In this document: piece after piece, positions 1 through 64,000 of the stretch
Numbering within the stretch: the first letter of the stretch is position 1
Layout of the letters: each line of letters opens with the position of its first letter
Virus record (IMG/VR): IMGVR_UViG_2778261457_000003
Span: 2,217 to 66,216 of that record
DNA from: a virus
Lineage: Duplodnaviria; Heunggongvirae; Uroviricota; Caudoviricetes
Length of the DNA stretch: 64,000 bases
Reading direction: 5' to 3' (one strand)
Program-made: the position numbers and the translations under genes
The notes under the pieces: model-generated
What the model saw: the letters and a program-made list of their open reading frames with translations, nothing else
What the model was told of the DNA's origin: nothing
Databases searched by the model: none

Positions 1-213
1 TTTCAGTACCTACTTGCACAAACCCCCCCAGAGCGCCAGAAACAGACCCCATGGACATACCAGTAAACGGTGCTTCCCAATTCTGGGCCATGTTCATTGC
101 CGCCCCCTGGCTGATATATCCTGTAACCTGATACTGAGAGTTCGTTAAAGTAACTTTCAGATATGGCGATACACCGTCAGCCTGGCTGTAAACCCCATAA
201 GCTATAGGAGCCA
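1..213 (-). CDS. hypothetical protein, 5' portion only (gene runs off the window start)
   Basis: ATG at 213 opens a frame (MAPIAYGVYSQADG...) with no stop before position 1; directly downstream of the sheath/head operon on the same strand; no convincing SD, so start is uncertain. Confidence 0.3.
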
Positions 214-249
214 TTCAAGTTAAAGGCCGGAGTTCCCCGGCCTCCTCCT

Positions 250-1065
250 TTAGCCAAGGCGCTTACGGCGCAGTTTCATTGACTTTTTGCGGGCAAGTTT
301 TGCCGCGCCAGTCTGGGCTTTTCGACGTGCTTTTTTCAGCGCCGATTTTTGAGCCGCAGTCAGACGTTTTTTACGCAGGCGTTTACGGATGAGTTTGATC
401 TCACCGTTACGAACAACCTTCTTAAATGCTTCAGTCAGCATTTCATCAGAAGTGCCAGCAACAACAAACGCCGCTTCCAGTTCGTCACGGTCGTCGCTAT
501 CTAAACCAGCGATAGAGGCACCAACATCAGCAGCTGCGTCGTCGTCTTCATCGTCAGCCAGTGCTTCGATCAGGTCATCATCTACACCGCATGCTGCGAG
601 GAAGTCAGCAACATTTGCCCATGCTTCGTTATAGGCATCGTCCTGTTCTTCTGTAACTTCGGAGTCGTCGTCATCAGAGATACCAGCGATAGCCTGAACG
701 AAACCATCAAGGGAGTCGAAAGTCAGATCACCGCTATCAGCCCAGGCGAAAACGGCGTCGGCCGCATCACTCAACGCATTCTGCATAGCACTTCGATTTG
801 CAGCTTCCAGAATCATCTGGTGCGCCTGTTCGACGGTCCATTCTTTACCGTCTTTCCCTTCCAGGATTTGCTCAGGAGCCGGGGCAGATGGAACGTTCTC
901 GTTAATCTGTGCCGCCGGTTCCGGATTATTATTAATAACCGGATCTGTTGGCGGTTCGGCGCTTGCCCGGGCAGACTCCATCAGCTGCACAGGATCAGAG
1001 TTCAAAGCGAAACGGGACAGTCCATTCCCCAAAAATGCCCCGGATTGAAAAAAGTTTTTGCTCAT
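250..1065 (-). CDS. hypothetical virion-associated protein, strongly acidic body with Lys/Arg-rich C-terminal tail (position of P1 gene 21)
   Basis: 271-aa ORF co-oriented and tightly packed after the sheath gene; composition read from translation; no recognisable catalytic motif. Confidence 0.5.
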   Translation of the reverse strand: MSKNFFQSGAFLGNGLSRFALNSDPVQLMESARASAEPPTDPVINNNPEPAAQINENVPSAPAPEQILEGKDGKEWTVEQAHQMILEAANRSAMQNALSDAADAVFAWADSGDLTFDSLDGFVQAIAGISDDDDSEVTEEQDDAYNEAWANVADFLAACGVDDDLIEALADDEDDDAAADVGASIAGLDSDDRDELEAAFVVAGTSDEMLTEAFKKVVRNGEIKLIRKRLRKKRLTAAQKSALKKARRKAQTGAAKLARKKSMKLRRKRLG

Positions 1066-1074
1066 TGTATTCCC

Positions 1075-2664
1075 TTACTTAATAAGCAGCGGTACGCCCT
1101 GGATACGACGGGCTACGCCAGTCGGGCAGCAGGCCCAGACTACTTCCCATTTATCGAATTCCGCCTGCGTAACTTTCAGCACATACGGTTCTGTACCGTC
1201 AGCATCAGGATCACGAGGAGCCACCAGAGCGCCGGAGGCGACAAAGCGATCTAAAAGTTTGGTCATCCCTTTAGTCAGGCCAGCCGCAGTAATACCGTCC
1301 GGGCTATGCTTCATCTGGCGGGCTAACTGGACAAAGAAACGGCTGATTGCATTCATCAGGGATGGGACGTGCTGGAAGTGCAGATAGTTATCCTGCGTGC
1401 AGCAAGTTAAAGCATCGTCGATGATCATCTGGCCAGAGGTGCCAACAGATACTTTATTGAGACGGCCCTTGACCATTGCTTCTTCGTCCGGGGTATCTTC
1501 CGGATACAGCGGTTGAATTGACGCACGAGCAATGACGGCACGTTCTTCACCAGCCGGTGAGTAATGCCAACCGCCGACATCAGAGTTTTTCTTGACGCCA
1601 CGAGCTTTCGCCGCGTACGCCACGCCAGACAGACCAAAGACCACACGGGATTGGGTCCATTTGTCTTTGCAGGAGAACGGGTAGTGATAGACAGAACAGC
1701 TTACATAATCGGTACCAAGTAAACCGGTATCTTCAACAGCAGACAGCGCTTCCGTGTACGTCAATGTCGGTTTAACATCAAAGAAGCCATCAATCAGGCG
1801 ATCAGAACAGATATTACCTAACGCAGTGATCGCCGCATTGTCATAGCACCCCAGGCCGAGAACAGCGGTGTACATGTACGGCGCATTGTTCAGCACTTTC
1901 ACCGCACGCAGGTACGCAGCGGTTGAGATTTTCGACTGATCGCCGTTGGTACCGCCAGTGAACGCCAACGATTTTTTGTTTGTTACTTTCGCTGTCGAAA
2001 TCAGCTCTTCATTAACAACCGCGCGCAGATATTTAGAACGGGCTTCCAGAGCCGTAGGCAGATAACACAAGCGGCCCATGTCATCTTTCGCTTCTTCCGC
2101 CAAAGACACAGTGTGTGTCTCCAGGGTCGTTACCACGCCGAGCGAAGTCGTCTGGGTCAGTTTTAAGAGGAAGCGTTCATTACCCGCGCTGTCCGCTGTT
2201 GCCGTTTCGATGGTTAACTCACGGGTAGGTGAAATACACGGATCACCATCATCAACGTAGATAGCAAAGGCTTCGCCACTATCAAGTTCAATTTCAGAAC
2301 CGTATGGCAACGCACTGTAAGCCGGTTCGCCTGATTCATCGAACATAATAATCGGGAACTTCGCATCATCCGGAACAGCGCGAACAACATAACCAGATGT
2401 TTGCTGAATAGCTTCGTATACATGGCGAATTGGTTCGAACTGTGAGCCGGAAGACGGCTTCAGCGGTTCGCCGAGAACATCTTCGTAATTGGACTCAGTA
2501 ACCGCAAGAACAGTAAACGGCTTGCCACGCGCAAATACGCCAATACCAGCCCACAAGCTGCTATTTAATGCAACACCGGTAGATAACGTCGCATCGGCAT
2601 TGATCGGGCTAACCGCGACGCCGGATGCATTACCTAATGACTGTTGAATTGAATATTGAGACAT
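1075..2664 (-). CDS. contractile tail sheath protein (P1 gp22-like)
   Basis: 529-aa ORF, size and position between head gene and gene-21-like ORF; assignment rests on recalled P1 gene order 23-22-21. Confidence 0.55.
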   Translation of the reverse strand: MSQYSIQQSLGNASGVAVSPINADATLSTGVALNSSLWAGIGVFARGKPFTVLAVTESNYEDVLGEPLKPSSGSQFEPIRHVYEAIQQTSGYVVRAVPDDAKFPIIMFDESGEPAYSALPYGSEIELDSGEAFAIYVDDGDPCISPTRELTIETATADSAGNERFLLKLTQTTSLGVVTTLETHTVSLAEEAKDDMGRLCYLPTALEARSKYLRAVVNEELISTAKVTNKKSLAFTGGTNGDQSKISTAAYLRAVKVLNNAPYMYTAVLGLGCYDNAAITALGNICSDRLIDGFFDVKPTLTYTEALSAVEDTGLLGTDYVSCSVYHYPFSCKDKWTQSRVVFGLSGVAYAAKARGVKKNSDVGGWHYSPAGEERAVIARASIQPLYPEDTPDEEAMVKGRLNKVSVGTSGQMIIDDALTCCTQDNYLHFQHVPSLMNAISRFFVQLARQMKHSPDGITAAGLTKGMTKLLDRFVASGALVAPRDPDADGTEPYVLKVTQAEFDKWEVVWACCPTGVARRIQGVPLLIK

Positions 2665-2724
2665 AACTTTCCCTGTTATGCGCCCCGCACGGGGGCGCTA
2701 TGTTAAACGGAGAACTTCCCCTGA

Positions 2725-4452
2725 TTACTCAGAGTCACCGGCATCAATCGTGTCGCCGCTTATGAAGTTAAGCCCGCCTTTTTTGGCCATTGTCAGCGTT
2801 ACACGAGTGAAGTAATCAGCGCCGTTGCGTGGGTGCATATCGTTGATAGCCGAACCCCACAGCGTGGTACGGTTGACCAGCGCCGGAGTGGTCGGATGCT
2901 GGAACGGGATGGCCGGGACAGCATCACCAGTCACGAAGCCTGCTTTACCCGGATTTTCATCACGGACGTAGCACAGCACATCCATCGAGCTGAACTGAAT
3001 GTTCTCTGTCGTTAAGTTCTTACAAATACCAGCAGGTACTTCGTACACTTTCACGTTACCGAACAGGGTACCGATGTAGTGAACATACGGAGTCTGGATA
3101 TAGTCTTCGGCTGGCTGGAAGAAATCCTTCGGCAACTGTTTGAAGAAAGATGCTGCATCAGCACCAGCAAACATCCCCATCGCACCAGAAGATTTAACGC
3201 GCTCAATAATGTCGCGATATACAGTCTGGAATTTGCCACGAATGATGGTTGCCCATACATCAAAGGACTGGTTAACCGGCAGAGCGATGTCAAAGGTGTC
3301 GGTCGCAAGAGTACGCCAGATCATGATGCGGAGACGCAACATATCCTGTTCATGGGACAGGTATTCTTTCAGGGTGCGGAACTGTAGGGAACCCAGGTCC
3401 AGACCAAATTCACGCTGTGCTTCATACGCCGCCTGTACCGTGTGCTCAGCCGCGATAACGAACTGGCTTGGGAACAGGGTGTATTTCTTCATTTCGTGGT
3501 TGATTAGCGGGATCAGCTCAGGAGCGGCTTCAATATTGATTTCCGTCTCAATTGCGATCTCAGTGCCTTTATCCGGCGCTTTGGAGAACGACAGGGCAAT
3601 CTGACCAATGTTGTAGTTCAGAGAGCAGGTAACAGTGATTTGCTCACCAGCAGCATTAGTAAACGAGTGAAGTAGGCTGCCGGAACCGTTATCAACAACA
3701 GACTTAATACGGTTAACGTAGATATTAGTGCGACCTTTTCGGATTGGTACATTCTGGCCTTCGAAGTCTTCCATCTTGAAGGTTGCGGTTTTGCTGGTGC
3801 CATCGGAGCTTGCCACCAGCACATAGCGGCGGCGTAACTGGCTGTACACACCGACGGATTGCATGTCCAGAACATCACCAGCAGCATAAGAACCAAAAGA
3901 GGAACCTGCCACGTTAAAGACTTCATAGATGTCGGACTGGTCACGCGTAACCGGAATGAAGGTACACGCATCAGCGGTAGCTGCCCCCAACTGAACAGGC
4001 AGGATCATCGCGAGGAATAAAGGCAGACGCATAACACCGTCAGAAACGCTCATCATCTCTGCTGCGACGGATTCCAGCATCGCTTTATTAGTGGCATCCA
4101 TGCTATTGCGGGTGGACTCAATCAGGCAGTTTTCCAGCGTCTGGTGGCAGGAGGCCAGAATTTCCGGACGCGGCATAGATTTATGTGCTGCGGCGTAGTC
4201 AGCCAGTGCACTTGCCCACGCTGTAGCGATTTGAGCGGTGGCATTATCAGAGATACCCGCAAAAACCGGGTCTTTACGTGCAGCTTCAAGGATAGATGCG
4301 GCACGCGCGGCATCATCTTTAATGAATTGGTTATCAGTACCGAACTGCGCAGTGCTTGCCCAGCCAAGCACAGCTTTAGAGCGTTTTGCGATATCTGCAA
4401 TACGATTCTGGTATTCGCGTAAGTTACTCAATTTACTCTTCCTTAAACACAA
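2725..4452 (-). CDS. major head (capsid) protein (P1 gp23-like)
   Basis: 575-aa ORF immediately downstream of parS, as in P1; the first ATG may not be the true start. Confidence 0.55.
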   Translation of the reverse strand: MCLRKSKLSNLREYQNRIADIAKRSKAVLGWASTAQFGTDNQFIKDDAARAASILEAARKDPVFAGISDNATAQIATAWASALADYAAAHKSMPRPEILASCHQTLENCLIESTRNSMDATNKAMLESVAAEMMSVSDGVMRLPLFLAMILPVQLGAATADACTFIPVTRDQSDIYEVFNVAGSSFGSYAAGDVLDMQSVGVYSQLRRRYVLVASSDGTSKTATFKMEDFEGQNVPIRKGRTNIYVNRIKSVVDNGSGSLLHSFTNAAGEQITVTCSLNYNIGQIALSFSKAPDKGTEIAIETEINIEAAPELIPLINHEMKKYTLFPSQFVIAAEHTVQAAYEAQREFGLDLGSLQFRTLKEYLSHEQDMLRLRIMIWRTLATDTFDIALPVNQSFDVWATIIRGKFQTVYRDIIERVKSSGAMGMFAGADAASFFKQLPKDFFQPAEDYIQTPYVHYIGTLFGNVKVYEVPAGICKNLTTENIQFSSMDVLCYVRDENPGKAGFVTGDAVPAIPFQHPTTPALVNRTTLWGSAINDMHPRNGADYFTRVTLTMAKKGGLNFISGDTIDAGDSE

Positions 4453-4569
4453 GGCACTTGTGTGAATCCCTTTTCGGAAGAGATTTTATTGAAAGTCACT
4501 TGTTGACTTTCTCGTGACAAGCAATTTTTTTATTTTTTTCGGGAGTAGGGGCAGAAGGTAAAATCCAAG

Positions 4570-4652
4570 GTGAAATCGTGGCGATTTCACCTTGAAATTT
4601 TAGATTGATTTACTTTAAAAACAGTAGGTTAATAGTGAAATTTGAATGGCGA
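4570..4652. other. parS: parS partition site (centromere) with box A heptamers (ATTTCAC) and box B hexamers (TCGCCA) flanking an AT-rich core
   Basis: gtgaaatcgtggcgatttcac ... tagtgaaatttgaatggcga lies directly downstream of parB; motif arrangement matches the P1 parS architecture. Confidence 0.8.
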
Positions 4653-4656
4653 AAGT

Positions 4657-5658
4657 TTAAGGCTTCGGCTTTTTATCGAGGCTCTTTCTAAGGATATGCC
4701 CAATCATCCTGTCGAGTTCTTCCTGTAGCTCTTTTGAAAGTCGATTAAACTCATAAGAAAATGCACGGCCTTTCACGCGCTTCCTTGCAAAGCGATCCTT
4801 GTCCTCAAATTTCCATAATTCAGTAACTACGGACTTATCTTTAGAACCTTTATCCGTGAGTAGTGAGGCTTCCTTTGTTATCAAGCGCAGGATTTTATTT
4901 TTAACTTCATCTTCGGCCATTTCTTCAATGGATAAGATGTCGTTTATTTCCGGGGATATGTTTTGAATAAGCTGATCAAACTCTAAATTCTTGTTCCCCA
5001 TTTCGTCGCCAACAGCACAAAGCGTTTTGTAGTCCGAAAAGGTTAATTCCGACTGCACAGGGAAAAGGGCGACTAATTCTTCCGGAGCACTCGCTGCCTG
5101 GAGAGCACGCGTGACCTTCGCCTGAGACAGCCCTTCTTTGGCTGCAATATCCTTCTGACTCATCCCATCATTTTTCATTCGCATCAAACGCAGACCTATT
5201 TCTCGAATGCTGTGCTGCAATGCTGTCTGAACGTCTTTCGCTAAATTTTGCGCTTCCTGAACGCTGATCTCCTGGTCCGTGACTAAAACCCGCAACCCCA
5301 CGTTCTCTAAGATGGCAGAAGCTCGACGCCGGGAACCATCCAAAATTTCAATTTTCCCTGTAGCCCGTCTAACACCTATTGCAGGGTAAAATTGCTGATG
5401 CTTAATAGTGCTTCGGATACTTTTTAATGATTTTGGCGTAAGAGATGCCTGGTCACGCCCGTTGTTATGCTGATCAACAAAGGTATCGCTTTCTACCTGG
5501 TTCGGAGGAATTACCTCCTCGATAAATGTGGCCTGGCGACCAGTTGATAACTTGAATACCTGCTCGACTCGATCGCCAGAGGCTGAAGAACTATCAAATC
5601 CGCTTAATATTGAAGGATTAAGGGTTCGCCCAATTGTTGGTCTGTTTTTCTTTGACAT
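4657..5658 (-). CDS. parB: ParB partition protein (P1 type)
   Basis: 333-aa ORF beginning MSKKNRPTIGRTLNPSILSG, downstream of parA and upstream of parS. Confidence 0.9.
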   Translation of the reverse strand: MSKKNRPTIGRTLNPSILSGFDSSSASGDRVEQVFKLSTGRQATFIEEVIPPNQVESDTFVDQHNNGRDQASLTPKSLKSIRSTIKHQQFYPAIGVRRATGKIEILDGSRRRASAILENVGLRVLVTDQEISVQEAQNLAKDVQTALQHSIREIGLRLMRMKNDGMSQKDIAAKEGLSQAKVTRALQAASAPEELVALFPVQSELTFSDYKTLCAVGDEMGNKNLEFDQLIQNISPEINDILSIEEMAEDEVKNKILRLITKEASLLTDKGSKDKSVVTELWKFEDKDRFARKRVKGRAFSYEFNRLSKELQEELDRMIGHILRKSLDKKPKP

Positions 5659-5674
5659 GGGGGTTTCTTACTCC

Positions 5675-6871
5675 TCAGTTAGATCTGATAAATTCAATAC
5701 GGTCAAACACTGCTTTTGCAAAATCTTCCGCAGCAATTCGCGCGTTCTTCAATGCATCAGCACTACCAACATACGTTGCCGGGTTAGCTGAAATAACAGT
5801 GTCAAAAGACTCGCCGCAGCGTTCAAAACCGTCAAGGCGAGGGAGGACGACATCGAGCATATCCCCACCGAACACTTCTTTAGCCAGGCTATGGCAATAC
5901 TTATGGTCTGCCTTGTTACTCAACTTGGACATAAAACCAATGTTAGTCGCAAGCTGGCACTCGCAGCCTTCATCCGAAATGAGTTTCACCAACTCAGGAA
6001 GGCGGGCAACGTATTTAAGCGATGAGTGGAAATCAACCGTTGCAGGCGGCAGAGGTGTAAACAGTATATTGGCCGAGGCCAAAGCATTTTTCAGGAAGGC
6101 GTCAAGGTGAGGACCACTATCAACGAGGATAAAGTCATAATCGCTCTTCAGCTTATCAATCACATTTTCTTTCAGGACTGCATGGATGTTCTGACCCGGT
6201 AGATGCTCATTGCACAGCTCTCTCCAATCGGATGCAATAAAGGCATCGTCAATCGACGCAGGCATAACGTCAACCCCAGGTACAACAGAAGGAACAATAA
6301 ACTCCTCTAACAGCTCTTCACGGCTTACATTCTGCAACATAGCCTGTGCAGATGTTGCGTTTACGATACCAATAGAGTGTTTATGGCTTAAAAACATCGT
6401 TGCTGAAGATTGCGGATCAAGGTCAATAACCAGAATCCTTAAATCTTCCATCAGAAGATGAGGATGAGCACGCATTGCATGCGCCAGAGAAACCGTCGAT
6501 ACAGTTTTTGACACACCGCCTTTAAGATTGGAGATGAAAATCACATACGCTTCGCTGTAGCGATCCCGGTATTTTGGCACTCCGCGATGTTCATATATGT
6601 CAATGATGTTCTGAATTGACATCGCATATTTCATTGAAGAGCCAGCAGGGCGTTTATCGAAAACATAACCCTTTTCTTCCATTTCACTTACGGCATAGTC
6701 AACGTTCGCACGAGTCAGTAGAGGCAATTTTGCCAGTGCCGCTTTCGCATAGACCTGGTAAAACTCGTTCGCGTGTAGCTCATCCTTTTGCAACTGTACT
6801 TGTTCAGTCAGAACATTGAGCATTCTATTTGCTCTTTGAGCAACCTTGTGAAGCTGGCTGGAATCACTCAT
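5675..6871 (-). CDS. parA: ParA partition ATPase (type Ia, with N-terminal DNA-binding extension)
   Basis: 398-aa ORF with deviant Walker A (KGGVSKT) and DLDPQ motifs, immediately upstream of parB. Confidence 0.9.
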   Translation of the reverse strand: MSDSSQLHKVAQRANRMLNVLTEQVQLQKDELHANEFYQVYAKAALAKLPLLTRANVDYAVSEMEEKGYVFDKRPAGSSMKYAMSIQNIIDIYEHRGVPKYRDRYSEAYVIFISNLKGGVSKTVSTVSLAHAMRAHPHLLMEDLRILVIDLDPQSSATMFLSHKHSIGIVNATSAQAMLQNVSREELLEEFIVPSVVPGVDVMPASIDDAFIASDWRELCNEHLPGQNIHAVLKENVIDKLKSDYDFILVDSGPHLDAFLKNALASANILFTPLPPATVDFHSSLKYVARLPELVKLISDEGCECQLATNIGFMSKLSNKADHKYCHSLAKEVFGGDMLDVVLPRLDGFERCGESFDTVISANPATYVGSADALKNARIAAEDFAKAVFDRIEFIRSN

Positions 6872-6889
6872 CGAAAGTCATCCTTTATG

Positions 6890-6965
6890 CTGTATTTTTG
6901 AATTTAATTAAAAATGCTGCATAAAATAATAATGTATGCGTAGATGCTTGTACATAGCATTCTCT
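6890..6965 (-). promoter_or_regulatory. parAB promoter/operator region containing imperfect palindrome atgcttgtacatagcat
   Basis: AT-rich region directly upstream of the parA start, with a palindrome centred near 6952. Confidence 0.35.
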
Positions 6966-7010
6966 GCATGTTTGGTTCATTTTGCACGATTGAGAGTTAC
7001 AAGGAGGGCA

Positions 7011-7033
7011 CAAAAAAGCCCCGTTCAGGGGCA
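7011..7033 (-). terminator. rho-independent terminator (gcccctgaacggggc + T-run on minus strand)
   Basis: GC hairpin followed by TTTTTT, directly after the stop of the 269-aa ORF. Confidence 0.55.
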
Positions 7034-7039
7034 TCAGTG

Positions 7040-7849
7040 TTATTTGCTAAGAGCAGCGAATAATCGTTCGAAATCGATAGTATCTATAGCACGCGTAAGC
7101 GCCGGAAGTTCAGCCTCAAAGTACCCGTGTCGATCGTAAAAGAAGGGACCGAAGAGCGAGGCATGTTGGATTCTACTTCGCCCCAGCCCGGACACACAGT
7201 TAAGCCCATTACCGGCTAAAAGGCTAAAAAACTTCTCTGGATTATCGTGGTAAAGCTGGGAATCAATGGTGGCGGTTAACTCTTCCATAGGGAAGCACAC
7301 CCGCCCTGTATCCCAGGGATATTTAGTCCGAAGCATAAACATTGCTTTCAGCAATTCACATTGAGCGCGGATCGCGTCCGGTTCATAGCCAGATATGGAG
7401 ACATAAGCCACGTCCCTCATTCCTGCGTCATCTTTGAAAGTCACGATAGAAGTAACATCCAGCTCTTTTTCGAAAGAGCAAGCAGCATCTACTGGACGCT
7501 GAAGTAAATCATTCGACTTAATGCGCTCGAGAATCCCTCCCCACATATCATTTAGATATTCGATATGAGCCAAAACCTTATCAAGACACTCTCGTGTAAA
7601 CCATTCAGTATGCCCGCCACCGACGCTTTTCTCCCACGGCGCATTCCAGGGGAAAAAGGTTGCGTGTAAAGCCCGCTCAAGATTAACCATTACCAAACGC
7701 GTACCACGATAGACCCGTGAAAGCGCAAAATCGGGACTCACTTGTAGCCCTTTAAACCGTGCCAATGGACCACATGAAATGCCGATTTTAAAAGTATCTC
7801 CGTTCTCTGGCACCAGAACGTAGAGGTAGTGTTGTTTCTCTTCTTGCAT
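7040..7849 (-). CDS. T5orf172 / GIY-YIG-like domain protein with uncharacterised C-terminal domain
   Basis: N-terminal motifs HYLYVLVPENGDTFKIGIS ... RFKGL ... GGGHTEWF match the T5orf172 signature; gene lies between incA iterons and the parA promoter and has its own terminator. Confidence 0.65.
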   Translation of the reverse strand: MQEEKQHYLYVLVPENGDTFKIGISCGPLARFKGLQVSPDFALSRVYRGTRLVMVNLERALHATFFPWNAPWEKSVGGGHTEWFTRECLDKVLAHIEYLNDMWGGILERIKSNDLLQRPVDAACSFEKELDVTSIVTFKDDAGMRDVAYVSISGYEPDAIRAQCELLKAMFMLRTKYPWDTGRVCFPMEELTATIDSQLYHDNPEKFFSLLAGNGLNCVSGLGRSRIQHASLFGPFFYDRHGYFEAELPALTRAIDTIDFERLFAALSK

Positions 7850-7864
7850 ATCAATACCACTGCT

Positions 7865-8140
7865 TGATGAGAACCGCGCAAATGTTGACTATGCGCGAAG
7901 GTTAATGTGAATAGTTGACTATGCGCGATGTGACTACAGTCAAAAGTTGACTGTAGTCGATTTAACTCCACCAAAGATCGACTATGTAAGATATTGTCGG
8001 GAGAAACGTTGACTATACGCGATGAAATGCCCCTAAAAGCCATCTCAATAGCGACTTGCAGAATATTGACGCCAGCAAAAATCCACCAGCGTCAACGAAT
8101 GTCGCCTATAGTCAACTTCTCGCTATCGCATATAGTCAAT
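7865..8140. repeat. incA: incA-type iteron array (about nine copies of a ~15-bp TTGACTATRCGCGA-like core in both orientations)
   Basis: repeated ttgactatgcgcga / ttgactgtagtcga / tcgcctatagtcaac units immediately downstream of repA. Confidence 0.7.
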
Positions 8141-8141
8141 A

Positions 8142-9062
8142 TTATGGATTGCGCTTATGGATCTGGAAGCCGATTTTCCTGCCGTTTTTTATCTCTGAAA
8201 ATTTAAGATATTCAATAGCTTCCAAATCTTTCATGGCTTTTCTGATAACGCTATTTTGCACGCTAACGGATGATTTGAGATTAAGCCTCGCTCTAAGGCG
8301 CTCAATGCTGACAGGTGCCGGGTTGGCGGGTAGAGCCTCAAAGAATGTATACAGTACCTTGGCCGTCTCTTTGCGCCCTAGTTTATCCAGCATCTTCAGC
8401 TTCAGGATTCGCTTATAGTCAACATAGTAAAGTTCAGATAGCTGTTTCTGCGGCTGGATCTCGATAACATCAAGCTCGGTATTCAGGCTGCTATATGCCA
8501 ACAAGTTGACGTTAATGTTATTGAGATGACCTTTTGCCGCCGGGAAGCGGAATTTGACAACTGTCTGCTGAATGCGTGTCAGAGAGTCATCAATACTTTT
8601 ACGGAACGCCTTTGAAAGGCGCTTACGTGGATAGCCGCATCGATCGGCAAACTCGGAGAATGGCAGGGTGATTATGCCGTCATCATCAGGTGCGTAGTCA
8701 AACAACGCGGAGGTTATGCCCACCCACACCTTAAAATCAGTATCCATATCCAGGCGTGGACCATGAATTTCAATTCCCTCATAGCCTTCCTGCTCAACAA
8801 TTTTGAGGCTTGATAGTTCTTCAGTTGCGTTCGTTGTGTTTGTTGTAACTGACGATCCGCGACGTAGCGCCACATTGGTAGATTTTAAGGTTGGCACAAA
8901 CACACCTAAGCGCAACAAAGCGATGGGTTGTATAGTGCTGTTGTTATTGGGCTTCAGGCTGTGGATTTCTCCTGTATTTCCTGCAACTTCTTCAACGCTA
9001 AGGAAGCCTTTACTTTCTTCCGGCATCACGGTTTCTCCATGTGTGGCGCGGCCTGACGTCAA
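8142..9062 (-). CDS. repA: RepA replication initiator (iteron-binding, P1/RepFIB family); probable true start at 9026
   Basis: motifs NNNSTIQPIALLRLGVFVPTLKS, GPRLDMDTDFKVWVGI, ALYTFFEALPANPAPVSIERLRARLNLKS characteristic of this initiator family; flanked by iterons on both sides. Confidence 0.85.
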   Translation of the reverse strand: MTSGRATHGETVMPEESKGFLSVEEVAGNTGEIHSLKPNNNSTIQPIALLRLGVFVPTLKSTNVALRRGSSVTTNTTNATEELSSLKIVEQEGYEGIEIHGPRLDMDTDFKVWVGITSALFDYAPDDDGIITLPFSEFADRCGYPRKRLSKAFRKSIDDSLTRIQQTVVKFRFPAAKGHLNNINVNLLAYSSLNTELDVIEIQPQKQLSELYYVDYKRILKLKMLDKLGRKETAKVLYTFFEALPANPAPVSIERLRARLNLKSSVSVQNSVIRKAMKDLEAIEYLKFSEIKNGRKIGFQIHKRNP

Positions 9063-9079
9063 TTTGGATGGCTGTTATC

Positions 9080-9320
9080 AACAGCTGTGAATATTCAGAC
9101 TCTAAAATCGCTTACAGTCAATGTTTCTGTCGCGTATAGTCAACAATAAATCGCGTGCAGTCAACAATAAATCGTGCACAGTCAACATAAAATCGCGTAT
9201 AGTCAATGTTGATCCCATTTCAGGCCAGTAATGACGCGGCTTACAGCGATCCGGGATCTTCTTTGGATCTTCCTAGGTTCTCTTTAGGATCTGTTTATTG
9301 GATCTATGCTGTGGATAAGT
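9080..9320. other. oriR: oriR replication origin: iterons at ~22-bp spacing, five GATC-containing heptamers, DnaA box TGTGGATAA
   Basis: gtcaac-type repeats at 9100-9200, GATC cluster at 9240-9300, DnaA box at 9310-9318, all upstream of repA. Confidence 0.75.
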
Positions 9321-9361
9321 TGAATAAACCGGCCAACAAAGCCGGTTGGAAGGAAGTCATA

Positions 9362-9754
9362 TTATTCTACGCTTTCGATAAGAAGACCATGTTCATAACA
9401 TTTAAGCTCATCGCCTTCGTACAGGAATTGGTATCCAATACCACCATTTTCATGGACATTAGGGAATAACTCATAACTCACTGAAGAGCAAATCACACCA
9501 ATGCAACGATCAACGCCTTCTCGTTCTTCAGTGCTGAAAAAATCCTCTTCGGTAAGAACATGAGTACATTGCTCATCAGCATAGGTCGGAAATACATGCT
9601 CGATGCAATCCGGGTGTTTTAAACCAAGCTGATCGGCAAGCTCGAAAGCATGACGGTATTGTTCAGATCCTGGCTTGCCAACAGTGATGTGCTCAATTTT
9701 GTAGATTGAAGTCGCTTTGTTGATAGTTTGCTTTACTGTTACTTTATCAGACAT
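9362..9754 (-). CDS. hypothetical protein
   Basis: 130-aa ORF, no recognisable motif. Confidence 0.4.
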   Translation of the reverse strand: MSDKVTVKQTINKATSIYKIEHITVGKPGSEQYRHAFELADQLGLKHPDCIEHVFPTYADEQCTHVLTEEDFFSTEEREGVDRCIGVICSSVSYELFPNVHENGGIGYQFLYEGDELKCYEHGLLIESVE

Positions 9755-9765
9755 AAAAATCCCTT

Positions 9766-32035: not shown

Positions 32036-32175
32036 AAAGGTGTCACCTTGAGGCGGCATTAAACATTAAGCCGGGGCATACGCTTGGCATTATCGATGCT
32101 CTGTTGGTTCATAAGATGGCCATGGCTTTATTGCCGTTGGTGGATGCTGGCGATACAAGCGAGGGTGAAGTATGA
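31840..32175 (+). CDS. hypothetical protein (111 aa)
   Basis: ORF with ATGA overlap to the following gene; overlaps 3' end of preceding ORF. Confidence 0.35.
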   Translation: MPAKGKGVPGERIRIKPHVYRELVNRLHDTAVKCAGTQQLRERISRVLGDVITPDHHKQAEKSDLERCHLEAALNIKPGHTLGIIDALLVHKMAMALLPLVDAGDTSEGEV

Positions 32176-32534
32176 GAGTTGCAGATCACATCAAACACCT
32201 TGAAAGAATTATCGAAAACGGTGAACTCTTAAGAGATCAGATGAGACGCACGGCAGAAGTCAGAGAGGCGATAATCCGCAGTCAGGCTGGTAAATTAAAG
32301 CAATTGTCAGAGATTAACGCGCTATACAAGAACAGACGTAACCGGGCGGCGCTGCGGCTTCAGAAAGCACGTAATGAAATTAAATTGGTGGAGGCAAAAC
32401 TGAAAAAACAGATTCAGCGTTACGATCAGCAAGATGCTTTTTATGCCGCCATCAAGGCGGCTGCTAATGAAATAGGCATCTGGAAGTTGCTGGTGGAGAA
32501 AGCAAAGACGAAGTTAAATGCCAACGAAAGCTGA
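32172..32534 (+). CDS. hypothetical coiled-coil protein (120 aa)
   Basis: charged heptad-like sequence; translationally coupled start. Confidence 0.45.
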   Translation: MRVADHIKHLERIIENGELLRDQMRRTAEVREAIIRSQAGKLKQLSEINALYKNRRNRAALRLQKARNEIKLVEAKLKKQIQRYDQQDAFYAAIKAAANEIGIWKLLVEKAKTKLNANES

Positions 32535-32611
32535 ACTACAGGTACCCACCAGCACATACAGAAAATGATTGTTTCCACATCAAGGAGATTTTAATGTTTC
32601 ACTGAAACATT

Positions 32612-32747
32612 AAGTAAGCCAGTGCATAATTCCATTTTTTACTGACCTTAAAAGCAAAATCAAAACGATGATGAGGATAATAGCCAGAATCTGGCTAATA
32701 ACAGGCGCATCTAAAAATGCACTCAGGAACTGAAAAAAAGCAGTCAT
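32612..32747 (-). CDS. candidate small hydrophobic membrane peptide (45 aa)
   Basis: MTAFFQFLSAFLDAPVISQILAIILIIVLILLLRSVKNGIMHWLT in an otherwise ORF-poor AT-rich 650-bp gap; weak RBS. Confidence 0.25.
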
Positions 32748-33184
32748 TAAGGTGGTTCCTTGTCAAATGTAAAGGAGCACTTGCTCACGTTGACGTAGAA
32801 ACCCAACCCTTATATAGTTGGATTCGGTGAAAGAAAGTCGTTAACGTGAGCTTACGGCACATGTTTTCGGAACAACATCAGGGAACGGCTAATTCCTTGA
32901 TGCGGGTGGGGTCTGTAATGCAGACCCTATCTATTAACGTCATGATTGCATCTCAAATTTTCTCCTTATCTTCATTAATCAAAATTCATTTCATTTGTGA
33001 AGCATCACAATATTTAGAAAATGGCCCTCTTGCAAGTGCATAACTTTGTGGATAAATCAGGAAGAAAAAAGTTGATTCTGCGCACGGCAAGGCAGATAAG
33101 CTGTGCACAAAAATCAATGGGAGAAGAAAAAAAATTAAAAGTTACTTTGCTGGTTAAATAATAGTCGTTACTCAATTATTCTGG

Positions 33185-33448
33185 ATGGGATTTGATATGT
33201 ACGATTGGAATATTGCAGCTAAAAGTCAGGAAGAACGGGATAAGGTTAACGTTGATCTGGCTGCCAGCGGTGTGGCGTACAAAGAGCGATTGAACATACC
33301 TGTCATAGCTGAACAGGTAGCCCGCGAGCAACCAGAGAATCTGCGCACCTATTTCATGGAACGGCTACGGCACTACCGGCAGTTAAGCCTCCAGTTGCCA
33401 AAAGGGAGCGATCCGGCATATCAGAAAGATGATGCCGTAAAGAAATAG
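33185..33448 (+). CDS. hot: DNA polymerase III theta-subunit (HolE) homologue
   Basis: [43 protein letters not shown] closely parallels E. coli theta as recalled. Confidence 0.8.
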
Positions 33449-33454
33449 CGGTAG

Positions 33455-34027
33455 TTAACCGTTTTGAACTTCTCGTATCCTGGCAATGACAGCTTCATGC
33501 TGGGCTTGGATAGCGGCTTTTTCGTTTTCAAGTCGGGCAATAGACATCTCTAATTCTTTGCTGTACCAGGCGAGTTGGGCCAGGTTCATCCGGTTGTGGT
33601 CGAGAGTTGGAGACACTTCGACGCGATCCCTTTCTTCCTGCTTTAATGAGAAGAGATTCATCTCATCCCTTGAGGAAAATTCAGCAACAATTTCTTGTTG
33701 ATGATCCGGTCGCTGCGGCATCCTTGCCAGTATAAATGGCGGTTCTATTGAAAACATGAATGACGGTTTAGACCGTGTTTTGACCCATCTAGCTTGCTGT
33801 TTTTCGGCAAGTTCACAGGCTTCATCATAGTTATCTACAAAACCAAGCACGGATGGACGGTCCCACGCGCCACCGTTCAGACAATAAACAACAATTTTCC
33901 CGTCAGGTTCTGTAACTCCATAGGGGTGGTCCCACCAGGCGTCCAGATGGGCTTTGGAGCGTTTCTCGTTAGGAGTGCAGTCAAAATTTTTGGGCAATGC
34001 AGGATCGAGAGGAATGCGGGCAGGCAT
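33455..34027 (-). CDS. hypothetical protein transcribed divergently from the LexA-box region
   Basis: 190-aa ORF whose upstream region contains the LexA box. Confidence 0.45.
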   Translation of the reverse strand: MPARIPLDPALPKNFDCTPNEKRSKAHLDAWWDHPYGVTEPDGKIVVYCLNGGAWDRPSVLGFVDNYDEACELAEKQQARWVKTRSKPSFMFSIEPPFILARMPQRPDHQQEIVAEFSSRDEMNLFSLKQEERDRVEVSPTLDHNRMNLAQLAWYSKELEMSIARLENEKAAIQAQHEAVIARIREVQNG

Positions 34028-34161
34028 GGCTAATTCCTTATTAATTGATTAGTTACGAGGTTACGCTGATCCAGCGGTGATGAATAGTAGCAAAGCGCAC
34101 AAAGTCATCAGAGGGGTTAAGCTCCATAACGCGTTTGCACCAAAGGTGTCTCTTTAATGTA

Positions 34162-34181
34162 TACTGTATAAATGAACAGTA
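34162..34181. promoter_or_regulatory. LexA (SOS) box TACTGTATAAATGAACAGTA
   Basis: perfect CTGT-N8-ACAG palindrome 20 bp upstream of humD. Confidence 0.8.
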
Positions 34182-34200
34182 TTATTGAGGTGAAAACGCT

Positions 34201-34590
34201 ATGGGCTTCCCTTCTCCTGCGGCGGATTATGTTGAAAGCCGAATTTCTCTTGATCAGCAACTAATCAGGCATCCATCAGCAACCTACTTCATGCGGGCAG
34301 CTGATAGCCATCACCGTGAGGGAATATTGCAGGGTGCTTTGCTGGTGGTTGATTCCTCGCTTACTCCGGTTGATGGTTCTCTGCTTGTGTGCGCTATGGA
34401 GGGTGAATATCGCATAAAGAGATACAGGAAGTATCCGCGCCAGCACCTGGAGGATTTAAGCACCGGGAAGAAAGAGGCGTTACCAGTAGATGACGATGGA
34501 TACACGGGCAGTAATGCTGTTTTTGGTGTGATCACTCATGTCATCAATGATGCCCGAAGTGGGGAATTTGATGATTGTCCGGTTATTTAA
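34201..34590 (+). CDS. humD: UmuD'-like SOS mutagenesis protein
   Basis: 129 aa lacking the UmuD N-terminal cleavage region, with the S24-type Ser-Lys dyad context (GALLVVD ... KRYRK); LexA box upstream. Confidence 0.8.
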   Translation: MGFPSPAADYVESRISLDQQLIRHPSATYFMRAADSHHREGILQGALLVVDSSLTPVDGSLLVCAMEGEYRIKRYRKYPRQHLEDLSTGKKEALPVDDDGYTGSNAVFGVITHVINDARSGEFDDCPVI

Positions 34591-34656
34591 GCTGCAAAGT
34601 GCTGGTGCTTTATGCCTGTGAAGTTTATAATTGTGTACACATAACGAGTACACGAG

Positions 34657-34884
34657 GTGTTTATGCAATCCATTAACTTCCGTACCGCGCGTGGCAACCT
34701 TTCTGAAGTGCTCAACAATGTTGAAGCCGGGGAAGAGGTTGAAATCACCCGCAGAGGCCGTGAGCCAGCAGTAATTGTCAGCAAGGCTACTTTCGAAGCC
34801 TACAAAAAAGCGGCGCTGGATGCTGAATTTGCATCCCTGTTTGACACCCTGGACTCCACCAACAAGGAACTGGTTAACCGATAA
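34657..34884 (+). CDS. phd: Phd antitoxin
   Basis: 73 aa, [39 protein letters not shown]. Confidence 0.9.
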
Positions 34885-35264
34885 TGAGGCATATATCACC
34901 GGAAGAACTTATTGCGCTTCATGATGCGAATATAAGCCGCTACGGCGGCCTGCCGGGAATGTCTGATCCGGGTAGGGCAGAGGCCATTATCGGGAGAGTT
35001 CAGGCCAGAGTTGCCTACGAAGAGATCACCGACCTTTTCGAAGTCTCCGCCACCTACCTGGTGGCTACAGCGAGAGGGCATATATTCAATGATGCCAATA
35101 AGCGTACCGCGCTAAACAGTGCGCTGCTATTTCTACGCCGTAACGGGGTGCAGGTATTTGATTCACCTGAACTGGCAGACCTTACTGTAGGCGCTGCGAC
35201 TGGCGAGATATCTGTATCTTCTGTCGCCGACACGTTACGTAGATTGTATGGTTCTGCGGAGTAG
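34884..35264 (+). CDS. doc: Doc toxin (Fic-fold kinase)
   Basis: 126 aa; ATGA overlap with phd; Fic-like motif [11 protein letters not shown]. Confidence 0.9.
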
Positions 35265-35268
35265 ATTA

Positions 35269-35448
35269 ATGGCACGCAAATACAACAAATTGTCCCGTGA
35301 AGCGTTAAAGATGCTTCTTGATGGCGTGAGTCGCCGCAAGGTAAAGCAATACCTGGTTGGTAAGCAAATTGGAGTCAGGACCGCTATTGCTGTGTTATGC
35401 CGTCAGGAAATGGTTGTGCTTAAACAGAGAATGCCGGGCAGCAGATAA
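35269..35448 (+). CDS. hypothetical small basic protein
   Basis: ORF immediately after doc; start taken at MARKYNKL. Confidence 0.3.
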   Translation: MARKYNKLSREALKMLLDGVSRRKVKQYLVGKQIGVRTAIAVLCRQEMVVLKQRMPGSR

Positions 35449-35475
35449 AGCCCAATCAGTGATTAAAGGTGTGAT

Positions 35476-36519
35476 GTGAAAGCCGTAATTACTCCCTTTG
35501 TACAGAAAGAGCTTGGCCTCGCCACGTTCAAAGTGGATCAGGAGGTCAGAAAGCTGGTGGAGGCTGGCCGTAAATTTATTATGGAGCCGGTGCCGCGTGA
35601 GTTAATCGAGCACATGGAAGACGGCCTCGTTGTTACCGAGCAAACCATGGCAACAAATGAGGCGTTGCAGCCGTTTTTTAACAGCGATGAACTGTTTCGC
35701 CGTATTGGTGGAATTGACGCGCTGGTGGCGTGGTTGCGTAGGAAAGAGGGTCAATGCCAGGCCGCAGATCGTAGTTGGTGTGACAACCATATTGTCCACG
35801 CTGAACGAGACAATAGCGCGGTGTTGTTGTGCTGGCATCACGATAACCATTACCGGATGCGTGGTTTTAATGAGCTGAAAGAAACGCTGCACAATAATCG
35901 CGTTAACTGGATACTGGATGTCGCCCGTCAGGAAATGGGCCTTTCAAATAGCCATGATTTAAGTATTCAGGAGCTGTGCTGGTGGGCTTTCATGCGCAAC
36001 ATGATGCACCTGATGCCGGAAGAAGTCTGCCGCATATCAATAAATAAGATGAAGGCTACTCCGCAGGATAGCGGACCTCTGAAAGAGGCGGATATTCGCC
36101 CGTATGACGATCGCGCTACAGCATATGTTCAGATGATGGAAGAACGCGCCGCGCCGATGCGTGCAAAAGTATGCCCTGTGGATGTTGACTCCGACCCTGG
36201 CATGGCGCATTTCAAAATACCAAAACTGCAATCGCTAAAATTACCTGAGTACATGGACTTTGTTGCTTCCCGTCCATGCTGTGGGTGTGGAGCTGCGGGA
36301 GCTGGCGCTCACATTACGCCTTATATCGTTCGTCATAGTCGATTATGCGCGCATGACATTTACGCAATTCCTCTGTGCCAGTCATGCCAGCGTGATATTG
36401 AGCGTGACCGCGATAATTGGGAGAAGACGCACGGTAGGTTGGCGATGCATCAACGATTGTTCTTTGATTACGCGCTTGGAGTGGGCGTTATCACAAGTCA
36501 TTCGTCGAGTGTTAGATAA
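35476..36519 (+). CDS. hypothetical Cys/His-rich protein
   Basis: 347 aa with several C/H clusters ([24 protein letters not shown]). Confidence 0.45.
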
Positions 36520-36520
36520 A

Positions 36521-36537
36521 ATTGCTCTAATGTATTG
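36521..36537 (+). promoter_or_regulatory. C1 operator-like site ATTGCTCTAATGTATTG
   Basis: operator match directly upstream of the lpa-like gene. Confidence 0.55.
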
Positions 36538-36607
36538 CCATTTCTTTAATCGAGGGTATTATATTCCACGTTGATTAGTTGACATGGGCTAATCAGTAGG
36601 TGACAGG

Positions 36608-37060
36608 ATGTTACTTAACTGGCAGGGACGCCACTTCATGGAAATAAATCACTCACGAATAACATCGTACGAGATTGCGGATTACATGATCCGCACTAAA
36701 TCTCTTCTATCAGCGAAAGAACTCGCAGCAATTCTTGAAAAGGAATACCCGCATCTGGATGTCGATAAGCGCGATGTTTATCTGCGCTTAAAGGCTATCG
36801 CTGTGTCTAAGTATTCGTCTGTTTTGATAGATGACAGTACACGCCCACGTAGATTTCAGATCCACTCTCTGAATCCTGAATTCTTTCGCCGTAGCCGCGC
36901 TCCGCGCCGGTTTGATGAAAAACTCCAGAACGAACTCTATATGACGCAGGACGAAAAGGAACGCCGGGAGCACCAGCCTTGGGTAATGGCGCGTCAACTT
37001 TTCAATAAGGTGGCCCGTCAGCACCGTCATTACGGTAATGCCACATCCGCACGTATCTGA
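36608..37060 (+). CDS. lpa: late promoter activator-like protein
   Basis: 150-aa ORF immediately upstream of pacA and downstream of a C1 operator, matching the P1 lpa position. Confidence 0.5.
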   Translation: MLLNWQGRHFMEINHSRITSYEIADYMIRTKSLLSAKELAAILEKEYPHLDVDKRDVYLRLKAIAVSKYSSVLIDDSTRPRRFQIHSLNPEFFRRSRAPRRFDEKLQNELYMTQDEKERREHQPWVMARQLFNKVARQHRHYGNATSARI

Positions 37061-37145
37061 TTGATTGCTTGCCCGTTCCGGGCCTTTTGACATGTGACTT
37101 TCGTTACCCTCGCGTCAAAAAGAGTTTTTACGAAAGGAAGCATAA

Positions 37146-38339
37146 GTGACCTGGGACGATCACAAGAAGAATTTTGCTCGCCTGGCGCGAGATGGTGGTT
37201 ACACCATCGCACAGTATGCCGCCGAGTTTAATCTTAACCCTAATACCGCACGTCGTTATCTCCGTGCCTTCAAAGAAGACACCAGGACTACGGACAGCCG
37301 CAAGCCAAATAAGCCAGTCAGGAAGCCACTAAAAAGCATGATCATTGATCACTCTAATGATCAACATGCAGGTGATCACATTTCGGCTGAAATAGCGGAA
37401 AAACAAAGAGTTAATGCCGTTGTCAGTGCCGCAGTCGAGAATGCGAAGCGCCAAAATAAGCGCATAAATGATCGTTCAGATGATCATGACGTGATCACCC
37501 GCGCCCACCGGACCTTACGTGATCGCCTGGAACGCGACACCCTGGATGATGATGGTGAACGCTTTGAATTCGAAGCTGGCGATTACCTGATAGATAACGT
37601 TGAAGCGCGGAAGGCCGCGCGCGCTATGTTGCGTCGGTCCGGGGCCGATGTTCTGGAAACCACTCTTCTGGAAAAGTCTCTTTCTCATCTCCTTATGCTG
37701 GAGAACGCCAGGGATACGTGTATTCGCCTAGTGCAGGAAATGCGCGATCAGCAAAAAGACGATGATGAAGGTACTCCGCCTGAATACCGTATCGCGAGCA
37801 TGCTAAACAGCTGTTCCGCGCAGATAAGCAGCCTGATCAACACCATTTACAGCATCCGGAATAACTATCGAAAAGAAAGCCGGGAGGCGGAAAAGCACGC
37901 TTTATCTATGGGGCAAGCTGGCATTGTTAAGCTGGCATACGAACGAAAGCGTGAAAATAACTGGTCAGTGCTGGAAGCGGCTGAATTCATCGAGGCGCAT
38001 GGAGGAAAAGTGCCGCCCCTGATGCTGGAGCAAATCAAAGCCGATCTGCGTGCTCCTAAGACCAATACCGATGATGAGGAAAACCAAACAGCATCTGGCG
38101 CTCCATCACTTGAAGATCTGGATAAAATCGCGCGAGAACGGGCCGCCAGCCGCCGCGCTGATGCGGCATTGTGGATTGAGCATCGTAGAGAAGAAATTGC
38201 CGATATCGTCGATACAGGTGGTTATGGTGATGTCGATGCGGAAGGCATATCAAACGAAGCATGGCTTGAACAGGATCTGGACGAAGACGAGGAGGAAGAC
38301 GAAGAAGTTACCCGCAAACTGTACGGGGATGATGATTAA
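37146..38339 (+). CDS. pacA: terminase small subunit (pac recognition)
   Basis: 397-aa ORF containing the pac site in its 5' region; acidic C-terminus. Confidence 0.8.
37339..37524. other. pac: pac packaging site: two clusters of TGATCA/TGATCG hexamers (4 + 3-4) about 100 bp apart
   Basis: tgatcattgatcactctaatgatcaacatgcaggtgatca and tgatcgttcagatgatcatgacgtgatcac ... tgatcg; each hexamer contains a Dam GATC site. Confidence 0.8.
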
Positions 38340-39823
38340 TGGCCAGAAGTTGCGTAACGGACCCACGTTGGCGCGAGCTGGTGGCGCTATATCGTTATGA
38401 CTGGATTGCGGCCGCTGATGTGTTGTTTGGGAAGACACCAACCTGGCAGCAGGATGAGATCATTGAGTCCACGCAGCAGGACGGCAGTTGGACAAGTGTG
38501 ACCTCCGGCCATGGTACTGGTAAATCGGATATGACGAGTATCATTGCAATACTCTTCATCATGTTTTTCCCCGGCGCTCGCGTCATTCTGGTCGCTAACA
38601 AAAGACAGCAAGTCCTTGATGGTATTTTCAAATACATAAAGAGCAATTGGGCTACTGCTGTTAGCAGATTCCCGTGGTTGTCGAAGTATTTCATTCTTAC
38701 AGAAACGTCTTTTTTTGAGGTGACTGGCAAGGGTGTTTGGACAATATTGATAAAGTCCTGTCGCCCCGGAAATGAGGAGGCGTTGGCTGGTGAACACGCC
38801 GATCATCTCTTGTATATCATCGACGAAGCGTCGGGTGTGAGTGATAAAGCATTCAGTGTGATAACAGGTGCGCTGACCGGTAAGGATAACCGTATTCTGC
38901 TTCTTTCCCAGCCTACGCGACCTTCAGGCTATTTCTACGATTCACACCACAGACTAGCTATTCGCCCGGGAAATCCTGATGGATTGTTTACTGCGATAAT
39001 ACTGAATAGTGAAGAATCTCCGCTTGTAGATGCAAAATTTATACGAGCAAAACTTGCGGAGTATGGCGGTCGTGATAACCCCATGTACATGATCAAAGTA
39101 CGTGGTGAATTTCCCAAATCTCAAGATGGCTTTCTTCTTGGTCGTGATGAGGTTGAGCGGGCGACGCGGCGAAAGGTCAAGATTGCCAAAGGATGGGGCT
39201 GGGTTGCATGTGTTGACGTTGCTGGTGGCACAGGACGAGATAAGTCCGTTATTAATATCATGATGGTGTCCGGCCAGCGAAATAAACGCCGTGTAATCAA
39301 CTATCGTATGCTGGAATACACAGACGTTACAGAAACGCAGTTAGCCGCCAAGATTTTCGCAGAATGTAACCCAGAACGGTTCCCGAACATAACCATAGCT
39401 ATTGATGGCGATGGCTTGGGGAAATCGACGGCTGATCTAATGTACGAACGCTATGGCATTACCGTCCAGCGTATCCGCTGGGGTAAAAAGATGCACAGCC
39501 GTGAAGATAAAAGCCTTTATTTCGATATGCGCGCTTTCGCGAATATTCAGGCGGCAGAAGCTGTAAAATCAGGGCGTATGAGGCTTGATAAGGGGGCTGC
39601 GACTATAGAGGAAGCATCAAAGATACCGGTAGGGATAAATTCCGCAGGTCAATGGAAGGTGATGTCAAAGGAAGATATGAAGAAAAAACTCAACCTGCAC
39701 TCACCGGACCATTGGGATACATATTGTTTCGCTATGTTGGCGAACTATGTTCCCCAAGATGAAGTGCTTAGCGTCGAAGACGAAGCGCAGGTTGATGAAG
39801 CTCTGGCATGGCTTAATGAATAA
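38339..39823 (+). CDS. pacB: terminase large subunit
   Basis: 494 aa; ATGA overlap with pacA; ATPase-like segment (VLDGIFKY ... [13 protein letters not shown]). Confidence 0.8.
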
Positions 39824-39847
39824 CTCATTAACCATGCCGGATGGAAA

Positions 39848-40699
39848 CTATTGCGCGCTTTCGGGGTTGTCGTTTACTGGCTGCCCCTTCTTAGTTTTGC
39901 GGCTGCGCGTAACTGATGCGGCTGATTTGACCTTTTTCTCTTCGCGAGTGATGGCAATTTGTTTTTTTACATTTTCAATATCTGCCAGGCGATATATTTT
40001 TGCCTGCGGCCAGCGGTCGCAGATGATCGGTTCTATAGAGTCATAAAGGCTAAATTTTGCTTTCTCAAATTCACCGTTGATGATGATTCCATCTCGGAGA
40101 GTTTCATCGCAGATAAACACGCCACATAGCGGCACATGGTAACTAACTGATTTGCCATCATTGTAGTTAGGGCTACTGGAAATGTAATGGACGCGCAGCA
40201 TTGTTTCGCTAAAGCCGTGTACGCGCATACGGAATTTTTCATCCTCCGGGTACTGCTTCATTAGCTCTTTTGTTGCTTCCAGGTTCTCTATGTATTTCGC
40301 ACTGTGCTCATTGATCCCCGCGCTTTTTTGGATGCGAATGTCCTTATCAATCAGATGAATAATGCGGCCAGCGGTCATATTGACGCTGTTCACTGCTTCT
40401 GTCTGATAAGTCGTAACCTTACGCACACCGCGAAGGATGTTAGGTACAGGATATAAAATAGTCTTTGGGATATTGAGATCTGGGTACTGCTCCAGTTCCC
40501 GCGCCATTAATGTCCATTTATCAATTTCAGCCTGAATGCTGTCCGTTTCTTTGAACGGCAGAACGACAACCGGGCGAACAGGGCGACCGTCGCTGGCGGC
40601 ATCAACGTGTTGGGCGCGTGCAACAGCTTTTTTTAGAAAGAGATCCCTGAAGCTGACGAACTCCTGGTACAGTTGTTCGCCGTAGACATAATTTATCAT
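39848..40699 (-). CDS. c1: C1 repressor of lytic functions
   Basis: 283 aa starting MINYVYGEQLYQEFVSFRDLF, as recalled for P1 C1. Confidence 0.85.
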   Translation of the reverse strand: MINYVYGEQLYQEFVSFRDLFLKKAVARAQHVDAASDGRPVRPVVVLPFKETDSIQAEIDKWTLMARELEQYPDLNIPKTILYPVPNILRGVRKVTTYQTEAVNSVNMTAGRIIHLIDKDIRIQKSAGINEHSAKYIENLEATKELMKQYPEDEKFRMRVHGFSETMLRVHYISSSPNYNDGKSVSYHVPLCGVFICDETLRDGIIINGEFEKAKFSLYDSIEPIICDRWPQAKIYRLADIENVKKQIAITREEKKVKSAASVTRSRKTKKGQPVNDNPESAQ

Positions 40700-40794
40700 T
40701 GATCCTCCTCCAGAATTGACATGGCCAACAACTCACAGCGGATTACACTGGGAGTTGTTGGCCACCATTATAGAAGGATCCAACGAAAATAATA

Positions 40795-40811
40795 GATTTA
40801 TTAGTGCATTT
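40795..40811 (-). promoter_or_regulatory. weak C1 operator-like site between coi and c1
   Basis: tttattagtgcatttat, about three mismatches to consensus. Confidence 0.35.
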
Positions 40812-41019
40812 ATTGTGAGTCTGGCTGGTTAGTGGCCATGAGATATTCGATTGTGTCAGTGAGATCATCCAGGTCGTCTTGGGTGATGCGGTACTCCTGA
40901 TTGGATATCTTTGAGTAGTGTTCAGCAATGGCGCGGGCAGCGTCGGTTTCGGCGGGGTCTACAGATAAAGCGTTAGAGCAATGTCTAACGTCGTCGATGG
41001 TTGGTGGAATGAAAGCCAT
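40810..41019 (-). CDS. coi: C1 inactivator
   Basis: 69-aa acidic ORF immediately upstream of c1. Confidence 0.7.
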   Translation of the reverse strand: MAFIPPTIDDVRHCSNALSVDPAETDAARAIAEHYSKISNQEYRITQDDLDDLTDTIEYLMATNQPDSQ

Positions 41020-41260
41020 AATTATGCCTCACTGTATTGACAACACAGAGCCTGAAGCTCTGACCTACTGTTTCACCCATGATCCATGCTGGGGTAATCT
41101 AACAACATTGCGCTGTGTGTAAGATGAGCAATGCATAGCTGTAATGCCGTTGTATAAGGTTTCCCTGTTTGCTCATTTCCTTCTGAGCCGCTCTACAACG
41201 CTGAAGACACATTAAATAGTGAATCCAAAGTCGTATTACGAAACGGCGGCAAAACTATAA

Positions 41261-41274
41261 TTTATTAGAGCAAT
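41261..41274 (-). promoter_or_regulatory. C1 operator-like site (inverted, TTTATTAGAGCAAT)
   Basis: exact core match. Confidence 0.55.
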
Positions 41275-41340
41275 TGTCAAACAACTATGAAAAACAATCC
41301 AGTTTTTGGCTGGTGGAGTTGGATTTTTCTCTCAAAATTT

Positions 41341-41357
41341 ATTGCTCTAATAATTCT
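41341..41357 (+). promoter_or_regulatory. C1 operator-like site ATTGCTCTAATAATTCT
   Basis: consensus match in the immunity region next to loxP. Confidence 0.55.
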
Positions 41358-41400
41358 TGATTTTTATGCGCAGCTGGACGTAAACTCCTCTTCAGACCTA

Positions 41401-41434
41401 ATAACTTCGTATAGCATACATTATACGAAGTTAT
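41401..41434 (+). other. loxP: loxP site
   Basis: exact ATAACTTCGTATA-GCATACAT-TATACGAAGTTAT. Confidence 0.97.
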
Positions 41435-41449
41435 ATTAAGGGTTATTGA

Positions 41450-41600
41450 ATATGATCAATTTACCTGTAAATCCATACAGTTCAATACCTTAGCAGGTCA
41501 AATAGTGATCACTTGATCATTTGATCAAGGTTGCGCTACGTAAAATCTGTGAAAAATTGGCGGTGTTAGTCCTACAGATTTCGCGTAGCGCACTTAGCAC
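41450..41600 (+). promoter_or_regulatory. cre upstream control region with four clustered GATC sites and an ~18-bp inverted repeat
   Basis: tgatcaatt, gtgatcacttgatcatttgatcaagg; inverted repeat gcgctacgtaaaatctgt ... acagatttcgcgtagcgc. Confidence 0.45.
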
Positions 41601-41623
41601 CACCAATCAATCAGAGGTGAAAA

Positions 41624-41845
41624 ATGGGATATTCAACTGCTAAAGTGTCCACTCATCTTGAGCTTGAGAAAAACCGTGGTTACTGGCGGGCAAAAGGGTT
41701 TGATCGTGATAGTTGCCAACTGTCATTATCGCGCGGTGAAGAGAAAATAGAACGCACGCGCGGTCGCTGGCGTTTCTATGACGAGAACCATAAACAGGTA
41801 AAGGCAGAGCCGATCCTGTACACTTTACTTAAAACCATTATCTGA
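41624..41845 (+). CDS. hypothetical small protein between loxP and cre
   Basis: 73-aa ORF with strong RBS (cagaggtgaaaaATG). Confidence 0.4.
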   Translation: MGYSTAKVSTHLELEKNRGYWRAKGFDRDSCQLSLSRGEEKIERTRGRWRFYDENHKQVKAEPILYTLLKTII

Positions 41846-41852
41846 GTGTTAA

Positions 41853-42884
41853 ATGTCCAATTTACTGACCGTACACCAAAATTTGCCTGCATTACCGGTC
41901 GATGCAACGAGTGATGAGGTTCGCAAGAACCTGATGGACATGTTCAGGGATCGCCAGGCGTTTTCTGAGCATACCTGGAAAATGCTTCTGTCCGTTTGCC
42001 GGTCGTGGGCGGCATGGTGCAAGTTGAATAACCGGAAATGGTTTCCCGCAGAACCTGAAGATGTTCGCGATTATCTTCTATATCTTCAGGCGCGCGGTCT
42101 GGCAGTAAAAACTATCCAGCAACATTTGGGCCAGCTAAACATGCTTCATCGTCGGTCCGGGCTGCCACGACCAAGTGACAGTAATGCTGTTTCACTGGTC
42201 ATGCGGCGGATTCGAAAAGAAAACGTTGATGCCGGTGAACGTGCAAAACAGGCATTGGCGTTCGAACGCACTGATTTCGACCAGGTTCGTTCACTCATGG
42301 AAAATAGCGATCGCTGCCAGGATATACGGAATCTGGCATTTCTGGGGATTGCTTATAACACCCTGTTACGTATAGCCGAAATTGCCAGGATCAGGGTTAA
42401 AGATATCTCACGTACTGACGGTGGGAGAATGTTAATCCATATTGGCAGAACGAAAACGCTGGTTAGCACCGCAGGTGTAGAGAAGGCACTTAGCCTGGGG
42501 GTAACTAAACTGGTCGAGCGATGGATTTCTGTCTCTGGTGTGGCTGATGATCCGAATAACTACCTGTTTTGCCGTGTCAGAAAAAATGGTGTTGCCGCGC
42601 CATCTGCCACCAGCCAGCTATCAACTCGCGCTCTGGAAGGGATTTTTGAAGCAACTCATCGATTGATTTACGGCGCTAAGGATGACTCTGGGCAGAGATA
42701 CCTGGCCTGGTCTGGACACAGTGCCCGTGTCGGAGCCGCGCGAGATATGGCCCGCGCCGGAGTTTCAATACCGGAGATCATGCAAGCTGGTGGCTGGACC
42801 AACGTAAATATTGTCATGAACTACATTCGTAACCTGGATAGTGAAACGGGGGCAATGGTGCGCCTGCTGGAAGATGGCGATTAG
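41853..42884 (+). CDS. cre: Cre tyrosine site-specific recombinase
   Basis: 343 aa starting MSNLLTVHQNLPALPVDATSDEVRKNLMDMFRDRQAFSEHTWKMLLSVCRSWAAWCKL; catalytic R...H-x-x-R...Y context present; loxP about 450 bp upstream. Confidence 0.97.
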   Translation: MSNLLTVHQNLPALPVDATSDEVRKNLMDMFRDRQAFSEHTWKMLLSVCRSWAAWCKLNNRKWFPAEPEDVRDYLLYLQARGLAVKTIQQHLGQLNMLHRRSGLPRPSDSNAVSLVMRRIRKENVDAGERAKQALAFERTDFDQVRSLMENSDRCQDIRNLAFLGIAYNTLLRIAEIARIRVKDISRTDGGRMLIHIGRTKTLVSTAGVEKALSLGVTKLVERWISVSGVADDPNNYLFCRVRKNGVAAPSATSQLSTRALEGIFEATHRLIYGAKDDSGQRYLAWSGHSARVGAARDMARAGVSIPEIMQAGGWTNVNIVMNYIRNLDSETGAMVRLLEDGD

Positions 42885-42902
42885 CCGTTCATTTGCGCTT
42901 GA

Positions 42903-42919
42903 TTGCTCTAATTATTTGA
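42903..42919 (+). promoter_or_regulatory. C1 operator-like site ATTGCTCTAATTATTTG
   Basis: consensus match just after the cre stop. Confidence 0.5.
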
Positions 42920-42934
42920 TATTTATGGTGACGC

Positions 42935-43246
42935 ATGCGGAAGGATTTCAAAATAGACGGAAAATATGTGGTGCTGTCTGTAAGCTCTCAAATTCAGTCA
43001 CCATCTGTCATTGTCACCGTAAAGTTGAGCGATAGGATGCCTGATATCGACTCGATATCTGTTGCGTTCCCCGTTAAAAGCATGCGGAGTGCTGAACATT
43101 TTGTGATGAATGCAACGGAGGAGGAAGCGCGGCGCGGGCTTACTAGAGTGATGGTGGAATTTGGCGAACTCCTGGGTAAGGTAAACAATGCCCTTTCAAT
43201 CAGTTCAGCAAGATCCAAAGCGTTAACAGCTTCCATGATGAAATAA
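42935..43246 (+). CDS. hypothetical protein downstream of cre
   Basis: 103-aa ORF followed by a GC hairpin (gcctggcaaggagccaggc). Confidence 0.4.
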   Translation: MRKDFKIDGKYVVLSVSSQIQSPSVIVTVKLSDRMPDIDSISVAFPVKSMRSAEHFVMNATEEEARRGLTRVMVEFGELLGKVNNALSISSARSKALTASMMK

Positions 43247-43377
43247 AAAAAGCCTGGCAAGGAGCCAGGCTGCACAAAAGAGCGGGTTTGTATTCCGCAT
43301 CCAATCAATCAAGAAGGAGTATAGCACACAGATACTGAAGTGAAAAAATGTGATTCGCGATAAACAAAATATATATC

Positions 43378-43407
43378 ATTGCTCTAATTAATTGCTATAA
43401 TTGAACC
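43378..43407 (+). promoter_or_regulatory. tandem overlapping C1 operator-like sites (ATTGCTCTAATTAATTG + ATTGCTATAATTGAACC) upstream of ref
   Basis: two consensus-like copies in direct orientation. Confidence 0.55.
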
Positions 43408-43462
43408 GCAGTTTTTGTCAACTACGAAGACGTTGCCATTACTTCACTCCTTGACATCATTG

Positions 43463-43487
43463 GCGGCCATTAGGCCGCCTTTTTTTT
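43463..43487 (+). terminator. GC hairpin + T-run (ggcggcc-atta-ggccgcc-TTTTTTTT) immediately upstream of the ref start
   Basis: perfect 7-bp stem and 8-T run; may be terminator or attenuator. Confidence 0.45.
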
Positions 43488-43492
43488 GCCAT

Positions 43493-43921
43493 ATGAAAAC
43501 AATCGAACAAAAACTTGAACAGCGCCGCGAGTGGCAGAAGGCAGCCAGAGAACGAGCGATCGCTCGGCAACGGGAAAAGTTGGCTGACCCAGCCTGGCGA
43601 GAATCGCAATATCAGAAAATGCGGGATTCTATCGACCGCCGTATCGCTAAACAGAAAGAGCGCCCACCAGCCAGCAAAACGCGGAAAAGTGCGGTAAAGA
43701 TAAAATCTCGTGGCTTGAAGGGGCGAACATCGACAGCGGAGGAACGGAGCATCGCCAATGCTCTTGGCGCTCTCCCCTGCATTGCCTGCTACATGCATGG
43801 AGTAATATCTGAAGAGGTATCTCTGCACCATATCTCCGGTCGTACCGCGCCGGGTTGTCACAAAAAGCAATTGCCCCTTTGTAGATGGCACCACCAGCAT
43901 GCAGCACCGGCTGAAGTAAGA
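43493..43921 (+). pseudogene. ref: ref (HNH-type recombination enhancement endonuclease), 5' fragment interrupted by a Tn3-family insertion
   Basis: MKTIEQKLEQRREWQKAARERAIARQ ... HHISGRTAPG ... RWHHQHAAPAEV then frame runs into the transposon IR at 43922. Confidence 0.8.
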
Positions 43922-43959
43922 GGGGTCTGACGCTCAGTGGAACGAAAACTCACGTTAAG
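43922..43959. repeat. Tn3 terminal inverted repeat (bla-proximal end)
   Basis: exact 38-bp IR. Confidence 0.95.
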
Positions 43960-44068
43960 GGATTTTGGTCATGAGATTATCAAAAAGGATCTTCACCTAG
44001 ATCCTTTTAAATTAAAAATGAAGTTTTAAATCAATCTAAAGTATATATGAGTAAACTTGGTCTGACAG

Positions 44069-44941
<873 letters not shown>

Positions 44942-45111
44942 TCAATATTATTGAAGCATTTACCAGGGTTATTGTCTCATGAGCGGATACATATTTGAAT
45001 GTATTTAGAAAAATAAACAAATAGGGGTTCCGCGCACATTTCCCCGAAAAGTGCCACCTGACGTCTAAGAAACCATTATTATCATGACATTAACCTATAA
45101 AAATAGGCGTA

Positions 45112-45832
<721 letters not shown>

Positions 45833-48800
45833 ATGCCCGTTGACTTTCTGACCACTGAGCAGACTGAAAGCTATGGCAGATTCACCGGTGAACCGGATGA
45901 GCTTCAGCTGGCACGATATTTTCACCTTGATGAAGCAGACAAGGAATTTATCGGAAAAAGCAGAGGTGATCACAACCGTCTGGGCATTGCCCTGCAAATT
46001 GGATGTGTCCGTTTTCTGGGCACCTTCCTCACCGATATGAATCATATTCCTTCCGGCGTCCGGCATTTTACCGCCAGACAGCTCGGGATTCGTGATATCA
46101 CCGTTCTTGCAGAATACGGTCAGAGGGAAAATACCCGCCGTGAGCATGCAGCGCTGATACGTCAGCACTATCAGTATCGTGAATTTGCCTGGCCCTGGAC
46201 ATTTCGCCTTACCCGTCTTTTATATACCCGGAGCTGGATAAGCAACGAACGTCCTGGCCTGCTTTTCGATCTGGCGACAGGGTGGCTTATGCAACATCGT
46301 ATTATTCTCCCCGGAGCCACTACGCTGACCCGGTTGATTTCAGAGGTAAGGGAAAAGGCGACGTTGCGCCTGTGGAACAAACTGGCACTGATACCGTCAG
46401 CCGAACAGCGTTCACAGCTGGAGATGCTGCTGGGGCCAACTGATTGCAGCCGCCTGTCTTTACTGGAATCACTGAAAAAGGGCCCTGTGACCATCAGTGG
46501 TCCGGCGTTTAATGAAGCAATTGAACGCTGGAAAACTCTGAACGATTTTGGCCTGCATGCTGAAAACCTGAGTACACTCCCGGCTGTGCGCCTGAAAAAT
46601 CTCGCACGTTATGCTGGTATGACTTCGGTGTTCAATATTGCCAGGATGTCACCGCAGAAAAGGATGGCGGTTCTGGTTGCCTTTGTCCTTGCATGGGAAA
46701 CGCTGGCGCTGGATGATGCATTGGACGTTCTGGACGCCATGCTGGCCGTTATCATCCGTGACGCCAGAAAGATTGGGCAGAAAAAACGGCTCCGCTCGCT
46801 GAAGGATCTGGATAAATCTGCATTGGCGCTCGCCAGCGCATGTTCGTACCTGCTGAAAGAAGAAACACCGGACGAATCGATTCGTGCTGAGGTGTTCAGC
46901 TACATCCCAAGGCAAAAGCTGGCTGAAATCATCACGCTTGTCCGTGAAATTGCCCGGCCCTCAGACGATAATTTTCATGAAGAAATGGTGGAGCAGTACG
47001 GGCGCGTTCGTCGTTTCCTGCCCCATCTGCTGAATACCGTTAAATTTTCATCCGCACCTGCCGGGGTTACCACTCTGAATGCCTGTGACTACCTCAGCCG
47101 GGAGTTCAGCTCACGGCGGCAGTTTTTTGACGACGCACCAACGGAAATTATCAGTCGGTCATGGAAACGGCTGGTGATTAACAAGGAAAAACATATCACC
47201 CGCAGGGGATACACGCTCTGCTTTCTCAGTAAACTGCAGGATAGTCTGAGGCGGAGGGATGTCTACGTTACCGGCAGTAACCGGTGGGGAGATCCTCGTG
47301 CAAGATTACTACAGGGTGCTGACTGGCAGGCAAACCGGATTAAGGTTTATCGTTCTTTGGGGCACCCGACAGACCCGCAGGAAGCAATAAAATCTCTGGG
47401 TCATCAGCTTGATAGTCGTTACAGACAGGTTGCTGCACGTCTTTGCGAAAATGAGGCTGTCGAACTCGATGTTTCTGGCCCGAAGCCCCGGTTGACAATT
47501 TCTCCCCTCGCCAGTCTTGATGAGCCGGACAGTCTGAAACGACTGAGCAAAATGATCAGTGATCTACTCCCTCCGGTGGATTTAACGGAGTTGCTGCTCG
47601 AAATTAACGCCCATACCGGATTTGCTGATGAGTTTTTCCATGCTAGTGAAGCCAGTGCCAGAGTTGATGATCTGCCCGTCAGCATCAGCGCCGTGCTGAT
47701 GGCTGAAGCCTGCAATATCGGTCTGGAACCACTGATCAGATCAAATGTTCCTGCACTGACCCGACACCGGCTGAACTGGACAAAAGCGAACTATCTGCGG
47801 GCTGAAACTATCACCAGCGCTAATGCCAGACTGGTTGATTTTCAGGCAACGCTGCCACTGGCACAGATATGGGGTGGAGGAGAAGTGGCATCTGCAGATG
47901 GAATGCGCTTTGTTACGCCAGTCAGAACAATCAATGCCGGACCGAACCGCAAATACTTTGGTAATAACAGAGGGATCACCTGGTACAACTTTGTGTCCGA
48001 TCAGTATTCCGGCTTTCATGGCATCGTTATACCGGGGACGCTGAGGGACTCTATCTTTGTGCTGGAAGGTCTTCTGGAACAGGAGACCGGGCTGAATCCA
48101 ACCGAAATTATGACCGATACAGCAGGTGCCAGCGAACTTGTCTTTGGCCTTTTCTGGCTGCTGGGATACCAGTTTTCTCCACGCCTGGCTGATGCCGGTG
48201 CTTCGGTTTTCTGGCGAATGGACCATGATGCCGACTATGGCGTGCTGAATGATATTGCCAGAGGGCAATCAGATCCCCGAAAAATAGTCCTTCAGTGGGA
48301 CGAAATGATCCGGACCGCTGGCTCCCTGAAGCTGGGCAAAGTACAGGTTTCAGTGCTGGTCCGTTCATTGCTGAAAAGTGAACGTCCTTCCGGACTGACT
48401 CAGGCAATCATTGAAGTGGGGCGCATCAACAAAACGCTGTATCTGCTTAATTATATTGATGATGAAGATTACCGCCGGCGCATTCTGACCCAGCTTAATC
48501 GGGGAGAAAGTCGCCATGCCGTTGCCAGAGCCATCTGTCACGGTCAAAAAGGTGAGATAAGAAAACGATATACCGACGGTCAGGAAGATCAACTGGGCAC
48601 ACTGGGGCTGGTCACTAACGCCGTCGTGTTATGGAACACTATTTATATGCAGGCAGCCCTGGATCATCTCCGGGCGCAGGGTGAAACACTGAATGATGAA
48701 GATATCGCACGCCTCTCCCCGCTTTGCCACGGACATATCAATATGCTCGGCCATTATTCCTTCACGCTGGCAGAACTGGTGACCAAAGGACATCTGAGAC

Positions 48801-48838
48801 CATTAAAAGAGGCGTCAGAGGCAGAAAACGTTGCTTAA
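45833..48838 (+). CDS. tnpA: Tn3 transposase
   Basis: 1001 aa from MPVDFLTTEQTESYGRF; 3' end runs into the terminal IR; ORF-track start at 45674 is an upstream extension. Confidence 0.95.
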   Translation: MPVDFLTTEQTESYGRFTGEPDELQLARYFHLDEADKEFIGKSRGDHNRLGIALQIGCVRFLGTFLTDMNHIPSGVRHFTARQLGIRDITVLAEYGQRENTRREHAALIRQHYQYREFAWPWTFRLTRLLYTRSWISNERPGLLFDLATGWLMQHRIILPGATTLTRLISEVREKATLRLWNKLALIPSAEQRSQLEMLLGPTDCSRLSLLESLKKGPVTISGPAFNEAIERWKTLNDFGLHAENLSTLPAVRLKNLARYAGMTSVFNIARMSPQKRMAVLVAFVLAWETLALDDALDVLDAMLAVIIRDARKIGQKKRLRSLKDLDKSALALASACSYLLKEETPDESIRAEVFSYIPRQKLAEIITLVREIARPSDDNFHEEMVEQYGRVRRFLPHLLNTVKFSSAPAGVTTLNACDYLSREFSSRRQFFDDAPTEIISRSWKRLVINKEKHITRRGYTLCFLSKLQDSLRRRDVYVTGSNRWGDPRARLLQGADWQANRIKVYRSLGHPTDPQEAIKSLGHQLDSRYRQVAARLCENEAVELDVSGPKPRLTISPLASLDEPDSLKRLSKMISDLLPPVDLTELLLEINAHTGFADEFFHASEASARVDDLPVSISAVLMAEACNIGLEPLIRSNVPALTRHRLNWTKANYLRAETITSANARLVDFQATLPLAQIWGGGEVASADGMRFVTPVRTINAGPNRKYFGNNRGITWYNFVSDQYSGFHGIVIPGTLRDSIFVLEGLLEQETGLNPTEIMTDTAGASELVFGLFWLLGYQFSPRLADAGASVFWRMDHDADYGVLNDIARGQSDPRKIVLQWDEMIRTAGSLKLGKVQVSVLVRSLLKSERPSGLTQAIIEVGRINKTLYLLNYIDDEDYRRRILTQLNRGESRHAVARAICHGQKGEIRKRYTDGQEDQLGTLGLVTNAVVLWNTIYMQAALDHLRAQGETLNDEDIARLSPLCHGHINMLGHYSFTLAELVTKGHLRPLKEASEAENVA

Positions 48839-48871
48839 CGTGAGTTTTCGTTCCACTGAGCGTCAGACCCC
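48834..48871. repeat. Tn3 terminal inverted repeat (tnpA-proximal end)
   Basis: CTTAACGTGAGTTTTCGTTCCACTGAGCGTCAGACCCC. Confidence 0.95.
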
Positions 48872-49008
48872 TAAGAGAAAAATACCCCTGGCTGGTCCCT
48901 GTTCATGCCGATGGTGTGGTTGGAGGCAAGAAAGAATTCACCTTGCTGAACAAGTCAGAGATGGAGTTGCTGGCTGACGCCTATGAGATGGCAAACATCA
49001 TGCACTAA
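48872..49008 (+). pseudogene. ref: ref 3' fragment (continues the interrupted frame: VREKYPWLVPVHADGVVGGKKEFTLLNKSEMELLADAYEMANIMH)
   Basis: reading frame is restored across the TAAGA duplication. Confidence 0.8.
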
Positions 49009-49152
49009 TAAATATATTATTTTTAATCTGAAATAATTGACAACTGACAAGTGACTTCAGTCAGAATCATCACATGCCCGGTACGGATGGATCCCTTTTC
49101 AAATATTCCATGGACGGCACAGTCTGAGTACCGGGCGCTACCTTCAGTTGTA

Positions 49153-49182
49153 TTGCTAAGCCGCCGCTGGTGGCTTTTCTTT
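49153..49182 (+). terminator. rho-independent terminator (agccgccgctggtggctt + T-run)
   Basis: GC hairpin followed by ttttcttttttg. Confidence 0.5.
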
Positions 49183-49196
49183 TTTGTAGGGGCGCT

Positions 49197-49838
49197 ATGG
49201 ATAAGAAAATATGCGTTGTTTCGATGAGCGTCGGCAAACCGGCGTCAATGACTGCTGCATGGATCAACAACGAGCTGATAATGGCTGAGCGGACCAGCTA
49301 CCCTGAACGCCGCCGCGATATGGAACTCCAGCTGCTGCGCGAATTGCGAGAAAAAGAGGAAAAGGGTTTTATCGTGCTGGTGGAAGAGGAAAACAGCTTT
49401 ATTACTGGTCGAGTTGGCCAGCGTGTAAGGTTGCGCGATCCCTTCATGAACGGCAGGCCGGTACTAATTGAGGCAATGCAGATTTATAAGGAGCTGGAAC
49501 GCCAGAAAGCAATCAAGTTACCGCGCAAGGAATCCGGCAAATACATCCTCCACCAAAGCATCTTCGATTCCGAACACGATAAAAAAGGCGATGAATTTTT
49601 CAACATCAACTGGAGCGAAATAACGACAGAGCATGTTCTGACGTTACTATGTTGCTTTGCGACGGAATACAACAACGTTGCCAGCGCCGACTACATCAGG
49701 GCAATGGCTTGTGAAGTGGATAGTCGTGATGACTCATCGCTGATAGCGTCATATATAAACATCATCAAGAAAACTCAAATTATGGGATGCGCTAGAGTTC
49801 CTCAAGGAATACTCACCGGAAAGAATAATATTCTATAA
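49197..49838 (+). CDS. mat: hypothetical protein at the position of P1 mat (particle maturation)
   Basis: ORF from MDKKICVVSM with RBS; assignment by position only. Confidence 0.4.
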   Translation: MDKKICVVSMSVGKPASMTAAWINNELIMAERTSYPERRRDMELQLLRELREKEEKGFIVLVEEENSFITGRVGQRVRLRDPFMNGRPVLIEAMQIYKELERQKAIKLPRKESGKYILHQSIFDSEHDKKGDEFFNINWSEITTEHVLTLLCCFATEYNNVASADYIRAMACEVDSRDDSSLIASYINIIKKTQIMGCARVPQGILTGKNNIL

Positions 49839-49886
49839 CCTACGAAGGTTATTTGTTACTTTCTGCGTAAACCCACAACTCACCTT

Positions 49887-49906
49887 CCTAAGTTAAGGAA
49901 GGTATT
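49887..49906. terminator. bidirectional hairpin (ccttcc-taagttaa-ggaagg) between convergent mat and the 346-aa gene
   Basis: 6-bp perfect stem with T-rich flank. Confidence 0.4.
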
Positions 49907-49935
49907 TATCATGAAGTTTAGACATAAGCGTATTA

Positions 49936-50976
49936 TTACATGGGATTAACCACAACCTTTCCATATATATCAAGTTTTGATTGTAATACGTTGAGGTGAG
50001 ACAATTCTTTATTCGAACTAACTTTATCTAAAATTATATTTTTATCTTTTTCAGTCATGTTATACCCTAAGGTAATTTGCTTGAATGCAGAAAAAGGAAT
50101 TTTCTTTAAGTTAATTTCATGATAGTCATGAAAAACATCAGGATACTCATTTAATAGGCAATCATCAATCGATGGAGAGACAATGCTTCCTATTTTTCTC
50201 TCGCAATCAGCCAATGGAAAAATAATTCTACTTTCATTTTCAGGAAGCCACTCTTCACCTTTTGTATAAAGAAGCCTATTAATAAAAAGCTCGCGAACTG
50301 AATCTCGATTTAAGATCCCATGCAATGTATTATCTTTATTCTTTATATCTATATTCCTCGATGGCGCAGGATAGCCATTAAATCGCACAGCGCCTTTATA
50401 ATAGGTTACAGATGCTCTATCTTCTGGATTATAACTAACATCACACGGCCGATATATTTTGAAAAAATCGTGTGTTTCATCGAAAACTACAGCAAACCCC
50501 TTTCCTATCGATGCATAATGAGTCCACATGTGTAGATTGCAATCACTTTTTGATAGAGAGAACACACCAAGATGACAGCTTACGGCTTCTACTAAATAAT
50601 CGTTAAGGTACGTTACTATTTCTTGGAGTTTAGATTCATCATATGAATCCATTGAGGTAAAACCTTCATTGATTAACAAGTGTGGAAAATCCTCTCCGTA
50701 TCGTTTCCCGCAAGGTTTTAAATAATACTCTAACTCTTGTATAGATGGGACATAAGATGGATCTCGTTGCATTTTCTTAAATTCATTTCTAGCCCATGCG
50801 TAATCGGCTGGTGAAAATTTATTAAAAAATGGAAGAAGTCGCGACTCACTCGACGGATCATTAAGATACTTTGGTTGCGTTGCTCTAAAGAAACCATCCT
50901 CCAGACAAGATGTTCTAATGTGCATGCCCGGCCAAGGTTTATCCATATAACTCTCGCCTATATATTTAACTAACAC
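49936..50976 (-). CDS. AT-rich accessory gene, DUF2971-like (LHMWTHYASIGKGFAVVFDE motif); candidate single-gene anti-phage defence or abortive-infection protein
   Basis: 346-aa ORF (GTG start at 50976 or ATG at 50946); GC content visibly far below flanking DNA; own hairpins on both sides; occupies the slot between mat and lxc. Confidence 0.6.
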   Translation of the reverse strand: MLVKYIGESYMDKPWPGMHIRTSCLEDGFFRATQPKYLNDPSSESRLLPFFNKFSPADYAWARNEFKKMQRDPSYVPSIQELEYYLKPCGKRYGEDFPHLLINEGFTSMDSYDESKLQEIVTYLNDYLVEAVSCHLGVFSLSKSDCNLHMWTHYASIGKGFAVVFDETHDFFKIYRPCDVSYNPEDRASVTYYKGAVRFNGYPAPSRNIDIKNKDNTLHGILNRDSVRELFINRLLYTKGEEWLPENESRIIFPLADCERKIGSIVSPSIDDCLLNEYPDVFHDYHEINLKKIPFSAFKQITLGYNMTEKDKNIILDKVSSNKELSHLNVLQSKLDIYGKVVVNPM

Positions 50977-51002
50977 TGTATATCGATCCTGTTGTTTAAG
51001 CC

Positions 51003-51022
51003 CATATCATATGGGCTTTAAA
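51003..51022 (-). terminator. hairpin (gcccatatgatatgggc) after lxc
   Basis: palindromic stem-loop directly downstream of the lxc stop on the minus strand. Confidence 0.4.
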
Positions 51023-51028
51023 TGATTA

Positions 51029-51277
51029 TTAATCAGCATTCAGAAGCAATGCGTTATCTATGATGATCTGCTCCCATTCTTCGAATGCCCGATCGCGGAC
51101 ACCTTGGGGAACACTGTTAGTTTTGAAATCGACGACCGTCCGCCATTTCCCGTCCGGGCGGTACATGCGCAGAGCTTTACTTCCCCCTTCCCTGCGCACC
51201 TCAACGTTATGCTTGTCAGCAAACTCTTGTAATGCTCGTAGCGTCCCATGCTTTACTGTGTAGTATCGCTTTTTCAA
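51029..51277 (-). CDS. lxc: Lxc/Bof-like C1 co-repressor modulator (82 aa)
   Basis: 82-aa basic protein downstream of darB operon; size and position match P1 bof/lxc as recalled. Confidence 0.5.
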   Translation of the reverse strand: MKKRYYTVKHGTLRALQEFADKHNVEVRREGGSKALRMYRPDGKWRTVVDFKTNSVPQGVRDRAFEEWEQIIIDNALLLNAD

Positions 51278-51714
51278 GTTTTCTCTCCAGCCTGTGCTAA
51301 GGCTTCAACTTCCAAATCGTAAGACTCAAACTCATAGTCCTGGTCGTCAACCTCTTCAGGTACTGGCAGTAAATGCCAGGCTGAGTATATCTGACCATTA
51401 TCAAAACGCTCCTGGCTGTAGAGCGTCGCGGCTATGAGCGTCAGCGCCGGGCGGTCATAACGGTAAATTTTGCGAACGTCACGGTCAACGAGACGACCGA
51501 AATTACCATAACCGCGCTCCAGTAATAATTTTTTAATTTCCGGCCAGTATGGACCATAGCTGCGGTACAGGCGGGGATTTTTCAGTAATCGCCCGCGTAG
51601 CCCTGACAGGAAGAAATCAACGTATTCGTCTTCTGTCTTTCCTAACAACGCTGTACGGAGTACCGCCTCAAGATATGTTTTATTCGGTTTTATTGTATCA
51701 GATAGTGTGGCCAT
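51274..51714 (-). CDS. ulx: hypothetical protein between darB and lxc
   Basis: 146-aa ORF, ATGA-type overlap with lxc. Confidence 0.45.
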   Translation of the reverse strand: MATLSDTIKPNKTYLEAVLRTALLGKTEDEYVDFFLSGLRGRLLKNPRLYRSYGPYWPEIKKLLLERGYGNFGRLVDRDVRKIYRYDRPALTLIAATLYSQERFDNGQIYSAWHLLPVPEEVDDQDYEFESYDLEVEALAQAGEKT

Positions 51715-51747
51715 ATTATGCGACGCCCGGCGAACCGGGCGCTCCTG

Positions 51748-54700
51748 TTATGCGTATTGTTGGATGACGGCCAGAACGTCCGCCACGTTGTGTTTTGTCT
51801 CGATAATCCACCAGTTACCCGGGAAATCGCTGTTCTTCGCCTTCGCTGGCAGCCAGCGAGCGCCGAATTTCGCCTTGATTGCGTCTTTCGCACGGAAAAG
51901 AACGCCTTTCATGCCTGAGGCTTCCTGAAGCCCAAATACCTCGCCAGCGGCGAATTTTGGTGCGTACATCATCTTCAGGTCGGCGGTGGATACGCGATAA
52001 TTCAGACCAAGAGACTGAGCTATGCTGGTGGCATCACCCTGTATTGATGATAACTCTTCTTGTTTCTCGTTTCTGGCGGCAATCTCTTCCTCCGTGATGT
52101 TGCCAAGGGCCAGGTTTATCCGATCAGCGTCGGCCTGTTTCTCTTCATCGGTGCGCCCGGCAAGAACCGTGTTAATTCTCTGCAATATCTCCACATGATT
52201 CTTGCGCATGCTGAGCAATTCCGGCGTAACCTCGTTAAGATCCACCAGCCCAAGGATGGCAAGGTCGGAAAACATTGATACCAGGTTGTAGGTCATGCGA
52301 TAGCTGAGTTGACCATAGGCTGATGGCAACTTCACCGCATCCATTTGATAGGCATCCATAAATTTAGAGCCGTCGTTTACGACATCCGCTATTGCAGGTG
52401 TGATTTTCCCTGTGGTGGCGGCCTCCCTGATTGCTGTTACCCACGATTGAGTCAGCGCGGCGACTGCATGATTCAGATTGGCTTCCCGTTCTGCTGCGAT
52501 GCGCGCGCTTGCTGCGTCCATTGCCTGCTTGATCTCGGCTTTATTGCTGTAAATGCCAATGGTGCCAAACTGTGCTGTGGTGATCTCATAATCTGACGCC
52601 CGGAACTCATTGGTACCGAAAATGGCATTGGTGACTTCAAGTTCAGAATCCCCGTTACGAGTAGCCCCCTGGCTTGTTTTTTCCGGCATTCTGGCGATCG
52701 CATCCGCTATTTTCTCCTGAATTGCTTCAGGGGATAGCGTATCTCCGTATGACGCGATTACATCGCCATAATTGGAGCCAAACAATTCAACCAGGAATGT
52801 TTCTGCCGAACGGATCTGGCGGTTATTCCCTTCCGACATCATACCAAGCACCCATTTTGCAATTGACGACTTCAGCGCGCCGTCACGGCGATCCGGGTAA
52901 ACCGCATGCTTCAGTGGGTCCGTATAGGTACCAACAAAATCAATGCTATAGCCTGACTCTGTAGTCTGAACGCCGTATGAGTCAGTGATTTTGATCATGC
53001 CGCGCTGCTGGAAACGGTAGAAATCGTCACAGGAAATGATGTCGTTAATCCCGGCGATGGAGACGCCACCACTGATTTTCTGCATAACAGCATCTTCATC
53101 GGGAGTTACATCAACCTGTTTATCCAGCGTCTTCACATCCCAGTTACCCGATTTGGTGCCTTTGAAGGTAAAGATGATCTCCACGTCTGCGCGCTGGCTG
53201 TCGAAGTCCAGCGACTTAATGCGAACGATATCACCGGCACAATCATAGTATTGGCCTACACGCCATGAGCGATCGCCGATAACAAGGAACTCATTCGCAT
53301 GGTTAACCAGATCAGGATCAACATCCAGAATGCCTTTATTTATTGCATCCTCCACCAGCGGGCGCAGGCGTTTGATATCCGTCGCGGCCTTCTGAGTACG
53401 GTTCAATAATTTCTCATAGCGGGAGATGGCCTGAGAGATATTAGCCTTGCGCTGAATGGCGCTTTTCAACGACGCGCGATACTGTGCTAACAACATACGG
53501 TCTGTGTGATGGACGCTACCCCAGCGGGCTTTCCAGTCTGCGTTATCAGCTGCTTTGGCCATTACCGCCTGTTTGAATTTAGCTACCTCGGCGGTGGTCT
53601 TTTCAAGTTCCGCTTTGCTTCGCTCTAATTCAGCGGTAAGTACCTCCACATCCTCGCCAGCTGCGTGCTGCGCCTTGATGTAGTTCTGAAGGTCGATAGT
53701 AGCCTGTTCTTTCTGGCGAGCGCGTTGCGCGGCTTTCGCCTTATCCATTTGAACCTGCATCATTGCCAGACGTTCGCCATCATCCTTAGCGGTATACATC
53801 TGCATTTCGATCATATCGTTGGCGTCGGCGTTCTCCATTTCAGACTTATCTGAGCGGAGGATATCGGAGATCCAGCCTGCTTTACGCTTCAGCGTCTTCA
53901 GTCGGTATTCATCGAAAGAACCCTTGCCGCAGTAGTAGTGAACGCGAACGCTTGCACGGTTGGAACCAACTCGGGCACCGCGACCGTTACGCTGTGCGAT
54001 ACTGGCTGGTGTCCATGGCAACGTCAGATGATGGATGTCAGTCGTTCCTCGATGCAGGTTGATACCCACCTCTGCCTTTTTGTTGCAGATGATGATCGGA
54101 GTCCGGCCCTCCTGGAAGTCGGCAGCAATCTTTTCCAGCCCGCCCAGCGACATTTCATTTTGCTGCGCGATATAGGCGTCATACAGAGCCATTTGCTCGT
54201 TGTATTTCGCTATCTGTGCATCTGTTGGTTCATCCGGTAACTCTTTCGGCGGTTTAACCGCTTTCAGTTTCTTACCGGTTTTACCTGCCTCGGCAACCGT
54301 CTGAGCATTCAGGATCCCCACCTTTGAAGGTTCAAGGTTAAGAGCATTGCAGATAATGCGCTTGAGCTTCTGGTGCTGCGTTTTTTCATCGGTGAAGATG
54401 ATTTGCTTACCTTCCGGGAAAAACTCCTTCAGCGTGGCGATCAGCTTCGCGTATTTTGGTGTAACGGGGTGAGTTACGGTCTGTTCGTCAATGCCAAACC
54501 TGGCCAGGCGCTTATTCACTTCCTGCTCGAACGCTTCCGGAACCTGCAACTGAATAAACTCGCCCTTATCTATCAGGGAGTATTGCGATTGCTGCGTGAT
54601 TGAATCATCACTGTCGTCGTCTTCGCTGGTGGCTTGTTTAGGCAAACTGTCCGCCAGCTGCTGCACCGCATCGGCGTACTCCGGCAGGAAACGATAGGTG

Positions 54701-57700
54701 ATCCGGCGATAGTACAGGTCCATGTCAGTACATACGCGGTCCATATCCCTGATTATTGAGAAGATCGGACGGGCTTTCTCGTGCTCAATCACGCCGTCTT
54801 CATTGACCGAGGTCGTTACGCCATTGTTGGCTTTGGCTGCCGCTTCCGCCTGCTGACGCAATTCTTCATACGCCGCCAGTTGTTCTTCAGTAAGTGGCGC
54901 ATCCTGCTGGTGTTCGTCCAGCTCCGGGATCTCCACGGTATCCTTAACGTCTTCCGCTGTTTTAAGCGTTGTCCAGCGATGGAATATGCCGCGCAGCGCA
55001 TCAAGGTTTTCAAAGCCCACCAGCGCCATTTTTTCTTCAACTTCACCGCTGATTTTCTGTACCGTTTCCAGCCTGGTCTTGCCGAAGAATTTAACGAAGT
55101 CATCAGGACCGTAGATCCCCATCTTCTGCCAGTATTCTTTCGGCAGAACATGAGAAAGCATGTTGTATGCATCGATCGGGGTGTTAACGACTGGCGTTGC
55201 AGTCAGGAGAACCGGTCCGCGCCCGCCATTCTTTTTCATCAGGTACGCGTTTTTGATTGCCATATCTCGCGCCGATTGCGCCACCGCGCTGGTGGGCAGA
55301 TAGGCCAGCTGTGACGCTTCGCGACCATTTTTATAGCTATTGCGGTAGTTGTGGCCTTCGTCGGCGATCACGCTGTCGAAGCCCATATCCTCAAAGTACG
55401 GATACTTCTCTGCTTTTTCGGTACCGGTATCTGAATACTCCGACAATACCCGGCGACGCGCCGCCTCTTTGCGATGGGAATCGGAATCCATTGCGCTGGC
55501 TACGCGCCCGGCGGCAACGAAGTCATAAAGCATATCCTGTGCATGCTCATCTACGGTGTCATCACGTAGCGGAATGCGGGCGTATTGTTCTTTGGTAAAC
55601 ACGACTGCACGGTAATTTGAGTGCGGGATCGCATTCATCCGCGCCGTGATAGTGGCTTCATCTGCCAGCTTAAGAGCATCGCGCATAACTGGAGTGCCAT
55701 CAGTACCAAGAACAGGTTTACCGTTCTCATCGAGCACCGGCACCTGGCGAATCTGATCGCCATCCATCAGCACATCAAGACCGACGAACAGGTAGTTACT
55801 GAATGCCTCTTCACTCAGGAACTCTTTTGCTTCGTAATACCAGTTTTCCAGCACTGATTTAGGCACTACATAAGCAGTACGGGTGGAGCGACCGTTCTCA
55901 TAGTTGAACGCCTCAAGCGCCAGCGCGGTCGTGGTTTTACCCAGCCCGGTGCCGAAGCCCAGGATGCCGCGCCCATCTTCGGACAGTCGGCGCACCTCGC
56001 TATTCTGGTAATCAAATGGCTGGCGCTTACCGCTTAATCCCTTCAACCCAAGCGGATCGCCAGAGTGTTCATACGGGATATTGCTATTGAACACATCGTT
56101 GTATTTGGCAACCAGCTCATCGTAGCGATCGTGCGTCTTGATCCACTTATTGAACTGGTCCTCAAGCAGTGCCATCTGCTCGCGGTAGCCGTTCGCCGTC
56201 GCGCTATCTTTGCCACCGATACGCGCACCATTGAGATACTTTTCCAGCTGTGCCGGGAACCCGGTCGCGTTTTCACCTGATTTACGGTCCCACTCGTAGC
56301 GGATCTCGCCTGTTTCTTTATCCTTGCGCTGGACGACACCGTATCGGTGCCCGACGAACAGACCATCACCACCGTGATAGGTGTCAGAAACCATTTCGTC
56401 GCCTTCCAGCTGCACTGACTGCACATAGCGCAGATCCGGATAGCCGTTTTCCTGCAAAAATTCCAGAATGACGGAACGGTCGAACCAACGGCTATTGAGC
56501 TTAAACCGGATATTCTCTGCTGGCGTCTTGATGCGCTTCTCTTCGATCGCTGCCAGCTGATTAAGGACGTTGTTCTTTACTGGACCGTCGGTGAGCGTGG
56601 CGAGGAATTCCTGTTTTGGAGCCACTATCTCGTTAATGTCGCCGCTGGTGGCGCGGGCGAACGGAACAATCCCGCCATACGGTGAAACCGCAATGCCAGG
56701 GGTGCTGGCCAATAAATTAAGCAACTCGTCATCACTGGCTGGCAGTTCGCCGGTAAACGCAAGGCGGAAATCATCGAGCTGGATTGGATCGCGAGTGAGA
56801 TCACTGTAGAGATAACGCAGGGTGTCCTGATAGCTGGTGGAGTCATAACTGGCGCTGGAATCATGCGTAACCAGTTTTCCTGTCAGCTCGTCAGAAATAG
56901 TGCCATCCAGCTTAATTGCACCACGGAAAGCAAACCAGGCGCGCGCACCGCTTCCCGATAATTTAGCTATCGGACCGCGACCGGGGTTACCAAAACGGTC
57001 AATCTCTGCCTGCAAACGGGATACCAGAGAAAGGCGCTGCTGTTCGATTTGTTCAGCACTATGCCCGGCGGCCTTCATATCCTGATATTCAATTAACATC
57101 CGGCCAATCATCGCCCCGCGATACAAGCGTTCACGGTATTTTTCAGGCTGGCTGTTAATCCAGTCCACCAGCTGCACCATATCGTCGCTGATTGATGTGG
57201 TGTACTTATCGCGGACATTTGCCATCTGGGTAAATGTCATACCGAGACGGCCTTCTGTTGTAGTCAGGTTACGCTGAAGAGCCTCCCAGCTGTCCGCGCC
57301 ATAACTGGCAACATCAATCTTCAGCTCCTTCCCGGCATCAGATTCAATCCAGCGACCACCAGCATATTTTTGCCATACGCCATTAATCAGGCGCATTTCC
57401 CCTTCATCAACAACATCTGCGGTCGGTGACGGTTCAGCCATATCGAGCAAATACCAGTCGATACGGCTTTCGAAACAATGAATCAGCTTCGCTTTAAGAG
57501 CCTGGTTATCAATCTGACCGTCGGCACGAACCTCAATACGCCCCTGGAAGCCCTTTTCCTGGGTGCCATGAACAAACCGGCGGCCGTCCTTTTCAAACCA
57601 CTTGCCAGAAATAAACGTTGGCCAAAGCACATTTGCCGATTCGAGAGTGCTTTCATGCACCAGGGGGATTTTCTCAGCCATCTCTGCCGGATGTTTGCGC

Positions 57701-58515
57701 ATCAGCACCACATCAACGACTGTACTGGTCCCGTTTGCGTCAAAAGTACCGGTAGGCAAGCGGTGAGCGCCAAGAAATTCAGCTTTACGGGATAAGCGCA
57801 GGCGTAACCGCTTCATGTTTGAACCTGAAACAATGGACGGCGGCACAATCACACACATGAATCCGCCAGGTTTTATCTTGTCCAGCATGCGGAGCATGAA
57901 GTAAGACCCCATGTCCGTTTCTTCTGCGTAAGGCTTATCGATGTTGCGTGTGTTATCACGACCGCCGAACGGAACGTTACCCACAACATGGTCGAATGAA
58001 TCGTTAGGCGTGCTTACAGCCAGTTGTTCGAACGGGGAAATCTGTACGCTGTCTTCCGGATGTAACAGCTGGTTTATACGACCGGAAACACTGCTGATCT
58101 CAGTCGCGGTCATCACCGTACCAACCGGTTTTGTCTCATTAAAAACGCCGGTGCCCGCCGATGGTTCCAGAGTGTTACCTACGTCCGCGCCGTAGAGCTT
58201 CATGATCTCCCAGACACCTTCAGCGATCGGCTTTGGTGTGTAATATTCGGAGACGGACCCGCCAATGCCGCCTTCACCGGTGTACCCAGCCAGGATCTGG
58301 CGCTGTTCATCTGTCAGTGTCGCGCCGTCCACCAGCGAATTAAGCAAATCTATCGCCTTCTGATTCGCCTCCCGGCGCAGTCGGTCATAGCTTTTGCCTT
58401 CCACCTTTTCCACGCCGTATTTAATCGGCGCTCGGTGAGATGTTATTGCCCTAATGTATTTCAATATTTCGCTGACACTTGAACAGCGAAACACCCCCAT
58501 AGATAGCTTGTTCAT
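51748..58515 (-). CDS. darB: DarB-like giant antirestriction protein with N6-adenine methyltransferase-like and DExH/SF2 helicase domains
   Basis: 2255 aa; helicase Walker A GFGTGLGKTT and motif II VIADEGHNYRN; MTase-like GNVPFG segment near N-terminus. Confidence 0.8.
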   Translation of the reverse strand: MNKLSMGVFRCSSVSEILKYIRAITSHRAPIKYGVEKVEGKSYDRLRREANQKAIDLLNSLVDGATLTDEQRQILAGYTGEGGIGGSVSEYYTPKPIAEGVWEIMKLYGADVGNTLEPSAGTGVFNETKPVGTVMTATEISSVSGRINQLLHPEDSVQISPFEQLAVSTPNDSFDHVVGNVPFGGRDNTRNIDKPYAEETDMGSYFMLRMLDKIKPGGFMCVIVPPSIVSGSNMKRLRLRLSRKAEFLGAHRLPTGTFDANGTSTVVDVVLMRKHPAEMAEKIPLVHESTLESANVLWPTFISGKWFEKDGRRFVHGTQEKGFQGRIEVRADGQIDNQALKAKLIHCFESRIDWYLLDMAEPSPTADVVDEGEMRLINGVWQKYAGGRWIESDAGKELKIDVASYGADSWEALQRNLTTTEGRLGMTFTQMANVRDKYTTSISDDMVQLVDWINSQPEKYRERLYRGAMIGRMLIEYQDMKAAGHSAEQIEQQRLSLVSRLQAEIDRFGNPGRGPIAKLSGSGARAWFAFRGAIKLDGTISDELTGKLVTHDSSASYDSTSYQDTLRYLYSDLTRDPIQLDDFRLAFTGELPASDDELLNLLASTPGIAVSPYGGIVPFARATSGDINEIVAPKQEFLATLTDGPVKNNVLNQLAAIEEKRIKTPAENIRFKLNSRWFDRSVILEFLQENGYPDLRYVQSVQLEGDEMVSDTYHGGDGLFVGHRYGVVQRKDKETGEIRYEWDRKSGENATGFPAQLEKYLNGARIGGKDSATANGYREQMALLEDQFNKWIKTHDRYDELVAKYNDVFNSNIPYEHSGDPLGLKGLSGKRQPFDYQNSEVRRLSEDGRGILGFGTGLGKTTTALALEAFNYENGRSTRTAYVVPKSVLENWYYEAKEFLSEEAFSNYLFVGLDVLMDGDQIRQVPVLDENGKPVLGTDGTPVMRDALKLADEATITARMNAIPHSNYRAVVFTKEQYARIPLRDDTVDEHAQDMLYDFVAAGRVASAMDSDSHRKEAARRRVLSEYSDTGTEKAEKYPYFEDMGFDSVIADEGHNYRNSYKNGREASQLAYLPTSAVAQSARDMAIKNAYLMKKNGGRGPVLLTATPVVNTPIDAYNMLSHVLPKEYWQKMGIYGPDDFVKFFGKTRLETVQKISGEVEEKMALVGFENLDALRGIFHRWTTLKTAEDVKDTVEIPELDEHQQDAPLTEEQLAAYEELRQQAEAAAKANNGVTTSVNEDGVIEHEKARPIFSIIRDMDRVCTDMDLYYRRITYRFLPEYADAVQQLADSLPKQATSEDDDSDDSITQQSQYSLIDKGEFIQLQVPEAFEQEVNKRLARFGIDEQTVTHPVTPKYAKLIATLKEFFPEGKQIIFTDEKTQHQKLKRIICNALNLEPSKVGILNAQTVAEAGKTGKKLKAVKPPKELPDEPTDAQIAKYNEQMALYDAYIAQQNEMSLGGLEKIAADFQEGRTPIIICNKKAEVGINLHRGTTDIHHLTLPWTPASIAQRNGRGARVGSNRASVRVHYYCGKGSFDEYRLKTLKRKAGWISDILRSDKSEMENADANDMIEMQMYTAKDDGERLAMMQVQMDKAKAAQRARQKEQATIDLQNYIKAQHAAGEDVEVLTAELERSKAELEKTTAEVAKFKQAVMAKAADNADWKARWGSVHHTDRMLLAQYRASLKSAIQRKANISQAISRYEKLLNRTQKAATDIKRLRPLVEDAINKGILDVDPDLVNHANEFLVIGDRSWRVGQYYDCAGDIVRIKSLDFDSQRADVEIIFTFKGTKSGNWDVKTLDKQVDVTPDEDAVMQKISGGVSIAGINDIISCDDFYRFQQRGMIKITDSYGVQTTESGYSIDFVGTYTDPLKHAVYPDRRDGALKSSIAKWVLGMMSEGNNRQIRSAETFLVELFGSNYGDVIASYGDTLSPEAIQEKIADAIARMPEKTSQGATRNGDSELEVTNAIFGTNEFRASDYEITTAQFGTIGIYSNKAEIKQAMDAASARIAAEREANLNHAVAALTQSWVTAIREAATTGKITPAIADVVNDGSKFMDAYQMDAVKLPSAYGQLSYRMTYNLVSMFSDLAILGLVDLNEVTPELLSMRKNHVEILQRINTVLAGRTDEEKQADADRINLALGNITEEEIAARNEKQEELSSIQGDATSIAQSLGLNYRVSTADLKMMYAPKFAAGEVFGLQEASGMKGVLFRAKDAIKAKFGARWLPAKAKNSDFPGNWWIIETKHNVADVLAVIQQYA

Positions 58516-58581
58516 TGGTAATCCTTAACAAGTGACTAGTGTTAAATTCCGTTCAAACACGATGTGAATTATTCTAATTAA

Positions 58582-61312
<2,731 letters not shown>

Positions 61313-61323
61313 CCACCAAAAAT

Positions 61324-61350
61324 AACCCCGGCAGCTGCCGGGGTTCTCGT
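61324..61350 (+). terminator. rho-independent terminator (aaccccggcagctgccggggtt)
   Basis: perfect 8-bp GC stem after the pro stop. Confidence 0.6.
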
Positions 61351-61356
61351 TAACTA

Positions 61357-61611
61357 TTATCGCCTTCGCCTGCGTGCCATATATTTGCGCACCGCGCGGC
61401 GTGGACAATCTGAAGCGGTTTCTTTCTGCTGCATCAATCTTGCAGCCATGCTCAAAAATGTCAGGCACAGCCGAAGCCCTGCATACAATAGCGGTTCCAG
61501 TGGCCACGTCTCATTGAGCACATATACCGCCATGAAAATCGAGTCGAAAACTATCGCCGCCAGCGATAACTTCATTGTCGAAAGTCGGCGGAGCTGCCGG
61601 AGTTTATTCAT
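61357..61611 (-). CDS. small two-TM membrane protein with Arg-rich C-terminus (holin/antiholin-like), downstream of lyz
   Basis: 84 aa; hydrophobic segments LSLAAIVFDSIFMAVYVL and LLYAGLRLCLTFLSMAARL; overlaps lyz 3' end by 8 nt. Confidence 0.35.
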   Translation of the reverse strand: MNKLRQLRRLSTMKLSLAAIVFDSIFMAVYVLNETWPLEPLLYAGLRLCLTFLSMAARLMQQKETASDCPRRAVRKYMARRRRR

Positions 61612-62161
61612 TGACCAGTCCCGTCAGGCAAAGCTGGCGTTCTTTTTCACGGCGAATCTTTAAACCTCGCAGGGGCACGCCGTTACTGTTCACGAAATCA
61701 GGGAGATGGTTACACATATTCACCCATTCCCCTTTCTGCGCCCACTTGTGGATGGACGTTTCGACTCGCATGCCTCGCGCTTTGCTGTAGTAGGTCCGTA
61801 AGCTATTGCATCCCATATTGAATGCCGCGCTTGTCATTGCGCTGAAGGCATTATCGGGCATGTCTTTGCCCCGGAAGTGCTGATTAATACAGCGTTCAGC
61901 GATCAGGATATTCTTTTCCCAATCAGCGGCGATTTGCTGGTCGGTTTTTCGCACACCCGGCGTTACCCCGTGTGTATTACCGATCCCGTCAGTCCATACC
62001 CCCGCCGGGCACATGTATGGATCACGTCGGCAACCTTCAGCGTTACCAATCAGCTCAAGCCCCGCCTGGTTGGTTCGCACATTGCCATTACCCATTACGA
62101 TGGTAATCATCACCGCGATAGCGCAAATTGCACCGCCTCCTGCGGCTGTTTTTCCCTTCAT
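61604..62161 (-). CDS. lyz: SAR-type endolysin (T4-lysozyme fold with N-terminal signal-anchor-release segment)
   Basis: 185 aa; N-terminal Gly/Ala-rich weakly hydrophobic segment AAGGGAICAIAVMITIVMG; catalytic E-x8-(D/C)-x5-T context ELIGNAEGCRRDPYMCPAGVWT. Confidence 0.8.
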   Translation of the reverse strand: MKGKTAAGGGAICAIAVMITIVMGNGNVRTNQAGLELIGNAEGCRRDPYMCPAGVWTDGIGNTHGVTPGVRKTDQQIAADWEKNILIAERCINQHFRGKDMPDNAFSAMTSAAFNMGCNSLRTYYSKARGMRVETSIHKWAQKGEWVNMCNHLPDFVNSNGVPLRGLKIRREKERQLCLTGLVNE

Positions 62162-62293
62162 AAAGACCTCATAAGCGAATTTTTACGCTCCAGGACAAAC
62201 ACCCATTCACAGCCAATACCGACTGACTCGATCCCTTTAGAAGACACAGGATAATGCAAATCACTTGTTAGCTACGTTTCAAAGATATACATT

Positions 62294-62310
62294 ATTGCTC
62301 TAATTAATTT
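62294..62310 (+). promoter_or_regulatory. C1 operator-like site ATTGCTCTAATTAATTT upstream of ssb
   Basis: consensus match 20 bp upstream of the ssb RBS. Confidence 0.55.
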
Positions 62311-62329
62311 ATTTTATTAGGTAAGATAA

Positions 62330-62818
62330 GTGGCACAACGCGGTGTAAACAAAGTCATCCTGATTGGTACCCTGGGGCAAGACCCGGAGATCAGGTATAT
62401 ACCAAATGGCGGCGCGGTCGGAAGACTCAGCATCGCAACGAATGAATCATGGCGCGACAAGCAAACGGGCCAACAGAAAGAGCAAACAGAATGGCATAAA
62501 GTCGTTTTGTTCGGAAAACTTGCTGAAATTGCGAGTGAGTATTTACGAAAAGGTTCTCAGGTCTACATCGAAGGGAAACTTAAAACCCGTAAGTGGACAG
62601 ATGACGCCGGTGTAGAACGTTACACGACGGAAATTATCGTCAGCCAGGGCGGCACCATGCAAATGATCGGCGCTCGCCGTGACGATTCACAGTCCTCAAA
62701 TGGCTGGGGGCAATCAAACCAACCTCAAAACCACCAGCAATACAGTGGTGGCGGTAAACCTCAGAGCAACGCTAATAACGAACCCCCAATGGACTTTGAC
62801 GACGATATTCCGTTTTGA
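62330..62818 (+). CDS. ssb: single-stranded DNA-binding protein
   Basis: 162 aa with OB-fold N-terminus and acidic C-terminal tip MDFDDDIPF. Confidence 0.92.
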
Positions 62819-63015
62819 ATGTGTAAAAAACGACTGAAAGAAAAGCGGTGGTCCAGACGCCGACAAAAGCACGAACTCGCAAACAAACGCCAAAGTTGGC
62901 AATGGCACGCGCTTTTCACGAAAAGAACACCCCGAGATATTGCTTTCGCTGGTGGGAAAACATTCCTGACCCACCTGAAGGCGCAATACATCAGTTTTTA
63001 AGCAGAGAAAAGACT

Positions 63016-63810
63016 ATGACAGCACAAAATACTAAAACCATTCAATACCGCCTACGTAATGGCCAGAGTGTCGAAGTGACCATCAATAATGATGGAGTGC
63101 CAGGCGAAAAGGTTTCTATCTCCGATCTGGCTATCGAAAAAACCATCATGTGCCACCTTGGCTTTACTGAAGAAGTGAGCAAAAAGCATGGTGTAGCTAT
63201 CTGGCGCACAATGGATACTGGAATGCGCAGATTCATTACTGCTCGTACCCCTGGTATGACCATGATGGACCTCATGCAGATTGCGCCGCTGTTTGAGTGT
63301 GAACCTTTGGATGTATTCAGCAATCCAGCTATCTGCCAGCAGTTATATGGTGAGATGAAACTCGCGGTTACCCCCATTGTGCTGCATGAAGGATCGCTTG
63401 CTGGCGTATGGAAAGTAGAGCGAATTTCAAGCTACATGCCCTTCCACTTCCATGTCAACGGCGTAATCACTGGTGAAAATCAACCTGTTTCCGTTACAAA
63501 GTCAGACCTCAAGCGCGCAATTCTTGAAGCAAGTTGTCGAGTTATCGGCCTGGGCAAACAGTCTTATGTTTGCTTCCCCGCAGGCCCAGAAGGCCCGGCT
63601 GAAATACTGACGATGGATGCCGATCTGCTCTGGCAAATAGAGTTTATGATTGGGAAAAGCATCATCCGAGCTGAAGAACTCGATCAGTACATTACCTGCA
63701 CGATGACGGATGAAGTCAAAAGTGTGGCTATAGCCAATGCCAGGAACCTGTGTCGTACTGCATTGGCAGAGCTGCAAGAAAACACCACGGAAGAGGTGGA
63801 AAGTGATTAA
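63016..63810 (+). CDS. hypothetical protein adjacent to IS1 (position of P1 isaA)
   Basis: ORF from MTAQNTKTIQYRL with RBS (agagaaaagactATG); ORF-track start 62848 is probably an upstream extension. Confidence 0.45.
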   Translation: MTAQNTKTIQYRLRNGQSVEVTINNDGVPGEKVSISDLAIEKTIMCHLGFTEEVSKKHGVAIWRTMDTGMRRFITARTPGMTMMDLMQIAPLFECEPLDVFSNPAICQQLYGEMKLAVTPIVLHEGSLAGVWKVERISSYMPFHFHVNGVITGENQPVSVTKSDLKRAILEASCRVIGLGKQSYVCFPAGPEGPAEILTMDADLLWQIEFMIGKSIIRAEELDQYITCTMTDEVKSVAIANARNLCRTALAELQENTTEEVESD

Positions 63811-63904
63811 TTTTTACTAGAATAAAAAGGGGTGCCAGAGAGCACCCTGATAATACGAAATTAAAGGGAAATAAATTACATGAAGTGTAATTCTTTGCCC
63901 TCTG

Positions 63905-64000
63905 GGTAATGACTCAAACTTATTGATAGTGTTTTATGTTCAGATAATGCCCGATGACTTTGTCATGCAGCTCCACCGATTTTGAGAACGACAGCGACTT
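63905..64000 (-). mobile_element. IS1, terminal ~95 bp only (element continues beyond window end)
   Basis: GGTAATGACTCAAACTTATTGATAGTGTTTTATGTTCAGATAATGCCCGATGACTTTGTCATGCAGCTCCACCGATTTTGAGAACGACAGCGACTT matches the IS1 end as recalled (one mismatch). Confidence 0.85.

Follow-up and report, generated by a model that had tools for sequence, protein, structure and literature searches.

P1-like phage-plasmids, frequent vehicles of ESBL and mcr resistance genes in E. coli and Salmonella, fall into two replicon types that serve for typing, IncY and p0111. The 64,000-nucleotide stretch of virus record IMGVR_UViG_2778261457_000003 analyzed here (the window) is such a phage-plasmid, of the SJ46/RCS47/JL22 type. 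Its maintenance region raises a specific question: how did a gene for a T5orf172-domain protein come to lie between the iterons downstream of repA and the promoter of the partition genes, and what could its product do there? The first-pass annotation had pictured this gene as wedged into the maintenance module of P1 itself, between incA and the parA promoter.

The T5orf172-domain protein and the signals around its gene

The gene is a minus-strand reading frame at 7040-7849 that encodes 269 amino acids followed by a stop codon, with its ATG at 7849 in the program-made ORF list. The N-terminal part of the product (residues 8-85; 7595-7828, minus strand) matches the Pfam T5orf172 nuclease domain of the GIY-YIG superfamily (PF10544) with 26.5 bits (E=9.5e-6) against a gathering cutoff of 20 bits, and aligns to positions 2-87 of the 101 in the profile; the match to the related Pfam model MUG113 is below threshold. 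At full length the protein matches PHROG 2876, a family of unknown function (E=6e-194), while residues 4-100 match PHROG 681, labelled 'endonuclease' (E=4.8e-9), which lends independent support to the domain assignment. The signature blocks from which the first-pass annotation had recognized this domain are found at residues 8-12 (YLYVL), 21-25 (KIGIS) and 79-84 (GHTEWF), and the Pfam and PHROG 681 matches bear out its call. All three blocks are kept in a homologue with 44% identity, P0004. The residues Y8/Y10, K21-I-G23, R31 and E82 (in TEWF) are invariant in P0004 and in all 24 sampled variants of the protein; going by the GIY-YIG and T5orf172 literature (PMC8263062), they are the candidate catalytic positions. 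Genes 99-100% identical to that of the window occur in ~400 plasmids; across hundreds of these, RefSeq labels the product 'GIY-YIG nuclease family protein'. None of the 5027 models of PADLOC-DB v2 matches the protein at E<=1, and searches of NCBIfam and of PDB sequences gave no match either; a known defence family was rejected on the PADLOC and NCBIfam results. The gene shows no GC anomaly (45-49% GC, like its flanks).

The C-terminal ~170 residues, said in the first-pass annotation to match nothing recognizable, are indeed an orphan: an exhaustive phmmer search with this half against 1.84 billion representative proteins recovered P0004 as the one true homologue, plus fragments, and P0004 was likewise the sole true homologue in a search of 5.8 billion clusters. 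A full-length AF2 model of the protein, built with only two distinct sequences as input, is poor (mean pLDDT 52). Its nuclease half is too poor for confirming a GIY-YIG fold, a Foldseek comparison of the model with the PDB gave nothing below E=0.6, and the full-length model was left out of the evidence. The best-modelled C-terminal stretch (residues ~157-220; 7190-7381, minus strand) consists of a helix, a strand, three helices and a strand; with this weak winged-helix-like fold it is possibly a winged-helix DNA-binding module. Neither BLASTP nor hhalign detected similarity between the C-terminal half and the RepA of P1 or of the window's own replicon, and on these comparisons we rejected a chimera like the ICP1 nuclease Odn, with a DNA-binding half derived from RepA.

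Directly past the stop codon the minus strand carries an intrinsic-terminator-like hairpin, GCCCC-TGAAC-GGGGC followed by TTTTTT (7032->7018, within a feature at 7009-7032, found by terminator scan and in the sequence); this is the gene's own terminator, as the first-pass annotation had it. Behind repA it is the first such signal: along the minus strand from the repA stop codon to the ATG of the T5orf172 gene, the scan gave no terminator-like site. The interval between the iterons and this ATG has no sigma-70-like promoter or P1 late promoter, either in a promoter scan or in a reading by eye, which found no AAGTGACTT -22 box; a promoter of its own of either kind was accordingly rejected. The Shine-Dalgarno sequence is weak. 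The simplest reading of these signals is that the gene would be co-transcribed with repA at a low level. Rfam models gave no hit at E<=1 in a search of 6500-9500 for structured RNA. Just past the terminator lies Ppar (6926-6954, minus strand), identified by promoter scan, P1 annotation and alignment and 100% identical to that of P1. It is followed by P1-type parA (5675-6871, minus strand; ORF list, Pfam and comparison with P1; 98.8% nucleotide identity to P1) and, beyond that, by parB (4657-5658).

The replicon cassette and its junctions with P1

The gene starts right after the last iteron, as had been noted, with the iterons beginning 30 bp upstream of its ATG. These are, however, not the P1 incA iterons that the first-pass annotation took them for: the RepA that goes with them is another one, with only 42% identity to that of P1, and their consensus, GTTGACTATNCGCGA, is unrelated to the P1 iterons. 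In a repeat search the downstream ('incA-like') array spans 7880-8140 and comprises five iterons of GTTGACTATGCGCGA type in the same orientation (7880-8022, ~31-bp spacing) and two in the opposite orientation (8100-8140). It is preceded in the direction of transcription by a p0111/RepFIB-like repA (8142-9026, minus strand; 294 residues from its ATG), which has the Pfam Rep3_N and Rep3_C domains and is annotated as repA in RCS47 and SJ46. A further four to five iterons with 21-bp spacing lie upstream of repA, at the origin (9105-9207; repeat search). Hence the window has neither the P1-type RepA nor the 19-bp P1 iterons that define the P1 IncY replicon.

Two reading frames of this region call for a remark. 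The mechanically called repA frame (8142-9062) begins with a TTG and has 306 codons; relatives are annotated from the ATG at 9026, and the longer frame probably over-extends into the promoter and iteron region. A 101-residue frame on the minus strand (7738-8043) and residues 1-41 of P0004 read through the iteron array, giving repeated AYSQH/AHSQ peptides; both are non-coding artefacts of gene calling.

Alignment with P1 (NC_005856) locates the change of replicon precisely. Identity is 100% from parA through Ppar to position 6970 and then stops abruptly. This breakpoint is 16 bp past the Ppar -35 box; the terminator of the T5orf172 gene lies 48 bp away from it and the stop codon 70 bp. Nucleotide homology to P1 is absent between 6971 and ~9225. 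On the right, similarity returns weakly (~75-80%) in the GATC-rich, DnaA-box part of oriR from ~9225 and is high again at the upfA terminator. The GATC/DnaA-box half of the origin (9225-9335) is thus ~75-80% P1-like while the adjacent iterons are completely different, which sets the right-hand limit of the swapped replicon within oriR itself, where the origin iterons give way to the GATC/DnaA-box region. A block of ~2.3 kb (6971-9225) therefore stands where P1 has the 1.6 kb of incA-repA-incC. On these alignments, the T5orf172 gene and its terminator are the left end of a p0111-type replicon cassette, and the notion of a gene wedged into the P1 module gives way: the whole block of repA and iterons is of p0111 type. 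An insertion into the gap between incA and Ppar of P1 was rejected, since the entire replicon differs.

The two regions still share their order of origin iterons, repA, downstream control iterons and Ppar-parA-parB, with essentially identical parAB and Ppar and a ~75-80% similar GATC/DnaA-box part of oriR. They differ in RepA and in the sequence, spacing and orientation of the iterons, and the window has an 810-bp gene with a terminator where canonical P1, in line with the first-pass annotation, has incA and Ppar separated by nothing more than a 190-bp non-coding spacer. Neither this spacer nor that of IncY elements with a different par region has similarity to the gene (blastn at word size 7, and tblastx); on these results the IncY spacers were rejected as degraded remnants of it. 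A published account already describes this arrangement, in which repA (p0111) plus an unknown gene, gp57, take the place of repA (IncY) (PMC9603915).

Distribution, decay and selection

In PLSDB, 402 records encode the T5orf172 protein, all but one distant match at >90% identity, and 399 carry the window-type repA with its iterons. An identical parA/Ppar/T5orf172 junction is found in 399 records and is the single junction type; ~145 further records match the parA/Ppar part only, and in no record is the gene joined to a different partition system. The expectation that the gene is inherited with the maintenance core holds up in that gene, repA and junction occur together in ~400 PLSDB plasmids. 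About half of the P1-like phage-plasmids carry the p0111 module with the gene at its edge. Among IncY-type relatives no gene lies between incA and parA, in 143 full-length matches to the P1-type par region and in the two loci inspected from the class with a parA/Ppar region that does not match P1. The comparison of the incA-parA interval across P1-like elements that the first-pass annotation had proposed thus finds the gene in the p0111 type and not in the IncY type, so it is not universal. This amounts to a presence/absence polymorphism at one locus among near-identical genomes: ~400 P1-like elements have the gene at an identical junction, and IncY-type elements with the same parA/Ppar lack it.

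PLSDB holds three combinations of rep and par modules, and these differ in where homology to P1 is lost: in IncY elements with a non-P1 par exactly at incA iteron 1, and in p0111 elements 16 bp upstream of the Ppar -35 box. These breakpoints indicate that the ~170-bp P1 spacer (region 6313-6488 of the P1 locus) is specific to the combination of P1 par with IncY and marks a zone of recombination between rep and par.

Beyond this family, 38 RepFIB-like replicons of other Enterobacterales, with RepA 39-49% identical, have no homologue of the gene within 5 kb. The plasmid pNCYU-26-73-5 (CP042620.1) has a repA with 76% nucleotide identity and the same iterons and lacks the T5orf172 gene. The gene is therefore not a component of the replicon, and a general companion of RepFIB-like replicons was rejected on the same grounds. 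The pNCYU-26-73-5 repA locus (4830-5947) adjoins a phage tail gene and has no adjacent parAB; this plasmid appears to be a different phage-plasmid backbone that uses the same Rep/iteron family. The one homologue, P0004, is encoded on a diverged P1-like contig (RepA 84% and ParA 89% identical to those of the window) in the same position, in the order repA, iterons, gene, Ppar, parA. The gene was never seen outside the p0111-type cassette or moving without the replicon.

We sampled the window copy and 42 further full-length copies (41 IMG/VR loci and RCS47). The gene is intact in 35 of these 43 copies (81%) and inactivated in 8. There are three independent nonsense alleles: W68* (L043), S112* (L028, L029, L032, L033 and L034) and Q228*, the last in the reference genome of Salmonella phage SJ46 (4324-5133). 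One copy (L046, 6295-~7830) is broken after codon 98 by an IS200/IS605-family element with a TnpB of 389 residues on the opposite strand and a Y1 TnpA of 141 residues, with parA shifted by ~1.5 kb. Two database copies also look split. The piN/piS ratio of the gene is 0.30, as against 0.023 for repA, 0.002 for parA, 0.052 for parB and 0.16 for upfA. Intactness in most copies, this ratio and the intact syntenic homologue establish that the frame is a real gene.

Among 68 segregating sites there are ~35 variable amino-acid positions, spread across both halves (16 in residues 1-100 and 19 in residues 101-269). Nonsynonymous changes are far below the roughly 3:1 ratio to synonymous ones expected under neutrality, and the reading frame is intact in the diverged lineage; both indicate that the gene is still under selection. 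Relative to this diverged homologue, in a comparison in which synonymous sites are saturated, dN is 0.52 for the gene (0.30 for the N-terminal domain and 0.69 for the C-terminal half), 0.12 for repA and 0.07 for parA. At nonsynonymous sites the gene has thus evolved 4-7 times faster than RepA and ParA. On these sequence comparisons, the gene is dispensable for maintenance and fast-evolving, above all in its C-terminal half, yet retained by selection in the long term.

Allele identities within the cassette are incongruent: one locus (L041) has a repA 100% identical to that of the window and a T5orf172 gene 97.8% identical, while another (L008) has a gene 99.75% and a repA 98.5% identical (repA at ~4824-5708 and gene at 6001-6810 in these loci). 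At synonymous sites the gene is also less diverse (0.024) than repA (0.047). These differences indicate recombination within the cassette, across the iteron array.

A homing-endonuclease-like reading and its rivals

Our main reading, tentative at a probability of roughly 0.4, is that the gene is a free-standing selfish or competition nuclease, comparable to a homing endonuclease gene (HEG), at a boundary of genetic exchange. It is suggested by the combination of a T5orf172 domain with a variable, possibly DNA-binding second half, the site between essential genes, the presence/absence polymorphism, the recurrent stops and insertions and the position at the exchange boundary. Such instability and rapid evolution are typical of HEGs, and a nuclease with a weak winged-helix-like C-terminus would match the architecture of GIY-YIG homing enzymes and T5orf172 HEGs.

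The T4 Seg proteins and I-TevI, GIY-YIG homing endonucleases of about 220-270 residues, are similar in size to the window protein. They have an N-terminal catalytic domain, a linker and a C-terminal DNA-binding domain, and are intergenic and free-standing, with co-conversion of flanking markers as the predicted consequence. The window protein differs from them in belonging to the T5orf172 subfamily, with KIG for YIG, and in a C-terminal half without detectable similarity.

T5orf172 genes of phages, including ICP1, T5-like and other phages, have been described as putative HEGs with such signatures at boundaries of genetic exchange (Barth, Dunham and Seed 2023, PMC10448857); according to that paper, neither homing nor cleavage has been demonstrated for those of ICP1. 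The window gene resembles them in its Pfam nuclease domain, in pairing a nuclease at one end with a variable region, presumably for DNA binding, at the opposite end, in lying beside essential genes with variable presence among close relatives, in its frequent stops and disruptions, and in its position at a genetic-exchange boundary. Unlike them, it has the nuclease domain at the N-terminus, and its other half is an orphan without the CapR, DUF723 or DUF4397 Zn-finger modules present in 87% of those HEGs (PMC10448857); its host is a temperate phage-plasmid in which the neighbours are a plasmid replicon and partition genes rather than lytic-phage genes, and each genome has only one copy. Odn (ICP1 gp88), also a T5orf172 nuclease, is tied to conflicts over replicon modules, with iteron-type origins in both cases and the swapping of replicon modules as the evolutionary response (PMC8263062). 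Its domain order is reversed relative to the window protein, and its DNA-binding half is homologous to the RepA_N domain of its target (42% identity), whereas the C-terminal half of the window protein has no similarity to RepA.

If the gene is HEG-like, its product would be a two-part endonuclease, with an N-terminal T5orf172 catalytic domain and a rapidly evolving, probably DNA-binding C-terminal module, and the gene itself a passenger fixed at the left margin of the p0111 cassette, outside the replication and partition machinery. Low-level read-through from the autoregulated repA promoter would cross the downstream iterons and be ended by the gene's own terminator before Ppar. An IncY-type P1-like genome lacking the gene in the same cell would be cut near its Ppar/incA junction, while the enzyme's own genome would be spared, the target site being disrupted there. 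Repair homology would be limited to parA on one side and oriR/upfA on the other, and recombinational repair would then carry over the nuclease gene and, with it, the neighbouring repA and iterons; another possible outcome is plain loss of the rival IncY genome. We infer the nuclease activity, its target, the outcome in homing or exclusion and the mode of transcription. Such co-conversion would account for the 1:1 linkage of the gene to the entire p0111 replicon. Against homing, a single ancient recombination followed by vertical spread fits the ~400 copies equally well, for with only one junction type sequence data cannot separate repeated homing from one ancestral event. The gene has, moreover, not been seen apart from the replicon and has no promoter that we could find, so that its expression is putative.

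Rapid change and repeated loss are no less characteristic of defence genes, and this counts against the HEG-like reading. The first-pass annotation had suggested a factor in defence, anti-defence or plasmid competition; each may apply, and a HEG-like selfish nuclease suits the evolutionary pattern at least as well. A single-gene anti-phage or anti-plasmid defence, in which the C-terminal domain would sense or bind invading DNA and the nuclease degrade it to the protection of lysogen and element, is possible, if on the unlikely side. T5orf172 nucleases do act in conflicts between mobile elements, Odn cutting the origin of a satellite (PMC8263062), and the high piN/piS and the accessory position in a phage-plasmid, with expression, if any, in the plasmid state, would suit such a role. 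The empty PADLOC search speaks against it, as does the solitary setting of the gene between iterons and Ppar with no partner genes and no recognizable sensor-type domain; further, its distribution is extremely narrow, within one cassette, whereas defence genes usually move among contexts. A single junction in ~400 records is what one would expect of a decaying hitchhiker, captured once with the p0111 replicon, devoid of a current role and kept by tight linkage to repA. The 8 inactivated copies and the recent amino-acid polymorphism, even over both halves including the nuclease domain, point the same way. This explanation is nonetheless rather unlikely, given a piN/piS well below 1, the intact frame in 81% of copies, and the conservation of frame, motif residues and gene position in a lineage with saturated synonymous sites.

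Conserved position also bears on the idea of a domesticated accessory of the replicon, which would bind near the iterons or Ppar and modulate replication control, handcuffing or the insulation of rep from par, with or without nuclease activity. The place between downstream iterons and Ppar is kept in two diverged lineages, a winged-helix domain may be present, and CapR offers a precedent for a domesticated DNA-binding regulator derived from a HEG (PMC10448857). We nevertheless hold this very improbable: a close relative of this replicon, which has the same iterons, does without the gene, copies broken by nonsense mutations or an IS are maintained in phage-plasmids that are otherwise complete, the SJ46 reference included, the protein has no similarity to RepA, and its nonsynonymous evolution outpaces that of RepA and ParA. 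A bolder form of the competition idea, which we consider decidedly unlikely, is that the nuclease is a replicon-linked weapon among P1-like phage-plasmids that would cut the rival IncY genome at or near incA/oriR. P1-like rivals share a partition system and would hence not coexist stably, yet they differ in replicon; a cut would either do away with the IncY element or leave it with a p0111-type replicon.

The ORF and its annotation were public before, as was its joint replacement with repA. This analysis adds the strict linkage, the location at the boundary, figures for decay and for rapid evolution, a C-terminal half that is an orphan and may be a winged helix, and the HEG-type interpretation; our literature search found no paper linking homing endonucleases to replicon swapping in P1-like elements. 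If the gene is a passenger only, the finding is that the p0111 cassette carries a dispensable, often broken nuclease gene, not an insertion into the P1 module. A nuclease strictly linked to one replicon type at an exchange boundary offers a testable mechanism for module swaps or for the displacement of one type by another. Were it a weapon against IncY rivals, it would have driven, and would still maintain, the split of the P1 family into two replicon types at roughly 50:50, and would be a counterpart among plasmids to Odn or to a 'HEG island'.

Follow-up and report, generated by a model that had tools for sequence, protein, structure and literature searches.

The loxP–cre control region of a P1-like element and a conserved palindrome found beside Cre-type recombinase genes

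The loxP–cre interval and its annotated features

The DNA considered here is a continuous stretch of 64,000 nucleotides from a tailed phage, referred to below as the window, in which the recombination site loxP and the recombinase gene cre are separated by 418 bp. Over positions 41380-41900 the identity to phage P1 is 99.8%, and P7 and many P1-like phage-plasmids match at 97-98%. The match to the P1 genome record AF234172 is 99.8% over 483 nt, and a single offset of +41417 maps all of its features to window coordinates (Table 1). Within the loxP–cre interval the window differs from P1 at one base, and Cra has T5 where other strains have A5. Judged by this identity, the interval corresponds to the already known cre control region of P1, and for P1 itself nothing is added here. 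The position of loxP relative to cre is the same as in P1, every annotated element is present and the intervening open reading frame likewise encodes 73 aa. The window diverges from classical P1 elsewhere, in the plasmid-replicon region.

Three records describe the interval. X03453, the cre sequence of Sternberg (1986), lists pR1, pR2 and pR3, a “pot. ORF1 (aa 1-73)” and both ribosome-binding sites. AF234172, the P1 genome (Lobocka et al. 2004), names the open reading frame cra, with a “putative cre associated function”, and gives three “Dam methylation sites within the regulatory region of cre”, the promoters P3cre, P2cre and P1cre, a LexA site and the promoter P2coi. In the P7 record, all four GATC sites of the cluster discussed below and the LexA box are annotated.

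Table 1. Features of the loxP–cre region in window coordinates
Feature	Position	Strand	Basis
loxP (13-8-13)	41401..41434	.	Exact sequence; annotated in X03453 and AF234172
GATC site 1, adjoining the P2coi -10	41454..41457	.	AF234172, “Dam methylation site 1 within the regulatory region of cre”
P2coi, sigma-70 promoter, leftward across loxP towards coi/c1	41458..41485	-	AF234172, offset +41417
LexA (SOS) box containing CTGTAAATCCATACAG	41463..41482	.	Annotated in P1 and P7; CTGT-N8-ACAG in the sequence
Three GATC over two alternative pR1 -35 hexamers TTGATC (41513-41518, 41521-41526)	41507..41526	+	Sequence and records
pR1 (= P3cre): -35 TTGATC, -10 TAAAAT at 41541-41546	41521..41546	+	AF234172, X03453
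Inverted repeat, 19-nt arms, 23-nt loop; family core 41534-41590	41532..41592	.	Sequence; family searches
cra Shine-Dalgarno AGAGGTG	41613..41619	+	Sequence; X03453, putative rRNA binding site just 5' of ORF1
cra (ORF1), 73 aa	41624..41845	+	ORF list, X03453, AF234172, homologues
pR2 (= P2cre), within cra; -35 TTGATC 41700-41705 holds GATC 41702	41700..41729	+	AF234172, X03453
pR3 (= P1cre), 3' end of cra	41817..41841	+	AF234172, X03453
cre, 343 aa, tyrosine recombinase	41853..42884	+	PF00589, E 9e-33; AF234172

The LexA box and P2coi both lie inside the interval and had gone unmentioned in the original prediction for this DNA. The CTGT-N8-ACAG palindrome CTGTAAATCCATACAG overlaps P2coi and has the form of a LexA box, and it is kept as CTGGTTATCCATACAG in a Klebsiella P1-like locus (L007). 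Further out, sequences of the type ATTGCTCTAATAA at 41341-41356 and 42902-42918 flank the lox–cre module, and resemble the operator of the P1 repressor C1. Isolated matches of the size of loxP also occur in unrelated public records, namely H23, H24 (Lactococcus phage Q33) and H84 (the end of a Pseudobutyrivibrio plasmid), and these look like engineered scars or vector carry-over.

GATC sites and the cre promoters

Six GATC sites are found in the interval, at 41454, 41507, 41515, 41523, 41702 and 41812, against 1.9 expected in 418 bp (P ~0.012). The original prediction placed four of them within 80 bp; the four are present, and fall within 73 bp (41454, 41507, 41515 and 41523). This cluster divides into one site adjoining the -10 hexamer of P2coi and three over the alternative -35 hexamers of pR1. 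The triple at 41507-41526 spans 20 bp and is the tightest in the 64-kb window, where comparable triples occur only at 37340, which is the pac site, and at 9248. When 285 GATC sites were placed at random, some triple within 20 bp arose in ~46% of trials. The GATC numbers alone are thus weak, and the case is instead carried by annotation and by conservation in relatives.

In this respect, the Dam-sensitive promoter context that had been proposed is correct and was previously known. The GATC sites are annotated as Dam sites in AF234172 and in P7, and TTGATC is the annotated -35 hexamer of both pR1 and pR2. GATC accordingly lies inside a promoter hexamer at 41513-41518 and 41521-41526 (pR1), and again at 41700-41705 (pR2). 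The title of Sternberg et al. (1986) itself refers to the regulation of cre by DNA methylation. Because GATC is embedded in these -35 hexamers, methylation by Dam would be expected to modulate both pR1 and pR2. X03453 marks the pR1 hexamers as “putative”, and their -35/-10 spacing is poor, at 14 or 22 nt. A consensus promoter scan of the region found no strong promoter, pR1 included, as would suit the poor spacings and a recombinase gene, whose expression is expected to be weak. On that scan, pR1 is a weak promoter.

The IS10 transposase promoter pIN and the phage Mu mom promoter are known to be Dam-controlled. As in those systems, GATC sits in or beside promoter hexamers of the cre region, where expression would be tied to the methylation state and hence to replication. 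Unlike in pIN and mom, GATC here falls in the -35 hexamers (TTGATC) of two promoters, for which we rely on published work as to the effect of methylation. In contrast to Dam-controlled promoters such as mom, we know of no OxyR-like partner for pR1 or pR2.

Two other GATC-rich segments of the window deserve mention. At 37340-37524, two groups of four GATC lie within the terminase gene pacA and constitute the P1 pac cleavage region (AF234172). At 9211-9304, six GATC occur in 94 bp, five of them in 57 bp. The DNA of this second segment is common to phi456, SJ46 and MH422554 and is not found in classical P1, so that the plasmid-replicon region of the window differs from that of reference P1; the segment is probably an origin.

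The cra gene

The open reading frame between the inverted repeat and cre had been described as well initiated and as ending 8 bp before cre. The first part stands, with the ATG following AGAGGTG, and the second needs a small correction, as 7 nt separate the TGA from the cre start. The proposal that the frame is a gene is borne out, since it is annotated as cra or ORF1 and is conserved under purifying selection. Cra belongs to phrog_804 (E 1e-34). Its homologues, with identities as low as 61%, are restricted to the P1-like elements of Escherichia, Salmonella, Klebsiella and Cronobacter. Their alignment holds 34 invariant columns, including ELEKNRGYWRAKG and VKAEP.LYTLLK. Against divergent orthologues the dN/dS of cra is 0.06-0.27, with dS saturated, and that of cre in the same comparison is 0.03-0.08; purifying selection of this kind argues that the frame encodes a protein. 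Between P1 and P7, cra has accumulated three non-synonymous and no synonymous changes. Shortened or frameshifted alleles are frequent in the P1 clade proper, with one 41-aa form present on 115 contigs. CRISPRi and earlier deletions have shown cra to be dispensable for plaque formation.

Searches of Cra against Pfam, NCBIfam and PDB sequences returned no match. Its AlphaFold model is of moderate confidence (pLDDT 69) and consists of a helix followed by a four-stranded sheet, for which Foldseek found no significant neighbour in the PDB (best E 0.56). The 73-aa protein is named “creatininase” by NCBI/nr (P0003, P0006, P0007 and others). As this label has no support from family or fold, it is evidently an annotation error that has spread from the gene symbol cra.

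In divergent P1-like elements (L007:1698-3004, L009 and L012), a 68-aa open reading frame and a 356-aa gene lie between the inverted repeat and cra. The 356-aa gene (orf356) overlaps cra by ATGA in all three, is absent from the P1 clade proper and belongs to phrog_7674, homologues of which are widespread in Proteobacteria. At the rst site of Tn4651, the Cre-like TnpS works with a partner, TnpT. The idea that orf356 encodes a TnpT-like accessory protein was considered and is unsupported, its homologues being named only “UvrB/UvrC motif-containing” or hypothetical.

The proximity of cra to cre raises the question of whether cra serves its neighbour, either as a cis-acting translational device, by way of re-initiation at the cre ATG 7 nt further on, or as a regulator of cre/loxP. 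The 7-nt gap between the cra stop and the cre start is kept in four lineages (P1, L007, L009 and L012), the ribosome-binding site annotated for cre in X03453 overlaps the cra stop codon, and every Cra found is upstream of cre, so that translational coupling of the two genes is plausible from their arrangement. A dedicated role of either kind is nevertheless unlikely. The promoter pR3, within the 3' end of cra, can give cre mRNA without cra. In ten viral loci a 131-aa open reading frame (phrog_20152; e.g. L193:448-843, L196 and L248) has been inserted between cra and cre, and the two are therefore not adjacent in those P1 variants. The common frameshifted and shortened alleles, and the three-to-none ratio of changes between P1 and P7, also speak against it, as do the Cre-like genes that occur elsewhere without cra and the absence of any match of Cra to a DNA-binding family or fold. 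Coupling of cra to cre would thus be possible but not required, and in P1 itself cra may, we infer, be under relaxed constraint. Purifying selection points to a real protein in Cra, albeit one that can be dispensed with. In P1 proper it may be a remnant, given that in the divergent relatives cra shares an ATGA overlap with the 356-aa gene that precedes it.

The inverted repeat in P1

The two 18-mers originally proposed as an inverted repeat are correct, and their arms extend to 19 nt. These arms (41532-41550 and 41574-41592) are complementary at 17 of 19 positions and enclose a loop of 23 nt. There is no annotation of the repeat in the X03453, AF234172 or P7 records. Folded as RNA, the repeat reaches -30.2 kcal/mol (z = -4.6 against shuffled sequences). 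Both strands give a hairpin of high stability (-30.2 and -26.6 kcal/mol, z ~-4.5).

Two roles had been suggested for this repeat, a protein-binding site or an RNA attenuator. For P1, the second is disfavoured. The -10 hexamer of pR1 (41541-41546) lies within the left arm, and the RNA from pR1 would therefore start in the loop and, lacking the left arm, could not form the hairpin. A terminator scan of 41300-41950 found no terminator-like site, and CTTAGCACC rather than a T-run terminator follows the right arm. The genes to the left of loxP are on the other strand, leaving no plus-strand gene upstream of loxP. A scan with Rfam 15 gave no match at the repeat (the best was mir-137, with 18.8 bits and E 0.57), and nothing was found when 12 related loci were scanned. 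As a protein-binding site, the repeat is both viable and favoured, for reasons that become apparent from its relatives.

A family of palindromes

By sequence comparison, the P1 inverted repeat belongs with a palindrome that is widespread and that, in many bacteria, is found in the company of genes for Cre-like recombinases. Members of the family have arms of about CGCTACGTGAAWTCTG and a fixed span of 57 nt, with the consensus CGCTACGTGAAATCTG, then 25 nt, then CAGAATTCACGTAGCG. In a search of plasmids, a 74-bp piece containing the repeat was the only part of the region to match ~320 large Klebsiella IncHI1B/IncFIB plasmids, where it falls in an unannotated gap near psiA. Searching again with the Klebsiella copy returned ~1900 records. 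A degenerate arm pattern, for which spans of 45-64 nt were allowed, gave at least 120 matches in each of the genome and viral collections. Among the matches listed, 104 of 126 have a span of exactly 57 nt despite the wider range allowed, and they are therefore not chance matches. A search of a paper collection with the arm sequence returned only unrelated primers.

The gap near psiA was inspected in two of the Klebsiella IncHI1B/IncFIB plasmids (L004:3223-4167 and L005:3234-4225). Over ~950 bp it has no listed gene; besides the palindrome it holds AAAAGTTACTTTT motifs in repeated copies and small hairpins resembling terminators.

The protein-binding reading is favoured because the sequence of the arms is conserved far more strongly than the pairing of one arm with the other, although the invariance of the arms is in part a matter of ascertainment, many arm positions having been fixed by the search pattern. 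Pairing at positions 8/50 and 9/49 is no better than with shuffled partners (z 1.0 and -0.1). At positions 12/46 and 13/45 it is better (z 3.8 and 4.8), and 12/46 is mismatched in 17 of 38 recombinase-linked elements. The Klebsiella plasmid copies contain one T-A to A-T swap. The arms are also not equivalent, in that the gene-distal arm usually holds the better -10 hexamer (TAAAAT or TGAAAT, compared with TGAATT or CGAAAT on the other arm). P1 and P7 have kept the asymmetry of the arms, but their loop runs the opposite way round from that of other members, a difference of 14-17 bits when scored with a loop weight matrix.

Across the family, action of the repeat in RNA has some features in its favour. 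The transcript could fold into a leader hairpin, with effects by attenuation, by RNase III cleavage or by hiding cra or cre from translation. The fold itself is very stable. Pantoea-type modules share a conserved TATCAT box upstream, close to the lox-like site, and a transcript starting there would hold both arms. In many loops a T-rich run comes after a small GC hairpin, and arm mismatches on the sense strand lean towards G-T over A-C (36 as against 21). Set against this are the location of the pR1 -10, the lack of a terminator-like site or an Rfam match and the opposite orientation of the genes left of loxP, described above for P1, together with the uncompensated variation at 8/50, 9/49 and 12/46 and the flipped loop of P1 and P7. 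An RNA-level function is, on balance, improbable, and the palindrome is instead read as a double-stranded promoter/operator cassette and a candidate site for the binding of some factor.

Candidate factors were sought by comparing the arms with known binding sites, namely ParB box A, CRP, FNR, OxyR, CpxR, sigma-32, sigma-E, SlmA, KOPS, dif/cer and ssoA CS-6 sites. In each case the resemblance is partial or confined to a single lineage, and these candidates were set aside. An ArgR box was likewise rejected, as the putative Arg box in the literature is not bound by ArgR and is located across loxP, towards c1.

Genomic settings of the palindrome

Among the matches listed, 28 of the 105 genome loci and 97 of the 120 viral loci have a tyrosine recombinase gene starting just downstream of the palindrome. 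The recombinase start is most often found +30 to +39 nt from the palindrome; it is at +262 in the P1 type, where cra intervenes. In Pantoea, Erwinia, Enterobacter and relatives the recombinase is Cre-like and has 340-346 aa, and in Buttiauxella it is a plasmid recombinase of ~250 aa; a half element is present on IncX plasmids. A lox-like 13-8-13 site is situated 46-102 bp upstream of the palindrome, and the segment between the two is rich in GATC, either as GGATCCGG.CCGGATCC or as a P1-like triple GATC. The conserved layout of the module is thus a lox-like site, a GATC-rich segment, the palindrome with its 57-nt core and the recombinase gene. In P1 it is cra that begins 33 nt after the core, and in Klebsiella P1-like elements the 68-aa open reading frame begins 34 nt after it; the Cre-like genes of Pantoea and Erwinia start at the same ~33-nt spacing as P1 cra. 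The order differs in Alteromonas, where the palindrome is followed by ~227 nt, the lox-like site and then the recombinase. Here ~340 nt, with the lox-like site among them, separate the palindrome from the recombinase ATG, so that the distance to the start codon is not fixed in all modules.

The association is not exclusive. Approximately 70% of the genome copies among the matches listed are not beside a recombinase, and are found instead with a cupin gene, with DUF1345, in the leading region of Klebsiella IncHI1B plasmids and in ~210-bp dispersed repeats of Pseudomonas. Pantoea ananatis LMG 2665 has at least four palindrome loci, and the Pseudomonas copies are at unrelated loci. In E. coli, copies are on plasmids only.

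In Pseudomonas and Lysobacterales (L050, L072, L086, L105, L110, L136, L039 and L074), the 57-nt core is central within a ~210-bp palindromic repeat with the ends CTCAGAGGCTGTGAAAAAA ... TTTTTTCACAGCCTCTCAG. The loci are unrelated, one of them being just upstream of recX (L110).

The nearness of the palindrome to the crossover site suggests another function, that of an accessory, architectural site at which a bound host factor biases Cre-type recombinases towards resolution, comparable to cer and psi for Xer. The palindrome is close to the lox-like site in every Cre-type module examined, even with the changed order of Alteromonas, and it precedes ~250-aa plasmid tyrosine recombinases that lie beside partition genes. 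The cer site of ColE1 (ArgR/PepA) and the rst site of Tn4651 likewise have a conserved cis-element ~50-230 bp from the crossover site of a tyrosine recombinase. Unlike the elements of cer and rst, however, the palindrome is also found without any recombinase, with many copies having none nearby. To our knowledge, and again in contrast to cer and rst, no accessory protein is known for the palindrome. For Cre in vitro, the 34-bp site is sufficient. The loxP-601 substrate of MacDonald et al. (2008) included 236 bp to the right of loxP and so covered the repeat; with this repeat-containing loxP fragment, PepA and ArgR had no topological effect in vitro (MacDonald et al. 2008). An architectural role of this kind is accordingly doubtful, and we would give it little credence.

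Palindromic repeats may also be dispersed for their own sake, as are the REP/REPIN, ERIC and Correia elements, and the P1 copy could be a selfish repeat of the MITE or REPIN type without a function of its own. The several copies per Pantoea genome in unrelated intergenic settings, the many loci in Pseudomonas and Lysobacterales at which the palindrome forms the centre of a larger repeat, and the REPIN-like pattern of two conserved inverted arms around a variable spacer would fit such an origin; REP/REPIN, ERIC and Correia elements likewise have conserved inverted arms, a variable centre and multiple intergenic copies, and sometimes promoter signals. We consider it improbable, given that the spacing to recombinase start codons and lox-like sites is conserved across recombinases of only modest identity, that the arms are retained while flanks and loop diverge and that the asymmetric -10-like hexamer points at the gene. 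The palindrome further differs from REP/REPIN, ERIC and Correia elements in its tight link to recombinase genes and in having no Rfam family, and its arm sequence is not known to match any element of these classes.

A model for the loxP–cre control region

The interval is therefore best regarded, with fair assurance, as a loxP–cre control region that probably works as in P1, and the repeat within it as an ancestral promoter/operator cis-element of Cre-type modules. Three weak sigma-70 promoters, pR1, pR2 and pR3, would read rightwards into cra and cre, the first two under the influence of Dam. The LexA box would act on the leftward promoter P2coi, which it overlaps and which reads across loxP towards coi. 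As the first gene of the pR1 transcript, cra would itself contain pR2 and pR3.

The inverted repeat would in turn be an ancestral cis-element of Cre-type recombinase modules. In this palindromic cassette, the gene-distal arm is predicted to supply the -10 hexamer of a promoter that drives the first downstream gene. The conserved arms are most likely bound by some factor, as a putative operator that would keep expression of the recombinase low. The first gene in P1 is cra, which at 33 nt from the cassette would occupy the spacing held by Cre-like genes in Pantoea and Erwinia.

A wider proposal can be put forward more tentatively, and at somewhat less than even confidence. The palindrome may be an undescribed functional cis-element of Cre-type and plasmid tyrosine recombinase modules across the Gammaproteobacteria, bound by a host factor and tying recombinase expression or recombination to replication or to the methylation state.

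Implications for Cre-type recombinases

Cre/loxP is among the most used tools of genetics, and the native control of cre has barely been studied. The residual interest of the interval lies in the conserved palindrome family, the function of which we infer. The palindrome has escaped annotation, and its association with Cre-type genes and lox-like sites extends over Pantoea, Erwinia, Enterobacter, Alteromonas and P1-like phage-plasmids. A published pipeline for the target sites of Cre-type recombinases allowed only 8-bp gaps, and target-site searches of this kind would thus have missed the palindrome.

Were the palindrome to serve as operator or accessory site, it would offer a handle on how these recombinases stay low and timed, and a marker for new pairs of recombinase and target site. 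One could then also ask whether the module is older than cra and the 356-aa gene found before cra in relatives, both having been inserted into it later. Should a cis-element bound by a host factor prove to be the true description, the palindrome would bear on how Cre in vivo resolves multimers rather than creates them.

Follow-up and report, generated by a model that had tools for sequence, protein, structure and literature searches.

Between the conserved genes mat and lxc (bof), the phage-plasmid analyzed here carries a low-GC cassette in which a minus-strand gene for a 346-aa DUF2971 protein is the sole open reading frame (ORF) of note (Table 1). The whole 64,000-nt stretch of DNA that was analyzed is referred to as the window. 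The cassette gene and lxc share their orientation with ulx and darB, the antirestriction operon, which lies upstream of both. The DNA of the flanking genes mat, lxc, ulx, and darB is 97–98% identical to that of P1, P7, RCS47, and SJ46, and the window also carries a C1 repressor gene; the element is a P1-like phage-plasmid. It also carries blaTEM, and the window includes a 343-aa ORF of Cre's length that gave no NCBIfam match. The arrangement given in the preliminary description of this DNA, a single 346-aa ORF between mat and an 82-aa lxc-like gene and beside the darB operon, is borne out by the ORF list.

Table 1. Features of the mat–lxc cassette and its flanks (positions in the window).
Feature	Position	Strand	Basis
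mat, whole gene	49197..49838	+	Mat annotation in relatives
mat codons 1–170, left homology arm of the hotspot	49197..49706	+	alignment to relatives
mat allele-specific 3′ end (last ~42 codons plus stop), moves with the cassette	49707..49838	+	alignment
Convergent intergenic region between the mat and DUF2971 gene stops	49835..49935		inverted repeat I2, two hairpins
DUF2971/PDC-S31-type gene, 346 aa, GTG start	49936..50976	minus	ORF list
Shine-Dalgarno-like AGGA, 10 nt 5′ of the GTG	50987..50990	minus	direct sequence reading
Cassette-specific hairpin between lxc stop and DUF2971 gene start, 13-nt arms, no U tract	50995..51021	minus	inverted repeat I1
lxc (bof), 82 aa, right homology arm	51029..51277	minus	lxc/modulator protein in relatives
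ulx, 146 aa	51274..51714	minus	Ulx in P1 and relatives
darB, 2255 aa	51748..58515	minus	DarB in P1 and relatives

The boundaries of the cassette were located by alignment to related elements. Codons 1–170 of mat are at least 97% identical at the nucleotide level, in nearly all 30-nt blocks, to those of RCS47, SJ46, JL22, plasmids with SIR2 and PIN alleles, and P1. From alignment column ~510 onward, the 3′ end of mat is 37–77% identical to that of other alleles and reaches 100% identity only with another DUF2971-allele plasmid; the megablast matches of the flank stop, and the GC content begins to fall, near 49707. On the lxc side, six alleles agree through the last base of the lxc stop codon and are unrelated beyond it, and each has its own hairpin directly after the stop. 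The swapped module extends from ~49707, inside mat, to exactly the lxc stop codon (51028), and homology in mat and lxc mediates the exchange of the cassette. The variable segment had previously been taken to begin at 49840, a start that has to be moved back into mat. The mat-side junction lies 130 nt deeper in mat than in the res-mod, CapRel, SIR2, and empty alleles. The res-mod, RelA/SpoT, SIR2, and empty alleles have a common type of Mat tail, and the PIN, two-gene, and DUF2971 alleles each have a Mat tail of their own. A functional coupling of the allele-specific Mat tail to the cassette was considered and rejected, given that one tail type spans four alleles including the empty one; because the same tail occurs with four different alleles, variable crossover points explain the Mat tails better.

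The GC content of the cassette is 0.354 (GC3 of the DUF2971 ORF, 0.28), as compared with a mean of 0.487 (sd 0.026, minimum 0.416) for same-size segments of the 64 kb clear of the cassette. At ~5 sd under this mean the cassette has the lowest GC content in the window, as the preliminary description had judged in relation to the flanks, and its composition is foreign. The GTG start codon is supported because the N-terminus MLVKY that it yields is nearly invariant across 38 homologues, an AGGA lies upstream, and the GTG is kept in three diverged alleles. In some records, PGAP gives an internal ATG as the start of the gene. The ORF is intact in diverged alleles, the most distant of which shows 10 synonymous vs. 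4 non-synonymous differences.

The gap between the lxc stop and the start codon of the DUF2971 gene is only 52 nt long, and most of it is taken up by the cassette-specific hairpin, whose arms are 92% complementary and whose fold is weak (z −1.7). A promoter scan found no consensus sigma-70 promoter upstream of the gene, and carrying the geometry of the P1 promoter P2mod over to the DUF2971 allele gave poor hexamers. Sixteen C1-operator-like sites were found in a search of the window, none of them within the cassette. At the other end of the cassette, the convergent intergenic region holds two hairpins (49835–49852, and 49882–49903 with 8-nt arms) and, on its plus strand, a terminator-like site, so that the hairpins noted earlier on both sides of the gene are indeed there. 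The minus-strand RNA of this 3′ intergenic region has a minimum free energy of −32 kcal/mol (z −4.9; equally stable shuffles, 0 of 200), and an Rfam search of 49000–51800 found nothing. Because this RNA is far more stable than its shuffles and belongs to no Rfam family, we consider the structured region a likely bidirectional terminator, shared by mat and the DUF2971 gene.

The mat–lxc site has already been named RD-1 and is known for variable content in P1-like elements (PMC6906374, PMC10865808). The cassette is one allele of this accessory-gene hotspot, in place of EcoP1I res-mod: the gene lies between conserved mat and lxc, and sister elements hold other content there. In reference P1, res, mod, and IS5 occupy the site and this gene is missing from it, in agreement with the preliminary assignment to the P1 restriction slot, and P1 res-mod DNA has no match in the mat–lxc interval of the present element. 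The slot of RCS47 is empty, with 39 bp from mat to lxc. That of SJ46 encodes a 373-aa RelA/SpoT (CapRel-type) protein (PADLOC PDC-S33, 7e-87), and that of JL22 and pF1273-3 a 316-aa PIN protein matching PDC-S34. Further alleles comprise a two-gene module with an HTH protein, a 434-aa SIR2 protein, GNAT, YaaC, and type III RM. At RD-1 the DUF2971 gene alternates with other alleles, mostly defense or toxin-type genes, and the earlier view of a variable, cassette-swapping locus was correct.

A total of 703 PLSDB records matched the flanks. With the DUF2971 allele called at ≥80% of the query, 85 of them had it, and our overall figure is about 85–90 of these plasmids (~12%). An evenly spaced sample of 60 of the 703 records was used for an allele census. 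Eight carried the DUF2971 allele, 10 the SIR2 allele, six the RelA/SpoT allele, and three the PIN allele, three had an empty slot, and one each had a GNAT allele and an unknown allele; in 27 the insert was too long to join the flank matches, and one was a fragmentary match with the mat-side flank only. The cassette was found in 90 plasmid records (Escherichia, 70; Salmonella, 14; Shigella, 4; Klebsiella, 2) and in 63 of 5426 complete E. coli genomes, where it was plasmid-borne in 64 of 65 places. Neither of the two papers on RD-1 mentions DUF2971 (PMC6906374, PMC10865808), and such a system is likewise missing from a DefenseFinder survey of P1-like elements, which makes no mention of the family.

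The family assignment made earlier from the motif LHMWTHYASIGKGFAVVFDE, whose first residue is residue 148 of the protein, was confirmed. Residues 150–251 match Pfam DUF2971 (PF11185) over model positions 1–89 of 89, with 28.3 bits vs. a gathering score of 22 (E 4.8e-6), and the DUF2971 signature, MW-x-HYA...G...F followed by K...W..E-x-E-x-R, is present. An alignment of 39 sequences shows no variation at M150, W151, Y154, G160, F165, K239, W243, E246, E248, and R250, and for Y154, K239, W243, E248, and R250 this extends to a set at 25–30% identity. RefSeq labels the gene as a DUF2971 domain-containing protein. Four PADLOC models of the defense candidate PDC-S31 were matched (PDLC04994, 4e-16; PDLC04990, 2.2e-14; PDLC04991, 1.1e-10; PDLC04992, 4.9e-6), although these matches span only part of the protein (e.g., residues 118–324). 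PADLOC PDC systems are mostly unvalidated candidates (PMC12988326), and a literature search found no mention of PDC-S31. The only PHROGs match was phrog_1762 (8e-71), of unknown function, and NCBIfam held no model for the protein.

Full-length relatives numbered 96 in a large protein database, with 36–53% identity, from genera including Klebsiella, Serratia, Salmonella, Enterobacter, Vibrio, and Shewanella. A profile search of 1.84 billion representatives returned 8339 clusters (50% identity) at E ≤ 1e-3, of which no more than 39 reached E ≤ 1e-30; by this sequence measure, a small, close subfamily of 350-aa proteins stands within a very large DUF2971 family. Typical DUF2971 proteins of 300–315 aa align with the profile over its whole length, which marks the C-terminal part as belonging to the family and not as an added, fused domain. 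In the broad alignment, 32 of 32 members matched PF11185.

An AlphaFold2 model built from 39 sequences (pLDDT 92, pTM 0.86) points to an ADP-ribosyltransferase (ART) fold, predicted by remote similarity. Scabin, LT, and pertussis toxin were among the lower-ranked matches in structure comparison of the model, and Foldseek searches against the PDB and BFVD viral structures gave none at E ≤ 0.001. At the sequence level, a PDB search with the close-family profile gave no match at E ≤ 10, and one with the broad-family profile gave only chance matches to the interferon-gamma receptor. Weak, sub-threshold resemblances to tRNA-splicing-endonuclease subunits appeared in both structure-search programs, including Foldseek. 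DUF2971 has been predicted to be ART-like, with a motif II tyrosine, an ExE motif III, and large helical inserts, and to be similar to DarT, AbiGi, and scabin (PMC12522546). The positions of the conserved residues in our model agree with this published prediction. No substitutions occur at R31, S140, Y154, E246, or E248 in the close family; across the broad family the same holds for Y154 and E248, and R31 and E246 are conserved to at least 90%. Assigned by strand position, candidate motif I would be R31, at the end of strand 29–31; candidate motif II would be S140-x-S142 on strand 136–142, followed by the MW-x-HY154 helix; and candidate motif III would be E246-x-E248, at the start of strand 248–254. 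A nuclease-type system, one of the two kinds proposed in the preliminary description, is not what this predicted fold points to; apart from the sub-threshold splicing-endonuclease resemblances, no nuclease family or fold was found.

The surroundings of homologues were read in eight contexts. The Salmonella and Enterobacter homologues belong to P2-like prophages, in which they lie between gpV and gpS in the opposite orientation; in P2, this is where the non-essential orf30 is located. The Raoultella homologue adjoins P4-type delta and psu, with genes for a SymE toxin, a UvrD-type helicase, and a reverse transcriptase nearby. A Serratia homologue at a prophage end by smpB adjoins a PDC-S64 match. 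One Klebsiella homologue is in a chromosomal islet, where it adjoins a HEC-04/AbiL-type ATPase, and a second lies within an AlpA/H-NS island. The Vibrio homologue is on a conjugative plasmid and adjoins a PIN_12 gene, and the context of the Shewanella homologue was uninformative. No conserved partner gene was found beside the homologues in the eight contexts. The gene is a stand-alone unit that moves among accessory slots of mobile elements, and one effector family moves between such slots in P1, P2-like, and P4-like elements.

The closest functional precedent is Aristaios, a single-gene DUF2971 system on a Lactococcus plasmid that produces Abi-like resistance and disturbs phage transcription, and whose structural model also resembles an ART (PMC11381338, PMC13064643). 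The two share the DUF2971 domain, an ART-like predicted fold, single-gene organization, and a mobile element as carrier. Aristaios (pUCCL641_199) has 316 aa (Grafakou et al., 2024, PMC11381338), whereas the present protein is 30 aa longer; the latter is carried by a phage-plasmid in a Gram-negative host, and its Abi-like effect is a prediction, whereas that of Aristaios was measured. The relationship between them is probably remote, within the same Pfam family, and a tblastn search of plasmids gave no Lactococcus match. The likeness to PDC-S31 comprises the four matched HMMs and the single-gene architecture; PDC-S31 is a computational candidate, and membership adds no functional proof.

DarT of the DarTG toxin-antitoxin system is an ADP-ribosyltransferase that modifies thymidine in single-stranded DNA. 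No DarT model was matched in Pfam (E ≤ 1) or PADLOC (E ≤ 10), no gene for a DarG macrodomain antitoxin lies beside the cassette gene or its homologues, and in comparison with DarT the protein has large helical inserts (residues 56–135 and 206–238) and an extra C-terminal unit. EcoP1I res-mod and the other RD-1 alleles share with the DUF2971 allele the slot, the flanks, the accessory status, and the low GC content, and all are presumably expressed by the prophage to the benefit of the lysogen; protein and mechanism are unrelated, however, and one gene stands in place of the two of res-mod.

Taking these results together, we favor, with some confidence, the reading that the gene is a prophage-encoded, single-gene, ART-type anti-phage system, present as one RD-1 allele. 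A defense function is likely given the company that the gene keeps at the hotspot, the contexts of its homologues, the catalytic-type residues, and the intact ORFs with mostly synonymous change. In the lysogen, the gene would be transcribed by read-through from the lxc promoters, which are annotated in P1; this is the simplest arrangement given the 52-nt gap, a hairpin lacking a U tract, and the lack of any promoter or C1 operator found in the cassette. The protein would be inactive until a foreign phage infects. It would then consume NAD+ and ADP-ribosylate either a nucleic acid or part of the gene-expression machinery, the putative catalytic residues being R31, Y154, and E246-x-E248. Phage development would be blocked in an abortive-infection-like manner, and the P1-carrying population protected.

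The gene lies directly downstream of darB-ulx-lxc in the same orientation, and the lack of an own promoter in our scan means that transcription with this operon may be shared. Combined with the ART-like predicted fold, this would also suit a protein that serves the phage, i.e., an ADP-ribosyltransferase for host takeover or counter-defense, comparable to Alt, ModA, and ModB of T4 and expressed with darB-ulx during infection. We consider this quite improbable, and the least probable of the readings weighed here. Homologues occur outside phages, in the AbiL/HEC-04-type islet, the AlpA/H-NS island, and the conjugative plasmid, where takeover would be senseless; the slot in sister elements holds RM, CapRel-type, SIR2, and PIN genes; and Aristaios, the only tested member of the family, defends against phage. 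In addition, the slot is empty in RCS47-type elements, and the DUF2971 gene is therefore dispensable for the P1 life cycle.

A toxin acting for the P1 plasmid itself, as an addiction-type or superinfection-exclusion module and not as a general anti-phage system, would also fit a predicted fold that resembles toxin-type enzymes. At the same site, res-mod has been discussed as aiding plasmid stability (PMC6906374) and the RelA/SpoT allele has fitness effects on the host (PMC10865808). Against this, the cassette has no antitoxin-like ORF, the homologues lack a conserved partner, and the gene is also found in P2-like prophages, which are integrated and have no need of an addiction module; we hold such a role to be quite unlikely. 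It is also unlikely that the protein is catalytically different or inactive (for example, a nucleic-acid-binding sensor or scaffold), with the likeness to ARTs being a remnant of the fold. The structural evidence for an ART is remote, and the weak tRNA-splicing-endonuclease matches could mean an RNA-directed activity in the C-terminal part, both of which speak for this possibility.

The anti-phage reading can be extended, more speculatively, to the whole family. We tentatively suggest, as a proposal that is more likely wrong than right, that DUF2971 proteins could be DarT-related, NAD+-dependent ADP-ribosyltransferases that stand alone and form a very large, so far unrecognized class, acting on nucleic acid without a separate antitoxin and restraining themselves until a phage cue. 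The RD-1 allele would then protect about one in eight P1-like lysogens of E. coli, Salmonella, and Shigella from other phages, with the effector being traded among P1, P2, and P4 hotspots.

The finding is less novel than the preliminary description assumed, and its interpretation is supported. The RD-1 hotspot, the ART prediction for DUF2971, the validated member Aristaios, and the PADLOC candidate model were already known. With the ART prediction (PMC12522546) and Aristaios (PMC11381338), DUF2971 can no longer be called entirely uncharacterized, as it had been. In the literature that was searched, there appears to be no description of the DUF2971 allele of RD-1 as a defense candidate, of its frequency and junctions, or of the sharing of the family among P1, P2-like, and P4-like slots.

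Clinical and livestock Enterobacteriaceae commonly carry P1-like phage-plasmids, and the cassette may shape which phages, therapeutic ones included, infect the hosts that carry it. DUF2971 is a very large family with only one phenotypically tested member, in Lactococcus. A member from E. coli in a tractable element would make the target, the trigger, and the silencing of a single-chain ART toxin directly testable.

The final ~42 codons of mat (window 49707-49838), which adjoins the variable mat-lxc region RD-1, differ according to the RD-1 allele present. In three cases (DUF2971, PIN, two-gene) the Mat tail is peculiar to the allele; a single tail type is common to four others (res-mod, RelA/SpoT, SIR2, empty). 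Three distinct RD-1 alleles match the near-consecutive PADLOC phage-defence candidates PDC-S31, PDC-S33 and PDC-S34, and this numbering suggests that the candidates may have been collected from one kind of locus.

Two RefSeq records, NZ_CP124473.1 and NZ_AP025206.2, disagree on the start of the DUF2971 gene itself: one annotates 346 aa from the GTG, the other 336 aa from an internal ATG. The GTG is unbroken in both, and the MLVKY N-terminus is kept among homologues.

Elsewhere in the window, ref (start 43493, 3' end at 49008) is interrupted by a Tn3-family transposon whose 38-bp inverted repeats match perfectly and which is flanked on both sides by the 5-bp duplication TAAGA. Allowing up to three mismatches, the P1 C1-operator consensus matched 16 sites in the whole window, against 0.25 expected by chance, and none of these matches fell inside 49000-51300. 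The window end (~63898-64000) matches the IS1 of thousands of plasmids, and such matches dominated a 15-kb similarity search; P1, too, carries an IS1 in roughly this part of its genome (RD-2).

Coordinates of the transposon, its genes and the RD-1 alleles matching PADLOC candidates
Feature	Location	Strand
Tn3-family transposon	window 43922-48871	
blaTEM (in transposon)	window 44069-44929	-
Resolvase (in transposon)	window 45112-45705	-
tnpA (in transposon)	window ~45827-48838	+
DUF2971 allele (PDC-S31)	window 49936-50976	
RelA/SpoT allele, SJ46 (PDC-S33)	L004 1452-2573	
PIN allele, JL22 (PDC-S34)	L005 1382-2332	

In P2-like prophages of Salmonella and Enterobacter, DUF2971 homologues sit between gpV and gpS (loci L014, 8001-9050, and L024, 7001-8047), and another adjoins P4-type delta/psu genes in Raoultella (L025, 7001-8032), so that one effector family is present in P1, P2-like and P4-like accessory slots. 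A distant, shorter DUF2971 protein (~199 aa, 25-26% identity) is encoded by the phage-plasmid SSU5 (JQ965645.1/NC_018843.1, 32677-33273) and by ~120 SSU5-like Klebsiella/Enterobacter plasmids of 107-130 kb, and the family is thus present in a second phage-plasmid lineage.

Follow-up and report, generated by a model that had tools for sequence, protein, structure and literature searches.

A SAR (signal-anchor-release) lysozyme gene whose stop codon is overlapped by the start of a second, much smaller gene raises the question of whether the small gene takes part in lysis and, if so, in what capacity. Such a pair lies in the window, by which we mean the whole stretch of 64,000 nucleotides that was analysed. 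An initial annotation had suggested that the small protein could be a pinholin or an antiholin partner of the lysozyme, and that a partner encoded locally would make a different lysis-control arrangement. Over positions 61300-62330, the window showed 100% nucleotide identity to Escherichia phage P1 (AF234172, AF234173 and NC_005856) and 98.3% nucleotide identity to phage P7. By this identity, the whole stretch is bacteriophage P1 itself and the feature is its late lysis operon, lyz-lydD. Positions in P1 record AF234172 were converted to window coordinates by adding 41279.

The feature is already known: it is annotated (the lydD annotation in P1 dates from the 2004 genome record of Lobocka et al.) and experimentally characterised, the pinholin partner having been shown in 2022. 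Its value as a discovery is small, the gene pair already standing in the reference annotation of P1 and having been dissected by genetics in that year. What is new here is minor: purifying selection on lydD, a link between LydD and the Pfam family DUF7940 together with its gene order, and evidence against lydE, a gene annotated over lydD.

The first gene of the operon, lyz, occupies 61604..62161 on the minus strand (185 aa, ATG start) and is called 'lysozyme' in AF234172. Its codons 1-28 (62078..62161, minus strand) encode the N-terminal SAR domain, Cys13 included, as delimited by hydropathy and the literature. The second gene, lydD, follows at 61357..61611 on the minus strand (84 aa, ATG start), with the label 'putative holin' in the P1 and P7 records. 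The two overlap by 8 nt, ATGAATAA (61604..61611, minus strand), the lydD ATG lying within the last lyz codons. Late promoter LPlyz, annotated in AF234172 at record positions 20969..20987, corresponds to 62248..62266 (minus strand) and is the putative driver of lyz-lydD. A terminator scan placed an intrinsic terminator hairpin at 61324..61345 (minus strand); its stem is GC-rich and 9 bp long, a T-run comes after it, and the RNA folds at -19.1 kcal/mol (z=-2.9). This hairpin stands 3' of lydD, between lydD and the convergent head-processing gene pro, which ends at 61312 on the plus strand in the P1 record, and the hairpin motif was present in most related loci. From the annotated features and the single terminator after lydD, we infer that lyz and lydD form a two-gene late operon. 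With the 8-nt overlap and one terminator, lydD adjoins a SAR endolysin gene with which it would be co-transcribed, as is expected of a pinholin gene. The operon does not differ from that described for P1 (AF234172; PMC9025707), and in P7 the gene boundaries, the overlap, the promoter and the terminator are all as in the window. The start of pro is given as a TTG at 60263 in the list of open reading frames (60263..61312, plus strand) and as 60293 in the P1 record (record 19014), a difference between ORF callers only.

The lyz product was 100% identical to PDB 1XJT over all 185 residues and identical to PDB 1XJU over residues 29-185, the soluble crystal form starting at residue 29. It matched Pfam Phage_lysozyme (PF00959) with E=2e-22 and 80.3 bits against a cut-off of 22.3, which assigns it a lysozyme catalytic domain and bears out the lysozyme-like catalytic context proposed in the initial annotation; its match to the PHROG 7 endolysin had E=7e-69. 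A single hydrophobic segment was found at residues 6-24, AAGGGAICAIAVMITIVMG, with a mean Kyte-Doolittle value of 2.07. Gly, Ala, Ser, Thr and Cys make up about half of residues 8-26, which agrees with a weakly hydrophobic N-terminal segment of the SAR type. The weakly hydrophobic, Gly/Ala-rich N-terminus had likewise been read correctly, and it is identical to that of P1 Lyz. Cys13, Glu42, Cys44, Cys51 and Thr57 are all present in the sequence. A hydrophobic, Gly/Ala/Ser-rich lysozyme N-terminus was also found in the relatives L003, L005, L087, L088 and L091.

By sequence, then, the lyz product is P1 Lyz, a SAR endolysin with a lysozyme fold, which we take to be the prototype of the SAR endolysins. 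Sec export, membrane tethering, holin-independent release and a disulfide switch among Cys13, Cys44 and Cys51 were reportedly described for P1 Lyz by Xu et al. in 2004 and 2005. The Sec-exported protein is held inactive at the inner membrane by its N-terminal SAR helix, and its release is possible without a holin (PMC9025707). In a CRISPRi screen, lyz was essential for plaque formation, while lydD and lydE were non-essential (PMC10695390).

LydD has two hydrophobic stretches, at about residues 13-33 (Kyte-Doolittle peak 1.89) and 37-60 (peak 1.42). Four Lys or Arg residues stand among its first 12, ahead of the first transmembrane domain (TMD1), and in its 24-residue tail (61-84), which closes with RRRRR, 10 residues are Lys or Arg and 2 are Asp or Glu. 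An AlphaFold2 model made from a 34-sequence alignment showed long helices at 3-35 and 40-83 joined by a turn at WPLE, with a moderate mean pLDDT of 68. Both hydropathy and the model thus describe a small membrane protein with two transmembrane helices, as a pinholin would be. The two hydrophobic helices, the Arg-rich C-terminus and the 8-nt overlap with the lyz stop (61604..61611) that had been read from the 84-aa ORF were all confirmed, and the proposed prediction of transmembrane segments gave the two hydrophobic stretches and a helical hairpin. LydD matched the PHROG 21930 holin with E=9e-59, and NCBIfam had no model for it. A word-indexed protein search with P1 LydD alone retrieved nothing beyond P1-like relatives, all of them at least 77% identical.

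The reading frame of lydD is conserved at the level of the protein. In 80 P1-like viral contigs, 32 synonymous and 3 non-synonymous variant sites were counted in this frame; nt 1-104 contributed 10 and 2 of these, and nt 105-240 contributed 22 and 1. In the same contigs, the first 240 nt of the gene occurred as 39 nucleotide haplotypes that encoded only 4 protein variants. Two more distant relatives of the gene, in Klebsiella aerogenes and Salmonella, had 68-72% nucleotide and 75-77% protein identity to P1. Their differences were distributed over the three codon positions as 21/12/48 and 19/11/42, an excess at the third position, and change in codons 1-12 was mostly synonymous. The length of LydD was 82-84 aa in every related locus, the variation (82, 83 or 84 aa), which may be real or due to assembly errors, residing in the length of the C-terminal Arg run. 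We conclude that lydD is under strong purifying selection, a minor addition that had not previously been reported. The synonymous bias, which includes codons 1-12, indicates that LydD is made from Met1 and is constrained.

The linkage of the two genes was conserved as well. In 83 of the 84 related loci, lyz lay directly upstream of lydD with an overlap of 8 nt or of 4 nt (ATGA); the upstream gene was unparsed in the remaining one. The overlapping arrangement was kept in L087, a 94-kb P1-like element whose LydD is 45% identical. Because the lydD ATG overlaps the lyz stop, the start of lydD inside the last lyz codons is likely to couple its translation to that of lyz. In L003, L005 and L087, which are more divergent P1-like elements of about 90-95 kb (from Klebsiella, Salmonella and an IMG/VR contig), a block ssb-lyz-lydD was kept at about 2730-4270 in each. 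Downstream of lydD in these elements, pro/prt is replaced by two other genes, one ProQ-like and convergent, the other RepL-like; the ProQ-like gene shares 23 nt with the lydD 3' end in L003 and L005.

The function of LydD has been analysed genetically by Bednarek et al. 2022 (Int J Mol Sci 23:4231, PMC9025707), who concluded that it is a pinholin. On plasmids, lyz with lydD gave quicker and more complete lysis than lyz alone (PMC9025707); the co-expression experiment that the initial annotation had called for, following lysis kinetics with and without the 84-aa ORF, was thus already published, with quicker lysis in the presence of lydD. Plaques were formed by a lydA mutant and by a lydA lydC mutant but not by a lydA lydD double mutant, and lysis in liquid culture was delayed in lydD mutants (PMC9025707). 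When lambda R took the place of lyz in the phage, LydD added nothing; in a two-plasmid system, R and LydD gave no lysis, yet colony-forming units dropped, and LydD was lethal on its own (PMC9025707). The morphology of lysis changed from the SAR-endolysin/pinholin type in the wild type to the canonical type in a lydC lydD mutant (PMC9025707). In shaken liquid cultures of E. coli, LydD alone (in a lydA lydC mutant) gave no lysis (PMC9025707). A Delta-lyz::R lydA mutant did form plaques on E. cloacae (PMC9025707), the one hint that LydD might let a cytoplasmic endolysin out in other conditions. In a methods paper that this group published later, lydD is given as 'pinholin' (PMC10067587).

By these genetic and physiological criteria, it is highly probable that LydD is the pinholin partner of Lyz. 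How much it contributes varies with the host and the growth conditions, from an accessory part in shaken liquid E. coli cultures to sufficiency on plates. Its non-essentiality in the CRISPRi screen (PMC10695390) fits an accessory, redundant role. Of the two roles that had been suggested for the 84-aa protein, that of pinholin was thus supported (PMC9025707), while that of antiholin fell, LydD being lethal alone and speeding lysis. Nor is the arrangement a different one, as had been supposed, because a local LydD together with the unlinked LydA, LydB and LydC is the P1 system as described. The many database entries that call LydD 'holin', 'putative antiholin' or 'hypothetical protein' could be changed to 'pinholin'.

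The three unlinked proteins are encoded elsewhere in the P1 genome and are unrelated to LydD in sequence. LydA and LydC resemble it in being small membrane proteins with two predicted TMDs and a basic C-terminus that cooperate with Lyz (PMC9025707). They differ from it as canonical holins that support lambda R, which LydD does not (PMC9025707). LydB is also a small membrane protein that cooperates in Lyz lysis, in this case as an antiholin encoded in the dar operon with the holin LydA.

A comparison with phage 21 is instructive, as its R21/S21 68 pair likewise consists of a SAR endolysin gene beside a gene for a small two-TMD protein that is unable to release a cytoplasmic endolysin. In phage 21, helix 1 moves out of the bilayer, and helix 2 assembles into a heptamer through a glycine zipper. 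The gene order is reversed between the two phages, P1 having the endolysin and then the pinholin and phage 21 the holin and then the endolysin. The dual start S68/S71 of phage 21 provides an antiholin, S21 71, whereas LydD is known as a single product. In contrast to S21 68, LydD has two residues within its helices, Asp23 and Arg47, that are nearly invariant. In P1, unlike phage 21, the canonical holins LydA and LydC also serve the same endolysin. The lysis logic and morphology of phage 21 are as for Lyz/LydD (PMC9025707), with depolarisation by LydD being a step that we infer. LydD lacks the glycine zipper of S21 68, and it has 4 basic residues before TMD1, a charge that would block activity in S21 68 (PMC9025707).

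No relationship in sequence between the two pinholins was detected. A Pfam scan of LydD gave no family besides DUF7940 at E<=1, the S21 family included, and BLASTP of LydD against an S21 71 sequence gave no alignment at E<=100. Membership of LydD in the S21 68-type pinholin family was rejected on the lack of detectable homology, the absence of a glycine zipper and the charged N-terminus (4 Lys/Arg in 12).

Relatives outside the P1 type were found by profile search. A profile of P1-type LydD matched 14 proteins at E<=0.001 among 1.84 billion cluster representatives. Members of Pfam DUF7940 (PF25612) were retrieved with E=8e-18 to 4e-4, and the matches outside the P1 type were 54-82 aa long. PF25612 itself was matched by 11 of the 12 aligned members (best E=5e-13), and in reverse a profile made from DUF7940 members recovered the Salmonella LydD (E=2.8e-18). 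P1 LydD scored 22.8 bits against PF25612 (E=1.4e-4), under the gathering score of 27, so that it is not formally a member of the family. The alignment of LydD with DUF7940 covers residues 5-62, that is, the N-terminal basic segment and both helices. Within that alignment, the core family conserves Asp23 (helix 1), Glu34, Tyr43, Arg47 (helix 2), Thr51 and Ala57-Arg58, and a basic, Trp-containing N-terminal segment is conserved across it. Asp23 and Arg47 were nearly invariant across LydD and the core DUF7940 members, which are at 26-45% identity. Met13 was invariant within P1-type LydD only, and the DUF7940 members other than P1-type LydD are without the 24-residue Arg/Lys-rich tail. Judged by the profile searches and the shared conserved residues, LydD is homologous to DUF7940, a divergent relative of a Pfam family of unknown function; this relationship is new and minor.

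The contexts of the DUF7940 genes were taken from the contigs that encode the profile-search matches. In three (L088, L089 and L091) of the four non-P1 contigs examined, the DUF7940 gene directly followed a gene for a lysozyme with a hydrophobic N-terminus and was directly followed by a spanin-like gene with an N-terminally anchored product, in L089 a DUF2514 member. This lysozyme-DUF7940-spanin-like cassette occupies 1977-3107 in L088, 1944-3191 in L089 and 1950-3102 in L091. In the remaining contig, L090, which carries phage N4 gp1/gp2-family genes, the DUF7940 gene (2501-2707) was not beside a lysozyme gene. It was seen there between a divergent block with an Acb2/Tad1-hairpin-family gene (PF24729) and the N4 gp1/gp2-family genes. 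A locus search of viral contigs with the DUF7940 member P0010 alone found none. The conserved gene order speaks for a common role across the family and suggests that DUF7940 proteins are LydD-type pinholins, the experimental test covering LydD alone. DUF7940 thereby gains a testable functional hypothesis that is backed by gene order.

Explanations of the 84-aa ORF other than a pinholin were weighed against these results. The ribosome-binding match upstream of the lydD ATG (GGGA) is weak, as it might be before a chance or untranslated frame. Such a frame would not be expected to show the bias of synonymous over non-synonymous variant sites (32 to 3 in the 80 P1-like contigs), to keep its length and frame with a third-position excess in relatives at 68-72% nucleotide identity, or to yield 14 profile matches at E<=0.001 among the 1.84 billion cluster representatives, and the phenotypes of lydD mutants have been published (PMC9025707). 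A chance ORF is ruled out by this conservation pattern and the mutant phenotypes, its probability being negligible. A canonical large-hole holin, or an antiholin that delays lysis, has in its favour the label 'holin' in GenBank, RefSeq and PHROG, the label 'putative antiholin' in one record, and a layout shared with class II holins, which likewise have two TMDs and a basic C-terminus. A large-hole holin would support lysis by lambda R, which LydD failed to do in phage or from plasmids, and an antiholin would neither speed up Lyz-dependent lysis nor be lethal alone (PMC9025707). We regard both of these identities as very improbable.

A subtler possibility lies within the protein itself: LydD might be made from two starts, the 84-aa form from Met1 being an antipinholin and a 72-aa form from Met13 (MKLSL...) the active pinholin. 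Lambda S105/S107 and phage 21 S68/S71 are precedents for such a pair. TMD1 begins exactly at Met13, a residue that does not vary in any P1-like LydD down to 75% identity, and the Met1-Thr12 extension carries the 4 Lys/Arg. Two positive charges added to the N-terminus of S21 68 turned it into an inhibitor (PMC9025707). An internal start of LydD is not discussed in that paper (PMC9025707). On the other hand, neither P1 nor its relatives have a Shine-Dalgarno-like sequence ahead of the codon for Met13, and Met13 is not conserved in the wider DUF7940, where Leu, Ile and Val are also found at this position. The conservation of the basic, Trp-containing N-terminal extension in DUF7940 suggests that the extension is part of the working protein, and the mostly synonymous change in codons 1-12 means that the long (Met1) form is certainly made. 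We consider this division into two forms unlikely, and in what follows LydD is treated as a pinholin that starts at Met1.

In the mechanism that we propose, translation of LydD would begin at the ATG overlapping the lyz stop and would probably be coupled to that of lyz. In the inner membrane it would form a two-helix hairpin with both ends cytoplasmic (N-in/C-in), a topology suggested by the 4 basic residues before helix 1 and the 10 in the C-terminal tail. At a critical concentration, LydD would form small pores and the proton-motive force would collapse. This depolarisation would make release of the Lyz SAR helix faster and synchronous, whereupon Lyz would refold into its active form and degrade the cell wall. 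In P1 lysis, LydD would act in this way together with three unlinked proteins, the canonical holins LydA and LydC and the antiholin LydB.

The state of the two helices in the pore may differ from that in phage 21. With its 4 basic N-terminal residues and no glycine zipper (PMC9025707), LydD probably does not follow the phage 21 pathway, in which helix 1 exits the bilayer. Asp23 and Arg47 are at mid-helix depth and, judged from their positions, may form an intramembrane ion pair. A tentative reading, which we find possible and less probable than its opposite, is that LydD and DUF7940 make up a distinct class of pinholins spread over several phage types in a SAR lysozyme-DUF7940-spanin cassette. 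Both helices would stay embedded in the membrane, held by the conserved basic, Trp-containing N-terminus, and the ion pair between Asp of helix 1 and Arg of helix 2 would gate or line the pore. In a weaker variant of this reading, Met13 could yield a second, shorter LydD in P1-like phages.

The other small gene annotated at this locus, lydE (61292..61507, minus strand; 71 aa, GTG start), is read in another frame over the 3' half of lydD and is called 'putative antiholin' in the P1 record. Over its final third, lydE spans the operon terminator and then reaches the end of pro, which is on the opposite strand. Hydropathy over the 71 aa revealed no hydrophobic segment, and LydE had no PHROG or NCBIfam match. 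In the region of overlap with lydD, 21 of the 23 variant sites among the 80 P1-like contigs were non-synonymous in the lydE frame, with one stop and one synonymous; the same overlap read in the lydD frame gave 22 synonymous against 1 non-synonymous. The overlap encoded 24 different LydE peptides, compared with 4 for LydD(1-80). Among close relatives, the length of the lydE ORF ranged from 11 to 71 aa. In divergent relatives, only 43 or 32 aa of it remained, at 32% identity, compared with 69-76% for LydD over the same nucleotides. Removal of lydE had no phenotype (PMC9025707). On selection, terminator position and this published lack of phenotype, lydE was rejected as a local antiholin partner. 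It is probably not a real gene and would be an annotation artefact that still stands as 'putative antiholin' in P1 records. The two frames also meet in database entries: the proteins P0005, P0006 and P0008, which may be real variants or assembly errors, are chimeras of a LydD N-terminus and a lydE-frame C-terminus, the reading frame of lydD being shifted in its 3' part (61357..61440, minus strand).
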